Part shown: piece by piece, positions 1 to 64,000 of the stretch | Position numbering within the stretch: the first letter of the stretch is position 1 | How the letters are laid out: every line of letters begins with the position of its first letter | NCBI GenBank assembly: GCA_965644295.1 | Contig: CBFFRP010000346.1 | Coordinates: 1 to 64,000, forward strand | Direction of reading: 5' to 3' | Origin: Paraphysomonas bandaiensis | Lineage: Eukaryota; Protista; Chrysophyceae | Length of the DNA stretch: 64,000 bases | Made by a program: the position numbers and the translations under genes | The notes under the pieces: model-generated | The model's database searches: none | Told to the model about the DNA's origin: nothing | The model's input: the letters and a program-made list of their open reading frames with translations, nothing else

Positions 1-753
1 GCAGCCGACGTAAAATCTCTGGCCTCTACGGTCTTCGACGATTGCACGACTTATTGACAGGTTATCCAACCTCCTGTTATAATGAGCAGACAGCAATATA
101 TAGTGATATAATAGCCCACACTTATCATGGACCTCGAGGTCAATGAATAATTTCAGCGGGGTGTTATTAGGATCACTCATAAATGGTTTGTGAACAAAAC
201 ATTGCTCACACCCTGCTAACGTAACAGAGAGTGACTCTGACGAAGATTTGAAGAGTGCAACGAATGTAGATAGGTAATCTACGGCGGCCACGTCACCGTT
301 TCCGTCTGCTGTAGCAGCATTAGCAACCACATCAGTTGCTTCAGCAACTACATCAGTAGTATCAGTAACTACATCAGTTGCATCGGCAACTACATCAGTT
401 GCAACATCAGCCACATCAGTTGCATCGGGAACTACATCAGCTGCAACATCAGCCACATCAGTTGCATCGGGAACTACATCATTTGCATCGGCAACTACAT
501 CAGCTGCAACATCAGCCCCATGAGTGGCATCAGCAACAGAATCAGTTGCATCAGCAATCACATCATAGGGGACAACCTGAGAATCTTCATCAAAAAGTCC
601 ACGCACTTCTTCCTTGTCTACTGTGTGACACGGTTCACACAATAACTTTAGAGCCGAACATCCCTTCTCTGCGATTATAAATTGTGACCCACATCGTGAG
701 CACTGATCAAAATCATCAGTGTCACTAGTAGAAGAATCTGAGTCACAGCTCAT
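1..753 (-). CDS. Hypothetical protein (runs off the left edge) with N-terminal CxxC...CxxC putative Zn-binding motif and Asp/Val/Ala-rich repeats; possible second gene of the DUF7869 element
   Basis: ATG at 753-751, then 251 stop-free codons to position 1: MSCDSDSSTSDTDDFDQCSRCGSQF...LLCEPCHT...DVVADATDVVPDATDV. It is absent from the ORF track, presumably because no stop lies in the window. Confidence 0.65.
   Translation of the reverse strand, partial: MSCDSDSSTSDTDDFDQCSRCGSQFIIAEKGCSALKLLCEPCHTVDKEEVRGLFDEDSQVVPYDVIADATDSVADATHGADVAADVVADANDVVPDATDVADVAADVVPDATDVADVATDVVADATDVVTDTTDVVAEATDVVANAATADGNGDVAAVDYLSTFVALFKSSSESLSVTLAGCEQCFVHKPFMSDPNNTPLKLFIDLEVHDKCGLLYHYILLSAHYNRRLDNLSISRAIVEDRRGQRFYVGC
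330..555. repeat. Coding minisatellite (21-bp-based units such as ACTACATCAGTTGCATCGGCA) encoding DVVADAT-type repeats on the minus strand
   Basis: Repeated acatcagttgc/acatcagctgc units read directly from the sequence. Confidence 0.85.
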
Positions 754-1229
754 AGTTTACTATATTAATATTATATGGTCAATGCCAAATATATATTAAT
801 ATAGTAATATGGTCAACGTTGTGTGTATATGTATATATATAATGGTGTGTTAAGTTATGCATATATATTATGGTCATGATGTGCGTGTTGTAAGCACTGC
901 TCGTGCAGTGTGGTTGCGGTGTTGTGTGATGCACACCGCGTCCTCACCACACACTCATGACGCGTGTTCGATTCTCTTGTGGGGTGCTTTTGGTCAAATT
1001 CAAATTTTTTTTGTACGTGTTTTTCTATATGTTATGCTGCGCTTGATCTGTGGGGTGATCTGAGAGCATATTTGAAAATGCACTTCACTCACAATCATTC
1101 ATATCATTATTATCACACACACTACCACACTAACACAACACAGTAGCTCACAACACTAATAAGTTCTTCGAAGGTAATCACATTGTTCTTGTAAATCTCT
1201 GTATGCGCTGTACTGCCTCTCAACACCAT

Positions 1230-1883
1230 AGTGTATGTTACGCTTTGCCCTGGCTCATAATCTGCTCCGTATGGTTCAGCATGTGCATGTGATGGCATCT
1301 GGTTCATACTTGTATATGTATGACTGTATATAGCGAATTAGAAATGCATCTAGCAGAGTGTGAGTCATTCTTTTGCCCCTGCACAAACTCTGCAACCGGC
1401 AGCTGAACGGGGTTTCACTGCAGGATGTAGCTTGTGCTGAGCGATGGCAATGAATGTTCACTTGTATAATAGTGTATGTTACGCTTTGCCCTGGCACATA
1501 TTCTGCTCCATATGGCCATATGGTTCAGCATGTGCATGTGATGGCATCGGTTTCATACCGTATATGTATGGCAGTATAGCTAGAAAAGCATGTATTTTTG
1601 TACGTGATGTGATTCATTTTTTTGCCCCTGCACAAACTCTGCAACCGGCAGCTGAACGGAGATTCACTGCAGGATGTAGCTTGTGCTGAGCGATGGCATT
1701 AAAAGTTTCACCTGTATATAAGTGTATGTTACGCTTTGCCCTGGCACATATTCTGCTCCATATGGCCATATGGTTCAGCATGTGCATGTGATGGCATCGG
1801 TTTCATACCGTGTATGTATGGCAGTATAGCTAGAAAAGCATGTATTTTTGCACGTGGTGTGATTCACTTTTTTGCCCCTGCAC
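1230..1883. repeat. Tandem array of ~2.6 copies of a 241-250 bp unit
   Basis: GTGTATGTTACGCTTTGCCCTGG recurs at 1231, 1472 and 1722. GCCCCTGCAC recurs near 1376, 1624 and 1874. Confidence 0.92.
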
Positions 1884-1982
1884 GAATAATTCCTTACTTC
1901 TTGTATATATTATTATGTAGTTATGAAAGAACCGTTAGCCCTCTTAAATACATACAGCTCTTCTTGCTGCTGTATCATGTGC

Positions 1983-4808
1983 ATGATGACATGTGCATGT
2001 GACGGTTGCTACTTGTATCGCAACCGCGATCCAAGTGCAGCTTTGATAGCCAACCGGCTGCGCATAGTCTGTCTGGGAGAAATCCGTCGCCTCAATCGGG
2101 ACGAGAAGAGGCTATACCTGCTTAACAAATTCCGCACCTTCCAGGTAAATTTAAATGTTGATTCAATATACATATTTCAATATTCAATAGTAATATCTCG
2201 TTTGTATTTAATAGGTGCGGGTCACGAAGTACAAGAAGTATAAGTTTAGCATTGTGGTGGGGGAGGGGGATAATATGCACCTAGTGTGCCGTATGGGGTT
2301 CTGTTGTGCGTATGCGGTGTCCCATTGGTACGTGGACAACTTAATTTGTCGACTAAAACGAAGGGACATGAACTCTCTGACCGAGTTATCTACTAGCCCC
2401 CGGGCTATCCTATGTGAAGTATCGGACAAAAAGCTCATTGGGTTTGCGTCCAGATTTGGTATAAACTTAAATGTGGAACAGTTGGGTGCCCTCCGAATGT
2501 CAGATTCCGAACAGTCCGCTGTGTGTGCTGCGTGGATGACCTACTATTTTTCACTGGTGGGTGATCAAGTCCCCGACTCTGACTCGGAGATTCACCTCGA
2601 GCCCATTCCTAAGAAGAATGTGTACTCGGAGTACCGCTTTGACATGGAACAGATTAGTGAGATACCACTTCAGCTTCAGACATTCCTGCAGATATGGAAG
2701 AAGATTTTCTCGTACGTCAAGGTTCGGAAATATAAGCAGAGTTGTGGGCATTGCAATACTTGTGCCATGCTTTCGGATAAGCGTCGCCAGTTCAGAGATC
2801 GAAGGGGGCGGGAGGAGATTACGAATCTTTACGCCCTACACCGTCTAAGTACTATGCAGGAACGCCGTCGGTACTACTCCAGACGACTTGAAGCACAGCT
2901 CCCCCCACAGTTAGTACTGTCCACCATTTCAGATGGTATGCAGCAAAATCATTGTATGCTTCCCTGGTTTGGACATAATAAGATGCCTGCCATCCACATC
3001 AAACAACACTTACAGGGTGTGTTGATGCATGGCAAAAATATGACAATATACAGGACTTTTGCCAATGTTGGTGGTGGTGCCAACCTTGCCATACATACAT
3101 GGCTATTAAGTCTGGATGAGCTACACCAGAAGGGAGAGTTGCCAAAGGTCCTCTATCATCAGATTGATGGTGGTTCAGAGAATGCTAACAAGGAAATGTA
3201 TGCCATTTGTGAGCTGCTAGTAGCTTCCGGGCTTGTCGACAAGGTTGTCTTAACAAGACTTCCTGTCGGGCATACGCATGAAGACATTGATGCAAACTTT
3301 GCCCTTATATGGAGAATGCTGCGTGATGAATACATCTGTACTCCCTCGGAATTTTCTACTCTGATTTATAGAGCATTGAAGAAGAAAGTTGAAGTTTCAG
3401 TGATAGACTTATTTGTCCTACCTGATTATTGCAAGATTTTGGAAGGGTGCATTGATGTAGATATCGGCCGCTTCGCAAAGGAGGAGTGGACCCAACTGCA
3501 GTTCACGTTTGAGAGGGTGGTCACTCCTGCCGAGTTGACTGAACATCCTCTTGGCGTGAAGACATCATATCGGGCATATGCCTCAGAGGAATACATCGAA
3601 ATTGTCGAGGACACTGACCAGCAGTCTCTCTGTGGCCTCGTTGCTCAACTTTGTGAAGTGGAGAGTTATCCTCTCCCTAGTGAAAAGCCCTTGAACTTCT
3701 TGAAGAATCTTCCAAGCGGTGACTTTTCCCCAGCCCCCTTCATAGCTGGATCTTTTGAGTTAACTTCAGCTCTGTGCAAGAAAATGATAGAACAATATTC
3801 AACGCATAAGCCGAAGGTGGCCGAGGAATGGAAAGAGTGGCTGGATATTTCTCCCAAGAGTAATAGTGCTCAAGATTTTGTCACCGAAATTGGTGGAATA
3901 TTTATTCCACTAAGAGATGTCCTATTCAGTGGGACTGGAGTGTCCGATTTTGAAGTGGAATGCAGACATAGAGGAGTACGCGGAGGGCTATATGGATCCC
4001 ATGCAGACGGAATTAGGAGGGTCAAGGCTACGGCTTGTGTTCTACACAACGAGAACAAAACTTCCGGCGCAAGGAAGATACCCCCACGAGTTGTCGTCCG
4101 GAATTGTGATGGTTCTACACCCACCGATATGGTCGGAGTCTTGCCCAATGTATACCCCGGCAGAGAAGAGCAGCGTGCGGCGAGGAAGAAGACAAATGTT
4201 GAAAGAAAAGAAGCACGTGCAAAGAAGGCGAGGCTTGATGCCAGGAGGAGGGAGGAAGGCTGGGATTGTGGTGATATAATCGTCAATGACTCAGACGATA
4301 GTAATCAATCTGGTATGTTATTGTGTTGTAGATATTATATTATTATGCCATGTTTATATCTGTACAATATCAGGACAAGAGGTGGAGTCATCATCGTCTG
4401 ATGACGATGGTAACCCCTCTATCACGTATTCTCCTGGGGACGAAATTGTTACTGTGACTAGGATGCGTGGTATTGTCCATGCTGTCAATGATGATGGTAC
4501 CTATCATCTTGTTTACAAAAGCAAGAAGAGATGTGGTGCCACCAGGGAGGATAAGTCAGTGCGCTCCAAATACTTCTCGCTTGCATCTGGTATACTTTAT
4601 ATATATGCTTGTTTGTGTACTGTACCTAATATTGAATATAGCCCACCAGGATAAGCCTCATAATATTCCCTCCAGTAAAAGAGACAATATTCCGAGGTGG
4701 AGATATATCCAGGAACCCACTAAGGAGTGGGTAGACACAGGTGCAGTTGATTCTGCTTCTATTATTACTGGTAAACGTACCAGAAGTTCAGTTGATTATC
4801 GCTTGTAA
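1983..4808 (+). CDS. DUF7869-family (Sola-like) DDD transposase, spliced, with C-terminal Tudor-like segment and CHZ-like motif
   Basis: Motifs CGHCNTC, H....QERRRYY, ISDGMQQ, YHQIDGGSENANK and LPVGHTHEDIDANF. Proposed GT-AG introns 2145-2214, 4313-4373 and 4590-4641 join the ORFs in frame. Start codon uncertain (1923 or 1983). Confidence 0.75.
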
Positions 4809-5027
4809 GTATAGATAGCACTTTGTAATATATATAATAGTGCTATCTATAGTATGCATGTATTAACCGTTACATTAACCGTTACATTCTCACTTTTTGG
4901 ACCTGTAACTAATATAAAACTTATTAAATGTCTCCAAAAACATGTTCTCTTTACACCTACTACATTACTTATTGCAAAACATATAAAAAACACAACTTAA
5001 ATCGACATTTTCAAAATTTCACCAGGT

Positions 5028-6800
5028 TTAGAGCGCTTCTCCAGGTTTGTTCATCACATCAACTTCATATTCATTCAATATTGATTGAAATATGCTTGCA
5101 TCCGGCCACAACTGTCGGTTAGCTTTCAGAAACAACAGCATATTAAGTGTAGTAGGATGCATACGTTTGCGCAACACTGATATAATCAGTTTTGCTGCGC
5201 TGAACAGGCGTTCACACGTATTGGAAGTACATACTACATGACTCGTGCACCTGTACTTAGATATTTCAACTTTTCGCTTCTTAAGTTTTTGAGCTGATTG
5301 AAGAATTTTTTCCGCATAGCCAACTTCAGCTTCATCATCCTCTGTATTGTTGCAATAATCACTGTCTGAACGGAGATATATTCTAACAGCATCTTTCTCA
5401 GATCTTGTCAAGTCCAATTCTTCGCCTGCTTGGAGTTTTGCAATTCCATTCTCGAAATTCGGATCATTAACAATGGGACTGTTTTTCTGTAAAGCAGATA
5501 GTGGATACTTTGGCCTAAAGTCCCTCAATAAGCCATCAAATATGTTCCGGCATTCATAAAGATTCACTTGACTTGATCCTCCAGTTTGAAGCAATTTCGA
5601 GACGCTTTCAAACTTCCTCAGGTCGTCTACAAGGGCGATTATTTCGGTATTCTGTCGAGGAGTAGGAATCATATCAGTAACTGCAAGCGGTAAGTCTTCA
5701 ATTTTTAATACATGATCTTTTATACGCATCCACTTTACGAGAACCTGAAACATAGAAGACCATCTTGTGACATTTACCCTTTCTGGTAGCAGACTGGTTT
5801 GGCCACGTAGCAATGCAGCATTCTTAATCTGCTTCAACTTCCCCATTAGTAGGTCTACTTTGCGAATACGAGGCCTAATGCCTTCGTCAGATCTTGTCAC
5901 ATCTCCTTGGTTATTCCTCTTCTCTTTGCTGCCAATGAGTTCATTGACAGCGAGATTTAGTCGGTGAGATGCACATCCAACTAGGGGTACACCTAATATA
6001 TATTATAACATTCGACAATTTCACACAAGTAATACGGTGTTACCAGAATCAGTAGCCAATTTTCTGTTTGTAGCACAGTTATCTCCAAGATAAAACTCAA
6101 CAATGTCGCAAACATTGTCAGCGTTAACCTCAACTCCAAATTTATTGAGAACTTCTAAGATAGTATCAAACCAATCCGCAGCAGTGAATCCGTAGAATTT
6201 CTCTTCATCAGGTAGATCTTCATCGAAAACAGTGTTGTCATCAATATCCTCTTGCACATTACAAGACAACAATAACAAATTCGGAGTATTGGTTCGGTCG
6301 CAAAAGGTTGCAAATATTGCACTGTAGTGGTGGGAGTCCGACGTCCAACCGTCCATGACTAGACCAAATGTTGGTGGTAATATATCTTTAATCATATCAC
6401 GTAGCTTCAGTTCCAACAGTCTCATATATTTTTTCAGTGTTTTTGTAGTTATCTTACCCAAAGAAGTCTTATTTCTAGTTAATTTCTTCTCACAGAAATT
6501 TAATGGAAGATTTTCCTCGACAATCCACTCCACCCACTCATAAATTGTTTTCGCCTTGTCTGAAGGCTGCAGAACAAAAGCATCCATGGGACCATTGGTG
6601 CAGACAGCCCGTAAATACCTCTTCAATGTCTCCTCCCACACATCATGAGAGAAAGTGTGATCCTTTAGATTGTTGTATCCATTCCGAATATTCTGTTGTC
6701 GTTTACGTCCGCAGATTTTACACTCGTGTTTGTTCGGGACACCTTCGACCGGACTCCAAAAACAGCGGTAAATGTCCCTACTCTTGTATGCACTCATCAT
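5028..6800 (-). CDS. hAT-family transposase (BED zinc finger, DDE core, C-terminal dimerisation domain)
   Basis: CKIC...NLKDHTFSH (BED), GLVMDGWTS, GDNCATN, GCASHRLNLAV, NVTRWSS, TSNTCERLFS and LLFLKANRQLW. A 51-nt GT-AG intron at 5993-6043 joins the two ORFs in frame. Confidence 0.93.
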
Positions 6801-7177
6801 TCAGTTGTCTCTTCTTGTCACTATAGGATATATATACTATATTAAGAGAAGTACTGTACATACATGTGGAGAGGTGTAGAGTGCTGTTTGAGCTGGCGAT
6901 ACATAAAAAATAGAAAATAACATCAAAAATAGGCTTTTTTTCTTATTTTCCGGATATTTGTATACAGAGGCGTATATTTTGCACCATACAGTTGAGGATC
7001 TTCTCTTATATGACTATCATAATATTGATTGCAATATATTGCAATAGTATTGTGAGCTCTATTAACAGAAACACTATTGATGGAATATTTGACCAGTCCA
7101 CCAATCAATATATTTTACAATATATTGCAATATATTGTACAATATATTGCAATACAATATATTGTTCCCTATCCCTG
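5050..7177 (-). mobile_element. hAT DNA transposon, potentially autonomous; 5' TIR present, 3' arm not in place
   Basis: Terminus CAGGGATAGGGAACAATATATTG reads inward from 7177, with subterminal CAATATATTG repeats. Homologous to the left end of the 15261-16079 element. Confidence 0.85.
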
Positions 7178-9789
7178 GAGACTTAGAACAAAGTGGTGTG
7201 ATATGACCAGATATTGGCTTGTGCACAATTTTCTAGGGCAAGAAGTATATATCGATGTAACAAATGTTTCTAACAGTCCGCATAATATTAAGGTGGTATA
7301 CGCAAGAATTATGTGGAGTGATAGAACATGTAAATGGTACACTAGTTTCTTTTAGAGAGAGAATTCCAGAATACTAGAAAGCTGGACATTGTACTAATGT
7401 AGAGACCATTTCAAGAAAACAAGTAGGGTTGAAAATGAATTCTAGCATAACCAATTCTAAGGGTTTGTCTTCTTGTAAAAAGCACCACTCCTCATGCAAA
7501 AATGAGAACGCAGTCACCCAAACACTCAATATTAATAAACAAAGAGGAAACAGCCTACTTCACCTAAATGAAATTTCAAATAAGGCACATACTCTTTTCA
7601 AAACAGACATAAAATCAAAAGCCACCCTTGACGTCAGTATACTATCTATTACACGTTATACACAATAGTCATTAATTGAGTATATTGGGGAATCTTCAAT
7701 GTGTTCATTGTATGGCCTTATTCCCCATACATCCGTTTTGCGTAGTACCTTTACGGACACCCACCTCTTCACATCTACAAGTACACAACACCATTTAGTG
7801 GCTTTAGACTCAAAACATACTACAAAGATTACACCGTACATTGTAAAGAGCCAGTTTTGCTACTTTGCTGCATCGATGGAAAAGACTGAGATGTTACTGT
7901 GGCTTTTGTACTACAGTGATCCACATAATCTGTAGTTATGTCAAATTCTCAGCGTAGGACGATATTACAACACGGTTTACTACAACCTGTACAGCCTGAC
8001 TCATCTGTTTCATATTCCAAATAGCTGCTATAATCGACAACGTCTTTAGGCTCAACATAGGGATAGTGCAGAGGAACTTCTATTGAAGGAATATGACTAA
8101 CTTCAGCTGTAGTCGTCGTGACACTCTTATCGCTCGTAAGCGACAGTTCAATCACTTTATTTATTACTACAGATGCATCATCATTATATGCGTATACTTC
8201 ATTGGAGGCACATACGATGGACTTTTTGATACTAGAATCGTGCTTACAACAAATGGAAGCGCAAAACATTTCAACTGATTACGGCACACGCTGTGTAGCA
8301 ATACATAATACTATACCACAGGCGTTAAATATCCTTCACGTGTTACATGTTACAAAATGAAAAGGAGAATCACGCATCTATCCTGATAGGTGCTCTGCTG
8401 TGTGTTATAATGAAGCAAATGGTGTGTTGAAAAGTGGTACTACGAACAAACTATCATATGTTTTTTTGTCGACGAATCAAAATGCTCTGTGAGAATATGA
8501 AGGTATATTACTGGGCTAGGCGTTGACTATGTATTGTATACATTTGATTAAAATTTATACACCCAGCAGGAATGAACAGTTAAAATAAGAGTCGATGTAG
8601 TCAGGAACGAACCCATGCTACAGCAAAATTTTATAGTCGCTCTGCTCATGGTATTTGCCGGGGTGCTGCTGTTTAAACTGAACATTGTTAGCACTATGAT
8701 TTTACTGCTTGTGTTGTATGTTGCAGTACAAATAGTGGCGAAGTACGCGACTGATGCAATTCGTAATGGTATGTTGTTCAGAGTAGTTTCATTATTATAA
8801 TGGTTGGATATTTCAGATCCCAATTGGCACATTGTTGATGGAATTAAGAATTTAGACGCAAGAACGAATATGTAATTACTTGATCTCCATGTTATCTAAC
8901 TGGGGATAACCGGGGACAATTACCATTAATAGCTGTGTAATATATTACATGTATAATATTGCTTTGCATAATACATATGTTCGTGATTTTTAGAATTCTT
9001 CTAATTTTTGTAGGGCCCATTCATTGATCTAACTTTTTACTGGATTTACGCAGTATATACGCGACACAAGAATTCATGGTTACAATAAACGTCGCATACC
9101 ATTATGTAATTTGTTCGACGCATGGGATCTGCCCATTGCTGAGAGTATTCATTGTACTCTCATAAGGAGTTGGCAGATAACCTTCCCGTCAGAACAGCGA
9201 GGTAGAAGGTAGGAAAATAGCGGTGTTATATGAAGTCAGGACGTCAGGACTGACGAATACTATATTTCGATAGTATTTCTAATTTGAATAGTGGTGATAC
9301 TATTGCAACGATGCTTTATGCGTCAACAATACACAATGCACAGGGAGACATTGCTGTATTTGATGTGCTTTAAACTACGAAATGTCAAGCCCCTTCATTC
9401 TTAAGTTAGATCAGTATAATCACCTGTAAGGTATAACATGGCTATCAGACAATCACTTCAATAGGAAGTAAGAGTGAATTCGAAAGGTATCTCGATTAGT
9501 GGTTACCTTTACCGTGCTACAAGTTGTTTAAGAATGGAGTGACTCTAAACTCTAATATGCAATATGCTAGTATGATCCCTTTTCAGTCATTCACAAATCT
9601 TCACGAAATTGACCTTTCAAAATATCAGTTACTGGTCTAAGTAGATTCTCCGATCAATCTTGCCCTGATTTGGTGCAGAAGCACCTAGTCGTTTCACGGT
9701 TTGGGTCACGTCGTGCTAATCAGGATTGTTGCCAATTAGCCAACAAGAGGCTTGGTGCAACTGCAATGTTTCAACTTCATTATCATATT

Positions 9790-10180
9790 TATGTAAGAAT
9801 TTCTATTCCTCGCAGTTGCTATTCCCTCAGTATCATTCTGTGGTAGGGGCAAACTACCTCTGAAATTCTTTGAGTGAGTTAATCTAGTACAATTGTCTTT
9901 CGCTTGTGCAGATACTATTGATTTTAAACAATACTTTGTTTTTTTATTTGATTGCTCAATGCTAATCACGGAGTACCTTTCCACTAACAGCAAACAAGCT
10001 GCAAATAGCTCTAAATTCAAGTCATATTAGGTTTTCAACATCATGAAGATAAGCTATAATTTAACCTACGGATAAATCGTCCCTTGTCCAAACTTTAAAA
10101 CTTGAACGCTCCGCCCTCGTTTTCAAAATTGAGCGCGGGACGATATAGCCTTCTCATTGCCCGTGGTTTAATATTACTAT
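9790..10180 (-). repeat. Dispersed repeat family R1, copy 1
   Basis: The reverse complement shares AACCACGGGC..GGCTATATCGTCCCGCGCTCAA..TAGGTTAAATT.TAGCTTATC with the copy at 38356 and, with more mismatches, the copy at 23105. Confidence 0.85.
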
Positions 10181-10987
10181 ATACAATATACTTACTTAAC
10201 CAGAGTAGAACACCTTGAGACAATTTGTCGTTTCACAAAAAAGACCATATTAATTGCTGACAACTTTATACACATTATTGTATTGCATTACACGTATCTC
10301 AACATTTAAACTAAGACTGTATATATCGTAACTCTTAAACTCACACTGTTGTATAAGCTTAATGACCAAGTGGCACAAACCATAGAGGAGCCCAGCTATA
10401 TCAGAGCTTAAACCAAAGGCATCGCGGTAAAATCATCCACCAACAACACGTAGAACTTGAAAATCTTGGTCCGGAACATACCCCTGAAAGCAAGATCTTG
10501 CAGGATGCTGTACCACTTGGGCTGCTACCTTCTTTCGGTCGTTATCCCTATCATTTGTACAACAATAGATGGCGACCAACCTGGTGCCGGCGATGACTCT
10601 ACCAGGATCGACCTGGGAGGTGATACATGTGTCTGACAGGGGATAAACTAGTGGCTACATCAACGTTTTGAGAAAGACCGTAATGATGCAGTCCTTACGA
10701 TCTGGGTTCTGTCTATATCTCGAGCTTTTAGGGATAGGGTGATTTATAGACTTCGGAGAGACACCTTTGCTTCTCCTGTCCTCAAATATGATATTTCTCA
10801 AAAAGCCCGATTTCTATTAAATAAACCTGATTTTCTGTTACGTGAAGAGGAGGATATTTTGGGGCTCTTGCTTCTTATGTCAATATGGAATATGTGCTTT
10901 TAAATAATGCAGATAGGTAACCGTTGATTGTAGATGTCGATATGTCTAGTTTAGATATGTTTAAAATAAACATCTCGCCTTAATATC

Positions 10988-11824
10988 ATGCCTGCGGAGA
11001 TGCGCCTTCTACACGTCATTTTTCTGTTGTTATGTCTGGTATCTTTTAATTCGCTATGGATACACTGCGCTCTTTTTCATGCATATGGCAGCAACAGAAC
11101 TCATAGTAGCCACCGTCAGAATTTAACAATTCAATACGCAGTCATTACTGGACAAGGGATGCATCACCGTGCTCAACTTATTTGGAACACATGGGGGAGA
11201 TATGCTGCCAGTGATAGAATGGTATTTCTTTCTGATAACTACAACAGCTCATTCACTTTACCATTGTTGAAAGTTGTGAATATTTCACATACTATGCCGA
11301 ATGCACAAAAGTATCGACTTAGCCAGTTGAAGTGGCTCCAAGGGATTATTGTGTCGAGCACCTTTCGTTCGTTCGATTGGCTTGTATTTATTGACGATGA
11401 TACTTTTATAATCCATCATGCACTGGTGAAGTTGCTGAGTGAATATGATCCAGAACAATCCTTACTTATTGGTAAAGCTGGCGAACCTACCTGTCATACA
11501 GTTTGTGGCGGTGCAGGATTTGCAATCAGTAAATCTTTAGCTAATTACCTCAACGGGAAATACAGAGATTTCTTCTCTGTGTATTTTCATGATTTAGTTT
11601 ATAACAGCAGTGACAGTTATTTTTCGGACGTCATTATATCTCGCTTTATTATTGACAATAAAGTGGGCACTATTGTTCCTCGACCTGAATTTAAAAATTT
11701 TCCACCCCAAGTGAGCATGCGATGGTATCAGATGCACAAAAGAACTCCATCTGAGGTAGTTTCTTTTCATAGGTTAGATAACGTGGAATATTTGAAATTA
11801 TATAAGCGGTACTATCATAATTAA
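10988..11824 (+). CDS. Fringe-like/GT31 glycosyltransferase (type II membrane), intronless
   Basis: N-terminal hydrophobic anchor, IWNTWG, FDWLVFIDDDTF (DxD), CGGAGFAIS, SDVIIS, VSFH. Confidence 0.88.
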   Translation: MPAEMRLLHVIFLLLCLVSFNSLWIHCALFHAYGSNRTHSSHRQNLTIQYAVITGQGMHHRAQLIWNTWGRYAASDRMVFLSDNYNSSFTLPLLKVVNISHTMPNAQKYRLSQLKWLQGIIVSSTFRSFDWLVFIDDDTFIIHHALVKLLSEYDPEQSLLIGKAGEPTCHTVCGGAGFAISKSLANYLNGKYRDFFSVYFHDLVYNSSDSYFSDVIISRFIIDNKVGTIVPRPEFKNFPPQVSMRWYQMHKRTPSEVVSFHRLDNVEYLKLYKRYYHN

Positions 11825-12076
11825 AAGTATATTTAGTTGTGAGACACACATTCGTTTATTCAGCTCTACATTGTGTACAATACATTACACTTTCCGTTCT
11901 GGGTTTTATTGTACTGCAATGAATTGCAATATTGTGGAATTATTTTAGCTTTAATATTGCTATTTTCACTACGTATTGCGAGCCGCTTTACTGTAATGAC
12001 CATATAATTACTTGTGAATCCTAAAACTAAAAACTGTTTGCCACACATCGCTACAACTAAATAAGATTATTCAAAA

Positions 12077-12958
12077 TTATGGGTCAAAAATTTTACTGCC
12101 GAACTTCGCTTCTATTTCATCTGCATTCTTTAATTTGTCTCGTGAACGAACAGTTCGGTCTTGCTTCGTTGATGAAATCGTGTTCATGGCAACGTCGAGA
12201 TTATCGATATCATCAACATTAAGAAACCTAAAAACTTTGGACATCACACCAACTGTATCTTGATACAAATCCTCGTAAGTTAAAAATATCCACTTCTCAG
12301 TATTTTGTGAAGCATCCGCCATTGTCCGCATGCACACCATAAATTCGTTGTTATATTTAATGTAACTTTCGAGCCAGTCAATAGGCATCCGCATTTTTTC
12401 ATTTGTCGTGTCGTTATGCATCCAAGTGTTATACTTGCGGGCTTTATGTAAGGAAACCAACCCATCAATTGCATTTTTCCGGAAAAGGACAATCTTATAT
12501 ACATTATTCGACATACCTAGAATACGTAATTGATGGTAGTTAAATTGTCGAGTGAAGACTTTAAATCCTACTTGTTGAATTTCATTTCGAACAATATTGT
12601 TGAAGTCATATTGATCATTACATCCATGTTTCTTTTTGCTGGTGCACCTAAAAAGCTTTCTGATAATATCTGTTCGGTTATTGTCTCTGGCTTGCACCGT
12701 GATATTCATGAAATCAGTTTCCACGATTGCAGGGGAGAATACCTCTCCATGGCACAATACCTGGGGGTTCAAATTCAACATATCAATTAAAAAATGGGTA
12801 CCAGATCTAGGTTGCGAAATAACTACAAAGGATTTAGGGTATACATCAACTTCTTTCGGAGGGTAGTAATAAGGTGATGCATCGCGATGACTGAATCGGC
12901 AACTGTTACACTCCGCATGAAGGGGAAAACATACCATTAGCACTAATAATGTCCACAT
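12077..12958 (-). CDS. Sulfotransferase (PAPS-dependent, Stf0-like), signal peptide, intronless
   Basis: 5'-PSB-like SQPRSGTHFL, LNPQVLCHGEVF, GFKVF, 3'-PB-like VLFRKNAIDGLVS, LTYEDL...VFRFL. Confidence 0.85.
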   Translation of the reverse strand: MWTLLVLMVCFPLHAECNSCRFSHRDASPYYYPPKEVDVYPKSFVVISQPRSGTHFLIDMLNLNPQVLCHGEVFSPAIVETDFMNITVQARDNNRTDIIRKLFRCTSKKKHGCNDQYDFNNIVRNEIQQVGFKVFTRQFNYHQLRILGMSNNVYKIVLFRKNAIDGLVSLHKARKYNTWMHNDTTNEKMRMPIDWLESYIKYNNEFMVCMRTMADASQNTEKWIFLTYEDLYQDTVGVMSKVFRFLNVDDIDNLDVAMNTISSTKQDRTVRSRDKLKNADEIEAKFGSKIFDP

Positions 12959-13314
12959 GCTTCCGAAAACGTGGTGGATAGTTGCTGTTCAGTGCATGTT
13001 ATTAGAAACAGCCACAGTGACAGTGGACGGTGCATAGTTTGATATGTGGACTTGACCTGCTAGTGGTTGTTTCTGTATATGTGACAGCTGTATCTGTATA
13101 CGGTATACACTCTGTATTCTTTATCTGCTTTTCCATACATACATGGCTCCCCTCCGCTGTTCATCACTGCATAAGTGCATTAACAGATCCCGGCTCCTAT
13201 TCTACACCCAATTCAGTGTGAACACACACACCATATGCACAGTTTCGCCACAAGCAAGTGTTCATAATCTAATAGCAGTTTGTCGACGAGCTTCCATTGG
13301 TAGTAACGTACAGT

Positions 13315-14973
13315 ATGGAGGACAGATACAGCAGCCAGAAGTTCTCTATGGTGCTACCTGTTTTATTCTACGAGTACTTAGCGATCAGTATAACGAGATC
13401 CATATTACCTGCTATGCTTGTGGGAGCTTTCGGGAAATGGACGTATGCGATGGTTGGTATCATCGAAACTGTCAAAGGACTTCTGGCCTTTTTTGCCTGT
13501 CCATTATTCGGAAAAGTATCTGATAAAATCGGAAGGAAGTACTGCCTTCTAGCGACTGTCATAGGTAATTGAATTTACTTTGTTCTGTGTTCTAATATCT
13601 CCGAAGGTACTACTTTCCCAATATGTGTGATGGCATTTACTTCGAATATGTGGATATATGTGGGTGAGTACCTAACACTTCAGCGTGAATCGCGTAAACT
13701 TTGTTTTTATTCATTAGTTTGCGTTGGTTTGTCTGGCTTGTTTTCTGCGACTTTTCCACTGACTTTTGCATACATTGCTGACTGCGTGAGCCCTCATAAG
13801 CGCGCACCGGCATATGGCCTTGCTCTTGCCACACTAGGTTTGTCATTCACCATAGGACCGCCAATGGGAGGTTATATCGACACAAAGTTCAGTACACGGT
13901 CTGTGTTTGTGCTATCGTTGGTTCTTGTTGTCATCGACGTGCTTTACATTCTCTTTCTTCTTCCTGAGACCGTTCAGCCGGATCAGGTGCGCCATTCTTA
14001 GGCTTTCCAATGCTAATCCCTCGTAATTGTGTCATGCAGGCTAAAGCAGGCTCTTTCAAAAAGAAACTCAACACTGCTTTAGAATATTTGCCTCATACCT
14101 GGGATCTTTCTAACACATTCCGCATATTCGGGTAAGGAATACACCACGAGAGTGCTTGTGCTGTGCCTTTATAGTGTATTATTTTCTTCCTTATCTGGTG
14201 TCATTACTGCTGTTGCAGGGGTGACGGCTTCATGAGACACATTGCTTACATAGTTTTTCTGTATTATACTACTGTGTGGGCAGTTGTCTCTACTCTCATG
14301 GTTTACGTCACTCGCCATCTGGATTTTAGCCCTATTACTGTAGGCTGGTTGCTGTGTTTTTATGGTGTTTCGACAATGTTCTCGGAGGGTGTGTTGGTTC
14401 GACTCATTGTGCCATGGCTAGGAGAACTCAATTCGATGCGAATTGGCCTGCTCTGTTTTGCAATACAATCAGTCATGCTGGCATTCAGTTCATCTCCTAC
14501 TTTGATATTTATGTCTGTTGCATTCTCGATGATATCGAATTTGGTTTACCCATCCATATCATCCCTTGTTTCAAAGTCTGTGGAAGAAGCAGAGCAGGTA
14601 ATTTCCCACATTATCTAGATTATGTCGCCGCCTTTAACTGCTGGATTCCAAACAGGGCGAGGCTCAGGGTGCCCTCAATGGTATCAAAGCTCTCACAGAG
14701 GGTTTTGGACCACTGGTGTTTGGTTCGCTTATGGCTCTTTTTGAGGGAGGGTCTCTTCTACCTGGCGCGCCCTACTTAGTAGCTGCATTTGGAACTGTAT
14801 TTGCATTTCTTCACACTTTTGAGCTTCCTTCCGATTATGAAGCCACTATTCCAACTTATAGCTTTCCTAGCATGAACTATAAGATTCCTTCTAAAGAAAA
14901 GCAAGGCCTACTTGCGATGGATTCTTCCGACGAGGAGTGTGAAGACCTCGCGTCTAGTTCTGTTCGCTTATAG
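13315..14973 (+). CDS. MFS transporter, MFSD14/HIAT1-like, multi-exon
   Basis: FGKVSDKIGRK (MFS motif A), FSATFPLTFAYIAD, AYGLALATLGLSFTIGP, GEAQGALNGIKALTEGFGP and PGAPYL across short GT-AG introns. 5' end uncertain. Confidence 0.85.
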
Positions 14974-15260
14974 CGGATATGAGATAAAATATATGCCAAA
15001 ATCTACTATTGACTATACAATAGTACTTAACTAGTACTATAATTGGTATGTCGATTTGCTTTTAGGGGAATTATGGGTTGCTGAATTGATATAGAGTTTC
15101 TATTTATTGTTACCACTCTTCCTCTAATAAGTGTACAGAGTAGCTCATATTAATATTAGCGCGCTGAGTGACTTGAAAATATGCAGTTGTTACGATTACT
15201 TTGGAAATACAATACTTACAGTTGATAATCATATGCACACTGCAGACATCTCCCAGGTAG

Positions 15261-16079
15261 CAGGGCTAGGAAACAATATATTGAATTGCAATACATTGTT
15301 CAATATATTGTAAAATGTATTTATTGGTCGACCGGCCAAAAATCCCATCAATATTGTTTCTGTTAAAGTATCTCACAATATATTGCAATATACTGCAATC
15401 AATATTATGATAGTCATATAGGAGAAGATTCTCAACTGTAAGGTGCAAAATGGATATAAATAACCGAGAAATTGATTACAACATTACATAGGATGATGAA
15501 GCTGATGTTGACTATGCAAATAAAAATCTTCAGTCAGCTCAAAAACTTAAGAAACATACTGGTCCACGAGTCATTAACGGTTACCTGGCCCTGGTGTGGA
15601 CTTCCAATACATGGGAGCGTCTGTTCAGCGCAGCTAAACATATTATATCAGTGTTTCGCAAAAGTATCCATCCTACTTAATATGCTGTCTGTTGTTTCTG
15701 AAAGCGATTCGACAGTTGCGGCCGAATACTAATACATTTCAATTAATTCTGTGGATGAATATGGTGATGTTGACGTCACCGATGATGGCTCAGAGGATGA
15801 GGACGAGGTGGATTTTTATTAGCTATAAGCAGTAGTTGGTTTATAGTTGTCATGTGATCTTAATGACTAATACTAAAAATGGAATCTACGGATGTGTTTA
15901 CTTACTGATTAGTCATACTAATATATTGCAATACATTGACAATATATTGCAATATATTGTAATTGTATTGTTTGCAATATATTGTCAATGTATTGTTGGG
16001 CCTGTTTAAAATCTCCATCAATAGTATTGTTGGAACGCTCTCTAACAATAGTATTGCAATATATTGTTTCCTAGCCCTG
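15261..16079 (+). mobile_element. Non-autonomous hAT deletion derivative (819 bp)
   Basis: Perfect 23-bp TIRs CAGGGCTAGGAAACAATATATTG and 8-bp TSD CCAGGTAG (15253-15260, 16080-16087). Contains a decayed transposase 3' remnant (SNTWERLFSAAK). Confidence 0.95.
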
Positions 16080-16539
16080 CCAGGTAGTACGTCTTCATAG
16101 TCACTGAACTCTGTTACAACATACAACACACTATCAACCATGAACTACCATTCTTTCCACTCGTTCTCTTGCTTCACTTCACTATTCACTATCACCAATC
16201 AATAATTTTAACATGTAACTGAACTTGTAATACCACACCTCTCAATTAATTAAAATTATGACAAACATCTCTCATCATTAGTTGTCATTTATTTCGCCAA
16301 AGAATCTATATCGTCACCGCTACCAATCAACATAATATTATCAAATCTTACATATAGTTGCGAAGATATAGTTTAGCTAAGCTCCTTTTTAGAGCATATC
16401 AATGATGTATGTATAATGCTATTTTTAAATACATTATTCTTCCCAATATTGTAAAAACTGAGTACTCCTTCCCAATTCAAATCCGTAGATTGATATTTCT
16501 TCATAACCCATTAACAATCCAAACTCGTACCACTTTGTA

Positions 16540-17167
16540 GTGTTCTGGGGGATAAAAGTACCGGAGATATTTCTTCGGGAAACTAGCGTGAGGTGCATAT
16601 ATATATAGTCAGCAGATAATTTTCGACCCACTCATAGCCAAATGCTTGTGTGGTACAAGGAACACTAATTAGTGTCGCTTGTGTAGACGTTTTTGGGCCT
16701 TGACGAATAAACAGGTATCCGAGGCTGGGCCCAAAAACCCTGAAGTCAGCAGATGTCAGGTATATCAACCTTCTGCTTGCTCACTGCATTTCCTGTGATT
16801 GATAGAGCAAAAGTGGTTGCACCTTGGTGCTTGCAGTGACGCACAAGTAGCTTTCGTAGCGCTAAATAGTAGGATATCAGAGTAAATCACTAGTTAGTTA
16901 AATTGTTTTGCTACATTACTTCTGACTCTTTCACGCCTATTGCTAATAGTCATATATGAAAGTCTTATAATCATATAATCAAGAACTAATACCAGATATA
17001 AGTAGTTAGATGAAGACTAGTCTACACAAGTGCACTTACATTTTAGTGTTCCTTGAACCACACAAGCATTTGACTATGAGTTGGCAAAACAATATCTACT
17101 GACAATATATATGCACCTCACGTTAGTTTCCCGAAGAAATATCTCTGGTACGTATCCCCCAGAACAC
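16540..17167. mobile_element. MITE family B with ~150-bp imperfect TIRs
   Basis: 16540-16688 (GTGTTCTGGGGGATA...CTTGTGTAGAC) is inverted at about 17020-17167. No TSD could be resolved. Confidence 0.8.
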
Positions 17168-17638
17168 CAGTGCTGACGAAAAGGTAGGAGTCCGACTTTG
17201 TTGAGGGTATGATAAAAGAAAGCATGCATGTATGTGAATCCCGAGCAGTTAAATACAGCGAAGTGAATTCATGAGAGCAGACAACAACAGATAGATGACT
17301 GGTATATTTACCAAGGTTTTGTGTGATCCACTAATATTATTTATTGAACAAAGAAGCAAATTTTGTGGGACATTTTTAAAACTACTGAACACATATAATA
17401 TATTATTATTATAAAGGTACCCAAAAGGTTAAAAGAGTTCGTCGTAACTAGAATGATGGGAGCTGGCGAGCTAGCTGTACCAGTGGAGTCATACTTCCAC
17501 CTTCTGCCTGTGTCGTATGAGATTCGGTGGTTGCGTATCTGATAACAATTTTGATCATATATTTTGAAGTGAGAAAAAAAACTAATTTTTTTAAGATCTA
17601 CTGTTTAGAGTTTAAAATAATATATACTATATAGTGTG

Positions 17639-17721
17639 ACTAAGTGTGAATAGAAGTAAGTGTTACTAAGTGTGAATAGAAGTAAGTGTTACTAAGTGTC
17701 GAAAGGTTATGTAAGTGTTAC
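17639..17721. repeat. Minisatellite, 26-bp unit ACTAAGTGTGAATAGAAGTAAGTGTT x2 plus a degenerate third
   Basis: Read directly from the sequence. Confidence 0.85.
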
Positions 17722-18611
17722 GTTGTATCGAATGTTAGTTAATGGTAAAAATGAAACAAACTAAGACTAAGGAACAGATAGCAAAAAATATTACTAAGTA
17801 GAAACAAACGATGCAGGAACAAGTGTTAAGTCAGCCGACGGAAATGAATCGGTTTCAGTGAGCTGGTCATGATACCGTGATGTCTCCAGTTCGGCTGTTC
17901 GAGCTGCCACATGCTGCTGCTCGTTTAAAGTATCCATTCTCTTGCGGCGAATATTAGTAACGAATCATTTCATCCAGTGTATCTGGACAAGTAAGAGCAT
18001 GCAATGTCTGATAGAAGGGATCAGGACTGCAGGATCGTCAGGCAAGGGAGTAAAATCTTCCTCAAGCTCCAGAGCGCAAGTAAAACTCCAGGATTGTCAG
18101 GCAAGGGATTTTTACTTGCGCTCTGGAGTATATTCTGGATACGAGTGTATGGATGGGAGTTCTATGAGCTCTACTGGGATGCCCTTCGCGCTAACGAGAA
18201 CAAAAGCGTCGTTTTTCATCGTCTTGTCCAAAAAATATACCGCAGAAGCCAATCAGAAATGGAGCATGCCAATAAAGAAGTGTCACTCCAGGCAACACTC
18301 ACTGTGAGGACACGAATCTTAGTCGTGATGATAACTCTGACTTGATTGCAGTGAAGTTGTGATTGTGTAGTAATCGCAAATGCTATGCGGCTGACTAAAG
18401 TGTGACGTCGAACAGAACATTGAAGTATTGGCAGGCACTGGTATATGAACAGCGTTTCGGAACTCCAAGAAGCAGATAGGGATGGTTTGAGGGAACAAGA
18501 TATCATCCAGCTGAAATCTTGATGTCGTGTTGCAGAAACCGCAACTTCAATTTTGAAGTAGCGAATGCCACGCACTTAGATTGTGATTTCTTGGAATTCC
18601 AATAAGGCAAC

Positions 18612-18793
18612 AATTCTGTCTGTGGGAATATAAGATCCAGCAGAATATGTCGATCCAGAAAAAAAATCCAGGCTTTTTTGATGCATGTTGTTTTTAGACG
18701 AATATATTTCAGAGAAATAACGAAAAGAGGTCGATTTTTTTGTTGGATCGACATATTCTGCTGGATCGACTTATTGTTCCCACAGAAGGAATT
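18612..18793. mobile_element. Small MITE/foldback (family C) with ~50-bp inverted arms
   Basis: TCTGTGGGAA..GATCCAGCAGAATATGTCGATCCA pairs with TGGATCGACATATTCTGCTGGATC..TTCCCACAGA. Confidence 0.75.
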
Positions 18794-19819
18794 TGAAAGA
18801 GCGAACAATACACAGTGAATCGTGCCATTATTAACTGTGAGTTCGTATAGCAAGCTTCATTACTATGCGGGAGAGCTATTGTAAAGGTTTATGCCTCATT
18901 ATCGACAAAATGAGCGTGACAAGTGGGTTCCCGTGACCTGTAGAAAAGCGGAGAGTGTATGTCTCGAGGTTATTCAAGATGACGCAAGCAAGCAGAATGC
19001 CTATTAGATTGGAGGGGAGTAAAGCATTTGAAATGCGCAGTGAAAGTTCAGTCCGAGTACGTCGTTGATTCATGTGCTGATTTACAGCATGAAACCGTGT
19101 TTGAAATGGAAAAAGAAGACCATGCAGGTGAGGTAGTGGATATGCTCGACTTACTGAGCAATGCTCTCAGTCGTGGTAAAAAGAGAAATAATGTATCAGA
19201 AATGGCTTTAAGCTCCAGAGACTCCCGGCTAGTGTCAGGTAATAAGTATTGGTACTAGAGACTAGAGTAGTGAGTGTGTAGCTGGAGTACTATTGGGCTG
19301 TTGAGTAATAATCAGTTCATTCATTGGGGTACAGTTATTGCTTTTCTGTTACATGCGCAAGCAATAATGAGAACTAGATGGTACTGTACTGAACTATAAG
19401 ATTAGGTGAAATTTAGCATATATCAAGATTTGTCGTTAATTTGCAGCAAACGCATGCATGTGTATGATGTGAGTAATTTCTGCTGTATGATACGAGTTTT
19501 GTGCAATTGAAGTGAGTTATAGTAGTTTGAAATAGTTTAAACCACCTCATAGTTTGGTTTGCAAACACCATGCAATATATATTTTACGCCTCCTGGCCAT
19601 ACACAGATACACAAAACTACGTGGAAGAATGAAAAATCAACCTCTTCAATTAAATATTATTGACGTATATTGATCGGCATTAATTAGAATGCACGGTTCG
19701 CATTATAAATTCGAATCGAATTTTCAAGTAACCGTAAATAAATTTCAATGTAGCAAATCCATTGCACTACAGCGGCTGATGGTATTGTCTAACATATTCA
19801 AATGCTGAGTGATAGCCAT

Positions 19820-21758
19820 CTAAAAACTTTTTCCATTGATAAGCCGATTCAGCATTTCCATTGCTTGCGCCGGGGCTGTTTCTGGCACTTCATGCCTTCC
19901 GCCTCTCACAGTAATGAACTCAAACGACCCGGACCCCATTTCGCTGACATCATAATTGACCGCATACCCACCAACCTGGTTCGTATTACCCGCGGAAGAG
20001 GTGTAAGTCCATGCGTGCCAAGAGTCTTTCACTGAGAACCCCATGTTCTCTGTCCATGCTTCATTGTCAGTATACGGTACACAGGCATCCCAATCGCCAT
20101 TATATACTAGCACATCGATATTCGAGACAAGCTGAGGATAAGTGTTGGCAGGAAGGTTTGTTCGAGTTGATTGGTACGACCATCCAGATGCTGTATTACA
20201 GACTGCCCAGCAAAAACCAGGATCTTTAACATGAATGGCAGCCATCACGTCTGGTTGATTCAGGTATCCGGATGCCGCCGCAGAATCAATGCAGGCATCT
20301 GGTCCATGAGGAACGATGCGCTGTAGTCTACATACACGTTTTAGCCAAAATATTAAACAACAGCAACAATTGTGATTTCTATGCAAATAAAATTTATGTT
20401 GCGATAATCGAGCATATCATCACCTTCTGGTCCCTTCCGAAAGAGGATCCTCGAGAATCTCCCTCAGAGGAACCTTTCCACGAACAACTCCATCCTTACT
20501 GGCACACATGGAGCTGACACAGTCCCCATAAATGTCATACATGTTCACGTGACCAATTTCCAGAGAAGCTTCATTGAGAAGCTGGATGCACTTCGCGGAG
20601 AGGGCACCTGTGTATTGATTATTCATCTACAAGCACAACAAGAAGAGCAACGGTAATAAATACGAATGGCAATGTGGGTACATATCACCACAAAGTTCAA
20701 TAAGATTACGAAATATATCACTTGTAACGCCGCTTCATCCTGAATGCATTTACAAATAGCATCATACTAACCTTCTTCGTTTTTCTCAGCTGCTTCCCAA
20801 TCACATTCTGCATTGATACTGTTCTTTAGGTCTGTGTCTATAAACCCCGTTTGCACAAGATATTGCCACTCATAATAGGTACCCTGGCAAGTTATATTAC
20901 ATACATGAGTTATAAAATACATATAGAAGGAAGTGTATATCAGGTGACCTACCTGGGGACCAGACCCGCATATGCCCACTTCAGTACCTGTGCAACCGTT
21001 TCCCACAGCAATTCCGGTCAACGTCGCACCAGTGTAGGATCCATCCTTCTCCGCATTGAGGATCGCCTCCGCCAGAGTAGGAACATAGATACCAGCATAT
21101 GACTCGCCCGTAATGAAAAATTTGTTTTGAATGTACTCCGGGAACATTGAGTAGAATGCCTCAACTGCGGCAAGGTTATCAGCTGCAGTCTGGTCATCAT
21201 TGCACTTGTAACTATCCGTGTCCGAGTAACTGAACCCTACCCCCACGGGTGCCTCGATGTATAATACATTTGCGATGGAGTTCCAGCGATATTCGCGTTC
21301 CGAAAGAGTTGTGTAGTCTGAATTAATCTCAAATGGTCCATGCTCATAAAAGAATCCGTCGAGGGAAGAGCAACCTAAGAACAATAAAATCTAGGAATAA
21401 ATAGACACGGTTAATACCTGGACCGCCATTAAACCAAAGAACCTATATATAAATCAGAAATATGGCGCTGATCAGAGAGAGAACTAAAACGTACCACAGG
21501 GTCTGTGGCGGGGTTGGCCTCAGATTCAACAAACCAATAATGCAGATGAGTGGTATCCGAGACATTTAAGTAGCCTGAATACTGTTTCGTGGGGGTTGGT
21601 CCATTCCATCCAGGAAGACTAAAAAACAGTCAAAGCAATTATGAATAGTTGATATGGAGTGATGTTGTAAGACACCTGGTGATTTCGTCCGGAGCCCATG
21701 CACTGGATGCGATGTTTAATGTGGAAAGAGCTACTGCTGCATTAACTGAAAACTTCAT
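19820..21758 (-). CDS. Serine carboxypeptidase (peptidase S10), secreted, multi-exon
   Basis: Signal peptide [45 protein letters not shown] (Ser), [10 protein letters not shown] (Asp), [10 protein letters not shown] (His). Confidence 0.95.
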
Positions 21759-22068
21759 TGGAATTATATGATGATTAGGTGTCGAATATATAAGCCCTCT
21801 CTGTGTCCCTGTTAATAGTCTCCAATTACTCCTATCGTATGATTGTATATGCAGTCGTCTGCTGGATATATACATCACTGCTGCTGGTGCTGTATGCAAC
21901 GTCATTCGTATTCGTGTGGATGTGGATCCTATTTTTTTGGATCTGGAGATACGAGATAGCCGATGAATGCATGTGGTGAGGATCTCCATCATGAGGATAC
22001 ACTGTGTTGTGTATGAAACATTGCATACAATAAACAAGTACAATCTTCCTAAAGATCTTGAAGAAATA

Positions 22069-23085
22069 ATGCGAGTCCTGGTCACTGGAAGTTCTGGACA
22101 TCTTGGTAAGCGATTTGATTTACAAAAGCCCATGTTCTGATGCACACCAGGGGAGGCACTGGTGATAACTTTGTCAGAGCAAGGACATGACGTGATTGGT
22201 ATCGATATTATTGCATCACCATCGACTACCTATGTTGGTTCTATCACTGATCGCAATTTCTTGAAAGAGCATATGACTGGAATTGAAGTCGTTTTTCACA
22301 CCGCAACACTTCATAAGCCACATGTGAGTACACACACCATGCAAAACTTTGTTGATACCAACGTGTCTGGAACCTTAAACCTATTAGAGGAATCACTAGT
22401 AGTTGGGGTGTCATTATTTGTTTTCACCAGTACAACTAGTGCATTTGGGGATGCACTTGTACCGTCAGAAAACTTGCCGGCAGCTTGGATAACTGAAGAA
22501 ACTGTACCGATTCCAAAAAATATATACGGTGTGACCAAAGTAGCCGCCGAGGATCTCTGCCACTTATTTTACCGAAATCATGGATTACCTGTCATCATTT
22601 TAAGAACATCGCGTTTCTTTCAAGAGGAGGATGACAACGTTACCATCAGAGACTTCTATTCTGATGCTAATCTGAAGTTAAATGAATATTTGTACAGAAG
22701 AGTGGACATTGAAGATGCTGTTGATGCACATCTTTGTGCAATGAATCGAGGAAACGAAATAGGGTTTGGAAAGTTTATTATAAGTGCAACTACACCGTTC
22801 AAGATGGAGCATCTACAGGAGTTGCGACACCGAGCACCAGATGTGGTCTCTCGTCTTTGCCCAGCTTACTCCGATGTATATGCAAGACATGAATGGAAAA
22901 TGTGTGAGAGTATTGATAGAGTCTATGTAAATGCTCTGGCTAGAGAGAAGCTGGGTTGGAAACCCAAGCATGATTTTGTTTCTGTACTATCTCGGGTGGC
23001 GCTTGTACAATCTGGTGCTGTAGACTCAAGCTTAGTTGCCAGTGACCTTGCAAAGAGAATTGGGGCAAAAGGTTACCACAAATAG
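22069..23085 (+). CDS. NAD-dependent epimerase/dehydratase (extended SDR)
   Basis: Exon 1 MRVLVTGSSGHLG (Rossmann motif), 45-nt intron 22106-22150, then TNVSGTLNLL, TSTT and YGVTK (YxxxK). Confidence 0.92.
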
Positions 23086-23104
23086 TTCATGTTTTGTAGT
23101 ATTA

Positions 23105-23530
23105 ATAGTTATATTTAACTACGGGTTATTAGAATTTTATGTCGTCACGCGCTCAAAATTTTGAAACAAGAGTGAAATGCATGAGTTTAAATATTGACCA
23201 ACGGACAATACCCGTTATCCCTAGGTTAAATTGTAGCTTATCCTCATGATGATGAAAACCTAGTATGTAGAATGTATAGCTTTTTATAGCATGCTTGCTG
23301 TTAGAGTAAATAGGTGTTCCCTGATTAGCATAAAGAAAAATGTAAAATCAAAGTATTGTTTCATATTTATGGCATCTACGTATCTACATAAAAGGAATGG
23401 CAATCATGTATTAGATTAACTCAAAACAATAAATTCCCAAGTTTCATTAAGTAATAGTTATAATGTACCTCTCTACCACAGAAGGATGCTGATGGAATAG
23501 CAAGTGAAGGGTATTGAAATTTCGAAAAAT
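23105..23530 (+). repeat. Dispersed repeat family R1, copy 2
   Basis: ATAGTTATATTTAACTACGGG..CGCGCTCAAAATTTTGAAAC..CCCTAGGTTAAATTGTAGCTTATCCTCATGA. Confidence 0.85.
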
Positions 23531-23798
23531 TGTAGTGAAAATTTTATTAGTAACTAAAGTCACTTATACTTAAGGCGCATATACGACGTTATAAAGTGCT
23601 ACGTTTACAATTTCGCTATCACACAGGATAACAGGTGTAGCAATTAATGAGTAATAGTATTAGTCTTCGAAATTGTAATATGGCGTTAAAATAGTTATCG
23701 ATTACAACAAGTTACATACGCCGCACCTTCGATTGCAAGTGATGATTTATATGTAGTTTCGGAGTTGTATTAAATGTGAAGAGTAGATCGTGTGGCAT

Positions 23799-25646
23799 TT
23801 ATTTTATACCTTTTTCGTCCAGCACTGCTTGCACAGCACGCATAATTCGATCTCCCCTGGGGCCACCAATAGTTTGCAAGGTTCTTGCGTTCATCACGTA
23901 GGCAAAGCTTATTCTTCGATGCGGGTCCCACAGAGACCAACTGCCTCCTAATCCGCCCCATCCCCAGAATCCATCATATACAGTTTTGAAGTCCGCTGGA
24001 ACCATAGAAGATTCCATGTCAGACATACGAGAAAATCCACCCTGTGTAAATGAGCAGACCGCATTTATAAACTCGTCTCTTTCTACAATAGGATCCGAAA
24101 ATGCCTGAACCACAGTTTCACGAGACATTAATTGGGTATCTCCGACCCGTCCCTCATTAATAAACAAAGTGTTTATTTTCGCAATGGATCTTGCATTAGC
24201 GTGCATATTGGCAGAAGGGACCTCTTGGGCCCTCCCAGCAACGGAGTTGACCCATCGGCAGTCCTTAAGCAGCCACTCCGCAACATCTAAAGGCAAACAG
24301 CATGAGGCGATAACGTAGTTGTAAAAATAACTTTACTAACTGTGTCTCAATATAGGGCTCTTTCTTGATGTAAATGTCTTGACGATTGCCCTAACAGTGC
24401 GAGGATCTCCTGTCGCCGGAAATTTTGTATTAACTCCCCACGCACCCGGTGATGTAGTAGAACTGGGGTTGCAGGTACTTACGCCCCGTACCTCACTCGC
24501 ACTTATGACATCATCTATGCCTTTGATATCCTCGTCTCCACTTTTCTCTTCGCTCTGGGAAGTACTATGAGAGACGTTGTTAGATATATGATTTCTGTTC
24601 ATTGCGGGTGTAGTAGTTCGTTTGAGACCAAGGCGCTTGCTCACGTGGTTACTGACACCCCCTGCAACAGCCTTGATAATCGTGCCTGCCCCCAAAAAGG
24701 GCATGTTTTTTATGTTCGCTATTTCCAGAAGCGACTGCTCTGATGGATGTATACCACAGTATATGTCTAGTTGTAGTGGGATGCATATCTCATCACGCAT
24801 AAACTGGGCCAGTGTTCGTCCCTTACTGTCAACACGGCGGACAATGCCAGAGAGCAGCCAGCCTCTGGTCACTGCATGGTAATGTCGTCTACCTGAAAAA
24901 CAGAAGGACAATACCAACACAGGTGAGTATTTCCTTTCACCTAAGCTTTACATATACTACCACATATACTGTAATTCAAGATAATTTAACACCACACATA
25001 ATATACCACTAACCGAGTAGATGCCATTTTCCAGCCCGTTCTATTGCTCTCTCCATAGGCGCAATACTCTCTAGGCAGTTACAAGTCAATTGCGTGTCTT
25101 TCCAGGGGTTCGCCATATCATCAGGATCTATGAACACAACGAGTAAAATCCAGGATATAATTTTCACTCAATTTCATGATTATTATAACTGTGACGTGAG
25201 TCCGTACCAATACATGCTCTAAATGTACCTGAAAAGAATGGTACCCCAGCTTCATGTCGCAGGACATCGGCTATAGTAATATCGGACTTGTTTCCATCAC
25301 CAAACTCAGGCCAATGCTTCACAACCAAATCATCATAAGATATAACTCCACGATCCACTAAGAGAGCCATTACAATGGCCTCCATGTTTTTTCCGCTGCT
25401 ATATATATTTTGAATAGTATCTGCTGAGTATACTTTCTGCTTGCTAGACTTTCCATGAAGATCCACCACTACATTCTCGCCATGATAAATCACCAGCTGG
25501 GCGCCCAGCTCCATATTCAAGGCAAAGTTCTCTTCGAATGCGCGTCGAACCGGCTCCCACCCATCAGAAACATACCCTTGTACAACACCCCCATCACCGA
25601 ATGGTCCTTTTCCTATGGGTTGAATCTCGGTAGTGACAGACATCAT
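23799..25646 (-). CDS. Beta-lactamase-fold serine hydrolase (class C/family VIII esterase-like), multi-exon
   Basis: IYSSGK (SxxK), YDDLVVKHWPEFG, ITIADVLRHEAG, HYHAVTRGW, EVPSAN, WGGLGGS. Confidence 0.88.
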
Positions 25647-26228
25647 ACTATTCTGTCCAAAAATATATATATACGTTTAAGATATGTATCTATTAGATAG
25701 ACAGACAGATAGATGGGTTTACATGTCCACAGGAATACAGAAGGAGATTACTAACATGGTAACAATACCACAGTCCTCTTCACTATTCACACAAATAGAA
25801 ACACCACATCAGTGACCAGTAAATAACAATGCCTATTCTTGCAACTGGCCACAAGAATGCTCACGTATAGCTGAAGGAGATCATATTTCAGTCAACATCC
25901 CTTTTCTCTGTATATATATTAGCATTGCTGTCTACTGCACTACGTACAACGTCGTGTTGTAGCAGTGATACTGCTGTATTCTGTGCAATACCTGATTCTG
26001 ATGGCTGATTATTACGTATTCGGAAGGTAAAAAAAGTGCTGCTTTTTGCATGCAGCAGATATGGAATACAGATACATTTACGTATACAGAGTGTACATAT
26101 ACTGGATATGGACTTAACTTACTTCTTACTTTACCGCACTGGCTTTGAGCATCCTCTCCCACAAAAATCAATTTCTTTCCTCTATTGTCTCCATCAATTG
26201 ACCTATACGCATTATTTGTTGGTAAGCT

Positions 26229-27173
26229 ATGTTGGACTTTACGTGGTATGACGTGTGGGAATTGCACTGCTGTTTTATGCACAATGATATGGAGGAGTGC
26301 ATTGTAAAATATGATGCTATTGTTTTTTCGCTGTGGTGTCTTGGTGTTTGGATTATTTATTCGTTCGTGTGGTCCATCGTAGGAAACAACTGTTCAAAAG
26401 TAGACCAGATATGGTCTATAACACCATGGTTATATAGCTGGGGATTTTACTGGCATTTTCATTTGTCAACAGCTGGAAGTATGCATCCTCGTTTGCTTCT
26501 TGTGTGTATTTTGATGACACTCTGGGGCGTTCGATTAACATATAATTTCTGGCGACGTGGAGGTTATGGAAACTTAATATCTCACGAAGAAGATTACCGC
26601 TGGCCTATCTTACGCAAGAAAATGAACGCGTGGACGTTCCTGCTGTTCAACCTTACTTTCATTGCGACTTATCAGAATATTCTATTGATGCTAATCGCCC
26701 TGCCTACATACATGGTTCTTTATGCAGAGAGTACCCAAATATCCTTTTTAGACATTTTATTGACTTTTTTATTTATGTGTTTGTTGTCTATTGAGACAAT
26801 TGCTGACCAACAGCACTACGATTTCCAAGAATACAAACACTCGCTGAGTGAGAGGGAGAAGCGACAGCATAAATCGCCTAGCATTCGCAGTGGCTTCTTG
26901 CAGTCAGGGTTGTGGGGCCTGTGTCGCCACCCGAATTATTTCGCGGAACAAATGATATGGGTAACGTTTTATCTGTTTGCAGTGAGTGCAACAGGTGAGC
27001 TCTTCAACTGGTCCGGCATTGGGGTTGTGCTTTTGGTTATCTTATTTCAAGGAAGTATGGCATTTGGAGAGTCCATAACGGCGGCCAAATACCCACTATA
27101 CAAAAAGTATCAGCAAGGAGTTTGGCAATGTATCCCATGCGTATATTTCAAATTTAATGGGGGTAAAGCATGA
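26229..27173 (+). CDS. DUF1295 / steroid 5-alpha-reductase-like membrane protein (5' exons unresolved)
   Basis: SKVDQIWS, LWGVRLTYNF, EDYRW, ETIADQQ, GLWGLCRHPNYFAE, YKKYQ. Confidence 0.88.
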   Translation: MLDFTWYDVWELHCCFMHNDMEECIVKYDAIVFSLWCLGVWIIYSFVWSIVGNNCSKVDQIWSITPWLYSWGFYWHFHLSTAGSMHPRLLLVCILMTLWGVRLTYNFWRRGGYGNLISHEEDYRWPILRKKMNAWTFLLFNLTFIATYQNILLMLIALPTYMVLYAESTQISFLDILLTFLFMCLLSIETIADQQHYDFQEYKHSLSEREKRQHKSPSIRSGFLQSGLWGLCRHPNYFAEQMIWVTFYLFAVSATGELFNWSGIGVVLLVILFQGSMAFGESITAAKYPLYKKYQQGVWQCIPCVYFKFNGGKA

Positions 27174-27529
27174 TAAGTAATGATTGTTTCCTACATATAC
27201 CTTCTTGAAGCGCATTCTCTTCGTATGTCTCGTTTACAGCATATAATGTGATAAATTTATTTACTACTACCGTGAGATATGCATTTGCTTAGTTAGTAGA
27301 GAGTGTTTCGTTCGATATTTTAAGCAAGATGTGTCTTAAGTTTTAGGCATTTTTTAATGATAAGAATATTTGTAATTTGTAGCAAAAAATATGTTTCGCG
27401 AGGCTTTAGGGAAAGGGATTTCAATATCAGGGGAGATTCTTTAGTGTCGAGCGGAATCTGTGGTGTCCTCGTTAGATGTAGATAGCGCAATTTGCTATAC
27501 AGTTAACATAAGTTTTGTAGCGTTGCGAA

Positions 27530-27580
27530 CAGGGCTGCAGTCAATTACAATTATTGCAATTAACTGCGATTAACTCTAAC
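27530..27580 (+). repeat. Fragment of a second hAT-like terminus family (CAGGG start with CAATT-rich repeats)
   Basis: CAGGGCTGC followed by CAATT-rich repeats, similar to 33559 and 62819. Confidence 0.4.
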
Positions 27581-27979
27581 CCTAAATTGCTCATTGATGT
27601 TTATCACTTATCACTTAATAATTAATTAATAAAATTGTGATCGACACCTCTTATCATTCACTATCTTTATATACAACTACCCATTGATATTATTGTATTA
27701 TCGTATTATCAGAACCTAGATATTGATAATTGACAGTTAATAAAATTCAGTTTTACTAAAACTATAAGGTTCAGTTGATTACTTGCTATCTTGCTGTCAT
27801 CCAAATATCAGTTTCGGATAAAAAGGTACTAGAAAACCAGGCATCTCATATCAAACAAAAGTTCATAAATTAGCCAAAACATCCTCAATTATACGATACT
27901 CAGCTCAAACACATGGTAAATACTGACACATTACATAACTACTACACCCAGAGGTAGCAAACTGCAGTGTTACCTACCA

Positions 27980-29623
27980 CTACTTCCCAGCATTCTTACT
28001 GGATAACTTGGCCTTCTTGGCACTTGACTGACCCGAAATAGTTATAGCTTCATCGCCGGCTTTCCGCTTCACGTCACTACTGCTACTAGTACTGGAAGCG
28101 GAGGTTGACTCCCTTCTATTAGAGCGGGAAGCTTTAGGCGGTTTTACCTTTGATACGGTACGCGCTTCAACTAGATTGACCTGATCCTCGATTTTATTAG
28201 CACTATAAATTGGGTCATCCCGATGCAACGGGCAATTCTGCCCAACCGGTCTTCCCTCCAAATGATCAATGTCCTGTAACAACTGAAAATAGATTAATAC
28301 CTCAGTTATATCAGTCGACACTGGGCCAGCACCATTCCAAAAACTAGCGATAATGTATGTCAAGTCTACCCGTATCCTTACCTGTGCAATTTCTCTAACA
28401 GCGGGTATAGGCATTGAGAGAACCATCTGTCGCCTCTTATTACCCCATTCATCGTTCATTTTTTGTGGATCCACTGCTAGGGAATGTGGTATACCGTCTC
28501 CTTGCATCTGCTGTATAGCTCGCTTCTCTTTGACCAAGAAAGCGAAGTCAAAGAAGTTCTCCACTGTTTGCACCGGGTCTGACCGATCAACCAGCATGTC
28601 CACTAAATCAACGGTTTGACTGTCATTCGAACCAGATGCTGTACGAGCCCCGCGTCCACCCTCTCTCAACACAGCGAAGAGGTTCTTTATACGTTCATTG
28701 GTAGCCTCCGTCTCACCGGAATCGCCCTTGCCATCTTCCTGAAATTAATTAAGTTACAGTGTCTACTGAAAGTACATCACAAGAAGCAAATTGTTCACCA
28801 CCCATGGGTATAAAATGCGTATATGGGTAGTATACCACACACATAGACGTGTGAGACACTCACATTGCCAGCATTTATCAACTCCTCAGGTTCCACTGCT
28901 TTTGTGTGTTTTTTGTCCTGGCGTACTGCTACTCTCCTTTCTTTCGCCACTTTCCCTGCAAAAATATCATTATACCATCAAAGAGCTCCAACATGCGGGA
29001 TCTACCAATAGGACCCATCATTGTGCTTATATCCGATCGGCGCCAAAAGAGTACCCCGATATTCTATTGTCCACATTACTATTTCATAGTGAATCTTATT
29101 TACCCTATTACCTGGCCGAATTCTTTCCATGAAAATGAGGTGCCGTCCTCTCTATAATCGCGAATAAACATACCCCATTATTATTCATCAGACATACGTG
29201 AAGAAGCACGCGCAACTCTTACCCTCTGTATTTATCACGCAGGTTGTTCGAAAAGACGTTGTAGTTATAGCAACGAAACACATCATCAACAAAAGATGCA
29301 TGCCGTTTTGCTATTTTCGCGAGTGCGCTTAGATTCTGCGAATCATTTATTGCTTCCCGAGTATGATGAAGCTATAATCCCAACGTTAACAACTGGACAC
29401 CATGGTACAATAACATTGACATACCTGACGGAATATAGCGTTGTTCTGATCTCTGCACTCATTAAACTCTTTTGTATCCATTATCTGTAGACATATAATA
29501 TTAGCACCCAAGGCACCAGAGTTACAGATAACGTACCGCACTTTGATTTTCACTGACAATCCTGTCATGCAGTTTTCTCTGCTCCTTTCTCAGTGCCCTC
29601 CTTTTCTCTCTATCATCAGACAT
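27980..29623 (-). CDS. NSE4: Smc5/6 kleisin subunit NSE4-like, multi-exon
   Basis: N-terminus MSDDREKRRALRKEQRKL and NNAIFRQV..TREAINDS. C-terminal Nse4-type DPVQTVENFFDFAFLVKE. Internal exon boundaries not fully resolved. Confidence 0.75.
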
Positions 29624-30175
29624 TGTGTAGCGGTTAGCGATTGATAATCTCCTCGGTAGTAATTCACAGTTATAATTTACGCGACGTCCTTGTAAGCCAC
29701 CTGAATATGAAACATGAATTCAAAGTTCATAATTTACATACTTTTTCAAGAACAAAAATGGATACTGCAAAATATCAAACTGAAAATCAAGGTCCTGGAG
29801 GTGTGTGAGGAATGTGTATGTACTGTAGGCTTACATACAGGTATATGTATGATGGTTCGTAGGATACTGAAGGAAGTGTTGTGTCTCCGCAATGTGGTGC
29901 AATTGACGATATGAAAGTATCAGAATAATGCACTTAACACTGTAACTAACATAAATCATCAGCAACGAAAGGACCATCAAATGTCGTGGTTATCAGCGCA
30001 GGCTGCAATGCGGGTATCAAGCCCGAAGTGGACACAATAATAAACTGGCAATATTTTGGTTCGATCCGAGAGAAAAGATCGTATTTTGACCATTTAAAGG
30101 ATTACGTTCACGCAGTTCCGGTATTGATTGACAGTATTAATCAACTATTGTTGAAGATTGTTGAAGTATTGCTTA

Positions 30176-32952
30176 ATGTACAGTACATCGAGAGATAACT
30201 CAGGGTATAATCCACTGCTGAGTGATCGCAGTCCAGAGTTGAAAGCGGTGGAAGGAGATGTCAGTGACGATGCTGAATCGTTGCATTCTGAGACTCCCAA
30301 TGTTATGCACCGTGAGAGTGTTGCATGGTTTGGTAGCAACAAAATTCCTGAGTCGATGAACTTTGACGAAGTAGAGAGTGTTATGTGGAGAAAGGTAAAT
30401 GCTAATGTTTCTAGTTGCCGGTCTCATTGTGTATTCCTCAGCATCAACTGCGTCGTTTCTTTCAAGATAGAGGACATTGGTTGACTGCGGCTAGAAGGAC
30501 GACGGCTTGGAAATGGGCCTTAGTTATTTTAATTGGTATTCTTGTTGGTGCGGTGGGTGCTTTTGTCCAAATATTTACGGAGGTTCTAAGCGAGTGGCGA
30601 TTTCATGAAGTCACGAAACGAATAGATGACAAACAGTGGGGCGCAGCTTTTTTTCTGTACCAGGCCATAAGTCTACTGCTAGGTGGCGCTGCTGGAATTC
30701 TTTGCTGGATTGTACCTCAAGCTGCTGGGTCGGGCATACCAGAAATAAAAGCTTTCCTGAATGGGGTGGCACTGAAAGGCCTGGTGCGAGTGAGGGTGTT
30801 GCTTGCCAAGGTCATAGGAGTATGTTTCAGCGTATCCTCTGGTTTGCCAATAGGAAAAGAAGGTCCAATGATTCATATAGGAAGTATTATGGGGGCAGCC
30901 ATGTCTCAAGGAAAGACCATCACATTCGGTTTCGATACCTCATGGACAAAATTTCAAGACTTTAGGAACGACAGTGCAAAGAGGGACTTTGTTACATATG
31001 GGGCAGCTGCAGGCATCGCAGCAGCATTTCGTGCCCCTATTGGTGGGGTGCTCTTCACATTGGAGGAGGGAGCATCGTTCTGGTCCACCACGATTACTTT
31101 CAGAGCTTTTTTCTGTGCCATGATGACAATGCTCACTGTGAGTATCTTCTTCGCCGGACACAACTTCGGTAGATCTGAGGCGAGCAGCATTTTTTCATTC
31201 GGACAATTTGATAGTCTTGTGGAGGGAAAGACCAACTACTATGCGTATGAAATATTTGTCTTTATATTTATAGGGTGTATGGGTGGGGCACTCGGCGCTC
31301 TCTTCAACCACATAAACAAACTAGTGACAGAGTACCGTATCATAAATGTCAATGCATACAAATGGAAGCGAATGACAGAGCTGCTGTTATATGTATTTGT
31401 GATGGCCTGCATTAGTTTCTTGTTGCCGCTCATGTGGAGAAAATGTACCGCAATGCCGTCTGACTCCAGCGACTGGACCTCTCAAGAGAGAGATCTCCTG
31501 GATGAACTCGTGCAGTTTCAGTGCAAATCCAGTGAATATAACCAATTAGCCTCTCTGTACTTCACTCCAGCGGACACGGCCCTGCGCCAACTGTTTCACT
31601 ACAGAGAGTACGATGGTAACGATTACACTACCTTTGAGACTGGTGCACTTCTTTTGTTCTTTATTCCTTACTTCCTTGCAGCCGCATGTGCGTCAGGGTC
31701 CTTTGCCCCGACTGGTCTTTTTGTGCCATGTATAGTGGCCGGAGCAGCATTCGGAAGGCTATGTGGTCACTTGCTTAACAGCGCTTTCCCAGGTTACGTG
31801 GCAGACTCTGGAACATATGCTCTGATTGGGGCAGCGGCGCTGTTGGGCGGAATGGCTCGCATGACAATATCTGGTACCGTTATCATGTTAGAGGCCGCGG
31901 GAAACATGGTGTACCTCCTACCGCTGATGGTCACCTTTGGCGCTGCCAGATACACTGGAAATGCTATTAATCATGGCCTTTACGAGATGCAGATAGATTT
32001 ACAGAAGCTTCCTTTCCTTCCTGGTAATCTGAGGAGTCTGGGCCTTTTGAACTACTTCCCCATCCATGAAATAATGGCTCATCCAGTCTATTGTTTCAAC
32101 AGGGTGGAGAAGGTAGGCAACGTATTCCGCATTCTATCTGAGACCGAGCATAACGGCTTCCCTGTTCTTGGTAAAAACGGCCATTTGGTTGGCCTGATTC
32201 TTCGCAAGACTCTCTGCAGTCTATTGAAGCTGAAGGCCTATTCGGTACCACAGGCTAGACCACAGCAGGGTGGGCTTGCGAGTATGGAAATTAGTGCCAG
32301 ACCGTCTGCTGACGGGGGTGATTGTGGTGATAGCAAGATACTTCAGCCTGCCGCCACTGTATTCTATGACACCTTAGAGAGAAACTATCCGCGGTATCCG
32401 AGGATAGCGGACATAAAACTAACTGCCAGGGAGATGGTAACTGTTGCAAGCGTAAGTATATGATAATTATGAATAATGAATTGTGCAGGAGCTGTTCATA
32501 GACCTGAGACCGTACATGGATACTGCTCCGTACTCAATTAATCAGAGTGCTTCCGTGCAGCGCTGCTACAGGTACAAACTTACACTTTGGTGTCACCAAC
32601 TCATTATTGGGCACTGCTTTGGCAAAATGTAGGCAGTTCCGGACAATGGGTCTTCGTCATATGGTAGTTGTAGACAGTGATCACCTCGTTGTAGGAATGA
32701 TAACTCGTAAGGACCTGACAGAGAGGCGGCTAGATTTACATTGGTACCGTGAGGTATGTTTTCACTTGATTTTTTGCCTTCTATAGTGAAGATGTTCTAC
32801 AGGGTCATAACCTTCAAAAGTTTATAAACATTGATCACCTTCCTCCGGCGGTCGTATGCGATGATGAGGCTATCGTGGATGAAGAGAGCGAAATAGGGCA
32901 GAGGGCTAATCAAGGAGCTGCAGATTCCACTCTGTCCGCGTCGAAGAAATGA
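30176..32952 (+). CDS. CLC chloride/proton antiporter, CLC-6/7-like, with CBS domains, multi-exon
   Basis: GSGIPE, GKEGP (gating Glu), GGVLFTLEE (proton Glu), GLFVP, HNGFPV and GLRHMVVVD (CBS). The last exon ends SASKK-TGA at 32952. Confidence 0.93.
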
Positions 32953-33558
32953 TACTAGATGATATCTGTCGTTACTTGTTTGATAATGGGGGTTATGAGT
33001 CCTATTTATTACACAGATCATACATACAACATTCCTTTAGTATATTTACTTGTCGGAAGGTAGTTATTGGATAGTGATTCTACCTCTCACTCCGATGCTG
33101 AATTTCTAATTGCATTTCCTTTAATATCTTCTTTGGTGACCCACTCAAAGGGGATAGCTTTGTTGGCACTCTGGGCGATAAACAGTGCTGGAGAATAGTA
33201 TGATGTATTTCTTTTTGTACTCCAGCAACAACTTATGATTACAAAGGAATGCACATTTTTGCAAACAAGCTGTTACTACCTCCATTCTTGAACTGTACAA
33301 TATGTGTTAAACCATACAGTAATATGGAACCACCTGAACTAATTACTTTTCGAATATAGAATGTGCCAACGTTTGAAATATATTACTCCGTTCATCAGTG
33401 TCTTCAATAGTCAAAAAATTAATTGAATAGCCAACATCGCGCAACAATTTAAGTATTTTTTTACTAAAAAAGTTCTTCAGGAGGGCCAGCTTATAACTGA
33501 GGGTTACTTGATCGAAAACGATTTCGACTAAATATTTAGCAATTGGCAGCCATATAAG

Positions 33559-33645
33559 CAGGCTTGCGTAACAATTAATTGTTCTTAAAAGTGATAAATT
33601 CAATTATTATTCGTATATGTTGCCAATTAATTGCAATTAATTGGC
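33559..33645 (+). repeat. Fragment of second hAT-like terminus family
   Basis: CAGGCTTGCGTAACAATTAATTG differs by one base from the first 23 nt at 62819. Confidence 0.65.
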
Positions 33646-34192
33646 TGGCTAAATTATATATAGTATCTTAAGATATATCGCTACTGATCATAGGTACAAA
33701 CCCATTATCTGTGAGCATAGAAGTTTGGATGTATGTGCACAGTCAAGTTATCATTTTACTAATCATAATTGTGTGTGTGACAGTCAGTATACGGGTTAGT
33801 ATACACTGTAACCTCAGAAGAGTAGTATTGCATGTCAACGATCGTTGGCAAAGAACAAACGGAGCACCTCAAATGAGAGAGATAGTAAAACAAGAATTAA
33901 ACGTTTCTAAACAATGAAGAATTCTTTGTCCTCTTTGGATTCTATAGTTGGCTGTATATTATATAGACTTACGGTACCAAGGATGCCGATACCTGTAAGG
34001 CTGTTCAGCTGCTGTACATTTTTGATATGACGGATTTTCAGTTCGACATCTCCAGATCTGCTCCAGAAATCTACAAAATGGAGATTTTTTAGATCTCCAT
34101 AGCGAATTTCCATCACTGTCTTTTCACGGGGCCCTCTGAATGTAAAAAGTAGTAATTTTGGTCCAGCAATTCCAGTACATATGCATACACAG

Positions 34193-34350
34193 GGGGTGGT
34201 TGTGCATATTTGTTCATCGTTTATTTCATCGAAAAATCATCGTTTTTTCAGTGAAGAGTGAAAAAAAGTGACTTTTTAATGAAAAAACGATGATTTTTCG
34301 ATGAAATAAACAATGAACAAATCAATGAAATCGATATGCACAACCACCCC
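34193..34350. mobile_element. 158-bp MITE, PIF/Harbinger-like (3-bp CAG TSD)
   Basis: GGGGTGGTTGTGCATAT...ATATGCACAACCACCCC ends plus a ~40-bp inner inverted arm; CAG lies on both sides. Confidence 0.8.
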
Positions 34351-34433
34351 CAGTACACTGTCCTCACGATATGCATGCAATCATTATGATGTAAGGATGT
34401 TTCCAGTGATACAATTTATCTCTCAAAACATCA

Positions 34434-36308
34434 ATGCCCAATAAATACACCCCTCCCCCATGGGCCGCTGTGCCATCTGATGAGTTTTACCTTGAGGTCC
34501 TGAAGGATGGTGGAGTTGTAGATAAGATCTTGTTAACTGGTAAGGATCATTTCGTAATAGGAAGACAACCGGATATATGTGATATCAGCCTAGATCATCC
34601 GTCCATATCGAGGGCACATGCTGTTTTACAGTTTAGAGATGATGGCTCGATCATGTTGTTTGATATGCAGAGTGCTCATGGCACAGTGGTCAACAAAAAG
34701 CCATGTGTTGCGGGGGCTTATCAACGGCTCTTTGTTGGAGATTTCATTAAGTTCGGCGCCTCGAGTCGTTCATATATTGTAGGTGGACCAGAAACCCAGC
34801 GCCCACCTGAGTACGATAGTGAGAATATGCGCGCGTTTAGGAGACATCTGGAGGATATGAGCGCTAAGGTTGCAGCGAAAAATAAGGAGGAGCAAAGTGA
34901 AGGTATTTCGTGGGGATTTGGGGAAGATGCTGTAAATTATGATGACGATGAGGCCGATGAAGAGGAACTTCCTGACTATGTGAAAAATGATCCTCATTAT
35001 GATCGGAAATATGGAGACAAGTTTGCGTCAACCGTGAAGGATTCTGAGGTTGGAGCTAAAGACAGAGAACTTCTCGAAAAGCTCCGCAAGAAAGAACGAA
35101 AGGTGCAAAATATGCAAGAAGAGATCAAACGCATTTATATGAAAGAGGGAAAGCAAGATGAAGGTTTGACGGATGGTCAGGTTGCTGCGGTGGAGCGAAA
35201 TGACAAGCGTATCGAGGTGTTGAAAGAGGAGATCCTTGCAATTGAGAGTACATTGAAAGGCAAGCACATGCAACGGGAAGGCATCACTGCCGGCGAGGCT
35301 GCAGCTGCAAATCGCAAAAGCCGGAGAGAGAAGGAAAGTGTGATGGAGGACGATGCTCTTGACACCACAGATAGCACAGCAGATGCCAGCACCAACTGGC
35401 GGCTTCGGCGGAAACAACGCTTGAGTGGAAGGCCTATATCTTCCGGACGTGATGATACTGTAAAAGATGCTCTAACGTACGAGCAGTTGTGCAAGCAGTG
35501 TGAAGAGAAGCAACGAGAGGTGGAAGTATTAGTTGCAGATTTGCAAAAGACAGAAAATATTCTGTTAAATCAGCGAGGGGATGGAGGGGATGAGTTGGCG
35601 GCGTATATGGCACAGAGTGAGAGGGCCCAAGCAGAAGAAGCGAGAGTGAGATTAATAACTGATATCAGTGCTGCAGAGAGAGCACTTCAACGTTTGAAGA
35701 ATTTGGCGAGTGTTGCAGCCCCTGCCCTCTCATCTCTTTGCACATCCAGGCAAAAAGTACAGCATCAAACGGCGAAAGTGTCGTCCCTCGAGACCACGCT
35801 TCCCTCTACATTCGCTGCCGCGGAAACTTCAACAGTCCAGTCTATACCAACCGAAGACGGGGCTAAAGTATTATCAATACCCGGAACAGATGTTATCCAC
35901 AGAGAAGATGAACCCACCAAGGTTGCCTCTCAAGTCACGGCTCCTGCACCTAGTTCTAGTATACAGCACAGTAAAAAGAAAGCTAACTTGAATAGAAATT
36001 GTGTCAGTAGTGTGTGTGCAAATATTGTGTGGGATAGAAACGGATCTGATGGGGAAGATGTTATCGATGTTGACACAAGTGGGGTTGCGGCAAAGCGTTC
36101 TAGAGGGGATAGGGGAAACAAGAAGAAGAAGCAACGCATTGACGAGGAACCACGGAAGAAAACAATTGGCCCAAGTATGCCCTCTGCAGGATCCTCTCAG
36201 GGTGCGCATCTTAAATTATACGACGACAATGAAGATAGCACATGGGTCCCACCGTCTAATCAAACAGGTGATGGAAAGACAGCTCTTAACGCGAAGTACG
36301 GCTATTAG
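34434..36308 (+). CDS. SLC4A1AP: Kanadaptin-like FHA-domain protein, intronless
   Basis: YTPPPWA, FHA (GRQ..CDI.LDHPSISRAHA..SAHGT), GISWGFGEDA, coiled coils, C-terminal WVPPSNQTGDGKTALNAKYGY. Confidence 0.88.
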   Translation: MPNKYTPPPWAAVPSDEFYLEVLKDGGVVDKILLTGKDHFVIGRQPDICDISLDHPSISRAHAVLQFRDDGSIMLFDMQSAHGTVVNKKPCVAGAYQRLFVGDFIKFGASSRSYIVGGPETQRPPEYDSENMRAFRRHLEDMSAKVAAKNKEEQSEGISWGFGEDAVNYDDDEADEEELPDYVKNDPHYDRKYGDKFASTVKDSEVGAKDRELLEKLRKKERKVQNMQEEIKRIYMKEGKQDEGLTDGQVAAVERNDKRIEVLKEEILAIESTLKGKHMQREGITAGEAAAANRKSRREKESVMEDDALDTTDSTADASTNWRLRRKQRLSGRPISSGRDDTVKDALTYEQLCKQCEEKQREVEVLVADLQKTENILLNQRGDGGDELAAYMAQSERAQAEEARVRLITDISAAERALQRLKNLASVAAPALSSLCTSRQKVQHQTAKVSSLETTLPSTFAAAETSTVQSIPTEDGAKVLSIPGTDVIHREDEPTKVASQVTAPAPSSSIQHSKKKANLNRNCVSSVCANIVWDRNGSDGEDVIDVDTSGVAAKRSRGDRGNKKKKQRIDEEPRKKTIGPSMPSAGSSQGAHLKLYDDNEDSTWVPPSNQTGDGKTALNAKYGY

Positions 36309-36645
36309 CAATCTGCTAAGAGTATTATACATATTGTTTGCGGGATGGTTGTGATTTTTTTTGCTGATAGCTTAAGTTAATTGTGAAACTATATTTGATC
36401 CAAAAAATGCATATTGTGTTACTGTTTACGTAGTCAGCTATCTTTCAACTGTACGGTTACGGCATATATACATTGTACTACGTACTTAGTAGTAGTACTC
36501 CTTAAAGTATAGGTGTATTATGTATAATTACACCTTTGGCGGTGTAGTATATGTGCAGTCCATGTGTATGATATGTAGTATAGAGTAAGGGCATATTGTG
36601 TGTCCAGAGTGATGTCTGTGATACATAGTAGTGAATATCCGATTT

Positions 36646-36842
36646 TTAGCAATAGAGCAATAGGCGTGTAAGAGTCAGAACTAATGTAGCAAAACAATTT
36701 TCACTAACAAGTGCTGAACTCTGATATCCTACTATATTTGGCATTTAGCGCTACGACAGCTACTCTGATATCGCTAAAGCTCAAGGCAAACGCAGTGAGC
36801 AAGTAGAATGTTGATATACCTGACATGTGCTATCTTCAGGAT
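36646..36842 (-). repeat. Partial internal copy of MITE family B
   Basis: Reverse-complement match to about 16740-16950 (GCAATAGGCGTG..TAATGTAGCAAAACAATT..GTTGATATACCTGACAT). Confidence 0.75.
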
Positions 36843-37681
36843 TTTTCAGTCCTCAATGTGAACAACCCGGATGCTTGACTTCATCAGGCAGCCCAATATC
36901 CCGAATGTTCTTGAGCTGGGCCCATTCCCGGATGTTTGATATCAGCAGGCAGCCCATATACGTTTAGCGAGAATGTATTAAGCAGGAGATCATCCCACAA
37001 GTGAGGGCAGCATTTAGAATTCTCTGAGATGGAAACTGAATAGACAATTTGTCTACGGTATAATTTGTGTGGGAGTAGGGAACTGCCATCTGCTCAGAAA
37101 TGAGGTTGTTGTTCCCGCAAAGGCAATTGTGGAGTTGAACATAGATAGGTAGAGAGGGTGTGTTGGTCTCTATGAGTAAGGAGTGAGGAGACCAACAAGA
37201 AGCATCGGATAATTAATATCAGGACGAGAGCTTCTCGCAATGCCCAGTGTGCCAGATTCCAGGAGATGCTTTGTGACCGTGTGTCAACGTTAATCCATTA
37301 TCTCGAGTAGTTATGGCGTCCGAGGATGCGATTCACTTTGGTCACCGTTCTTCTGCCAGATATTTTTCCTTGTACTCATACGTCCAGTTGGCGTTTTCGT
37401 CATGCTCTCAACGCTCGTTTTGTACATATGTTCAGCTGGAGTCAATACAATACCCCATTGGCGCGATGTCCTACTTATGCTCCTAGTCGTGCTGAGATGG
37501 ATCCCTCGCTTTCCTTTCCGTTATTTGAGGCACACTCCAGTGGCGTACTCACCCGTTAAACACTCCTATTCTAGCAAGACAATCTCATTCCCTAGAGAAC
37601 TGATCCCACGACACTTCCACATGCTACTTGATGAACCATACGCCTAGTAGTGAATGTCTAATTATTTGCAAAATAGTATGT

Positions 37682-38050
37682 GTCAGAACTAATGTAGCGA
37701 AGCAATTTAACTAACAAGTGCTTAACTTTAATATCCTACTCTTTAGCGCTACGAGAGCTGCTTGTGCGTCACTGCAAGCACCAAGGCACAACCACTTTTG
37801 CTCTATCACTCAAAAAAAACGATTGAGCAAACAAAATGTTGATATACCTGACATCTGCTGACTTCAGGGTATTTGGGCCCAGTCTCGGATACCTGTATAT
37901 TCGTCGAGGCCCAAAAACGTTTACACAAGTGATACTAATTAGTGTTCCTTGTACCACACAAGCATTTGGTTATGCATGGCAAAATATTATCTGCTGACTC
38001 TATATGTGGCTCACGCTTGTTCCCCGAAGAAATATCTCCGGTACTTATCC
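37682..38050 (-). repeat. Partial copy of MITE family B (one TIR plus internal part)
   Basis: Reverse-complement match to about 16550-16927 (CACTGCAAGCACCAAGG, GATATACCTGACATCTGCTGACTTCAGGG, CCCGAAGAAATATCTCCGGTAC). Confidence 0.85.
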
Positions 38051-38355
38051 TTACATGACGCACTACTACACCATTGGTACTATGCCATCAATAACGGGCA
38101 CATAATTAATATACCATCGTACCACATACCAGCAGTCTGCTTCATCAGTTGTCGGCCAAAGCATTGTCTGCAGTCTGCTCACAAGGCTATTTTTCTATCG
38201 CAGAACTTCTACTGCAGCACACTCACCTCTAGAGGCATAGAGTTGCCATGATTCAACTATGGTCTCTCGACTAAGTATCACTACACACTAAACTCCTTCC
38301 ACCCTGCACAACTGAGCTCGAAGTGGCTATTTAAACACAAACATACATAGAGGAT

Positions 38356-38580
38356 ATAGTTATATTTAACCACGGGCAATAAGGAGGCTATATCGTCCCG
38401 CGCTCAAAATTTTGAAACGAGGGCGAAAAGCCCGAGTTTTAAAATTTAGACAAGGGACGATACTCCTTATCCCTAGGTTAAATTGTAGCTTATCCTCATG
38501 ACGTTGAAAAGTTAATATTAGATTGTATAGCTATTTGTAGCATGCTTGCTGTATTAAGAAATAGATGTTCCTTGATTAAA
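38356..38580 (+). repeat. Dispersed repeat family R1, copy 3
   Basis: ATAGTTATATTTAACCACGGGCAAT..GGCTATATCGTCCCGCGCTCAAAATTTTGAAACGAGGGCG. Confidence 0.85.
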
Positions 38581-39314
38581 TTAATAACACAAATGAGAAC
38601 TCATATAGTTTCAAATGAATGATATGTATACTGTAAGTGTGATGATAAATGTAAACAGTTGAAGGTGAGAGAGAGGCTTCTTATTGCCTTAATTAGAATC
38701 ATCATCACATTTATATACAGCAGGCTTTACCTCTGCAAGTGCACCTTATCGAAGGATGTGTGTATGATATGAGACACACAATATCCTGAGAAGCATGATA
38801 TGGCTCCAACCCTGAAAGAACTGGGTGCCACTGCTCCAAACCACCTATATAGCATCAGATATGGTACTTAAACTCTCCTGTAATATTCTTGAAGTTGTTT
38901 CGAAGTCCTGGATATGAAGACAGATCACTTGCACTGACATCGTTGTGATCTTACACAGCAGTCGAAGGATGGAATATAATCTGGAGTGTTAGATGATCTG
39001 CTCTTGATATTAGGCTTATGATTGTGGTTTCTCTATAATTGCGTACTATAATAAAATCACGTACATTCGACTGTCATTATCATAATGAAGATAGAAGTGA
39101 GCTTCTGTTCAACCGAATATTGAAGTTGAATGTCTCTATTTGCCCGGTGCTGATATGAGCGCCCTGTTGAGCCCAAGCCAGGTCAAAAAAAAGCATTTTT
39201 TGAGACAAAATGGGGATAGAGTATTATCATACAACATTACACTGGTATTTAACATTTAAAATATAATCTAGTGCCAATATGGTATAAATTATAAATTAAC
39301 TGCATGTTGAATAT

Positions 39315-39579
39315 TATTAGGATTCAGCTTAATACATGATTGTATCTGTGAGTTATAATGTTCAATGAAATATACCATGAACTGAATTAGAGAGAGTATC
39401 TGTCGAAGATACGTGATCGTCATCATAACGTCGTCATTATCAGTTACACTTCTAACTATTCCGTTGTGCATGATAGTACGTTCTACATTGTCATTCATAA
39501 TTTTCACTCTATCGTGTTCATTACTTACACTCTAATAATCACAACATTGTTTTACTATTATAAAGATCAATTCTTTATT
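39315..39579 (+). repeat. 5' LTR
   Basis: Direct repeat of 44794-45058; no difference seen by eye. Confidence 0.95.
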
Positions 39580-39593
39580 TGGTAGCGGATGGT
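39580..39593 (+). promoter_or_regulatory. Primer binding site, probably initiator tRNA-Met
   Basis: TGGTAGCGGATGGT directly after the LTR. It is complementary to a tRNA ending ...GCUACCA (U72, A73, as in eukaryotic initiator tRNA). Confidence 0.7.
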
Positions 39594-42500
39594 AGTTAAA
39601 GTTACAAGTTACCACTCAACCGACTCGGATTCGACAACCGACAAGCGAAAGGACTCAATGCCAAAATTCGATGCGAAGAACTTCTCCAGGTGGCAGAAGA
39701 AGTGCCGTGCATGGTTCTATCGCAAGCCTAAGATCGTTTATACTCTACAGAACGATCACCCAATTGAGCCTGAAGCAGGAGAAAACTCAGATGACGAGGA
39801 CTACCAGTATCGACTCGAACAGTATCAGGATGCGAAACGATATTATGATGAAGGTAATAACTACCTATGGTCAGTAGTCATTGCAAGCTCTATCATTGGT
39901 CAGAATGAAGAGGCTGAGGGGATTTTGGAGAACGTCCCCGATGGAGACGGTAAAACCGCCTGGACGGACTTGCTCAACCACTTCAAAGAAAAAACGACTA
40001 ACGATGTAATCACCGATCTGATTGGCCAGTTTCAGAGCATAAAAATCAAAAAAGGTCAGTCGATAATCAACTTCCTTGACGCTGTCGAAAAGCTCCGAAA
40101 CAAGCTGATTAATTATGGTCATCGGATAAGTGACCAAGATCTTATCTCACGCATTCGCCAAGGCCTGGTATCCAAAGAAAATATGACATATCGAGAACTG
40201 GCGATCAACCTGCAGATGCACCCTATCGATGACTACAAAACACTCATACGCAGACTACGCGGATTAGGAAGCTCGTCTGTTGGAATGCTCTTGTCAAGCA
40301 ACGAAGAATCAAAAACCGACAGTATTCAGCTTGCAGCCTCAAAACCCCCATTTTTCAAAAGTAAAGTGAATTCCAAGCGCAAAAAGGGGACATCTTTCAG
40401 AAACCATTCCAATAAACCGAAACATGACAAGAGAGCTGACAAAGACATACATTAAGTGCTTCCGATGCGATTGAAAAGGACACATCGCTTCAGAATGCAA
40501 ACACTCATGGGAAAGAATCCAACAGATGAAGAATTCCTCTGGAAACAAATCAACCAGTAGGAAATTCAAAAAAGTTAGATTCCAGACCCACCAGAGCACT
40601 GAAAACGACGAATCCGACCAGTTTGCAGATTATGAAGACAGTGGTCCACTACAACAGAAAGGACGAGACTTCGGAGGAGTCGGATATCCAACAAACGACG
40701 AAACGAACTTCGTTTTTGATCAAGAAGCCGGAATGGGGACCCTTGATTCTGGCTGCACAGTCTCCATCACACCTGAAGCCGGATACATCACCAATTATGA
40801 GGAATGCCTCACCGACATTCAAACAGCTAAGTCAGGATCAACTATGACCTCTTCAGGACATGGAAGACTTGGTATTATCCCCAAGTGCAAGAACGTGGAC
40901 CATGCTTCAAGGACACTCGTGTCCATCAGCCAATTAGATGACCTAGGGTATAAAATCTTGTTCGGAAACCAATCAGTTGAGATATATAAAGATGAAATAC
41001 TGCTATCAAAGGGTAAGAGAGTTGGAGGCCTATATGAAATTCCGTTAACAGACCTCGGTACTCCTATTGACGTATCCCACCTTGCTTCAACTGCTTCAGG
41101 CCCACTCGCAACCCTAGCACATAAGAGATTGGCACATTCTTCAATTGGACTCATACAGAAAGCTGTACAGTCAAAATTAGTAACGGGTATTAAGTTAACG
41201 AAGTCGGAGATGAATGCTACTTCTTTACCGGGTGGCATATGTGATGGTTGTGCTAGTGGTAAATCTCATCGCCGAAAACATAGACACGCTATCAGACAAA
41301 TGCTGCTCAAGCGTGTAAGAAGAGCGAATGAGCTGGGGGAGCTAGTAGTAGCCGATTTTTCTGGACCCCATGCACCAGAGGCAATCATTACTGGCAACCG
41401 TTACATACTCGGGATGACAGATGTAGCTTCCAGACACCAATGGGACTCCTACGGACAAACGAGAGATGAAGATTTTGTCATCCAATCCATACAGAAAGTT
41501 GTTATGTATCTACATAGTAAAGGCAAACGCCTACAACATTATCATGCGGATGGCGGGAAGGAACTGGTATCAAGAAAAGTTCTAGAGTATCTTCAATCAA
41601 TAGGGGCTACATGGACTTTCAACTCCCCGTATACCCCCGAGGATAACCCATTCCAAGAGCGATCATGGCGGACAACTAAAGAACGAGCACTCAGCAGCCT
41701 TATCGACTCTGGACTCCCACCGAATTTCTGGGAACAAGCCTCAAGGGCGACAATACACATCAAGAACAGGTTACCGTGTCAAACAGCTAAAGGATTTATG
41801 TCTCCACTTCAGTTTATCGAAAACGAAATACCAGACTTGAGTTATGCCAGAATATGGGGATGTAAATGCTTTGTGAATATCGATTCCAGTCTCCGAAAGA
41901 ACAATTGGGACAGACATAGCTGGCCTGGGTATTTTATGGGCTATCGAGAGGATGGTCCTGGATATATAGTCTTTGTTCCCGCATTAAGAGACTTTGTTAT
42001 ATCAGGACATGTATTTTTCAACGAATGTGTTCCACCAGCGGATAAGAGATATTTTAAGGAGATAAATGAGATCTTCAGAGAGAATGAGACCACCAGGACA
42101 GTAGAAAGTTTCAAATATCTCATAGGTCTAGCACATATAGATCCAGACGATGGATTAACATATGTAACGACTCAAATAAAGCTCAGAAAAGGATTAATTG
42201 CAGCGTATCGTGGTCTAGTGGACGACAGCGGTGACACTACACGAATCATCCAGCTCGACGACCCCATTCATGCTGCAGACGTCGAAAAGTACACTGAAGA
42301 ATACATAGAACTCAAAGCAGTTGGTCTCAAATGTAATACTTCTCGATCAAAAACCCCAATACATAAAAATCCAGCAAATCAGATCGAGACCCCGATACAG
42401 TTAATGAATCTCCAGCGCCAGACGCTACTTCCAGGGGGAGTGGCGTGAATCTAAGACATCATGATGCCGCGCAGGAGAGAATCAGCAGCCATCGGGATGA

Positions 42501-44593
42501 ACCTACCCACTCCGATGCAAAGATAGCGAAGACTCGCCCTTCGAAACAATTCAATGGGAATCTAGTGCCAAATCCGGCACCACACAGTCAAGTGGATCGT
42601 GTGTGTCAGCGTGTGGCCAAACGCTGTTATAAGCCTGCTGATTCATCGGGAGATTGGGAAAATCAGGGTACACCTGAAGGGCCAAGTAAGGTCCGTGCTA
42701 CAGCAAAACAACAATTTTTAGCTGGTAGAAAGAGTGTTCTCCGAAGCAGGAGAATGGCCAGGAAACGGGTAATTGTAAATATACATAAACTTGGTGATGG
42801 TGTATATACATGTGATGTAAATGCTAAACATGTAGTAAATCATATGGCACATGATACACAATGTATATCAAAATTACATATAAACAATATTGATATTGTT
42901 ATGCATGCTATCAGTAATTGCGATGACATTGACGAGCTAACTGATACACCAAAGAGTGTTCAAGATGCTATTTCAGGTAAATATAAACAGCAGTGGATCG
43001 ATGCTATCAACAGAGAAATATCCACTCTTCAGAGGAAAGGATGCTGGAGATACACTGCGTTACCACCTGGAGCAAGAGCCATAAAAGGGGAAACTCATAT
43101 TCAAAATAAAAAGAAAACAGAATGATATCAAATTCAAGGCTCGACTGGTCGCACAGGGTTTTACTCAAATCCAAGGCACCGATTATAATGATACATACAG
43201 CCCCGTCGCGAAGGCTACATCACTACGTACAATTATTGCCCTTTCGACTATTACGAAACTCAAATTGCACCAAATCGATTTCACAACTGCGTACATCAAT
43301 GCTGACCTCGAAGAGGACATATACATGCATCCCCCTCCTGGCATGGACGTCCCTGACGGAAAAGTCCTCAAACTGATGAAAAGCATCTACGGTCTAAAGC
43401 AAGCAGGTCTTAACTGGTATAAGTGCTGTACAAATTTTATGCTAGATATGGGTTTCACCAGACTAATATCTGACCCGTGTATATTCAAAAAGCAGATTAA
43501 TGGCAGGATTATGCTAATAGCCATGTATGTGGACGATATTATTATAGCATCTACATCCGACACTGATATCCAACAATTCAAAGACCATTTATCCAAAAAG
43601 TTCGAAATTACGGATCTCGGACTCCTAGATTATTACTTGGGCATCTCCATTCATCAAGATTTTGACAAAAATATCACGACTCTCAGTCAGGAGCAGTATG
43701 TCAGAAAACTGCTGGACAAATTCAACATGTCCAACAGTAAACCCATGTCAACACCTATGTTACTGTCTTTCAACTATGATTTACATGAATACAATCATCT
43801 TTCAGAGTCAAATCAAAGTTCTGTTCAGAATTTCCCCTACAAGGAGCTCATAGGTTCCCTAATGTATCTAGCTGTATGCACTCGACCGGATATCGCCTAC
43901 GCAGTCAATACTCTTGCCAGATTTTCTGATATGCCTAATCTAACTACCTGTAATGCTGCGTTACATGTTCTTAGGTATCTCAAAGGCACTGCTAAGCAAG
44001 GATTGATATATTCTGGATCCCACATAACATTGTCAGGATACTGCGATAGCGATTGGGCACGATGTCACCTCACTCGACGGTCCACTACAGCTTTTACATT
44101 CTTCATAGGTAATTGTCTTATATCATGGCAATCTCGATTACAGACAACTGTGGCATTGTCATCTACTGAAGCTGAGTATATGGCTCTATCGTCAGCAGCT
44201 CAGGAAGCATTATGGCTACGCTCTTTATTATCAGAAATTGGTTTCAAACTTCCATTCTCAACAACTATTTGGTGCGATAATAAAGGGGCAGTCCAATTAT
44301 GTTACAATCCTACTCATCATCGTCGTACGAAACATATTGCGATACGGTATCATTTCATTCGAGAAAATATTGCCGAAAACCAATTGACTGTTGACCATAT
44401 TCCCACCACGTCAATGTTAGCCGATCTTCTCACGAAACCACTAGGAACAACTAATTTTCTTCAATTGCGAACTACATTGATGGGGGGAGCTGGGTTCGAC
44501 ATCCCATCCAGCAGCAACAGAAAGCGATCAACAACCTCAGAGACACCTAAATCACAATTAACAAGCCACAAGCGACCTAGGTGGCTAGTTTGA
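39589..44593 (+). pseudogene. Copia gag-pol, interrupted by frameshifts and one in-frame stop
   Basis: Gag; Zn knuckle CFRCD*KGHIASEC (TGA at 40472); protease LDSGC; integrase HKRLAH..CDGC, ADFSGP, HADGGKE, NPFQERSW; RT FKARLVAQG and MYVDDI; RNase H YCDSDWA, STEAEY, CDNKGA. Frame breaks near 40450, 42350-42450 and 43090. Confidence 0.9.
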
Positions 44594-44793
44594 GTTACAC
44601 GGAGTTTTTACCATTTTTTTTTACTTTTATTCAATACATGATGCTGGACTAGAAGGGTGGTCTCACAATATGGCATCTCTGCAGTTCGCTTATTATTGAC
44701 TAGTGACTACTACTCTGGTTTTTACTCTCAGTGTGCATAAGTTCATATTCTCTCTATTATCTACGGTTCACTGATTATTTCATTGAGGGGGCG

Positions 44794-45058
44794 TATTAGG
44801 ATTCAGCTTAATACATGATTGTATCTGTGAGTTATAATGTTCAATGAAATATACCATGAACTGAATTAGAGAGAGTATCTGTCGAAGATACGTGATCGTC
44901 ATCATAACGTCGTCATTATCAGTTACACTTCTAACTATTCCGTTGTGCATGATAGTACGTTCTACATTGTCATTCATAATTTTCACTCTATCGTGTTCAT
45001 TACTTACACTCTAATAATCACAACATTGTTTTACTATTATAAAGATCAATTCTTTATT
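44794..45058 (+). repeat. 3' LTR
   Basis: Follows the PPT, repeats the 5' LTR and is followed by AATAT. Confidence 0.95.
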
Positions 45059-45597
45059 AATATATATGTTCGGAGCACTATTAAATTCAAATACTTGTAC
45101 AGTTCACTACCTTTTTCGATGCACTTCTTCCTTAATATTCGAGTTCACAAAACTGCCCATGCAGGACATTTGAAATCAATATCGCAGGGTGCAAGTTGAT
45201 AAAGTAACACAGAAAAATATAACAAATAGGTGTTTACTTCAACGAAACAAAATGAGAAGCAGAATGCATACGCTACATTTACTATACTACATAATAAGCT
45301 GCTATATACTTTTCACTTTGAATCACTTTCACAACTTTCTAACAACAGGTACATAGAACAACGTATGGAGGAAGTACTCATGTGCCGAAATTGCAATCAC
45401 TGACTATAATTCATCAGAACTGGCGGTATTATCTACAGCAATAACACAACAAAAAATGGTATAGGGTTTGTGAGTTTTAGATTCGTCTGGTGTCCCAGGT
45501 AAATAGACACGCCGTACGTGGAACAACAGAAAAGGCGCCATTGAACCCTGTGCCGCCGTATAGCACGTCGCTGTGAAATTAAAATCCGGCGGAAGAA

Positions 45598-47244
45598 CTA
45601 TGAGAACGAATGCATTCGAGGCCTCACAAAAGTCTCTTGCATGCCTTGTAGCCGTTCTTCTAGGCTCCTCGCATACGACTTCTGATACTCAAGCTCCTGC
45701 TCAAGTGGGGTCTTGAGTGAACTATAGTGCTGCAGACATTGCTTCGCAGTAGGTCGATTCTTTGGATCCGGAGCCATAAGAATCGACAAAATGCTATGTA
45801 ATTCGCCTGGTGAACTCTCTGGAAGACTGAACACACCGTCTCGTAGGTTATGCCATTCAGTTCCATTAGATTCCATAACCCTCCCAGTGTAGAGCTCGTA
45901 TGCTGACCATATAAGGTTAGCCCAAGAAAAAATATAAAAACCAACATCCTGTCGCTCACCTGTAACACCAAGCGAGAAGATATCACATTTGGTGATGTCC
46001 TGAACGGGACCCCAATTCAGCAGCTCCCGTGCCATATATCGACTATCCCCCTCTTCCACATTACCATTAAACTTCCCGTTCGTCAGGTGCAAAGCTAGGC
46101 CGAAATCCCCAAGTTTATATCTATTACGTTTGACCAATATATTCCCAGGTTTGACATCCAAATGTACAAACTCATTGCTGCATAAATAATTTGATAAGAC
46201 GATGTGTTTACAGTTAGAACTCTCAACCTGTGTAACATATCAAGTGCATTGAGAATATCCCTGAGGAGTGTGAAAATGCTCGATCTATCGAACGTCGATG
46301 TATCTTGCGCACATGCATCACAGAGCTCCATTTGAATGCAGAGGTACTCGTCCTCCATCCAAGCGCTGTAGTATCGTACTACAGAGGATGCCTTTTCTGG
46401 ATCTTCATTAGCAGACAACGCCGCTAATGCTTGTACCTGCATAACTACATTAGTTTTCATCGCTGCAGCTACACAACTCAACCTCATGCATCATAGCAGT
46501 TCGCTCGGTCTGATTGTGGGGACGCTTGCGGGACTTCTTGACGGCGTAGACGACCCCATCTAGAAGTGCTTCTGCTCGATAGACAGTACCAAATGTTCCA
46601 GTTCCTAGTATAACTATCACACTCTCTCCAAAACAACACGATTTTGACGACTAACCTATTACGTCTAATATCCGGAATTCGTTGTTTAGCCGCGAGTATG
46701 AGCTAGCATGTAGTCCACTTAAGCTATCTTCGTAAGGAGTACTAGGAATATCGATCACATCCACTGGACTTTTCTTTAATTTCTTCGCCGGGGCTGCCAT
46801 CTGACCAATGTCAAAACTGGCTGTTCTTCCCCACTGTCTAGTTGTTGGTGTCTACATACGCATTACGACAGCAGCACTCTAAACTAATCATAACGTACCA
46901 CAGCTGGTGACTCAGTAAAAAAAGAAGAAAAATTAAATCGGCCACTCAGTGGACGCGTGAGGGATGATGGTCTACTTGCATTTGACTCAGATCGGCTACA
47001 TTGATCGATTGCAAGCTCTTCAAGTGCAGAAATATCATCCATCATATCGCCATCATTCTCACACTCGAAACACTTTTCTTCATTCGACTCACCGCCAAAG
47101 AAGGACATACGTGATAAAAACGCCGGTATTTGAATTTTCTAAAATATGGAAATATTATAAGACTGTGTACCCCTCAATCGCCAATGCACTTACAAGGCTT
47201 CCATCTTCACCTTTCATAGATGCAGTGAGCGATCTTGCTGACAT
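45598..47244 (-). CDS. WEE1: Wee1-family protein kinase, multi-exon
   Basis: GTGTFGTVY, YAVKKS, VVRYYSAWMED..IQMELC, HLDVKPGNI, KLGDFGLA, and the Wee1 signature EEGDSRYM. Confidence 0.9.
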
Positions 47245-47968
47245 AGTTTATAGACTTTATAGAACGGTTGTAGCGGTTAGAGCCGTTGCTACTTTAGGGA
47301 ATAGCTAACAGGATCAGAACTCAGTTACACTCAAATATCGGATATGTATATTCTACTTAATAGTGTTGCTATCAATTTTCATTCACACACTAATAAGGTA
47401 TGAATAGTTTTCGAGCATACAGCTCTAATATAGTTTAAACAATGAGCTACATACTATAACAGCAGGTGGACTGTTGGGTTGTACGCCAATTGGTAGTGTA
47501 TCATATATAGACGTACTGTAGGACAATCCTCGTCCTTTTCCCTCACTGTGTTCAAAAAATTATGAAATTTGAAATTAGAACTAGTATTTGTGGGTACAAG
47601 AAGCCAACTGCCAACTTTTTCTGAAATTTTGTTGGATATTAGTGTCTTCAGCATACTCTTTACTTTTCTCTACTATAAATTATTTGTACCCACAGAATAT
47701 CAGTATAAAAATAAAATACTGGAGTTTTATTCAATAACTAGGATTTCAGCAGTGGATGGGAAGAAAATATTGATTTTTTTGAATATTTTTTTATCCGGTG
47801 TTGTGTTTCTACTTTTAAATTGCTATGCTCCTTAATTCTATGCTAGAGTTGAGCTACTCAGTGGTATTATCTTGCACTGGGGTTTAGGAAAGAGAAGTAA
47901 GCGTTCTGTATGGTATATGGTTGTGTGGGTAAGTAATTGAGAATTGGCGTGTTGTTTTCCAATTAGAT

Positions 47969-50900
47969 ATGGCTCATATGTTCGTAAATACTATTGGTGT
48001 CATGGAGGGGGGGGCGAAAAATATGTTTCACGGGAAAACTGTTGTCGACATCGATCCTCCAGCAAACACAGATCCTTATGTTCTCGCATGTAGTTGTGAT
48101 AATATGATTGGGTTTGCAAACGGGCAGTGCCTAACTCTCTGCACCGTCCCTTGTTTTAGCGAGGAGAATGTTATTGACATTGAATTTGATAGCGATATTA
48201 GAGCAATGGCATGGCAGTCTACCGCGAGCTCTTTGCTTGTCGCTGACAGTTCTGGTACGTTGCATCTTCTTTCATCTTCGGGACAGAAGATTTTTTCCCA
48301 TAAACTAATTCCAGGTAATGTGTCTCGCCTTTGATAGCACTTAACACAACATCGTTTGACATATAATGTTCAGCGAAATCAGACAGCGAAGTTATATCAA
48401 TGGGGTTTATGGAGATATCGGGTAGTTCCATGTCTCCTTCTCTTATATGCGTGATAGACAATGGCTGCGTTATTGCTGTTGATGCATTACCAATTGACTC
48501 TCTACGAGAAGCCGTTAATTCTGGGTCGGGTATCATGGAAATTATGCAGAAAATAAAGTTTTCGAAATGCATGACAACATATATAAATCCAGGAAAGGTT
48601 CTACTATATTCCTTGCCAGGTGAGGATGTGGGAGTCGGTGGTGGTTCCGTGTGTGGCGGTGTCATTCTTGACTCGCACTCTGCGGTGCATGTTGTCAGGT
48701 ATGAGTCCCTCGACAGCACAGTCACCGTAAACCTTGTAGAAAGTATCAACGATGAAGTGTATAGTGACATGGCGTTAGTTCCAGTAAGCTCTTCTCGCCC
48801 CGCATCTATCGTACTTCTCGGAATATCTTGCGGGGTAACTGTGGTCAACTTGAGCTCTGGCGAAGTACTACAGCACATGACGGGGGAGGTTCCCCGCTCT
48901 CTTTTACCAGGGTGCGATTCCATTGTTCTCTTGGAGACACGAGGAGGAGACATTATATTGTCACTGTCCTCTTCAGAGCAGGAGGTTGCTTCGGTGCTCA
49001 CATGCGCTCTTGTGGGCACTCGTGCAGTAGTGATAGACATTTCGAATCTTCCAGAGGAGTGTGCCCCACAGAGGACTATCGGAATGTATCCTGTGGGAAA
49101 TCGTGCTTCCGACAGCTGTAGTCATCGTGTAGCGTACTGGAAGAGTAACTCGGAGGTAGCTGTGGTGGGATACTCTGAGGGGGTGTATGCGACCCTGGAA
49201 GCAATGGGCGGTGATTCTGATGCAAATACTGAGGAGTGTGATACTGCCACGCTTCTGGGGAGACTGATGAACTCGCACATCTCATCCAACTGTGCTGTAG
49301 ATCAGGTTCGAAAGAGCTTTGCTTATGTCTCTGCTGATGAAATTATGGCTCTACTGCGTTGTATACTGCTTTGCACACAGTTGCCGTTGTCAGAGATGCG
49401 CGAACTCATGGTGTCAGCTCAGGTGAGTTGCTTCCGTGTAGTTTATGCTTATTTTCATATCTTTGTGTGGGAAATAGGACTGTCTTGAGCGAATGACATT
49501 CACCGAACACCATTGCAACGAGATGCAGTGCCTACTTACATGCTGCCAAACAGCATCCGAATACGATTGGCGCGAAGATAGAGTGCAATCTTCCACTGAG
49601 GCATGCCAAGAGCATGTCGACGAATCAAATCTGGAAAGAGACGTCAGACAAGTATCCCAATTTCGTGATCTTTTGTATGGCAACGCTAGTGTAGCGTGGG
49701 AAGATTGCGTGAAGCGAGGTCACTTACAGGCATCCAGTGCTATTTTGCATCGACATCTCGGTGATGTTCTTCCTTCTGAGCCGGATATAGCCCTGAATTT
49801 AGTTAAAAGTGATATGTGTGCACCAGAAGAAGTTGTTGATTGGGTCAAACGAGACATTGTACCAGCGCTATTATTGTGCAGCAATACAGATAGCGTGCTG
49901 CATGTATGCACTGATCTTCTCCGCCGCGCCAGTGAGTCAGAACGGACTACGTTGCGCCCATTCGCTTCTGTCACTGCGTCGCAATTGGCGGTGAGCATTT
50001 CCACGTCCCTGCTTCCTGCTGACTCTGTTGGGTCCGATTCTATTATTGTTGCAGCGGAAAGAGCGTTAGAGGTCTATGCAATGCAGTCCGCATTCTGGAC
50101 GCACTGGGGAATGAAGGTGTCTTCTGAAGATGTTTCTGAGAGAGGTTTATCTGGGGTATTGTCGTCCAGATTGAAGTCCAGCCCAGAGAGAACTATATCG
50201 ACTGACATTGATATTCACGTCCGTCCACTAGTGCAAAAGTATGGAGGTGACACAGACATGCTTCTATTTGAATGGGTGTGTGACACTCTGAAGTCATCTG
50301 TCGTTATGACTGCGGACGATAGCTATGAGCATGTACCATCCAATGACAATGATGACCTCATGGAAACATTTGTGTCCGTTACTCGACTAGTGAATGTAAC
50401 TTCGTCAATTCAGACACCGAATCTGAGGGCAAGGGCGATTATCAGTATCCTACAGATGCTAGTAATTCCAAAGCGAACACAACGTGACGATGTAGATGTG
50501 GACAATGTATTTGATGACTTGTCGCGCCTTTCACAAGAGGTGTCTCACCTGGTCTCTCAGAGTATTGCAGATTCATTGACGGAAGCTTTTCGCTCCCACA
50601 AATTACGTGAACTCGTAGCGCGTTACAATATCATCGGGTTTGATCCTCGCAATGCCCGCCAGGTAAGGGAGGCCATAAGTGTTATTGTGACGAAGATCGA
50701 CAGTGAATCCTCCGTGGCAGACGCCCTGTGCTTTGCTGATGCCTATGCATCCAGTGCTGTAGATGTGAATGGCATTCTTGTCAAGGCACTCGTCCACAGA
50801 ATTGTCACCAGTAATTCAAGTGGGGATGATAAACCAGGTTATATATTGAGAGACTTTTCTGGACGGGATGGGATTCTCAAGAACGCCCTGGCTCATATCC

Positions 50901-53900
50901 CGACGAGTCGGCTACACGTTGTGGTGGAAGACACTTGCGAGTACTTGCTGTCTGTTGTTGATGACTTATGCCTCAGAGAGGATGAGTCGGAGCGCAAAGT
51001 GGGATTTCTTGCGAGTCCGACAGACGAAGAGTACTTCAGTAACTGTGTTAATGGAGCGCTTTACTTATGTAACTACTTCCTGGACAGTGTGGGAGACAAG
51101 CGCTCTTCCGTGGGTGAGAACAGAGATAGTAAAACAGCATCGTTGACTGCACAGGCTACTATGTGGACGGAATATCAAAATATGCTGAAGCGCATTCGCA
51201 AACTGATGAGCGAATTTTCGCTCTATTTATGTCCTGCCGAGTTGCGTGACCACAGCGTGTGTGTATCGATAGCAACCAGTGTTGCTGTTGTAAAAGCCAA
51301 TGAATTATTGCTGCTCCTGGACTCTCATGTAGCGCGCAGTGCTAATGGCGGGGTTAACATGGAAGACTTTGTGAAGCACTGTACAACTATTGGAAGCGTT
51401 CGAAAGCTTTGTACTGTATTGAATATTTCTTTTGTGGGTGCATTGAATTCCATGATTCGCCATGTCCTCTCCAATGGAAATATGGTAACTAAACCTGTGT
51501 TGCTATGCCTCTGACTTCCGTATTATTAGGAGCTGGGTATGAGTATCGCCGAAGTATTGGTTACTGAACGAAAAGATATCTCCGCGATGACAAGCTGTCC
51601 CAATGTATTTCAACATAGTTTTATGGAGAAAGAGTCAAGTGTGAAGGATGGAGAATTGGTCCTCAATGCTGCGGTTATTATATGTGGGGCTGCTGCAAAG
51701 AAGGTATGGTGTAGGTACCCATATACAGGCCTTATGATCCGCTTTGTAGGAAACTATTCAACGTCGAACTGAGCAGTATCCTCGTTCGTCGGCACTGAAA
51801 AATATTCAGCAAGTGTCATCTGTACAGTCGGATGCCGCACCCTTTGCTTTGTCAGGAGAATTACTCCGTTTGTCTGTGTTGACTTGCTCGGGCAGCTCCC
51901 TTGGTAAAACTGTCGATTTGCTTAATTCTTGTGAACTTGTTCTGGATGTGCACCAGCGGCTTGAAACTCATGTCGGCAAACCCCCTGGTGTTAACATAGC
52001 TTCTAATTTTGAAGGGAGTTCTGTTGGTTCTTCCAGCCATATCCATGGCACACAGATAGCTGCCCATAGAGGACGTACGCCTGCCACCTCAGGACGCGCC
52101 ACCAACGTGAACGCGGAACACGATAGCAGTGACTTCTCTTGTGGAAATCAAGAGTCTATCAATCAAGTCTCACTGCAACAACTCCAATCACAAATTGGTG
52201 GGACGAACTTTACCCGTGATGGAATTTTGCTGACACCTAGTGTAATATGGGGGCCGCTTTTAAAACATATCGTTCTTGAGACACGTAGACGGGAGAATGC
52301 CACGTCATTTGGGGACGCCAGAACCGTAACTGCGACAGACGATGATGTAGATAAGTTGGTTACCATACTGCAACGATCCGAGAATCATATGTTGGCTGTG
52401 CGTGTATTGTTGTCTTCTTGGCAATGTCACACATCGAAGAAACAGGTAAGTGAATGTGTAATGCGTTTTGTCTTGTGACTCTAAGTGACTGTTAATAATT
52501 ACAGTGTTTGCATGCGTCTATGATGGCCCTTAGCCGTAAGGTTCTGAGTTACAGAGATATAGATAAAACTCTAGCAGTTGCGTGTTTGTCGACAGTGCCC
52601 TACGAAGCAATGGTTCGGGAGCTACGGAGTGCGGTTCCATCGATTCAGAGTGACTTCTCTAGACTGCGGACAGTAGCTCAGATTGGAGAACAGTTGGCCC
52701 AAATGTGGGACCAAGAGGAGCTCCTCCTCGTGTTTGAATCACTTCAGACTAATGCAAAGTGGTGGCACATCCTCTCTGCCCATGGGGTCAAGATAGACCC
52801 AAGAGCATTTCAGAGCTCTGTCCCAGCCCAACGTGAGGCATGCATCCGTGCAGTGGTCCCAGAGCTCTTGCATAAAACTCGAGGTGATATATCTCTTGCT
52901 ATGGAGTACTGCAGTCAGTACGACCTGGAGGCGCACTACGCATCTATCTGCTACATCGAGTATGTACTTCTGCTCTCACCTGCAGGCTTTCACATATCTA
53001 GATGGAGTGATGACATCAAAGCTGCATGTAGTTCAGTGGAAGAGAGTCTTTTGGTGACGTCCTTGCAGAGTATACTACCCAAGATTCATTCCTTGGACTA
53101 TGAAAAGGTAGGTTGCAACTCGAGACTACAATTGTGCGACTGCGCTCACGTCACACGCAGATACGATATACGTGCACCTGGATGATGGGAATTATAAATG
53201 ATGAGGACCTTGAACAGGATAACGACACTGACCCTCTCGACGACTCCGGAATTGACTCTGCTATTGTTTGTAATGAGCATGAGAAAAATATAGCAGCGAG
53301 AATCGATCTTAAAGAGCAGTGCTCAAAGTACTTAGATATTGCCACCCTGTTAAGCAATTTAGGGGTTTCTGTTAACATGCGCAAAGTTTATCCAAACCTT
53401 GCACTGTACGAGAATGTTCCTGAAGAATACACGTACAGGCTTCCTTTTTGGAATCTTCTGCATGAGCCTTGGAGTATTCTGGAACCTTTATTGAGCGCTG
53501 ACGCCGAGCTTGCTGCCAAATTAACTCCGATATGTTCTTACTTGAATTTAGATCGCGACGAGTTCTACATCAAGAGGGCAATGAATATATACTCGAAACG
53601 CACTTCAGGCCTCACTGCTGCCATTGTGGATGGAGTTTTAGAACCCCAATTCAGAAATGTTCTGAGTGATGTGGAGGATGTGGTGACTTATATAAAGAGT
53701 CCTTTTAACAGGGTGCGCATTTGGCGGTGGGTCTTTGATGCCGCTAAGGACATTCACTTCGATGTTGCATCAGCTGCCCTGCAAACAGCGTTAGGAGTAT
53801 TTGAGGATGGTGTTACGGTGCGGTTGGTAGGATACGGAGGTGAGGACCTGAAGCGACTGGATGAATTGAAACAAGAAGTGGTCTTAGATGCAGTCAAGCA

Positions 53901-56432
53901 CAAATGCCGTGCTGATATTTTGCAGCTTGATAAAGAGAAGACGAAACTCATGACTGGTCAACAGCTAGGTTGTTTTTTTGCCCCCAGGCTAATGCCAGTC
54001 CTGGGTGATGTATCTGCAACTCTCAGAGCCCTGTTTGAGATTGCTGTTGAGGAAGCATGGATCATTCAGTTGGATCGACTGCGACGAACTCAAGATGTAT
54101 TGTGTTGTTTGGACATCATGAAATCTACTCTTGTCCCAGCTGTTTGTGAGTATATGTCTCATGTAGGTAACGTTGCCATGTCAATACATGAACACCACAG
54201 TGTGCTCTACCCATCTCATGATCAGGAAAGAAGTGTCGTAGAATCAATTAAGTCTACGACTGGTCTCCTGGCGTCATCTGCCTTGCAGAGTACTCGTCAT
54301 AGCTTAATTGGAAAGCTGCTTGCAGACGCGGAAACTCATGCTGATGCAACAAATCGGTCAGTTCTTTCCTCTACCGATAAACCAACGGGGTCTTCTCAAT
54401 TAGCTTCCGGTTGGGGTGCTGGTAGTTCGTCTGCATGGGGAACTGCACTTGAGTCAGGTGTATCTCCTTCCGCGGCGGAGAAGCGTCGCAGAGAGGATGT
54501 GTTTCGAGCGTTTTCTATTTCATTACTTGTCATGTCCTGCTCCGATTCGTGTCCAAGGTGAAAACTATACCAATGATTGTCAACAGAGCTAATCATTTTG
54601 TCTCTACAGAGATGTATATATAAATCAGCTCATGATAGTGGGAAGTGGAACAGGGGCAAGGGTTCAGCGCCGTCTCACAGCGAGATCGAAGTTCCGGGCA
54701 ATCCAAGCTTTGCTTTTTTTAAATAAGTCCATCCGTACTCTGTCTCTTCCAGGTGCTTTATCTGAGGAGCAGAAGCTGTGCAGCGCGATGCTTGAAGACA
54801 ATTTACTTTTGATGAAGCTCAAATGGTACTTATATTGCTTGGCAGAATTACAGGAGCTTAGACTTCCTTGCTCGGAGGATACACTTGCACTGGCTGTGGG
54901 ATACAGTCCGCCTGTTGGTGGTGAAGTATTACCACTTCAACCCGCCAATCCGTGCCCACTAGTAAATACATGGCTACATGATGAGGGACATGATCCAGGG
55001 GTATGTGAGCTAGCTCGGGACGTACTGATTGCTGCAGAGTGCACAGATGATCGTATGTGCATAACCCTTTTAACACATATGCTGCAACGTGGATTTACAA
55101 GAGCCGCACTACATACTGTCATCTGTGTCCGAAAGAATACTGTTGTGAATGCTATTTTTCGAGACGACTACCTTGGAAGTGAGATCGTACAGATGCTGCT
55201 AGGCGTGTCTGGTGATGTCGGAGATAAAATAGAGCAGGTGTGTTACCTATGGTTCTGTATTGCATTTATGATGCACGTTTTCAGATGTTAGAACTGTTTA
55301 AAGCAAAGGAGAATGTGAATCAAGATGTGAACTGTGGGAAGGAGAATACAATTAGTGCTCCCAAGGTTTCTAGTACAAGCAGTGCAGTATACAAGCCGTC
55401 TTGCAGCTCTGGTAATGGCGTCGAAACTCTCTCGGCATCTTGCGGAAAGCGTATAATGTTGTTGAGTCTTCGCTCTCCGTGGAGCAGCGGCGCCTGGGAA
55501 GACTGTCCTGAAGATGTTGCTTTGACTGCAGAGCGTCTGCAATGTATATGGCGGCTACTCCGCAATGAGTCATTCCAGCACATGGAAAATTATGCTGAGA
55601 AACTTCAGGCCGCTTGCGTTAGACTACTGGTAAATTCTTGCAACCTGAAGCAATTTCCGGCACCATCCCCGTATCAATCTCCAGGTAGCCTCAGGGACAG
55701 TGCTGTGGAAAGTATGACTTCCGATGCAGCTTTTATGGCCGCTTGCTCATTAGTGTATCATATCCGTCGGTGTATGGAAAATACATCCACAACGCGTTCT
55801 ATGGCGCTAGGTACCACACGATTTCTTTTGGAAGAGTTTCTTGTCAAGCTTCTTCATATAGCTTCCTTTGGTATAGATAAAGAACGGTGTGATTCCTTAC
55901 CTCTTACCCAGACTGAGAGTAATAGGCTTGATGTAAAGTCCTTGCTAAGACTATTATATTGTCTTTGTGAGACAATCCCAGGAAGTGATCTTCAATCTGT
56001 ACTTAGCCGTTACTGTATGTTCAGGACAACATCAGAGACCTTCACTAAAACTCTCGATTTTGAATGCCATGAACTTTCTGCTACTGACATAGCCAGTTCG
56101 AGCACGATTAACAAGCAGTTCGACTCACTTTTGGCATGCATGGCTGCCTGTGGTGAGATGCTCGAGGCTGATGGGGCATACTGTAGAGTCGTGTGGCACA
56201 CCATATTGTCATGGCTTGCAAGCAGGTATGTTGTCGTTTTATTTAAGATATACGAGTTCATAGTTTCTTCAGCACGCAAGCAATGAGCTATATATATCAT
56301 GTTAAAAGTAATTTGTCTGAAGAGTGTAGACGGCAACTAAAACTGGCAATTGAAATATTCGGCACTAATTACTCAACGAAAAATGTGAATGGGAACAATA
56401 TACTACAGGTTATTGAGCAGCTGACAGCTTGA
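47969..56432 (+). CDS. KNTC1: Kinetochore protein ROD/KNTC1-like (RZZ subunit), large multi-exon gene
   Basis: N-terminal beta-propeller-like region and long helical solenoid. Rod C-terminal-like segment DIDKTLAVACL...QSDFSRL...NAKWWHILSAHGVKID...LDYEKI. Consecutive ORFs joined by short GT-AG introns; the last exon is inferred. Confidence 0.75.
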
Positions 56433-57465
56433 TTGCATTGAGTTGTCGCGAGTGTTGAATCTCAATTGTGACATTATAGTCTATAATATGGTACAGTATT
56501 TGTGTTATTGTGCATGTTATAGAGTAGGACAGGGTAATAGTTGGATAATCGAATGATTCGGGAAGTAATACTCCGAAATAATATATGTAACCACGTGACT
56601 CATTCTTAATTAGAAGTAATTTTGAAATTGCACAATTTGAAGATTTGTTGTTCCACGTAAGATCAGGATTATACTTACAACATGTATGATGTGCAATAAA
56701 ATAGTACTTAGACTGAATATCTAAGGCATACAGCAGGGATTCTAAAAATATGACGCTAACTTGGAGTTTGTAAGAGTTAACGATCAAGTCACTCAATTGC
56801 TTAACAGTTACCTGTAGTACGTAGTAGCGAATGCATTTTTATTAGCAATAGGCGTTGAAGAGTTGGAACTACTTAGCATTTCAATTTATCTAACTAGTAC
56901 GTAGTTTCTCCGAAGCTTTAACTCTACGAAAGTCGCTTGTGCGGTGCTCGCATACCTTTTCCTCTTATACCTTAACCCTGAACAATTTCTCACATCATGT
57001 GTACTTTGTTCTGTGTTGGACTCTAGGTTGTTACGACGTGCAGTTATTGTTATAGCTTTCTTGCTTGCACAGCGCAACCATAAGCAGTGAATAAAGCATA
57101 AACTACTCTACTCTTCTTATGTTATCAATATGACATTGTCGTAGATGGCACTCTTAATTTCACCATGATAGGAATAATTCGAGTAATTCGACGCAACTTC
57201 TAACTCCTGCGCAGAGAAATATACCTATTAAAACCACAACCTACACTTCCTTGATATCATGACTCGATCTCATATAGCATTTCACCATGACGAAAACAAC
57301 AGAGTTTCCACTGTTATGACAACTGACACTCTTGCCACCACAATGTAACTCCAGGTTTCATATTTCGACAGACCACTCATGGCATGTGAGAGATTTGCCA
57401 ATTGGTCTGACTCTTACCAAACTCATGAGAAGCTCCAGGACATAATTTCAGCCACACCCGATGTT

Positions 57466-60400
57466 TCACGGCATCCTCTCATCTACAAAATTCCATGTAG
57501 AGGAGTTTTTACCATCATTCCCGACAGACCACCGAAATTCATCCTCGTCTGCAAGAGCGCGTGAATTAAACCCCGGAGGTACAGCAGAAAACCCTGGGGG
57601 AACATCTGTTGCCAATGAATGATCTCTCTCTGTATCATCCTGGTTCATAAGATCAAAGATACCGTCTTCAATCTGAGGACACATGATATCAGTACCCCAG
57701 TAGTCGTACTGCCGCTCCACACAACCCAACCCATTAAGTGCATTGTTTTCAGGAGAGCATGTCCGACCGACACCCTCACCTATGAGTCCCCCAAGATTTA
57801 GACCCAAGCCAAGAGTTGCTTGATTACCACCATGGCTAATCCAACCATCCGCATCTACATTTTTTTTGTGTAAAGCTTCCAAAAAAGGGGTCGGGTCACT
57901 GTCGGTAATATCGTCAGGTCGGTCCACAATAGACTCTGGAGCAAGGACACTCTCTACCACAGGTAAATTCTGATTGTGTACCGAGCGCATTGGGCGGGCC
58001 GCAAAAGCCGGTTTGAACACAATAATATCATCAGCATCGTCGTCATCGTCCTCAAGTTTCTCAGCAGTCTGTGCAGTATAACGAGCACTACAATCGCTAC
58101 TTGATTCATTGTCCTCTTCTTCCGTAGAAAGCCCAGAGGCATTGCTCTCTGACTCTGAATGTCTGCGCCTACGGCTTGGATGAAGATCCCCGCTTGTACT
58201 GTCTCTATCACCTGTGTCTCCAGCACTAGCTGGCATTTGCTTCACAGTTTCAGAAACCCATGACTTGTCGCCGTCCTGATGAGACACAGCTGCCATCGCC
58301 GCGTCATATAAATTTGTGGACTTCTTGTCCCCAGGCAGTGAAGAAACCACTGGGAATTCGCTAAAAGCATTTGGGTTCTTGTCAGAGGGCAGCGTCGTCG
58401 ACTCATGCGACATCTTTCGCAGCGAGGACGATTCCCTGTCGCCACGTGGATGCTTTTTCGCTTCTCTACGAGACTCTCGCCGACGAGCCTTGTACTCCTC
58501 CTTAACTTTTGCCTTTCTTTCCTTTCTATTCCTCTCCCTATCCAGTGATCCCCTCTCAGGTCGACTTGCCTTGGATGGAGGAGTAGCCGCTTGATGAGAC
58601 TTAGAGGACGGTGGCGGAACTAGCGAGTGGTCTACGAAATAAGACACGTTTCTCAGACGGCGGTTAAGAACTTGTCCATCTTTTTCCGGCTGCAGGGGGG
58701 AGGCAGATAATAGAGTGGGGAGCGGAATCGAATCAAAGAATACCTGTATACACATCACACTTCCAAAGTAAATATACATCAGTTTAGCACCTCGTATTGT
58801 CTAGCTAATGGAAGATATCCCCTCAACTCTATGTGCTCTGCTAAGGGTGGCGGGACCTCCTCTACACTACTATGGTCAGAAGTGTCTTCTTTCTTATTCC
58901 AATTAGAAAGAGAGGTCTTCATATCCGCAAGAGTTACGCGCATGCTAGAGCGTGCCCTATTCTCGGAGCGAATTAGCTCTGGAGATGCATTTTCTGGTTT
59001 GGGTAAAGCTACTGTGGCAACCTCACCACCCTGTACAGAATAGCTATGATTCGATATACTATGGAGGAAGTTGAGATTCCCCCGACCCCAATCACAGAAA
59101 ATGCTCAGCATCTGAAGTGTGGAAACTATATGAGACCTTCGAGGTCCAGTTGATCCAATAGGACATACGCACAACGAAATCCTAGCAACACAATAATCAC
59201 ATCACATTCATCACCATTTAACTACACACCTGTTAATTAGACTAAACAAAAACACCAATGCCAAACTCTCGGCATTGCTACGAGTGGAAATATTCGTAGT
59301 TTCTTCATCTTGGGCTTGGCCCTGAGAATTGCGCACATTGTTGCCCCGCATCCTCCGTGACGCTTCAACAGAAGGGAAGTGGATAGAAAAAAGACACACG
59401 CTTATTATCCTTAGCAATATTTCTCCTATGTCCGTTGATTGATTGAAAGGCATTAATCGTTCAAAGTCTTCAAAGAGGGCTGGCATCCACGAGGTCACAA
59501 GGGATGTGGTTTTGGAAAGGATATTTGTATATTCAGTGGATGTTGCAACCCCGGCCTGAGCCTCATCACATGAATTTGAGCATGACGATATAGTCGCCGC
59601 CTCATGCTGTGCAAGAGTAAATAAAGCTCCGTGGATGTACACAAATCGCGTCAGGAAGCCACTTATATCTGGTGTATGGACGGAGCTTCGTGACACGCGC
59701 TTCGCGTTTTTGTCGAATACAACTTTGAGGTTATCCGTACCAGTAGAAAAAGGGTGTGAAACAAGGACACTTCGACAGTAAAAATACACGGAAGTTAACT
59801 CCATTACACCCACTGAAGGCCCACCGTTGTACGCAGTAAGGACCGCTAGCTGAGTATAATCTCGTGTCAATATGAGAGACAACTCAGAAGGACAGATTTA
59901 CCTGGTTGTGTGCATTTCCAACAGAAGGCATCACCTGTCTAGCACGCTGGTAGTACCGCCGTGCCACACTCCAATCCTTCACCTTATTATTACTATGCAG
60001 CTCCGTGTACCTATTGACACGGTAAGTGAGTGTGTATTGACGCCAAGCTATCAGCGATACCGTGCGATATCCCCGAGGAATACCAAGCAAAAGTTGACGC
60101 TGCGAACAAGGGCCGGTATATTACCATCACTGGTAATTGCTACATCACTACTGCATTCGTTGCTGCTTTCAACACTGTCATTCTTCGAATCCAATAGAGT
60201 ATATATAGTCCTTTCCAACTGCATGCTCACGTTATTTCTATTAATAATGATAAATAATTCCAACCTTGACTAATAAATTCTCATAAAACAAAGCACTTTC
60301 GCAAAGGAATCGATTAAATGATGTACTTAAACGTAATAAATTCTGCTTTTGCTCCTCAATTCGTATGCCCTCTTCCGTACCATTATCAATAAGTGAAGTA

Positions 60401-60682
60401 ATACCACGAATGCGTTTTCGGTAATCTTCTATCTTGCGATAAAAGCAATGCTTCCATAAAGTATTGTCAACGTTTTTGGAATACGCTATTGATGGGTAAT
60501 TTACAATAACTCTGACATAACACTGCTTCATGCTACGATATCATCGGCATTAATTTGAGTGAGATGGTGATATAAGAAACTTACTGTGATTGAATGCGGC
60601 TCTTCTCATCAACAGATTCAGCACTCCTCAACTCTTTGTCGAGTGATGAAATTTTTCGTAGTAAGTCTCGTCCTTCTTCCAT
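57466..60682 (-). CDS. SMG7: EST1/SMG5-7 family NMD factor without evident PIN domain (SMG7-like), multi-exon
   Basis: LWKHCFYRKIEDYR, FLGDIARY, ARRYYQRA..PSVGNAHNQLAVL, VYFYCRSVLVSHPF, ELRGYLPL; low-complexity C-terminus. Confidence 0.78.
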
Positions 60683-61307
60683 ACCTTATTTTGACGAGTC
60701 ACGATTGGCTATGTCGATAGCGAGTGGTATGTACCAGAGGACATGAGGTACATTGGTACAAACAGATGTAGGAACCCATATTTAATTCAATTATATGACG
60801 GCAACAGCACAGACAACCACGACACCCTGTTGCTAATGCCGGAACAATATCATATAAACATGAAGGTGAGTCACCTGTATTTATATTCGAGGAATAGTGT
60901 TTGATTTTGTGGCAGAAGCATCTAATACAATCAAGCAACACCACAACACCACTGCCTACATGTTACTGTATTATACAAGTGTTGGACACAGAGGCTGTAT
61001 ATGTTCTGATAATTTCGTCCTCACCACCTGCAGAAATTGACCAACCACGACCAAAAAAATATCTGTTTGCATGCTGCTGTGTGTGTGGATGACGATGATT
61101 TGTCGAAGTACTACAGTGCTGCTCTTGAGTAAAAACATTGCAGGTGATGGGTGGGATGGGGCGGAGGTATATGAATTTTCGAAACCACCACCTGCAGCGT
61201 ATGGTACGCAGCATAAGACTTCTAAGTCGTCAATTAGCTGGCCTCAAGAAACAGTGACCCACCTTAAAGTTCTGTACAATGGACCCGTCTTCCTTTTTGG
61301 CAGGTAC

Positions 61308-62318
61308 TGTTTCTGGCGCGTTGGCTACTGAAACAAAGGAATCGATATTGGGTCAGGAATTGGAAAAATTACAGGAGAAAAAGGTTCATACATAGCAGTT
61401 TACTTGCACCTATTAACAATCATAGCAGAATAAGCTGAAGGAGGACAACACGAAATATGTTTCTAATCATCCTGAGCTTAGTGTAATCATTGACGAGTTT
61501 GTAGCTGATGTATTGCAAAAGAAACCTCATGTAAATATCTTGTCTGGAGTTTTTATTGTGTATAACAATTGTGGTGCCAATGTTTAGGATATTGTTAAAT
61601 TTGGGGAGAAGTTCTTTTCTAAACGAGCAAGGAAATCCCAAAAGGTACACTCAGTCAAGCGTACCTGTGATTATCTTTGATATGGATATTGTAGATCAAT
61701 GATTTAAGTGGATTACCACCACTTGTAATTGCTGGTCCATCTGGCGTTGGGAAGGGAACTATTATTAGCAAGCTTGTGGCAAGTTATCCTGCCTTGTTTG
61801 GTTTCTCTGTCAGTCATACCACGCGAGCACCACGAGCTGGGGAAGTCGATGGTGTTCAATATAATTTTGTTAGTAGTGATGAGATGACCGAAGCAATAAG
61901 CGCCGGGAAATTTATTGAACACGCTCACGTACATTCCAATTATTATGGCACCAGTTTTGAAGCTGTGCAGTGTATTCAGGCCGAGGGAAAGATCTGCATA
62001 CTTGATATTGATATTCAGGGAGTTCAGAGTGTTAAGGGCTCAGGACTGGACTGCAGGTATATTTTTATTGCCCCACCCACTATCGACGAATTAGAGCGAC
62101 GACTAAGGGGACGGATGAGCGAAAGCGACGATAAGATTCGTATTCGACTAGAAAATGCGCGGGGAGAAATTGCGTATGGTATGGAGAAAGGGAACTTTGA
62201 TGCGGTAGTTGTTAATGACAGTATTGAAACGACATTTGAAGAAATTGTCCGATTTCTCAGACACTGGTATCCTAATTTTGAATTCGGTGGTGTTCCCGAT
62301 GACGAAGAGGAAGATTAA
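61308..62318 (+). CDS. GUK1: Guanylate kinase with N-terminal RIIa/Dpy-30-like docking domain (5' end unresolved)
   Basis: P-loop IAGPSGVGKGT, SVSHTTRAPRAGEVDGVQYNF, YYGTS, LDIDIQG. Upstream exons 61429-61530 and 61588-61644 splice in frame. Confidence 0.85.
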
Positions 62319-62818
62319 CAAATTTGCAATTTAAATGTTGCTTATACCGTACCATAATCAACATATGTCTTGTAACAAAGTTTTGAGTAATAATTAATCG
62401 TAATGTTTACACAGAGTGGTCAAGACGACGCGAATTGGATCTAATTATATGTCTATGGTTACTACTCGCAATGTGCCATACACTATGTGTAATATGATAC
62501 TGTGGAAGATATTCCAGTTTATATGTGAGTACCTAAAAAAAGTAATGTCACATACTTAGTACACACTCCTGATTATAAATGAGGGCAACATTATTCAACC
62601 TATAGAGGATAGAGAAGATAATACTACATTATCTTAAAAACACTCAGTTCTATATATAGCAGTAAATGTCATTATCGGGTTGCCATTAACGGTAGTGCAG
62701 TTCCCGGCAATTATAATGGCATTAATGACAAAGGTCCCGGGATATATAATGGCAGCAGTGCCTTCCCCTCCATATATTGGTTGGCAACCTCCAGAACATC
62801 TGGATCATGCTCACAAGC

Positions 62819-62938
62819 CAGGGTTGCGTAACAATTAATTGCAATTAAATTGCAATTATTAGGTATAGCTCGCGCAATTATAATTGCTATTATTGCAATT
62901 AATTGCAATTTAATTGTGCCAATTATTGTCTTAGTTAA
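62819..62938 (+). mobile_element. Terminus of second hAT-like family, interrupted by a Copia LTR
   Basis: CAGGGTTGCGTAA start followed by CAATTAATTG repeats, ending at the LTR edge. Confidence 0.65.
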
Positions 62939-64000
62939 AATAAGATTTAAGGTTAGTCTTGATATTTAGTAAGAGTATACTTGATATTATTAGAGATAAA
63001 GATTGAACGATAAGGCCTAATAGTATAATAGCAAGACATGTTGGAGCAGAGCGTTAGCACCACACGTGTGCGTATCTTGTACAGTCGCGTATCATGTATA
63101 GTTTGGTAATTATTCAGTCTATTTGGTATTTCATTGTATACGTGTGTTGTATTCACGCGTTAAGAGATATACGTGAATCAATGATTCCTAATACTCCCCC
63201 TCAATGAATTAATCATATGATGTATACATAGATATATGAATATAGGTGTATATTTTTGGAGATAGTTCTACTGAGGGTAAAACTCACGAGTGTAATCACA
63301 GATTGTGGATTACACTGATGTCAACATACAGCATACTCGTGGGAAACTCCGTAGATCTCTAAGTCATCCATTGTGGTCTCTTGGTTGAGTTCTCTGCCGG
63401 TGGGATAGATACTTTTGTTCTTTTATTGCTAGCAGGTATGTTGATACCTCCCCCCCCCATTAGTGAATCCCGCAATCTGTGGAACGTGTTTGATGTGAGG
63501 GGTTTAGTTAGAATGTCGGCCAGCATCTCGTTTGTAGGCATGTAATCAACGATAATAGAGTGCGATGCGACTTGTTCTCTTATGAAGTGATATCTGATGG
63601 CGATATGTTTTGTTCGTCGGTGGTGTACGGGGTTTAGGCATATAGTTGAATTGCACCTTTGTTGTCACACCATATGGTTGTTGAGTATGGCATGTGGAAG
63701 CCCAATTCCGAGAGTAGTGACCGTAGCCAAATAGCTTATTGACATGCTGTTGATAGTGCCATGTACTCCGCTTCTGTAGAGGATAGAGCTACAGTGGTCT
63801 GGAGTCGTGATTGCCAGGAAATAAGACAATTTCCAATAATGAAGCAAAACGCTGTGGTCGACCTGCGAGTTAAGTTGCAGCGTGCCCAATCACTGTCAGC
63901 GAATCCAGTTAAGGTAACAGACTTCTCGGAGTACTGTAGACCTTGATCGATGGTGCCTTTGAGGTACCTAAGTATGTTTAGTGCGGCTTTTTTGTATGTA
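62939..64000 (-). mobile_element. 3' end of a second, degenerate Copia element (RT end/RNase H, PPT, ~255-bp 3' LTR at 62939-63193)
   Basis: Minus strand: YLKGT, FADSDWA, SSTEAEY, CDNKGA, RTKHIAIRYHFIRE, MLADILTKPL, with a stop and a frameshift. PPT ATTGAGGGGGAG is followed by TATTAGGA. The LTR outer boundary is inferred by analogy. Confidence 0.9.

Follow-up and report, generated by a model that had tools for sequence, protein, structure and literature searches.

To our knowledge, the ways in which cut-and-paste transposons choose and gain access to their chromatin targets are understood for few elements only, and targeting in the known cases mostly depends on a chromodomain or on a tethering factor of the host. 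A C-terminal chromatin-type module of a mobile-element enzyme that could steer integration was reportedly described by Gao et al. in 2008. Chromatin readers are often captured by transposons, and a survey of such captures highlights Chromo and PHD fusions (bioRxiv 10.1101/2021.11.30.470311). The captured readers, among them the chromodomains of chromovirus integrases (e.g. MAGGY) and the Chromo and PHD fusions of DNA transposons, are C-terminal, as is the module described below, and could likewise steer integration (bioRxiv 10.1101/2021.11.30.470311).

Histone chaperones use a different kind of element. The CHZ motif (Pfam PF09649), found in Chz1, HIRIP3 and OsChz1, is bipolar and disordered (PMC3395605) and is used by varied proteins for the binding of H2A–H2B or H2A.Z–H2B (PMC6544321). 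The motif itself binds both dimers alike, and HIRIP3, AtChz1 and OsChz1 bind H2A–H2B as well or better; yeast Chz1 prefers H2A.Z owing to the helices that flank the motif and to a DEF/Y motif at its C-terminus (PMC6544321, PMC10854748, PMC7658359). The rice CHZ domain alone failed to pull down H2A–H2B, and HIRIP3 needs its flanks for full affinity (PMC7658359, PMC10854748).

Here, we analyse a window of 64,000 nucleotides from the chrysophyte Paraphysomonas bandaiensis (contig CBFFRP010000346.1, positions 1 to 64,000), which carries a transposon of the DUF7869 family. In contrast to Chromo and PHD fusions, the C-terminus of this DDD transposase combines a Tudor barrel that has largely lost its aromatic cage with a linear motif resembling that of histone chaperones. 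Our main reading, to which we assign a probability of roughly 45%, is that this C-terminus would anchor the transposase on chromatin. A large, active and so far uncharacterised transposase family is itself equipped with a conserved chromatin-type module in two parts. Comprising a single peptide and a single small barrel, this module lends itself to simple tests of direct contact between a transposase and the nucleosome.

The transposon and its transposase gene

The element occupies the beginning of the window, and the contig begins inside it, with the 5′ end of this copy lying beyond the contig start. Its features are as follows.

1–1922, no strand assigned: upstream part of the element; positions 1–900 are 100% identical in C132 and C93
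1–753, minus strand: divergent open reading frame (ORF), cut by the contig start
1228–1883: 250-bp tandem repeat
1923–2144, plus strand: first coding exon of the transposase, an ORF ending in phase 0 at the GT at 2145; N-terminus Cys-rich
2145–2214, plus strand: upstream intron of 70 nt, GT..AG; a joint skipping these 70 nt is present in run X1
2215–4312, plus strand: main exon with the DUF7869 RNase H-fold DDD transposase core (predicted fold); ORF ending in phase 1 at the GT at 4313
4313–4373, plus strand: intron of 61 nt, GT..AG, spliced out in X1, X4 and X5 contigs
4374–4589, plus strand: exon encoding QEVESSSSDDDGNPSITYSPGDEIVTVTRMRGIVHAVNDDGTYHLVYKSKKRCGATREDKSVRSKYFSLAS (translation)
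4374–4420, plus strand: acidic and Ser-rich linker QEVESSSSDDDGNPS (translation); all homologues have an acidic linker at the equivalent place
4421–4589, plus strand: divergent Tudor-fold β-barrel with a shortened β1–β2 loop (profile, AF2 and Foldseek)
4590–4641, plus strand: intron of 52 nt, GT..AG, spliced out in X1, X4 and X5; homologues keep the same intron position, directly behind the barrel
4642–4808, plus strand: last exon, encoding ...EWVDTGAVDSASIITGKRTRSSVDYRL and then a TAA stop (translation)
4642–4697, plus strand: basic, NLS-like linker SSKRDNIPR (translation); K/R-rich in all homologues
4698–4808, plus strand: conserved bipolar C-terminal peptide ending at the stop (alignments)
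4809–5065, plus strand: 3′ UTR and 3′ terminus of the element, where similarity to other copies stops; terminal sequence 5044–5065, ...GGTTTGTTCATCACATCAACTT

The transposase gene has four or more exons. Its start methionine probably lies at 1977, and the N-terminal Cys pattern agrees with the N-termini of homologues. As the preliminary description had proposed by splicing out 4313–4373 and 4590–4641, the DUF7869 ORF runs on through the last two exons. Both joints are present in X1, the organism's own run, and in the polyA metatranscriptome contigs X4 and X5, which come from one shared sample: record 14 of X4 (828 nt) and record 20 of X5 map to 3847–4311, 4373–4588 and 4641–4785, with both introns absent. 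Neither joint is present in the DNA-like run X9. X1 also shows the upstream joint, 2144|2215, which X4 and X5 contain for variant copies of the gene.

The main exon matches Pfam PF25273 (DUF7869; E 3e-29), and three aspartates, D240 (2932–2934), D318 (3166–3168) and D357 (3283–3285), are invariant across 22 homologues. An AF2 model of the core (mean pLDDT 79) has the order β1-β2-β3-α1-β4-α2-β5, and its best structural matches are to the Mos1 mariner transposase (E 5e-4), followed by the TnsB, MuA and retroviral integrase cores. On the strength of the invariant triad and this model, the DUF7869 protein is a DDD transposase with an RNase H fold. Mos1, a Tc1/mariner DD34D enzyme, is the nearest solved fold, and the spacing of the triad, D..D..(39)..D, is like that of mariner. 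The differences are nonetheless considerable: a sequence-level match to Mos1 and Tc1/mariner is absent, the DUF7869 protein is larger and has a Cys-rich N-terminus and a CGHCNxC motif, and the element is about 6 kb long with two genes; moreover, a constant TA is not seen in the 3′ flanks, where the flanking dinucleotides vary. A PDB profile search with the whole transposase returned low-complexity noise only, an atlas feature search with the core returned unnamed clusters only, and no mention of DUF7869 was found in the literature searched.

Beyond 5065 the similarity to all other copies is lost, and the flanking sequences differ among more than 15 of them. The genome contains 107 occurrences of the terminal 22-mer (45 forward and 62 reverse; control 0), and inverted pairs of it lie 0.3–6 kb apart, for example at C139:78946(+) and 84906(−), a distance of 5.96 kb. 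Short derivatives of the element are present as well. The inverted copy of the terminus is absent from the 64-kb window and from the retrieved loci. The identification of the host gene as a transposase, made in the preliminary description, is thus upheld by the modelled fold and catalytic triad, by the terminal sequence, repeated over 100 times in the genome, and by the sharp 3′ end with differing flanks. Because identical copies of the window element exist in the genome, together with the sharp end, the pairs of terminal inverted repeats (TIRs) and the short derivatives, the transcribed element is a TIR DNA transposon, roughly 6 kb long, with recent activity; its 5′ end is cut off by the contig start.

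A conserved module with a Tudor-like barrel

The last two exons append to the transposase what may be described as a chromatin-type module, consisting of the acidic linker, a divergent Tudor barrel, the basic NLS-like linker and a bipolar, apparently disordered tail of about 30 residues. The conservation of this module, on which the preliminary description had made its proposal depend, is evident at several distances. More than 40 copies in the genome retain the last two exons, and the tail peptide is found in at least 142 genome copies. In the distant paralogue L038:1285–3954, whose transposase is 43% identical to that of the window, a single ORF of 890 residues without introns encodes acidic linker, barrel and tail; this paralogue provided a naturally joined form of the module, the window exons being searched singly. 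Numerous homologues from other samples (metagenomes) have all three parts as well. Values of dN/dS between live subfamilies are 0.14–0.4 (0.2–0.4 for the barrel and 0.14–0.29 for the tail); barrel and tail are under purifying selection and are old within the transposase clade.

Among 55 homologues, 21 carry the barrel, 17 the tail and 13 both; the remaining four with a tail lack the barrel, so the two parts are separable. Eight of the 21 public homologue models that carry the barrel are without the tail and end about 10–65 residues past the barrel. Judging from their C-terminal sequences, these models apparently read through into the intron that follows the barrel. Public gene models of DUF7869 proteins are often truncated, and because they end shortly after the barrel, the tail is missed by domain surveys.

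The segment that the preliminary description had likened to Tudor and Agenet barrels has kept that assignment in the family profile, the model and the structural comparison. A family profile searched against the PDB matches the second Tudor domain of PHF20 (3P8D, 3QII and 2LDM; E 0.016–0.034); the AF2 model of the barrel, built for the paralogue L038, is a five-stranded SH3-like fold with pLDDT of 93–96; and the best Foldseek matches are the Tudor domains of PHF20, PHF1, LBR and TDRD3 (TM 0.69–0.76 on the target, rmsd 2.2–2.8 Å). A library-wide search with a profile of barrel and tail gave 889 matches, the top ones being Tudor_5, Agenet or SGF29_Tudor (Pfam), and no link of the tail to CHZ proteins. 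The match list consists mostly of tandem Tudor repeats. Pfam Tudor models reached no score against the transposon's own barrel. Together, model and profiles support a divergent Tudor fold, which the barrel has in common with the royal family (PHF20 Tudor 2, PHF1, LBR and TDRD3; Tudor_5 and Agenet), along with the motif ..G.I....DGTYDV.Y.DG..(D/E)..V; in contrast to that family, its β1–β2 loop is five residues shorter.

Alignment with Tudor domains indicates that the aromatic cage for methyl-lysine or methyl-arginine is largely lost. The first two or three cage aromatics are gone and, of the usual four, the β3 Tyr alone is kept; the window subfamily is the most degenerate, with the DG turn missing as well and six residues inserted. 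From the sequence, a reading of methyl marks by this barrel is not supported, and since the cage is degenerate the ligand cannot be named.

The lost cage is also compatible with a module that serves the transposition machinery, in which the barrel would bind DNA and the tail would attach to the transposon end, to target DNA or to another transposase subunit, with no histone contact. The structural neighbours of the barrel include a PWWP domain bound to ssDNA (6KCO and 6KCP) and the PHF1/MTF2 barrels in DNA complexes, and the tail is basic. We nevertheless regard this explanation as unlikely, in view of the four homologues in which the tail stands without the barrel, of the acidic-then-basic halves of the tail, which suit a protein surface better than DNA, and of the sole family-level sequence signals, which are those of histone-binding motifs.

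The C-terminal tail and the CHZ motif

The tail follows the pattern W..(acidic)..W.D.GA..S(N)-I/V-I/V-x-G-K-R-x-R..Y and then stops. Its CHZ-like core spans 4743–4799 (AVDSASIITGKRTRSSVDY), and tail residue R35 (4776–4778) is invariant in 22 sequences. When tails were scanned against Pfam, CHZ was the only recurrent match (E 0.04–0.18), being found in five of 22 tails in one constant register (profile positions 8–25 or 8–29). The window tail scores 12.0–12.4 bits and the best member 13.5; the family consensus leaves the score not raised (13.7 bits, E 0.043), and no tail or consensus reaches the Pfam gathering score of 23.3 bits. None of ten charged, K/R-rich control tails from the same protein family matches CHZ, and among the 55 homologues there are no precomputed PF09649 calls.

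A profile of the tail searched against 177,635 PDB sequences places the CHZ domain of OsChz1 (chain 6M2M_M) among its best four matches, at E 1.4; residues 31–48 of this rice protein (PDB 6M2M; PMC7658359), with the motif GIDMSNIITSSRRRSTSN, align with tail-profile positions 28–45. PDB searches with a single tail and with a seven-sequence profile returned chance matches only (designed TIM barrels and ribosomal protein S3) and no histone chaperone. The core D-x-S-N-I-I-T-x-(K/R)-R-x-R of the transposase tail aligns with both the OsChz1 motif and Pfam positions 8–29. Transposase tail and CHZ motif alike are short, disordered and bipolar, with an acidic part followed by a basic one, and lie near the C-terminus; AF2, modelling the tail without a partner, gives it pLDDT of 55–77 and no secondary structure, which fits disorder and is not proof of it. 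The tail differs from the CHZ motif in being the very end of the protein and in having an extra conserved W...W.D.G part upstream.

These matches lend weak support, at the level of sequence, to a CHZ resemblance that is specific yet below threshold. The CHZ-like tail claimed in the preliminary description therefore stands as a specific signal, the sole recurrent Pfam match in a fixed register with ten negative controls, and falls short in strength, at 12–14 bits against 23.3; of the two profile kinships proposed for the C-terminus, that of Tudor is retained and that of CHZ stays below the gathering score. The CHZ flanks (αN and αC helices, acidic extension and DEF/Y motif) are absent from the transposase, which stops two to seven residues past the motif, with no D/E stretch leading into F/Y. 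Given the need for flanks in rice and in HIRIP3, this near absence of a C-terminal flank counts against a working CHZ motif.

A second kind of histone-binding motif bears on the tail. Its pattern G-(K/R)-R-x-R-x-x-V-x-Y resembles the basic acidic-patch anchors of remodellers, namely SnAC of Snf2/BRG1, DUF1087 of CHD and the ISWI motif. Language-model features of an atlas place the tail nearest to SnAC and DUF1087 fragments, with a low recognition score; in contrast to those domains, the tail has no Pfam match to either, even at E 10.

It is possible, though less likely, that the tail acts mainly as an NLS or as a docking motif for another host factor, the CHZ likeness being a coincidence among short basic motifs and the barrel being a module for protein–protein contact or oligomerization. 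The invariant core G-K-R-x-R and the K/R-rich linker before the tail, which we take to recall classical import signals, fit this explanation, as do the sub-threshold CHZ scores and the single-sequence and small-profile PDB searches. It leaves unexplained the conserved non-basic positions (W, W.D.G, S-N-I/V-I/V and the terminal Y) and the fixed spacing of about 30 residues; moreover, other K/R-rich tails of the family never match CHZ, and the CHZ register is constant across divergent members.

Two candidates were set aside. A genome search with PF09649 for a host CHZ protein returned nothing above the cut-off, and its best match, C143, is interrupted by a stop codon and seems fortuitous. A retropepsin reading of 'VDTGA' was rejected, this motif lying in a disordered tail of 30 residues and DTGA not being conserved outside this genome.

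Proposed chromatin anchoring and the H2A.Z question

In the anchoring that we favour, the tail would act as a histone motif of the CHZ or arginine-anchor type. The GKRxR core, together with the invariant Arg, would dock onto the acidic surface of H2A–H2B, on the H2B αC or acidic-patch side, either on free dimers or on nucleosomes, and the cage-less barrel may provide a second contact of low specificity with a histone tail or DNA. Held on chromatin by barrel and tail, the transposase could be biased in its integration sites or in the efficiency of integration. The narrower proposal that the tail is a working CHZ-type H2A–H2B-binding motif, which with the cage-less barrel would form a two-part nucleosome anchor, or a device that grips or displaces dimers at the integration site, is put forward tentatively. 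If true, it would be the first histone-chaperone motif in a transposase, one that is old and widespread in an entire clade of DUF7869 elements from marine protists, and the binding of H2A–H2B by the tail would extend the use of CHZ-type motifs beyond histone chaperones. Each of the four insertions checked is nested in another repeat, and none lies at a gene start; with n = 4 and possible survivorship bias, they fit tethering to repeat-rich chromatin or the mere survival of harmless insertions.

The preliminary description had gone further, suggesting that the transposase may be tethered to particular nucleosomes and that an alternative acceptor at 4649 could switch the tail on or off. Read as a true CHZ motif specific for H2A.Z nucleosomes, with this switch, the proposal has in its favour the sub-threshold CHZ similarity and the presence in the genome of genes for H2A.Z (L074:1447–1920, minus strand) and H2B (L064:587–937, minus strand); we nevertheless hold it to be very improbable. 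The CHZ motif has no H2A.Z preference of its own (PMC6544321, PMC10854748, PMC7658359), and because the transposase ends so soon after the motif, the flanking helices and DEF/Y motif that confer this preference in yeast are missing. A preference of the tail for H2A.Z over H2A is therefore not supported, and the repeat-nested insertions likewise speak against specific tethering to H2A.Z. The splice switch finds no more favour in the RNA: the acceptor at 4649 is used by no joint in the X1, X4 and X5 contigs, and its AG sits in a non-conserved Gln codon and is not kept in divergent copies. A loose contig end at 4589 reads CCCACCAGGATAA, which corresponds to the normal acceptor.

Transposase gene and its element

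The main exon of the transposase gene matches Pfam DUF7869 (E 3e-29); D240, D318 and D357, which lie in the motifs SDGMQQ, IDGGSEN and GHTHEDID, are invariant in 22 homologues. Its AlphaFold model (mean pLDDT 79) has the strand and helix order of RNase H, the closest structures being Mos1 mariner transposase (E 5e-4), followed by TnsB, MuA and retroviral integrase cores. Dozens of copies of the element occur in the 62.6-Mb genome, with 73-100% identity along the compared stretch. Similarity to all copies breaks off sharply at window 5065 (...CATCACATCAACTT), and the flanks beyond this 3′ end differ in more than 15 copies. The terminal 22-mer has 107 genomic occurrences (0 for the control) and forms inverted pairs 0.3-6 kb apart, such as C139:78946(+) and 84906(-), 5.96 kb apart on one contig. 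On the grounds of multiple copies, a sharp 3′ end and inverted terminal pairs, the element is a TIR DNA transposon of approximately 6 kb with short derivatives. Terminal inverted pairs spaced just 0.3-1.3 kb (C410:713-1325, C281:196590-196887 and C398:12372-13683 in genome G000) probably mark short, MITE-like members of the family that are non-autonomous.

The window copy lacks a 5′ end because the contig begins within the element. Contigs C132 and C93 match window 1-900 at 100% identity. A divergent ORF (1-753, minus strand) starts at 753 and continues past the contig start; it has a Cys-rich N-terminus (CSRCGSQF...CEPCH) as well as ADATDVV-type repeats, and a 21-nt tandem repeat lies inside this region at 317-565. 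C132 and C93 carry it ahead of their transposase at 100% identity, and on this basis it is read as a second gene of the same element. The space between the divergent genes holds a 250-bp tandem repeat (1228-1883, 2.7 copies), immediately before the point where the transposase starts; its unit number apparently differs in the C93 copy.

Splicing of the C-terminal exons

Features of the transposase gene and its 3′ neighbourhood (window positions)
2145-2214, +, intron, upstream in the transposase gene
4313-4373, +, intron of 61 nt, GT..AG
4374-4589, +, exon 3, frame open once 4313-4373 is removed
4590-4641, +, intron of 52 nt, GT..AG
4642-4808, +, exon 4, closes at TAA
5028-6800, -, two ORFs of 259 aa and 290 aa

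In the window sequence, the frame of the 728-codon ORF from 2215 is left at GT 4313. The preliminary description had spliced out 4313-4373 and 4590-4641, and, with the upstream intron counted, the exons that follow these two introns are the third and fourth of at least four in the gene. Both joints are present in RNA. In X4 and X5, polyA metatranscriptome runs from a single marine sample, one contig each aligned to 3847/3918-4311, 4373-4588 and 4641-4785, with both introns gone; X1, a run from P. bandaiensis whose kind is uncertain, contains both joints plus the upstream joint. Neither the two joints nor the upstream joint was found in the DNA-like run X9. A marine-sample contig encodes a variant tail end (...TVAEYRV) resembling the one in the C28/C4 subfamily, and the copy expressed there is therefore a sister copy using the same splice sites. 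The exons were searched one by one, with the intron-free paralogue L038:1285-3954 as a natural joined form: on contig C298, this locus carries acidic linker, barrel, basic linker and tail in one 890-aa ORF, which independently confirms the spliced reading. The model is thus borne out by frame continuity and by RNA joints at the predicted sites. A splice switch through an alternative acceptor at 4649 had also been proposed; no joint in the contigs of X1, X4 and X5 uses it, leaving the switch unsupported. Rare variants get dropped from contigs, so a minor 4649 isoform may still exist.

A Tudor-fold barrel and a CHZ-like tail

The best explanation of the C-terminal module, with a probability of about 0.45, is that the transposase carries its own two-part chromatin anchor. 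The Tudor-like segment reported earlier (4421-4589) is upheld. The family profile matches PHF20 Tudor 2 in the PDB (3P8D, 3QII and 2LDM, E 0.016-0.034), AlphaFold models the barrel of the L038 C-terminus at pLDDT 93-96, and the top Foldseek ranks are Tudor domains of PHF20, PHF20L1, PHF1, LBR and TDRD3, plus PWWP barrels (TM 0.7-0.76 on target). A profile search of 1.84 billion representatives gave 889 proteins at E <=0.001, with giant tandem-repeat proteins on top; three of the smaller repeat proteins among them (ranks approximately 32-70) were scanned and called Tudor_5, Agenet, SGF29_Tudor and 53BP1_Tudor by Pfam. A Tudor fold is therefore supported. Relative to the repeat proteins, the b1-b2 loop of the transposon barrel is five residues shorter, and of the aromatic cage just the b3 Tyr is left, the window subfamily being the most degenerate; methyl-mark reading by the barrel is not supported. 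Tandem Tudor/Agenet-like giants are abundant in the protein library searched: P0056-P0058 and many others are up to 7,637 aa long, with 13-35 units (..GEKVEAQYKGKSKFYPGVI...NGTYDIDYDDGEKE..) separated by Ser/Lys/acidic linkers.

The tail (4698-4808), disordered in the model by itself, comprises a hydrophobic/acidic stretch, W.D.G(A), S-N-(I/V)-(I/V)-x-G-K-R-x-R and, near the stop, a Tyr; one Arg is kept in all 22 sequences. Its nearest language-model neighbours, at low recognition, are SnAC/DUF1087 remodeller fragments, which bear a similar G-R-x-R-x-x-V-x-Y histone-anchor motif. CHZ is the sole Pfam match of exon 4 (E 0.14) and the commonest among tails (5/22, best E 0.049), aligning always to profile positions 8-25 (family consensus 8-29, E 0.043); none of 10 further charged tails from the C-termini of DUF7869 proteins matched CHZ. 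The rice OsChz1 CHZ motif (6M2M chain M, GIDMSNIITSSRRRSTSN; identity checked in PMC7658359) is among the four best PDB matches of the tail profile (E 1.4). Constant register, negative controls and the OsChz1 match make the likeness specific and reproducible; it is weak, and membership of the CHZ family is not established because all scores fall well under the Pfam 23.3-bit cut-off. The main rival to the two-part chromatin anchor is a nuclear import signal or another docking motif.

The module is conserved. The tail is kept in genome paralogues whose transposases are just 43-63% identical, and its profile has at least 142 genomic matches. Among 55 homologues of other public samples, the barrel is present in 21 and the tail in 17; 13 have both, and in four the tail occurs alone. 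Comparisons between live subfamilies give a dN/dS of 0.2-0.4 in exon 3 and of 0.14-0.29 in exon 4, against values near or above 1 in dead copies. Eight public gene models with barrel and without tail (P0003, P0004, P0005, P0007, P0008, P0009, P0024 and P0028) end approximately 10-65 residues past the barrel, six after a PPG motif; judging by their C-terminal sequences, they appear to read through into the conserved intron, so that the tail would be under-reported in databases. In other DUF7869 clades the C-terminal modules are different: P0040 carries a Ulp1-type peptidase C48 domain (PF02902), and P0045 and P0051 end in motifs that look SAP-type by eye. It seems that accessory modules can be exchanged at the C-terminus of these transposases. 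Transposon-reader fusions have already been described, the reader being mostly a Chromo or PHD domain (bioRxiv 10.1101/2021.11.30.470311); none of the papers searched mentions DUF7869.

Possible histone binding and insertion context

The bipolar Chz motif uses its arginines to touch acidic residues of the histone dimer (PMC3395605) and lies across H2B alphaC towards H2A alpha2 (PMC10854748). Varied proteins bind H2A-H2B and H2A.Z-H2B alike through it; in yeast Chz1, helices that flank the motif, together with a DEF/Y motif, account for the preference for H2A.Z (PMC6544321). In vivo, HIRIP3 is bound to H2A (PMC10854748). OsChz1 favours H2A-H2B, and histones were not pulled down by its CHZ domain in isolation (PMC7658359). 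Neither the flanking helices nor the DEF/Y motif of yeast Chz1 is present in the transposase tail, so H2A.Z guidance would not follow even from a true CHZ-type motif. Of the original interpretation, the Tudor segment and a weak CHZ likeness stand; H2A.Z-specific tethering and the splice switch are not supported. The genome holds two copies of an intron-free H2A.Z of 158 aa (L074:1447-1920, minus strand, and L075) whose N-terminal tail is rich in Gly/Lys, of the form (GGK)n; on C407, genes for canonical H2A and H2B form a cluster with divergent arrangement (H2B, L064:587-937, minus strand).

The window copy is inserted approximately 37 nt within the 3′ end of the 290-aa minus-strand ORF, judged hAT-like from its C-terminal sequence, and would thus be a nested insertion. 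In three other copies, the 3′ flank is itself a repeat, occurring 22-72 times or more. These four insertions fit a transposon that integrates or survives in repeat-rich DNA as opposed to gene starts, a picture that selection could also yield. A telomere-type repeat (CTAACCCTAACCCTAA) lies in the flank just past the 3′ end of the C400 copy (L043), and in the C362 copy (L009) the flank likewise ends in CCCTAACC.
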